Assembly (NCBI GenBank): GCA_030587475.2
Contig: JAUQYZ020000219.1
Coordinates: 1 to 15,709 of the forward strand
Reading direction: 5' to 3'
DNA length: 15,709 nucleotides
Source of the DNA: Candidatus Sigynarchaeum calidifontis
GTDB taxonomy: Archaea; Asgardarchaeota; Lokiarchaeia; Sigyniarchaeales; Sigyniarchaeaceae
The first letter of the stretch is position 1. Each line of letters opens with the position of its first letter. The notes below the pieces were generated by a model that worked only from the letters and a program-made list of their open reading frames with translations, searched no databases and had not been told where the DNA came from. The translations under genes were made by a program, and so were the position numbers. Shown here one piece after another: positions 1 through 15,709 of this stretch.

Positions 1-12
1 TTCCTTTTTTTT

Positions 13-1617
13 TTACACGCGCACATCGATCGATGCTTTACCGCCGCCGAGATTGATGGCAACCATCTCCAAGCTACCGAACTTGATGTCGACGGATTGC
101 TGGCCAATTTTCAAGCGACCTGCATTTGGTTCCTCGAGAAGATTGCATGCGATGGCGACCTCCTTGTCCTTGATCCACGCGAGGAAGATATCCCGTCCCT
201 TGTCGATGCACGGGATGGAATCGTCCAAGCTATGCAGTTCTTGCCGAAGCAAGGCCATAAATGCTTGCTCCGTTCGGTTGGGTAATACCTTGGCGAGTAA
301 CTTGGCGATCGCTGGTGGCCTCCGCTCCAAAACGCGACAAGCCGGATTCCCTTGTAACCATAATTTATTCGCTGCCGCCGCTGTGGCGTCGAAGAGCACG
401 CGCTTGTATCGGGGTAGCCGGTTAGACCAATCCGGCCCGAGCTGCGTCGTCCCGAGCACGAGCAGGATCTCGCCATCGTTGCCCGGATCGCTCGCGAGGA
501 CGGGGCGCGCGGGGATCCCGGCACGCAGTGCCCACCAAGGCAGCTCGAAGTCGCCCTGGCCGACAGCGACGTGCACCGGGGCGACTCGCGCGTGGGACAA
601 GTCTCCTGCCAGGCCCTCGACCGCGCGCAGGCCGGGCAAAGCATTGGCGAGCGCCTTCCAGTAGGCTGGATCGAGGAGCCACGTGCCTCCCATGAGGAAA
701 ATGTTGGGAATGCCGAGGGCAACGGCGAGCTTGGCCTTACAGATCCAGTTTGCCACGGAAAGCGCTCGTGGGGGGAAGCACGTCGTCTCGCTGTAGAGCT
801 TGGCAGGATACATCAGCGCGATATGGAGCTGCATGCCGGCTATCTCGCTGGCCTTGCCCCGCGCCGGCCCGAAATCGCGGTTGCCGAAGTGGGCCTCGCC
901 GACGCGCATGTGCCTCGCATAGGGCTTCAAATCTGCGATGCGTATCCCATGCCGGTCGTCGCCCCGGTGCATGACCATGATGCCAAGGTTGATACCGGGA
1001 AGGGCGAGGGTCTTGGCCATGCTCGTGATTTTCCCGCAGATATGGTCGGTCCATTCCTCGATCATCTTGCCATGTTCCCGTCGCGCGATGGCCAATCCAA
1101 TGCTCTCGCGAGTTTCAGTCCGGTGGTACGTAGCGTTAAACTTCGCGATGCAATCGTCGCAGAAACAACCCATGACCTCGGGCCCGTGGTTGCCCATCCT
1201 GAAGTCATCGTCGAGGAACACGTCGGTGAACCCAGCGTCCTTGATCTGTACCATCGCGTCGACGTTGTCCCGCACCATGCGATCCTCGATGTCAGCGCAG
1301 TGGTAGACCGTGCGGCCGTACCGGTCGATACGATAGCGCCAGTGGGCTGGAATGCGCAAGTCGATCGCTGGATCATCGGGATCCAGGCTATTGCCCGGGT
1401 GGCCAACGGGCATGGACATGATCCCGACCTCGAAGCCGTGCCGCTCGAGGACAGCCCTTGCTTCGACCAACTCTCCCAACGGGGCGTCAAAATGGCCGAA
1501 AAAATAGCCATGAAGCCATAATTTGGCGACACCAGCGTTCCGGAGCATGTCAAGCATCGTGGAGCGGCGTTGCGGGTCGAGCACGAGCTTTGCGGGAATG
1601 CTATAATGGAGCTTCAT
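13..1617 (-). CDS. Hypothetical protein, glycoside-hydrolase-like TIM-barrel N-terminal region with CxCxxC motif
   Basis: 534-aa ORF with GC3-rich codons. Segment FTDVFLDDDFRM...GCFCDDCIAKFN resembles the CxCxxC-containing GH42/GHL-like barrels. Family not pinned down. Confidence 0.6.
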   Translation of the reverse strand: MKLHYSIPAKLVLDPQRRSTMLDMLRNAGVAKLWLHGYFFGHFDAPLGELVEARAVLERHGFEVGIMSMPVGHPGNSLDPDDPAIDLRIPAHWRYRIDRYGRTVYHCADIEDRMVRDNVDAMVQIKDAGFTDVFLDDDFRMGNHGPEVMGCFCDDCIAKFNATYHRTETRESIGLAIARREHGKMIEEWTDHICGKITSMAKTLALPGINLGIMVMHRGDDRHGIRIADLKPYARHMRVGEAHFGNRDFGPARGKASEIAGMQLHIALMYPAKLYSETTCFPPRALSVANWICKAKLAVALGIPNIFLMGGTWLLDPAYWKALANALPGLRAVEGLAGDLSHARVAPVHVAVGQGDFELPWWALRAGIPARPVLASDPGNDGEILLVLGTTQLGPDWSNRLPRYKRVLFDATAAAANKLWLQGNPACRVLERRPPAIAKLLAKVLPNRTEQAFMALLRQELHSLDDSIPCIDKGRDIFLAWIKDKEVAIACNLLEEPNAGRLKIGQQSVDIKFGSLEMVAINLGGGKASIDVRV

Positions 1618-1654
1618 GCTAGCTTCTTGTGCTGCCGGGGCATATTAGGGTTCG

Positions 1655-2800
1655 ATGTCGAGCAACCCGTTTGCGACGCCGGAGGAGTTGCGGAAGCTCG
1701 AGCCCCCGGTCTGGAAATCGACCATGGTCGTGCAAGAGCCGGTCTTGCTATTTTCGATGGGCGACGTGCTCGTGGGATCGTTGCTGTTCGAGCCTGAGAC
1801 CATCGTGGCCATCGAAGCATGGGATGAGGCGGCGTCGCGGTTCGAATGCGTGTCCAGCAGTGCAACGAGGGAAATCGATGTGCAGCCGAAGCCCGGCGGC
1901 GCCGGTGCCAGGCTGATCATCCATTCGAAAGAATACCCGCATCTTTCACCCGCGGACATCTACCAGCCGCTCGGGAGCCCCTTGGCGTACCCGTCGACGC
2001 GGGACAAGAAGACGGGGCTGTTGTTCTCGGAAAAGGGACTGTTCCACCAGAAAGCCATCCTCGTGACGTACAAGCACGGTTCCAAGTGGCACGGGTCGAC
2101 GCCGCGCCACGATCCCGCGCGGTTGCCAGTGCTGCAGCGCGTTTTGGCTGGTGAAGGCCATGGCAAGAAAAAGCTCGATTTGTTCGTACTCGGCGATTCG
2201 ATATCGACCGGCGCGAATTGCAGCGCCCAGCTAGGCCTGCATCCACGGTACCACGGCTACCCCGACCTGGTGGCCGGCGTGCTGCAAGAGCGGCTCCCGG
2301 GCGTGGAAGTCCGGCTTGCCAACGAGTCTGCTGGCGGCGCGAGCGCCGAGTGGGGGCGGAAGACATTGAATGATCGCATCAAGGGGGCACGTAACAAGCA
2401 TCACGACTTCTCCTTCGACGTGAACATCATTGCCTTCGGTGCCAACGACGCCGGTGGTCGCCGCCCCAATCGCAAATACATCAAGGATATCGAAACCATT
2501 ATCTCTAACATTGCGCTGGTGAACCCGTCGGCACAATTCGTTGTCATTGCCTCGGCCATGATGAACGACTTGTGGATACACGGGCACAACGATATCTTGC
2601 TCAAGTACCAGAAAGCCTTGCATGCAATGGCTATGAAAAAGGGTGCATCGGTCGCCATAGCGGATGCCACGCAATTGTGGGCGGACATCCTGGCTCGTAA
2701 AGCCTATTATGATCTGACCGGCAACGGGCTGAACCATCCCAATGATTTTGGCCATAGACTTTATGCGCAAGTCATAGCAACAATAATTGGTCTGATCTGA
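1655..2800 (+). CDS. SGNH/GDSL-family hydrolase (esterase) with N-terminal extension
   Basis: Block I LGDSIS, block II SAGGAS, block III FGANDA, block V NGLNHPNDFGH. Confidence 0.88.
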   Translation: MSSNPFATPEELRKLEPPVWKSTMVVQEPVLLFSMGDVLVGSLLFEPETIVAIEAWDEAASRFECVSSSATREIDVQPKPGGAGARLIIHSKEYPHLSPADIYQPLGSPLAYPSTRDKKTGLLFSEKGLFHQKAILVTYKHGSKWHGSTPRHDPARLPVLQRVLAGEGHGKKKLDLFVLGDSISTGANCSAQLGLHPRYHGYPDLVAGVLQERLPGVEVRLANESAGGASAEWGRKTLNDRIKGARNKHHDFSFDVNIIAFGANDAGGRRPNRKYIKDIETIISNIALVNPSAQFVVIASAMMNDLWIHGHNDILLKYQKALHAMAMKKGASVAIADATQLWADILARKAYYDLTGNGLNHPNDFGHRLYAQVIATIIGLI

Positions 2801-2837
2801 GGGCTATTCCCTTATTTCAGTTCCTGATCGAAACTTG

Positions 2838-3125
2838 TCATTCATTGCGGATGAAGCGAGCGAGCAAGGTTTCGGCTGTCGGCCTCGCCGTGAAGGTGCA
2901 TTGATCGGGGATGCAGCCCTTGCATTCTCCAGTGCTTTTAAAGGGGAGCAAGGCGGAGATTTTTTTTACGGCAGCGGGATGCTGCGCGATGAAGATCCGC
3001 TCGTCCTTCACCAGCGGCGTTTGTTTGAGCACGTTCGCGTATCTCGATAGCTTGAAGGCGTCATCATAGGCGAACGCATTTTTAAAGACGCCCGGTTGGT
3101 CGATCGGGATGGAAAACTTGACCGT
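2838..3125 (-). CDS. Small hypothetical protein or gene remnant (~95 aa), start uncertain
   Basis: Frame is open from 3167 to the stop at 2838 with coding-like codons (TVKFSIPIDQPGVFKNAFAYDDAFKLSRYANVLKQTPLVKDERIF...CKGCIPDQC...). No in-frame ATG. GTG at 3032, ACG at 3125, out-of-frame ATG at 3136. Confidence 0.4.
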   Translation of the reverse strand, partial: TVKFSIPIDQPGVFKNAFAYDDAFKLSRYANVLKQTPLVKDERIFIAQHPAAVKKISALLPFKSTGECKGCIPDQCTFTARPTAETLLARFIRNE

Positions 3126-3184
3126 GTGACTACCATGGTTATCTTCACGAACGATAATTTCATCGCTTCATCTTCACAAAATAG

Positions 3185-3266
3185 AGCCAGCTGTGGGACT
3201 TGCACCCACGGTACCTTTCGGCAACGGCTCTGCAGGCCGTCCCCTTAGCTGCTTGGGTAAGCTGGC
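3185..3266 (-). tRNA. tRNA-Cys(GCA), atypical with long variable arm, no encoded CCA
   Basis: Minus strand folds as GCCAGCT/AGCTGGC acceptor plus U73; D-arm CCC-AAGCAGCTAA-GGG; anticodon arm ACGGC-CTGCAGA-GCCGT; variable region TGCC-GAAA-GGTA-CC; T-arm GTGGG-TGCAAGT-CCCAC. Confidence 0.92.
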
Positions 3267-3293
3267 GTCGATCATACTCGTCATATGGTCGAG

Positions 3294-3304
3294 TTCGTTT
3301 AATG
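3294..3304 (-). promoter_or_regulatory. Candidate TATA-like promoter element of the tRNA gene (CATTAAACGAA)
   Basis: AT-rich element about 30-38 nt upstream of the tRNA 5' end. An identical 11-mer lies upstream of the GRE gene. Confidence 0.45.
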
Positions 3305-3531
3305 TCTTGTGGTGAATAATTATTAGTTTCGCTTGCGTCGTGCTTTTAATCGGGGTTGCGGCAATTCGTAGGTGGACGCTGCGGTTCAACGCGGTATCTA
3401 GCACTTGGCAAGGTTGACATGAACTAGGCAGCAAGCCTCCTTAGTTCGCTCGTAGGAAGTTTTATTTGGGCTTTTTTGGATGTCGTAATAGGCAGTTAAG
3501 AATCCCTAACACGCGTTCGTTCACTCATATC

Positions 3532-4536
3532 ATGGCACAGAAAAAGATACCGCCAGCGAAAAAGCGGAAGAATCCGTACGTGGCGGGTGTTGCAGCACTT
3601 AATTTCAAGCCCGAACAAGATTGGGATGTAGATGAGGCTATGGAGATTTATGCCAGGGCTAAATTTCCGTTCGAGGTCGATAGGATCTTCTTCGAGGATT
3701 GCATCAAAGGGATGCAGCAGCTGCCTGGTAACTCTGTAGACCTGGTAATTGCCGACCCACCATTCGGGATTGATTTCGACGGGCGAGGATCGCAATACAA
3801 CCGCAAGACCGATCTCGTCGTGGCAGGTTACAAGGAAATCGAGGCGAGCTACGACCAGTTCACCCTCGCGTGGATATCGGAACTGCCCCGTCTCATGAAA
3901 GACACGGCATCCGCGTACATCTTCTCTGGATGGACAAACTTGAAGGATGTCCTCGTTGCCGTGGACAAAGCGAACCTCACGGTCATCAACCATATCATCT
4001 GGAAATACCAGTTCGGCGTTTTCACCCAGCGGAAGTTCGTGACGAGCCATTATCACGTCTTGTTCCTCGTGAAAAACCCAGAAAAGTATTACTTTAACAA
4101 GATCGAGCACTACCCGCTGGATATCTGGGACATCCCGAGGACATACCGGCCTGGCCAGCAGAAAAACGGCACGAAGCTCCCCGAGAACGTGGTGTTTCGT
4201 TGCATCGATTTCAGCTCGAAACCGGGCGATCTCGTGCTCGACCCGTTCATGGGGAATGGCACGTCGGCTGCATGTGCCAAGGCAAAATTCCGGCATTTCA
4301 TCGGTTTCGAGTTAAACAAGAATTTACAAGAAATCCTAGACGAGAACATCAAGGCCGTGCATGTTGGCGAGAGCTACGTCCCGTACCATACCATGGTGCC
4401 GCCCGCCGAGACACTCGCCGAGAAATATCCCGCCGTGAAGAAGATCCTCGACCGCAAGCAAGTTGCAGCTAGCGGCGGATCGAAAGAGGGGAATCAAAGG
4501 GAACGTACGCAAGCCCCGCTGGATGAATTCATATAA
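3532..4536 (+). CDS. Orphan site-specific DNA methyltransferase (N4-C/N6-A, beta class) with C-terminal PIP-like motif
   Basis: Motif IV DPPF precedes motif I LDPFMGNGTS (beta order). Likely start is ATG 3532 (MAQKK). No adjacent endonuclease gene. Ends QAPLDEFI*. Confidence 0.92.
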   Translation: MAQKKIPPAKKRKNPYVAGVAALNFKPEQDWDVDEAMEIYARAKFPFEVDRIFFEDCIKGMQQLPGNSVDLVIADPPFGIDFDGRGSQYNRKTDLVVAGYKEIEASYDQFTLAWISELPRLMKDTASAYIFSGWTNLKDVLVAVDKANLTVINHIIWKYQFGVFTQRKFVTSHYHVLFLVKNPEKYYFNKIEHYPLDIWDIPRTYRPGQQKNGTKLPENVVFRCIDFSSKPGDLVLDPFMGNGTSAACAKAKFRHFIGFELNKNLQEILDENIKAVHVGESYVPYHTMVPPAETLAEKYPAVKKILDRKQVAASGGSKEGNQRERTQAPLDEFI

Positions 4537-4589
4537 ACGTTCCGCGAGAGATGGACATCCATGATCGAGCGGGACATCATCGGTAGAAG

Positions 4590-4600
4590 CATTAAACGAA
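4590..4600 (+). promoter_or_regulatory. Candidate TATA-like promoter of the GRE cluster (possibly leaderless transcript)
   Basis: CATTAAACGAA with ATTAAA starting 26 nt before ATG 4617. No SD-like sequence before this ATG. Confidence 0.5.
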
Positions 4601-4616
4601 TGAGGCGTTTCCACGC

Positions 4617-7568
4617 ATGGCAAGCTTAATTCCGTTCCAGATCGGGCTCAAGCTCATGGGCCTGGCATTCGGCATATCGAAAAAGCTTCGCAAGGAGATC
4701 TATAATCCTTCTATAAACTATGCCTTCAACAATCGCATCCAGATCAGGACCATGGACGGCACTGCCAACATCTGGATCGAGTTCAAGAATGGTAAGATGC
4801 GGTCTGGTACCGGTCCCATCGATCACCCCGATCTCGTGCTCGAATATAGCAGCAAGGACATCATGGCCAACGCGATCAAGTACACGCCGGACATCAGCCT
4901 CGACTTGCTCCTGTCTGGCGACCTCGAATTCGTGGGCAACATGGCCACGTTGGGCAAGTTCTCCTACCTCACGACCATCTTCCCGAAAAAAGTCAAGCGG
5001 CCCCTCTCACCTTCCTTCCCGCCGCAGACACGCATCACGGAGGAGCAAGCGGCTATTAAAAAAATAGACAACGAGGTGCTTGGCCGGCAAGTCGACGCGG
5101 TAAAGTACCTCGCGGATCCCTATCTCGGGAAGCTCTCGATCTCGGACTTCCCGTGGTTGCTGGAGCGAAAAAATCGATTTTTCACGGAACGGGCCGAGGT
5201 TTGCACGGAGCGTGCCAAGAACCTCACGGACTTCTTCGTGGCCGAGGGTTTCGAAAACAGGAAGGACGGGCAACCGTGGGATGCATCGCTCCGCAACGGC
5301 CTTGCCTTGAAGCACGTGCTCGCGATGAAAGCTCCCGTCATACACGAAGGCGACTTGCTTCCGGGCTCGACGACCTCCAAGCGCCTCGGCGTGCAGTTGT
5401 TCCCCGAGTTCGGCGCCGTCATGCTCTGGCCCGAGCTCCACACGGTTCATGCCCGCCCCCTCAACCCGTACATCATCTCTGAGGATGACAAGGCGATCTT
5501 GAACGAATACGTGTACCCGTTCTGGATCGACCGGAACATCCGCGAGTACACGCGCAAGAAATATGGCAACGCGCTCTGCCAGCGCATCGACGACAAGTTC
5601 GCGTATTACTTCATGTGGAAAACGCAAGCGATTTCCCACACGATCCCGAATTGGAGCACGCTCCTTTCCAAGGGGATCGGGGGCATCATCGCCGACATCG
5701 ACGAAAAGGCAGCGGGAGCCAAGGACGGCGACGGCCGGGCTGCATTTTACGCTGGCGCGAAAGCAGCGCTCGAAGGCATACTTGCATACACTAGGAACTT
5801 GCACAAGGAGGCGCAGCGGCAAGTCGACGAGTTGCAAGCCAGGAACGACCCTGCTCTAGCCGGCGCGATAGAAAACCTGTACAATATTCTTCACATGCTC
5901 GACGTGGTTCCCGAGCATCCTGCGAGATCGTTCCGCGAGGCCATCACGGCGATCTGGATCGTCTGGGTGGCCTTGCATAACGAAAATATGAACGCGGGCC
6001 TCTCCCTCGGCCGCCTCGACCAGGTGCTCTACCCGTATTTCGAGCATGATATGAAAATCGCCAGCAGTCTCGCCGCTCGTGAACTAGCCATCAAGGAGGC
6101 TATCACGTTGATCGGGGCATTCTACTTGAAATGCGGCGACCACCTGCCGCTCGTGCCGAACGTGGGGAACAAGCTCTTCGGTGGCAGCTCCTCCGACCAG
6201 GCACTTACCCTTGGCGGCATCACGCCGTCTGGCGAGAACGCTGTCAACGACCTCACCTACATGTTCTTGAAGGTTACCGAGATGCTCTCGATCCGTGACC
6301 CGAACGTCAACGCCCGGTACCACGTGGACAAGAACTCGCCCGAGTACTTGCGGCGGCTGCTGGAGGTCAACATCAACACGACGGCCACGCCTTCCATCCA
6401 CAACGACAAGGTCATGATCGACACGCTCGTGTCCCGCGGCTTCGCGCTCGAGGACGCGCGTGACTGGGCTGCCACGGGCTGCGTCGAGCCGACAATGATC
6501 GGCCGCCACTTCGGGCACACGAACTGCATGCTCTGCAACCTCGTCGCGCCGCTCGAGGTGCTCATGAACGGTGGCCGCCACCCGCGTTTCCACTACCCGA
6601 TCAACGAGAACCTCACCCCCGCCTTCACGGCAGCGAACTTTCCGACCTTTGACGCGCTGCTCGGGGGATACAAGTCCCAGCTCGCCTTCCTCATTGCAAA
6701 ATCCATCGAAATCAACAACATGTACGGCACCGTCCACCAGGAGATCAAGCCGACCCCGCTGCTTTCGAGCCTCATCGACGGGGCGATCGAGAAGGGCAAG
6801 GACGTCGTGCACGGCAGCGCCAGGTATAACAGCTCGGGTGTTGCCATGGTCGCACTCGTCGATGTCGTCGATTCGCTCATGGCCCTGAAGAAAGTCGTGT
6901 ACGAGTGGAAGAAGATCGATCTCGACCAGTTCAAGGTCGTGCTCGAGCGCGACTTCACGGGCGAGGGCGACAAGGCCATCCTCGAGCACATCAAGCGGGT
7001 TCCCAAGTTTGGCTCCAACGACCCCGAGGTCAACAAGCTGGCGAAAGAGCTCATCGCATTCATCAATGAAGAGTATGCACGTGCTAAGAACTATCGTGGT
7101 GGTAATTATCTCGTCGGCTTCTGGTCAATGTCGAATCACACGGCTTTTGGAAAGCTTTCAGGAACGATGCCAAGCGGCCGGCTTCGCGGAAAGGCGTTCA
7201 CCCCTGGCATCACGCCAGCCCCGGGCTCGTCGGACCAGCTGCTCGATAACATCAAGACCGTGGCATCGCTAGATGCCAAGCTGTTTTCCAACAACATTGC
7301 TTTCAACGTGAAGCTGGTGCCAAGTGGTGGCGACACCCACGAGCAAACACTCGATCATTTCTACGATTATTCTCGGAGTTATTTCGATCTCGGCGGGCTC
7401 CAGATGCAATTCAACGTGGTCACGACCGCCATGATGCGGGACGCGATGCTCCACCCGGAGAACTACCGGTGGCTCATGGTTCGCATCTCCGGTTACAACG
7501 CCTATTTCACCGAGCTGAACAAGGACATGCAGATCGAGCTCATCGAGCGCATGGAATTCAAGGCGTGA
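4617..7568 (+). CDS. Glycyl radical enzyme (PFL-like, eliminase-type GCVE loop) with N-terminal SCP2-like domain
   Basis: Gly-radical finger LMVRISGYNA (Gly959) and Cys loop ATGCVEPT (Cys622). SLGRLDQ and GRLRGKAFTPG motifs. Residues ~25-120 (RIQIRTMDGTANIWIEFKNGK...PDLVLEY...LLSGDLEFVGNM) resemble an SCP2 sterol/lipid-binding fold. Confidence 0.93.
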   Translation: MASLIPFQIGLKLMGLAFGISKKLRKEIYNPSINYAFNNRIQIRTMDGTANIWIEFKNGKMRSGTGPIDHPDLVLEYSSKDIMANAIKYTPDISLDLLLSGDLEFVGNMATLGKFSYLTTIFPKKVKRPLSPSFPPQTRITEEQAAIKKIDNEVLGRQVDAVKYLADPYLGKLSISDFPWLLERKNRFFTERAEVCTERAKNLTDFFVAEGFENRKDGQPWDASLRNGLALKHVLAMKAPVIHEGDLLPGSTTSKRLGVQLFPEFGAVMLWPELHTVHARPLNPYIISEDDKAILNEYVYPFWIDRNIREYTRKKYGNALCQRIDDKFAYYFMWKTQAISHTIPNWSTLLSKGIGGIIADIDEKAAGAKDGDGRAAFYAGAKAALEGILAYTRNLHKEAQRQVDELQARNDPALAGAIENLYNILHMLDVVPEHPARSFREAITAIWIVWVALHNENMNAGLSLGRLDQVLYPYFEHDMKIASSLAARELAIKEAITLIGAFYLKCGDHLPLVPNVGNKLFGGSSSDQALTLGGITPSGENAVNDLTYMFLKVTEMLSIRDPNVNARYHVDKNSPEYLRRLLEVNINTTATPSIHNDKVMIDTLVSRGFALEDARDWAATGCVEPTMIGRHFGHTNCMLCNLVAPLEVLMNGGRHPRFHYPINENLTPAFTAANFPTFDALLGGYKSQLAFLIAKSIEINNMYGTVHQEIKPTPLLSSLIDGAIEKGKDVVHGSARYNSSGVAMVALVDVVDSLMALKKVVYEWKKIDLDQFKVVLERDFTGEGDKAILEHIKRVPKFGSNDPEVNKLAKELIAFINEEYARAKNYRGGNYLVGFWSMSNHTAFGKLSGTMPSGRLRGKAFTPGITPAPGSSDQLLDNIKTVASLDAKLFSNNIAFNVKLVPSGGDTHEQTLDHFYDYSRSYFDLGGLQMQFNVVTTAMMRDAMLHPENYRWLMVRISGYNAYFTELNKDMQIELIERMEFKA

Positions 7569-7612
7569 CCGCGCCCGGCCTTTTTCACGTAAACAACTAC
7601 GCGAGGTCGAGA

Positions 7613-8578
7613 ATGGTGGGCGATACCGGCACCCCGTTGATCTGCGACATCAAGCAGAACTCGCTCGACGATGGACCCGGCATCCGCACGGTCATCTTCT
7701 TTAAAGGCTGCCCCTTGTCTTGTAGCTGGTGCCAGAACCCGGAAGCCAAGGAAATGGCGGATCAACTCGTCGTGCAAGCCGCGAAATGCATTGAATGCAA
7801 GGATTGCGTGGATTGCCCGTCCAAGGCAATCTTGAAGGGCCCGCCCGTCCAGGTCGACCGTGCGAGGTGCGACTTGTGCTTCAAGTGCGTCGACGCGTGC
7901 CCCGCCGGGGTGTTCAAGCACGCGGGCACGCCCGCCGACCTCGAGGCCATCATCAAGCTCGCGCGGGAGAACAAGGTCTTCTACCGCACGAGCGGCGGGG
8001 GAATCACGCTGTCAGGCGGCGAGCCGCTCCTGTTCCCTCGCTTCGTGCTCGCCCTCGTCCAGCGGCTCGAGGCCGAGGGCATCAACGTCGTCCTGGAGAC
8101 CTGCGGATGTGTCCCCCTCTCGCCGGACGTCCTTGCCACAATCCAGCACGTCGTCTTGGTCTATTACGACATGAAGCTGGCCGATCCCACGCTTCACCAG
8201 CAGCACTGCGGGGTGAAAAACGATCTCGTCTTGAAAAACTTGAAGCGATTAATCGAGGAACGCATCGTGCACCTCCCGGAGAGGCGGGAGGCGATCGATT
8301 TCAAGAAATACACGTACGACAAGCCATTGCTCGTCCCGCGGATCCCTCTTGTTCCGGGTATCACGGACGACCCCGGAAACCTCTCGGCCATCGCATCAAT
8401 TCTCAAGGATCTCGGTGTCAAGCTCATCGACGCCCTCCCGTACAATCCGCTCTGGGTTGATAAGGCGAAAACTCTCGGATTCGCTTCTCCTAGCGCGATG
8501 AAAAGCTGGATGTCAAAGGAACAGCTCGCCCGTGTCCGTGCAGCGCTCGGGGGGTTCCAATTCGAGCGGTTCAAGTGA
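7613..8578 (+). CDS. Glycyl-radical enzyme activating protein (radical SAM with ferredoxin-like insert)
   Basis: DGPGIRTVIFFKGCPLSCSWCQNPE (CxxxCxxC), GGGITLSGGEPL, insert CIECKDCVDCP...CDLCFKCVDACP. GAGGT at 7603-7607 precedes ATG 7613. Confidence 0.95.
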   Translation: MVGDTGTPLICDIKQNSLDDGPGIRTVIFFKGCPLSCSWCQNPEAKEMADQLVVQAAKCIECKDCVDCPSKAILKGPPVQVDRARCDLCFKCVDACPAGVFKHAGTPADLEAIIKLARENKVFYRTSGGGITLSGGEPLLFPRFVLALVQRLEAEGINVVLETCGCVPLSPDVLATIQHVVLVYYDMKLADPTLHQQHCGVKNDLVLKNLKRLIEERIVHLPERREAIDFKKYTYDKPLLVPRIPLVPGITDDPGNLSAIASILKDLGVKLIDALPYNPLWVDKAKTLGFASPSAMKSWMSKEQLARVRAALGGFQFERFK

Positions 8579-8616
8579 TCACGTGCTTTCCTTCACCGTG
8601 TAAGGTGAGGCATAAA

Positions 8617-9168
8617 ATGCCTGTCTACGCATACGGAAGGCACGTACCCCGCATAGACCCCTCCGCGTATATCTTCCCATCCGCCGACGTGATCGGGAAC
8701 GTGCGAATCGGCGCAAAGGTGTTCGTGGGCGCCGGTGCGGTCATTCGCGGGGATTACGGCACGATAGAAATAGATGATGGATCAGCCATCGAGGAAAACG
8801 TCACGATACATGCGAGGGTTTCGCAAAAGACGACGATATGCAAGAACGTGACCATCGGCCACGCGGCGATGATCCACACCTGCATCATCCGCGAGGGAGC
8901 CGTCATCGGAATGGCGGCGACCGTGTCGGATTGGGCGGAAATCGGCGAGAACGCGATCGTCGCCGAGGGCGCCGTCGTGAAGAGCAAGACCAAGATCTCG
9001 CCGGGTTCCATCGCCGCCGGCGTGCCCGCGACCGAGATCGGGATTGCCAAGCCCGAGCAGATCGCCTTCTGGCAAGCTGCGAAGCAGATCTATCAGGACT
9101 TGTGCGGGGATTACCCGAAGAAGCTGCGCTTGCTCGAACCCGCTGAGTACCTTGTAAAAATTACCTAG
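8617..9168 (+). CDS. Gamma-carbonic anhydrase family / CaiE-PaaY-YrdA-like left-handed beta-helix protein
   Basis: Hexapeptide repeats, VIRGD, ENVTIH and TIGHAAMIH with three His metal ligands. AGGTGAGG SD upstream of ATG 8617. Confidence 0.9.
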   Translation: MPVYAYGRHVPRIDPSAYIFPSADVIGNVRIGAKVFVGAGAVIRGDYGTIEIDDGSAIEENVTIHARVSQKTTICKNVTIGHAAMIHTCIIREGAVIGMAATVSDWAEIGENAIVAEGAVVKSKTKISPGSIAAGVPATEIGIAKPEQIAFWQAAKQIYQDLCGDYPKKLRLLEPAEYLVKIT

Positions 9169-9194
9169 CGAAGAATGAGCCCGCGTGAACTGCC

Positions 9195-10136
9195 GTGAAG
9201 ATCGGGAACGTGGCCATCGAACATCTCGCATTCCTTGCGCCGATGCGGGCGGTGAACTGCCCGTCGTTCCGCATCTTGTGCAAGCAGCATGGTGCGGGCT
9301 TGTTATCAACCCAAACCTTCTGGTCGTGGGAGATCGAGAAGTGGGAACGCCGCCTAGACGAGGAATTCGCGGGTAGCGATTCGCCCTTGAGCATCCAGGT
9401 CGGGGGCAACCAGCCCGACGAGCTCAAGCGGACGGTCGGGCTGCTCGAGACTCGAGCGGATATTATCGACTTCAACGCGGGCTGTCCCCACGCGGACGCG
9501 TGCGGGAACAAGTCCGGCGCTTTTCTCCTTTTACATCTCAACCAGCTCGAGCGCGCCGTTGCGGCGGTCATCTCGTCGACGAACAAGCCCGTCACGGCCA
9601 AGATCCGCACGGGCTGGAGCCCGGGCAAGATCAACGTGGTCGAGGTGGCCAAGCTGCTCGAGAATCTCGGGATCGCCGCCATCACGGTGCACGGGCGCAC
9701 GCGCCAGCAGCTGTTCAAGGGTAAAGCTGACTGGCGGCTCATCAAGGCGGCGAAAGAGGGCGTGCAAGTGCCCGTGGTCGGGAACGGCGACGTGTTCTCG
9801 GGGCAAGACGCCGAGCGGATGATGTCGGAAACGAACTGCGACGCGGTTATGATCGGCCGCGCGGCAAAGGGGAACCCGTTTATATTCCGCCAGGTAAATG
9901 ATTGGCTCGACCATCGAGTCGACACCCCGCGAACCCTTCGCCAGGCATTGAATGACTTCCGTGCATTCGCCAGGTCCTACCACGTCATAGAACACGATCG
10001 CAGCGTGTCTGAATTCCGTGATCAAGCGACCTGGTTTTTAAAGGGGTTCCGTGGCATCAAGACCTTGCTCGATGGTGTACGCAAGGCGCCGAGCATCGTG
10101 GCGATCGAGCAAGCTATCGATAGCTTCTCAGCTTGA
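9195..10136 (+). CDS. dus: tRNA-dihydrouridine synthase family protein (DusB-like)
   Basis: LAPM, DFNAGCP, GAFLL, PVTAKIRTG, TVHGRT, GNGDV, VMIGRAAKGNPFIF motifs. GTG start. Confidence 0.92.
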   Translation: MKIGNVAIEHLAFLAPMRAVNCPSFRILCKQHGAGLLSTQTFWSWEIEKWERRLDEEFAGSDSPLSIQVGGNQPDELKRTVGLLETRADIIDFNAGCPHADACGNKSGAFLLLHLNQLERAVAAVISSTNKPVTAKIRTGWSPGKINVVEVAKLLENLGIAAITVHGRTRQQLFKGKADWRLIKAAKEGVQVPVVGNGDVFSGQDAERMMSETNCDAVMIGRAAKGNPFIFRQVNDWLDHRVDTPRTLRQALNDFRAFARSYHVIEHDRSVSEFRDQATWFLKGFRGIKTLLDGVRKAPSIVAIEQAIDSFSA

Positions 10137-10185
10137 GCCAACACGTTTCAAAAGGGTTATTACGATCCCCCCCGAGATCGATCGC

Positions 10186-11454
10186 ATGGAAAAACGAGCG
10201 CTTGCCTCGTTGGTCTGGATGTGGCTTGGCATTGCCGTTTTTTGGGGCTGCGAAAATGCATTCGTTGCGATGTATTTTTCCAATCCCTTGATCAATCCAG
10301 ACACGAACAGCGCTGGTTTTTTTGTTAGCATCCTCGTGGCGTTGTCCGCAATCGCAAATGTCATCGGGATGTGGATATCCGGCCCCGCGAGCGACGCGTG
10401 TCGATCTAAATTTGGCCGGCGCAAGCCATACATCATTCTTGGCGGGGTGCTTTCTGGTTCAATAATGATGCTATTCCCGGTCGTGAAGTTCTTTCCAACA
10501 ATCATTGACAAGCTGATCGCGGCGATCATCATCGATTGCAGCATGTCTTTTTGCGGTGATCTATTAACGGGGCCTCGATTCGCTTTGCTCATCGAAATCA
10601 CGACACCAGGCGAGCGTGCAACCGTCAACGGCATCTTGAACATTCCCAACATGGTCGGAATGGCCTTCCCCGTCGTCATCGCCGGCTTGTCGACCAGCAT
10701 CGCGTTCATGGACTCGTTTTTCTACATCGGCGGAACCGTGATCATCGTTTCGACGGTCACATCGACGTTATTCATCAAGGAGCCCCCCGTATCCGAACAA
10801 CAAGAGACGTTTCGAAAATATTTTCGAAAGGCCTTTACGATGGTGAATTACAAGAAAAATAAACCCTTTTACAAGGCACTCGTCGGCGTGGCGTTGCTTG
10901 CCATGGGCGGTTGCGTTTTTTACCCGTTCTTGCTGCCCTTCATTACATATTACGTGAACATCTCCGGATTGACGTTTGTCCTCTCGGTCGGGAGCATCTT
11001 GCTGATCAGCGTGGTTGTCCAGATACCGCTCGGGAAGATTTCCGATAAGCACGGCCGCCGGAGGATTTTCAAGATCATCCTTCCCCTCGCGACGCTCTTG
11101 CTCGCATCCGTGTATTTCGTGCAGCCGGGCGCTTTTTTCTTGCTCGTGCTCATCGGGGGCCCGGCGATCACGCTCTACTTCTCGCTTAAAATCCTCGTGC
11201 AAGCCTGGATGGAAGATTTATGCCCCGCGGATCAAAAAGCCACGATGTTCATCTACAACACGATAGCTGACGTGCTCATGATGGCACCGGGGGCGCTGAT
11301 CGGCGGTTTATTGTTGCTTGCGGTCAATCAAGGACCATACCACCCCGTCATCTTCGTGGCCGGCGCGGTGATCATGGCATCATCGATATTCATCTTTGCC
11401 AAGACGCCAGAAACGATTGAGCCACCCTTGTACCTTGATATTAACTGGACGTAA
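10186..11454 (+). CDS. MFS transporter (GPH/sugar-porter-like)
   Basis: About 12 hydrophobic segments with loop motifs SDACRSKFGRRKPY and GKISDKHGRR. Likely ATG at 10186. Confidence 0.9.
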   Translation: MEKRALASLVWMWLGIAVFWGCENAFVAMYFSNPLINPDTNSAGFFVSILVALSAIANVIGMWISGPASDACRSKFGRRKPYIILGGVLSGSIMMLFPVVKFFPTIIDKLIAAIIIDCSMSFCGDLLTGPRFALLIEITTPGERATVNGILNIPNMVGMAFPVVIAGLSTSIAFMDSFFYIGGTVIIVSTVTSTLFIKEPPVSEQQETFRKYFRKAFTMVNYKKNKPFYKALVGVALLAMGGCVFYPFLLPFITYYVNISGLTFVLSVGSILLISVVVQIPLGKISDKHGRRRIFKIILPLATLLLASVYFVQPGAFFLLVLIGGPAITLYFSLKILVQAWMEDLCPADQKATMFIYNTIADVLMMAPGALIGGLLLLAVNQGPYHPVIFVAGAVIMASSIFIFAKTPETIEPPLYLDINWT

Positions 11455-11933
11455 CGCACCGACCGCCCAACCGACCACCTCCGCAAGCGACGGGTGGATG
11501 GTTTGGGCCTGGTAGAGCGGCGTGACGACACCGGTAGCAGGGCAGGCCATTGACGACACGAACCGCAATCTTCCCTTCTCGTCGGGCATGGCGCATTCGT
11601 AACCGGCCTTCATGAGGTACACGATCGGGTGGATCAAGATGGCGGCTTGTGGCCCGACGATGCTCGCGCCGAGGATCTTTCTATCTCCGATATCTTTTTC
11701 CAGTCTATTTTTTCAACTATCAAATCGAGACCTACCTTTCGCGCGTGCTCGGCTTCCCGGATCAAATCCGCAGGATGCACGAGTACCTTCGAGGGGATGC
11801 AGCCTCGCGTCAAGCACGTGCCGCCCATCTTGCCCATCTCGACGAGGGCGCACGTCCAGCCATTCGAGAGTCCCTGGCTGAGCACGCTGAGCCCCACGCC
11901 GGAACCAACAACCACGAGGTCATAGATTTTCAT
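11380..11933 (-). pseudogene. Internally deleted dihydrolipoamide dehydrogenase / pyridine nucleotide-disulfide oxidoreductase-like gene
   Basis: N-terminus YDLVVVGSG...GGTCLTRGCIPSK...IDWKKISE is joined out of frame near 11685 to C-terminal KILGASIVGPQAAILIHP...TIHPSLAEVV. The central NAD(P)-binding region is absent. GAGGTGA SD at 11939-11945 precedes ATG 11933. Confidence 0.85.
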
Positions 11934-12050
11934 ATCGGTCACCTCATGTAACGATTACCTCATAGTGTTACCGAATTCAAAAAAAAGGCTTCCTTATATC
12001 TAATATTATATGCCTTTGTTCCAAAACGACAGATCATCAGTTCTTAACAC

Positions 12051-12057
12051 AAAAAAA
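12051..12057 (-). terminator. Candidate archaeal oligo(T) terminator after microprotein 1
   Basis: T7 run on the minus strand about 14 nt after the stop at 12071. A further T8 run lies at 11979-11986. Confidence 0.4.
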
Positions 12058-12070
12058 GCGATGTGGCGTT

Positions 12071-12250
12071 TTACAAAATCTCCACGTTGAAACAATAAGC
12101 ACAATCAGCGTTTTTGCAGCACCATTGCACCCAATCGGTGCCCGTGCCTTCAAAGTTTTCGAAGAGCTTGAAATCCATTCCGCCATGGCACCTTTCACAA
12201 GGTGGATCCTCAACGTGGAATACTCTACGGTCAAATGATGCAATGCTCAC
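12071..12250 (-). CDS. Zinc-ribbon-like microprotein, paralog 1 (59 aa)
   Basis: MSIASFDRRVFHVEDPPCERCHGGMDFKLFENFEGTGTDWVQWCCKNADCAYCFNVEIL. GGAGGT SD 8 nt before GTG. CxxC...Cx4C. Paralog 2 differs by many synonymous changes. Confidence 0.8.
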   Translation of the reverse strand: MSIASFDRRVFHVEDPPCERCHGGMDFKLFENFEGTGTDWVQWCCKNADCAYCFNVEIL

Positions 12251-12463
12251 GATGTTCTACCTCCCAACATGCATTTCACACTATGGTCTTAATGATCAAG
12301 GGTGTACCAAGTACAACAATGCATCGAAAGGGATGGATAAGCGTCGAGCGATTTTCACTTTTGGAAAGGATGAAAGGCTAGACGTGTCACGATTAGATTA
12401 AAATAATCAAAAGGTAAGCGAAAAGATCTTGTTCAACGTGTCTGCTTCGCGGATAATGGTTCC

Positions 12464-12646
12464 TTAGAGTATTTCCACGTTGATATAATGGCCGCAATTG
12501 ACGCTTTTACAGAACCACTGCACCCAATCTATGCCCGTGTGGTTAAAGTTTTCGTAAAGCTTGAAATCCATGCTATATTCGTGGCACTTGCCACACGGCG
12601 GGTCTTTCACCTTGAAAACCGCGGGATTGTACGTGGGCCTGACCGT
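12464..12646 (-). CDS. Zinc-ribbon-like microprotein, paralog 2 (60 aa from ACG; 48 aa from GTG 12610)
   Basis: (T/M)VRPTYNPAVFKVKDPPCGKCHEYSMDFKLYENFNHTGIDWVQWFCKSVNCGHYINVEIL. 32 identical positions to paralog 1 by manual alignment. GAGGT lies 9 nt upstream of ACG. Confidence 0.75.
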   Translation of the reverse strand, partial: TVRPTYNPAVFKVKDPPCGKCHEYSMDFKLYENFNHTGIDWVQWFCKSVNCGHYINVEIL

Positions 12647-12782
12647 GTCAAATCTACCTCGCGAACCGGATTCTGGCTAATCTGATTCCCTTGCATCCAA
12701 TGAAAATCATGGTATATGAAGTTTTTGTGCGGATACCTTTTATCATGGCCCGATCTTTTTCCCAGGCACCGAATGAACCAGG

Positions 12783-12791
12783 AAAAAAAAA
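12783..12791 (-). terminator. Candidate oligo(T) terminator downstream of DUF166 gene
   Basis: T9 run on the minus strand about 75 nt after the stop at 12866. Confidence 0.35.
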
Positions 12792-12865
12792 TCGAATGTA
12801 CTAATACAACAAAGATCGGGCCAGGATGCATTTAAAAGGGATGCGTGACCACGGCTTGGAGAATA

Positions 12866-13690
12866 TTAACCCGACGAGCTCGCTGGCTGGGGCCGGTGGA
12901 ATTTCGTGCGATCTACGATGCCCAACTGCTGCTCGATCGCATCGTGGATGCAATCCCTCGCCAGGTACCCTGCAACGTGCAGCGGTGAATCGCCTAAAAT
13001 TGGGTCTTTATCCATCGATGCGGAACACGGAAAAGAATGATGAGCAAGACTGATCTTCTCATCGAGCGAGATTTTATCATCATAAATCGATTCGTTGCGG
13101 ATTTGCTGGACGATATAATAGGCAGAACCACATGGTTGAGTCCGGATCACGTGGCCGTTCAAGATCTTGCCCTCCTTGATCTCCAATTCCACGACAGGGC
13201 GGCCGACCTTGAACGTGTCCATGAACTGCCGGATGATGGATCTGCTCGCATCGTCCGGCCGCACATCGAGGTCGCAGAATGGCCGGGGGAAGGCGTGCTG
13301 TATGCCAAGATCGGTGCATTCGTCCGCCAGCTGTTTTTGCAAGCCGAATGGAAGCCATTTCTTGTCCTCAACGGGAACGATCAGCGCTGGTACGCCGCAA
13401 TCCTTTGCGAAGCGTGGGATCACCGCGAGGATGTCCGGGTGCAACCCAATGGCGATGAGCACGTCGCATTTCGGAATGCTCGTGGGGAGGAAAGAAGCTG
13501 GCTCGTCGATGAAGTCGGGCAAGTTCCCTTCCACCTCGTGGTAGGCCTGGATGTTTCCCGCACGGGTGCCCAGAGGCAGCCTGCAATGGTTGCACCCGTT
13601 ACCGCATGCCGTGCAAAAATTCACGTCGTTTATCACGTGGCCCGCCACGCGTTCCGCGAAGGCATCCTTTTGGATGATACCGACGTTCAT
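12866..13690 (-). CDS. DUF166 family protein (often mis-labelled thymidylate synthase), Cys-rich
   Basis: LHPDIL, PRPFCDL, PCGSAYY, HHSFPCSASMDKD...LHVAG motifs and an N-terminal CTACGNGCNHCR cluster. AGAGGAG SD precedes ATG 13690 (MNVGII). Confidence 0.82.
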   Translation of the reverse strand: MNVGIIQKDAFAERVAGHVINDVNFCTACGNGCNHCRLPLGTRAGNIQAYHEVEGNLPDFIDEPASFLPTSIPKCDVLIAIGLHPDILAVIPRFAKDCGVPALIVPVEDKKWLPFGLQKQLADECTDLGIQHAFPRPFCDLDVRPDDASRSIIRQFMDTFKVGRPVVELEIKEGKILNGHVIRTQPCGSAYYIVQQIRNESIYDDKISLDEKISLAHHSFPCSASMDKDPILGDSPLHVAGYLARDCIHDAIEQQLGIVDRTKFHRPQPASSSG

Positions 13691-13883
13691 GATCGTGCTT
13701 CTCCTCTGGTGACATCTACCGTGCACGTTCCTAAAGAAACACGCGCTACGGCTTTCAAAGCCCGTCTTGATCGGCAAGGCATATTCCATAAGCGAGCGAT
13801 TTTGATGGACATGGCGCGGAAAAACGGTTGAAAACGATCACGTGAGACCCGAATAATACTGCATTGAAAAGGGATGTGCCATT

Positions 13884-13895
13884 TTATGATCATAA
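13884..13895. promoter_or_regulatory. Perfect 12-bp palindrome TTATGATCATAA, candidate operator
   Basis: Lies in the divergent DUF166/Lrp intergenic region and overlaps an AT-rich TATA-like TTTTATGA about 30 nt upstream of ATG 13918. Confidence 0.4.
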
Positions 13896-13917
13896 CCCAA
13901 ATCCCGAGGTAACGTCC

Positions 13918-14496
13918 ATGACCGCGGAAAATGATGAGAACCAGCAAGATGTGGTTTTCAAGTCCTTTGGAATCGACGATGACGACATCAAGATCTTGAA
14001 GATATTCCAAGAGGAACCGGACATAACGCACGTGGAAATTGCCAAGAAGATCAACAAGTCGCAGCCTGCCGTCGGGGCGCGAGTAACCAAGCTCCAGCGG
14101 AAAGACCTCCTCGCAACGCAGAAGGGCATCAACTTCAAGGCCCTGCACGACAAGATGTTTCTCATCATGGTTGACTTGCAAACCAAGGATCCAGGCCCGG
14201 TTATCGAGGGCGAAATGCTCAAGTGCCCGTTCGTCATCAACGTGTTTAAGCGATCAGGCACGAAAAATTTGAGCGTGTTGCTTGCCGCGACGAACATGGC
14301 AAAGCTGGAGACCATCATCGACCGCCATTTCCGTGCAAATCCGCGGGTTCTCAACGTGGAGACATCGTTCATCGTCGATGTGCTTAAAGACTTCGTGTTG
14401 CCCGTTAATTGGGATTTTTTACGATATGAAGATATTCCATGCGGCCAGACATGCTGCCAGCAGATCAAGAAGCGAATGCCCGATTCAGCTCCGTGA
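13918..14496 (+). CDS. Lrp/AsnC family transcriptional regulator
   Basis: IDDDDIKILKIFQEEPDITHVEIAKKINKSQPAVGARVTKL wHTH plus RAM-like domain and C-terminal CGQTCC. GAGGT at 13906-13910. Confidence 0.9.
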   Translation: MTAENDENQQDVVFKSFGIDDDDIKILKIFQEEPDITHVEIAKKINKSQPAVGARVTKLQRKDLLATQKGINFKALHDKMFLIMVDLQTKDPGPVIEGEMLKCPFVINVFKRSGTKNLSVLLAATNMAKLETIIDRHFRANPRVLNVETSFIVDVLKDFVLPVNWDFLRYEDIPCGQTCCQQIKKRMPDSAP

Positions 14497-14665
14497 CTCG
14501 ATTCGCTATAACCCCATTCTGATCTTGTACGCGCCATTGCCCATTCTTTCGCGCATCGATACGTTTTAATACCCGAGACGAGTCGCAAAGGATATTCTAT
14601 CAATCTCGGGAGATGATGATCTCGTCGAGTATCACGAGTGACCTTCTTCCGTCGAGCCCGCCGAG

Positions 14666-15451
14666 ATGGTCGTGATGCACCTATATTTCAAAGATCCGTA
14701 TCAATGGTTTGGATATATAGGGTCGATAATGAGCCTTGGCGTCGGAACCTTCGTTCTCGCTTTGCTCGTGGCACGGTACAAGCAATCGAAGATTCAAGCT
14801 ATCAAGCACCTCCGGAACATGATGCTGTTCGTCGTTATGGCCGTGTTGATCGATTTCATCGTCACGACTGTCCACGCCTCGATGCCGGGTGCACAGAAAC
14901 CGATCGATTATATCGCCCTCGGAACCCACATGTCGTTCACTTGCAACGCGATCTCCAACATTTTCTTGCTGTTTTTCATCAAGGTGGTTTTTTTCAACGA
15001 AGGTAGTAAAAAAGGCCTAGACATGCTCACCACCCTGGCGGTCATCGAAGCATCGATCGGCCCTTTGCTCATAATGTTTTTTTTCGTGAAAGTGGCCGAG
15101 GGGACATTGGTCATCTTGATCGTGCACGCCGGGGCGGCGTTGACCATTTATCTCATCCAAGCCAAGAATGCTTTGAAATTGCGAGCCCGAATCAAGGGTG
15201 ATGAAAAAAGGCGGTTTGAGGCCATTGGGCTCGTGTATATAAGCGCATCTGGTATCCTCCTTTTCATGGCCATCGTGATGTTCATCCTCCATGAAATACT
15301 TCTTCTCGTTCCATTTCGGGAATACTTGACGATAATGTTCGGTTGGCTCCTCGGCGCTGTCGCCGCCGTTGCCATCTATCTCGGGTACACGCCGCCGGCG
15401 TGGTTGCGGGACCGATGGATGCACGGCCCAGGCCTTGACAGGCCTAAATAG
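14666..15451 (+). CDS. Hypothetical 7-TM integral membrane protein
   Basis: Seven hydrophobic segments and C-terminal YLGYTPPAWLR, reminiscent of an expanded Lokiarchaeia-type membrane protein family (recollection, not searched). Confidence 0.75.
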   Translation: MVVMHLYFKDPYQWFGYIGSIMSLGVGTFVLALLVARYKQSKIQAIKHLRNMMLFVVMAVLIDFIVTTVHASMPGAQKPIDYIALGTHMSFTCNAISNIFLLFFIKVVFFNEGSKKGLDMLTTLAVIEASIGPLLIMFFFVKVAEGTLVILIVHAGAALTIYLIQAKNALKLRARIKGDEKRRFEAIGLVYISASGILLFMAIVMFILHEILLLVPFREYLTIMFGWLLGAVAAVAIYLGYTPPAWLRDRWMHGPGLDRPK

Positions 15452-15709
15452 GCTAATTCACGTACGTGGTTTTTTAATGGGAATAGATCCATATATTTTT
15501 ATGTTGACTAACAAAAAGGTTAATTCTTCAGATTCTCTAACCACAAAAACCATTCTTGCTAACTAATCTATTTGTCAAGTGACAACGAAATCCTTTTATA
15601 CCCAGCGATTGAAGTTATACATACCATCCAACTCCAGTTATAGGTACACAACATCTGGAATTCCTTATCAAGATGATATGAGATGAGCCTATTTTCAATA
15701 TTCAAGCGG

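Follow-up and report, generated by a model that had tools for sequence, protein, structure and literature searches.

A solitary DNA methyltransferase of a Lokiarchaeial archaeon ends in a PCNA-docking-like peptide and belongs to a family with a candidate restriction partner

In prokaryotes, the ability of DNA methylases to keep pace with the replication fork is usually credited to enzyme abundance. In Caulobacter, cell-cycle expression and proteolysis govern CcrM, for which no clamp tether is known. The contact of DNMT1 with PCNA brings an approximately two-fold gain in methylation and is dispensable (PMC1934996). Among archaea, Anton and Roberts placed the persistent orphan AGCT groups HG11, HG16 and HG19 under the m4C profile b2c (PMC10609329), and a review by MacNeill mentions a methylase only as co-purifying with NucS (PMC4929162). 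Our literature search, which covered few subscription papers, found no paper on a clamp-bound restriction-modification (R-M) or orphan methylase in prokaryotes, and none on PIP-like tails of Asgard methylases. The enzyme and the tail described below are both of known kinds; their combination did not turn up in the literature searched.

We analyzed a stretch of 15,709 nucleotides (the window) from Candidatus Sigynarchaeum calidifontis, contig JAUQYZ020000219.1 of assembly GCA_030587475.2. The features that concern the methyltransferase gene are:

3184-3266, minus strand: tRNA-Cys(GCA), divergent upstream neighbor; context, not seen beside the scanned orthologues
3532-4536, plus strand: gene for a beta-class N6A/N4C DNA methyltransferase of 334 aa, PF01555; intact open reading frame from ATG (3532) to TAA (4536)
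3556-3666, plus strand: family-specific N-terminal extension, about residues 9-45, predicted as a basic patch and two helices (alignment, model)
3754-3765, plus strand: catalytic motif IV, DPPF, invariant (alignment)
4240-4263, plus strand: SAM-binding motif I, DPFMGNGT (alignment)
4366-4470, plus strand: helical C-terminal extension spanning roughly residues 279-313, conserved (alignment, model)
4471-4509, plus strand: predicted disordered polar linker (model), pairwise identity about 15% between close relatives that have the tail
4510-4533, plus strand: PIP-box-like QAPLDEFI at the extreme C-terminus (independent tail matrix, complex prediction)

The protein is a SAM-dependent amino-methyltransferase of the beta class. 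A profile search matched it to PF01555 above the curated cut-off (E=1e-34), and motif IV precedes motif I, which is the beta order; the two motifs show little or no variation across 35 aligned homologues. The predicted structure is confident over the core and the two family-specific extensions, while residues 318-334 have pLDDT below 50, with a short helix at 330-333. The N-terminal extension is kept in full-length members of the family and missing in short relatives of about 250 aa. Four such relatives (L014, L015, L448 and L449) lack both extensions and carry a strong PIP-like motif right after the catalytic core. A preliminary description of this locus had read a helical extension, a polar linker and a terminal QAPLDEFI behind the catalytic domain, and translation and alignment bear out all three.

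Among solved structures, its closest relatives are two m6A enzymes, CcrM (6pbd) and M.BceJIV (8urk), with a sequence E of 3e-29 and a Foldseek E of 2e-19 at 28% identity. The window protein does not belong to the CcrM family proper, scoring only 118 bits against a family cut-off of 830 bits (NF050803). Judged from the DPPF motif and these matches, m6A is more likely than m4C as its product; the assignment is tempered because DPPY enzymes can make m4C, as M.Sbo13I probably does (PMC2890505). The core had earlier been likened to the archaeal AGCT-type m4C orphans. Indirect comparison lends this likeness no support: Lokiarchaeum B-35 encodes a 57%-identical orthologue (L138), yet by our count of columns in the table text it appears in no groups but HG3 and HG12, those for GATC and CGCG (PMC10609329), and the best matches of the window enzyme are m6A enzymes. 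Word counts in the host genome revealed no avoided 4-base palindrome that stands out (AGCT 1.05, GATC 1.00), and such counts cannot be assigned to the window enzyme, because the genome holds more than 20 other N6/N4 methylase genes.

We scored the tail with a matrix built from 68 FEN1, NreA and Dpo4 tails of other Lokiarchaeia, containing neither methylases nor host sequences. QAPLDEFI reaches 11.6 bits and ranks 8th among 3,935 predicted host genes (our own gene calls, making ranks approximate), in the company of FEN1, NreA, Dpo4, a second PolB and DP2. Only 0.04% of internal pseudo-tails score as high. The C-terminal PIP-like tail reported earlier is thus real. Its terminal Ile had been called non-canonical, which is correct against the general consensus Q-x-x-(L/I/M)-x-x-aromatic-aromatic but not within the lineage: Ile occupies position 8 in 10 of the 68 reference PIPs, host Dpo4 likewise ends in F-I, and FEN1 alone has a fully canonical C-terminal PIP in this host. 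The doubt about Ile-8 is dropped for this reason. The odd residue is the Pro at position 3, found in none of the 68 references. The tail matches the lineage's own PIP pattern, and it is terminal and predicted to be disordered (pLDDT below 50). PIP-like C-terminal tails are present in the host on FEN1, PolB, PolD DP2, Dpo4, NreA, RNase HII and DUF72 proteins. Measured against these, the sequence looks like a genuine PCNA-docking peptide.

The host genome encodes a single PCNA with the PIP-pocket motifs present, and one PCNA per genome is likewise the rule. The host protein (L038:943-1860) bears an acidic C-terminal extension of about 35 residues, longer than in most of the order. In complex prediction, the tail/enzyme scored 0.60 with host PCNA versus 0.02 for the best control, a result the tool rates as weak, with contact agreement of at least 64% and partner pLDDT of at least 45. 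Among 80 solved pairs 58 attained the tool's mark, as did 2 of 110 mismatched pairs; only seven of the solved pairs but both mismatched pairs did so at a score of 0.60 or below. The pass may reflect model memory, because PIP-PCNA complexes have already been solved. We judge that the tail probably binds host PCNA.

Across the family the tail is labile. At the 99th-percentile matrix threshold it is found on 29 of the 120 closest homologues and on 7 of 80 orthologues among GTDB species, and most homologues end a few residues past the conserved last helix. On a tree of 184 catalytic cores (FastTree) the tail state changes at least 21 times, gain and loss not being separable. Nine close tail-bearing relatives are 78-100% identical at motif positions 4, 5 and 7 (L, D and F) and 15% identical in the linker, although the rows were anchored on the motif, which overstates the difference. 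Retention of the terminal motif despite linker divergence, as had been expected, holds for the motif core in the close clade and fails across the orthologues. In the nearest homologue (83% identical) the Gln is gone and the protein ends in Arg, which points to weak selection on the tail. The tail is missing from complete orthologues at 74-75% identity, and no out-of-frame motif remnant was found downstream of two tail-less orthologues. Searches of plasmid and phage collections returned only distant matches, at about 35% identity or less.

Such lability raises the alternative that the tail is a decaying relic or a weak look-alike which does not bind PCNA, on an ordinary leftover R-M methylase. 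Its loss or degeneration in close relatives and the Pro at position 3 point this way, as does the fact that the 99th-percentile threshold is also cleared by about 1.6% of the remaining host genes. The rank of the tail and the persistence of its L-D-x-F core beside a diverging linker argue against it, as does an enrichment of such tails on methylases that repeats in independent genomes. We consider this alternative unlikely.

The enrichment was computed with the independent matrix and repeated in other genomes, not with patterns derived from host methylase tails. The 99th-percentile threshold is passed by 6 of the host's 23 N6/N4 methylases, one of them a doubtful case, as opposed to 62 of its 3,912 other genes (p=2e-6). 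For other Lokiarchaeia the figures are 14 of 95 methylases and 5 of 221 neighboring genes, kin among them not being independent, and the tailed methylases are spread over unrelated DPPF and SPPY clusters. The tail is therefore not special to the window enzyme, as several unrelated host methylases carry ends that are PIP-like in sequence. None of 26 methylases in four complete Asgard genomes matched stricter tail patterns, suggesting that the PIP-tail habit depends on lineage. One host contig (C213:18970-25048) encodes a methylase whose PIP-like motif stops short of the C-terminus by about 12 residues, beside a methylase-like open reading frame with a PIP-like motif near the N-terminus. A conserved 278-aa DPPY methylase is found in 18 genomes of one Lokiarchaeia family (L194-L211); 16 of the 18 end in a degenerate PIP-like peptide devoid of Gln, mostly below the matrix threshold. 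By their PIP-like tails, two DUF72 proteins, a DUF4130 protein and a DEAD/DEAH-family helicase are candidate further PCNA clients (host contigs C222, C146, C181 and C155; L034, L041, L045 and L043).

We then found that the family has a partner. An unannotated protein of 220-250 aa adjoins the family methylase in 9 of 80 GTDB loci. It is encoded in 10 of 251 Asgard genomes, beside a family methylase in all ten. On sampled contigs of other assemblies, six of six homologues lie directly beside an N6/N4 methylase, four of these methylases being 54-63% identical to the window enzyme and two matching more weakly. The protein has 355 homologues (for example L097:3259-3930), no sequence match in Pfam, PADLOC or PDB, and no match in the plasmid collection. 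Its conserved acidic and lysine residues follow a PD-(D/E)xK pattern, and its language-model neighbors are the ThaI and NspV families. Foldseek alone returned no match for its model (pLDDT 96) at E 0.001, and in a wide structural search the top eleven matches were all Type II restriction enzymes, with SwaI (Z 10.3, rmsd 3.6, 151 aligned) ahead of SfiI (9.6), BglI (8.6) and EcoRV (8.4). Based on predicted fold and gene pairing, it is a candidate new Type II restriction enzyme with putative nuclease activity. The partner is broken or split at four loci (L095, L124, L150 and L394), and among the copies that are split or hold stops is one in Heimdallarchaeum endolithica PR6; these copies show how solitary methylases arise. 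Five of 120 partner proteins carry PIP-like tails themselves. At two further loci, a protein of about 400 aa with an endonuclease-III-type Fe-S motif adjoins the family methylase in place of the nuclease (L098:4973-6163 and L112:2376-3596), and the very edge of a host contig (C15:2-253) holds the 3' end of a homologue (63% over 84 aa).

Nuclease-paired copies are tailed as well. The comparison covers 115 family loci of known context. At the 95th-percentile threshold, 10 of 18 paired copies have PIP-like ends, compared with 11 of 97 solitary ones; at the 99th, the counts are 5 of 18 and 10 of 97. Phylogenetically independent pairs show the same direction (4.3 vs 0.5 of 9), which is not significant (sign test, median p 0.22). 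It is safe to say that, as read from these termini, the tail is no mark of orphan status.

In the host the methylase is solitary. It lies downstream of the tRNA-Cys gene and a GDSL hydrolase and upstream of a glycyl radical enzyme, and the earlier observation that no restriction enzyme neighbors it stands: none is encoded beside the gene, and the partner profile has no match in the window or in the assembled genome (89% complete, 269 contigs). The copies of close relatives are likewise solitary, and in the host clade the gene neighborhood is different every time. The window has no Rfam match. A look-up of sequencing runs returned none for this locus, which bears in neither direction on its expression. 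The glycyl radical enzyme (4617-7568, 983 aa) has an extra N-terminal region and is followed by a radical SAM activase (7469-8578, Pfam). Just downstream of tRNA-Cys lies a protein-like open frame of about 105 codons (2835-3165, minus strand) with no ATG, GTG or TTG start at its 5' end, possibly a pseudogene or a gene with an unusual start.

It is conceivable that the enzyme is no orphan, its restriction partner being encoded elsewhere or in unassembled DNA, and that the tether keeps the cell from cutting its own DNA behind the fork. The incomplete, fragmented assembly and the tendency of tails to accompany pairing leave room for this, and the endonuclease-III-like protein beside two family members, with a homologue ending at a host contig edge, offers a possible partner. 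However, the PD-(D/E)xK protein was found neither in the host nor in about 60 Lokiarchaeia genomes of the phylum sample, and wherever it does occur it adjoins the methylase. We hold a hidden partner to be improbable.

The preliminary description had proposed a DNMT1-like maintenance system, in which a domesticated orphan serves an epigenetic or cell-cycle role with the PCNA tether as an integral part. Solitary copies here and in close relatives fit such a role, and all four host-family genomes, few as they are, encode a family member. Over the phylum the family is present in 97 of 251 Asgard genomes, and it is near-universal and mostly solitary in Thorarchaeia and Heimdallarchaeaceae (56 of 59 and 23 of 26 genomes). 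These two Asgard families exceed the level used to call an orphan persistent, 75% of a taxon with five or more genomes, and archaea are known to harbor persistent orphan methylases (PMC10609329). Only 5 of 54 genomes have a member in the largest family of the host's order. Yet the most persistent clades have no tail. It is absent from a Thorarchaeia clade of 39 rows in which gene order is conserved and from all 20 solitary Heimdallarchaeaceae copies examined. At Thorarchaeia loci (L102, L108 and others), the tail-less orthologue has NYN-domain and ferredoxin genes upstream and a gelsolin-domain gene two genes downstream. The shifting neighborhood in the host clade, the tails on nuclease-paired copies, the lack of DNMT1-type regulatory domains and the many other methylase genes of the host also speak against a maintenance system. 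With tails this scarce and paired copies tailed too, the proposal of a dedicated epigenetic or cell-cycle system is not sustained, and we regard it as improbable. Two findings named in advance as counting against it, an unconserved tail and a cognate endonuclease, have in part emerged at the family level; in the assembled host genome itself no partner was found.

We favor, with a probability of roughly 0.6, the reading that the enzyme is a methylase of R-M origin whose optional clamp tether hastens the remethylation of newly made DNA. The mainly Asgard family would exist as two-gene Type II R-M systems or, more often, as solitary methylases after nuclease decay, and the window copy may descend from a nuclease-bearing ancestor. 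The PIP box of the disordered tail would dock weakly and transiently on molecules of the host's only PCNA that remain behind the fork. Docking would raise the enzyme concentration there, the site on the new strand would be methylated sooner, and the time spent half-marked would shorten. For a paired methylase the tether would lower the risk of self-cleavage, while for a solitary one it would add modestly to efficiency and could be lost. The tether would thus be an optional accessory, useful with or without a partner, that many Lokiarchaeia methylases gain and lose. A broader version, in which Asgard archaea routinely tether methyltransferases by PIP motifs that originated in R-M systems as protection from the nuclease, and some orphans including the window copy now keep up a regulatory mark in step with the fork, in parallel to DNMT1-PCNA and within the prokaryotic lineage nearest to eukaryotes, appears rather unlikely.

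This analysis adds a candidate partner nuclease family and persistent orphan clades that lack the tail. The family offers natural comparisons of tail versus no tail and of paired versus orphan copies, and the cutting site of the partner nuclease would reveal the methylase target. Eukaryote-style epigenetic maintenance in Asgard archaea is not demonstrated by these results.

Several described systems share parts of this arrangement. The archaeal PIP clients FEN1, PolB, PolD DP2, RNase HII, NreA and NucS (PMC4929162) have, as here, a Q-x-x-L-D-x-F-hydrophobic motif ending a disordered tail, and host Dpo4 and NreA show the same pattern as the window methyltransferase. In contrast, no DNA methyltransferase is among the clients described (PMC4929162), and the window motif is labile whereas those of FEN1 and NreA are not. 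Caulobacter CcrM and Burkholderia M.BceJIV share fold and motif order with the window enzyme, which differs from CcrM in its N- and C-terminal extensions. Like HG11, HG16 and HG19 (PMC10609329), the window enzyme is beta-class, solitary and archaeal; those groups fall under the m4C b2c profile and do not include B-35, which has an orthologue of the window enzyme, whereas the best matches of the window enzyme are m6A enzymes. As in Type IIP pairs with a nuclease of the EcoRV/SwaI branch, relatives of the window enzyme form adjacent two-gene pairs with a protein of about 220-250 aa and predicted PD-(D/E)xK fold, which differs in having no Pfam, PADLOC or PDB sequence match and was not found in the host genome. 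DNMT1 belongs to a different class, being a C5 enzyme, and carries an N-terminal PIP together with regulatory domains; its tether is analogous to this one, not homologous. The likeness is one of principle only, a transient clamp tether raising methylation efficiency (PMC1934996), and the modest, dispensable contribution of the DNMT1 contact fits the optional tail described here.
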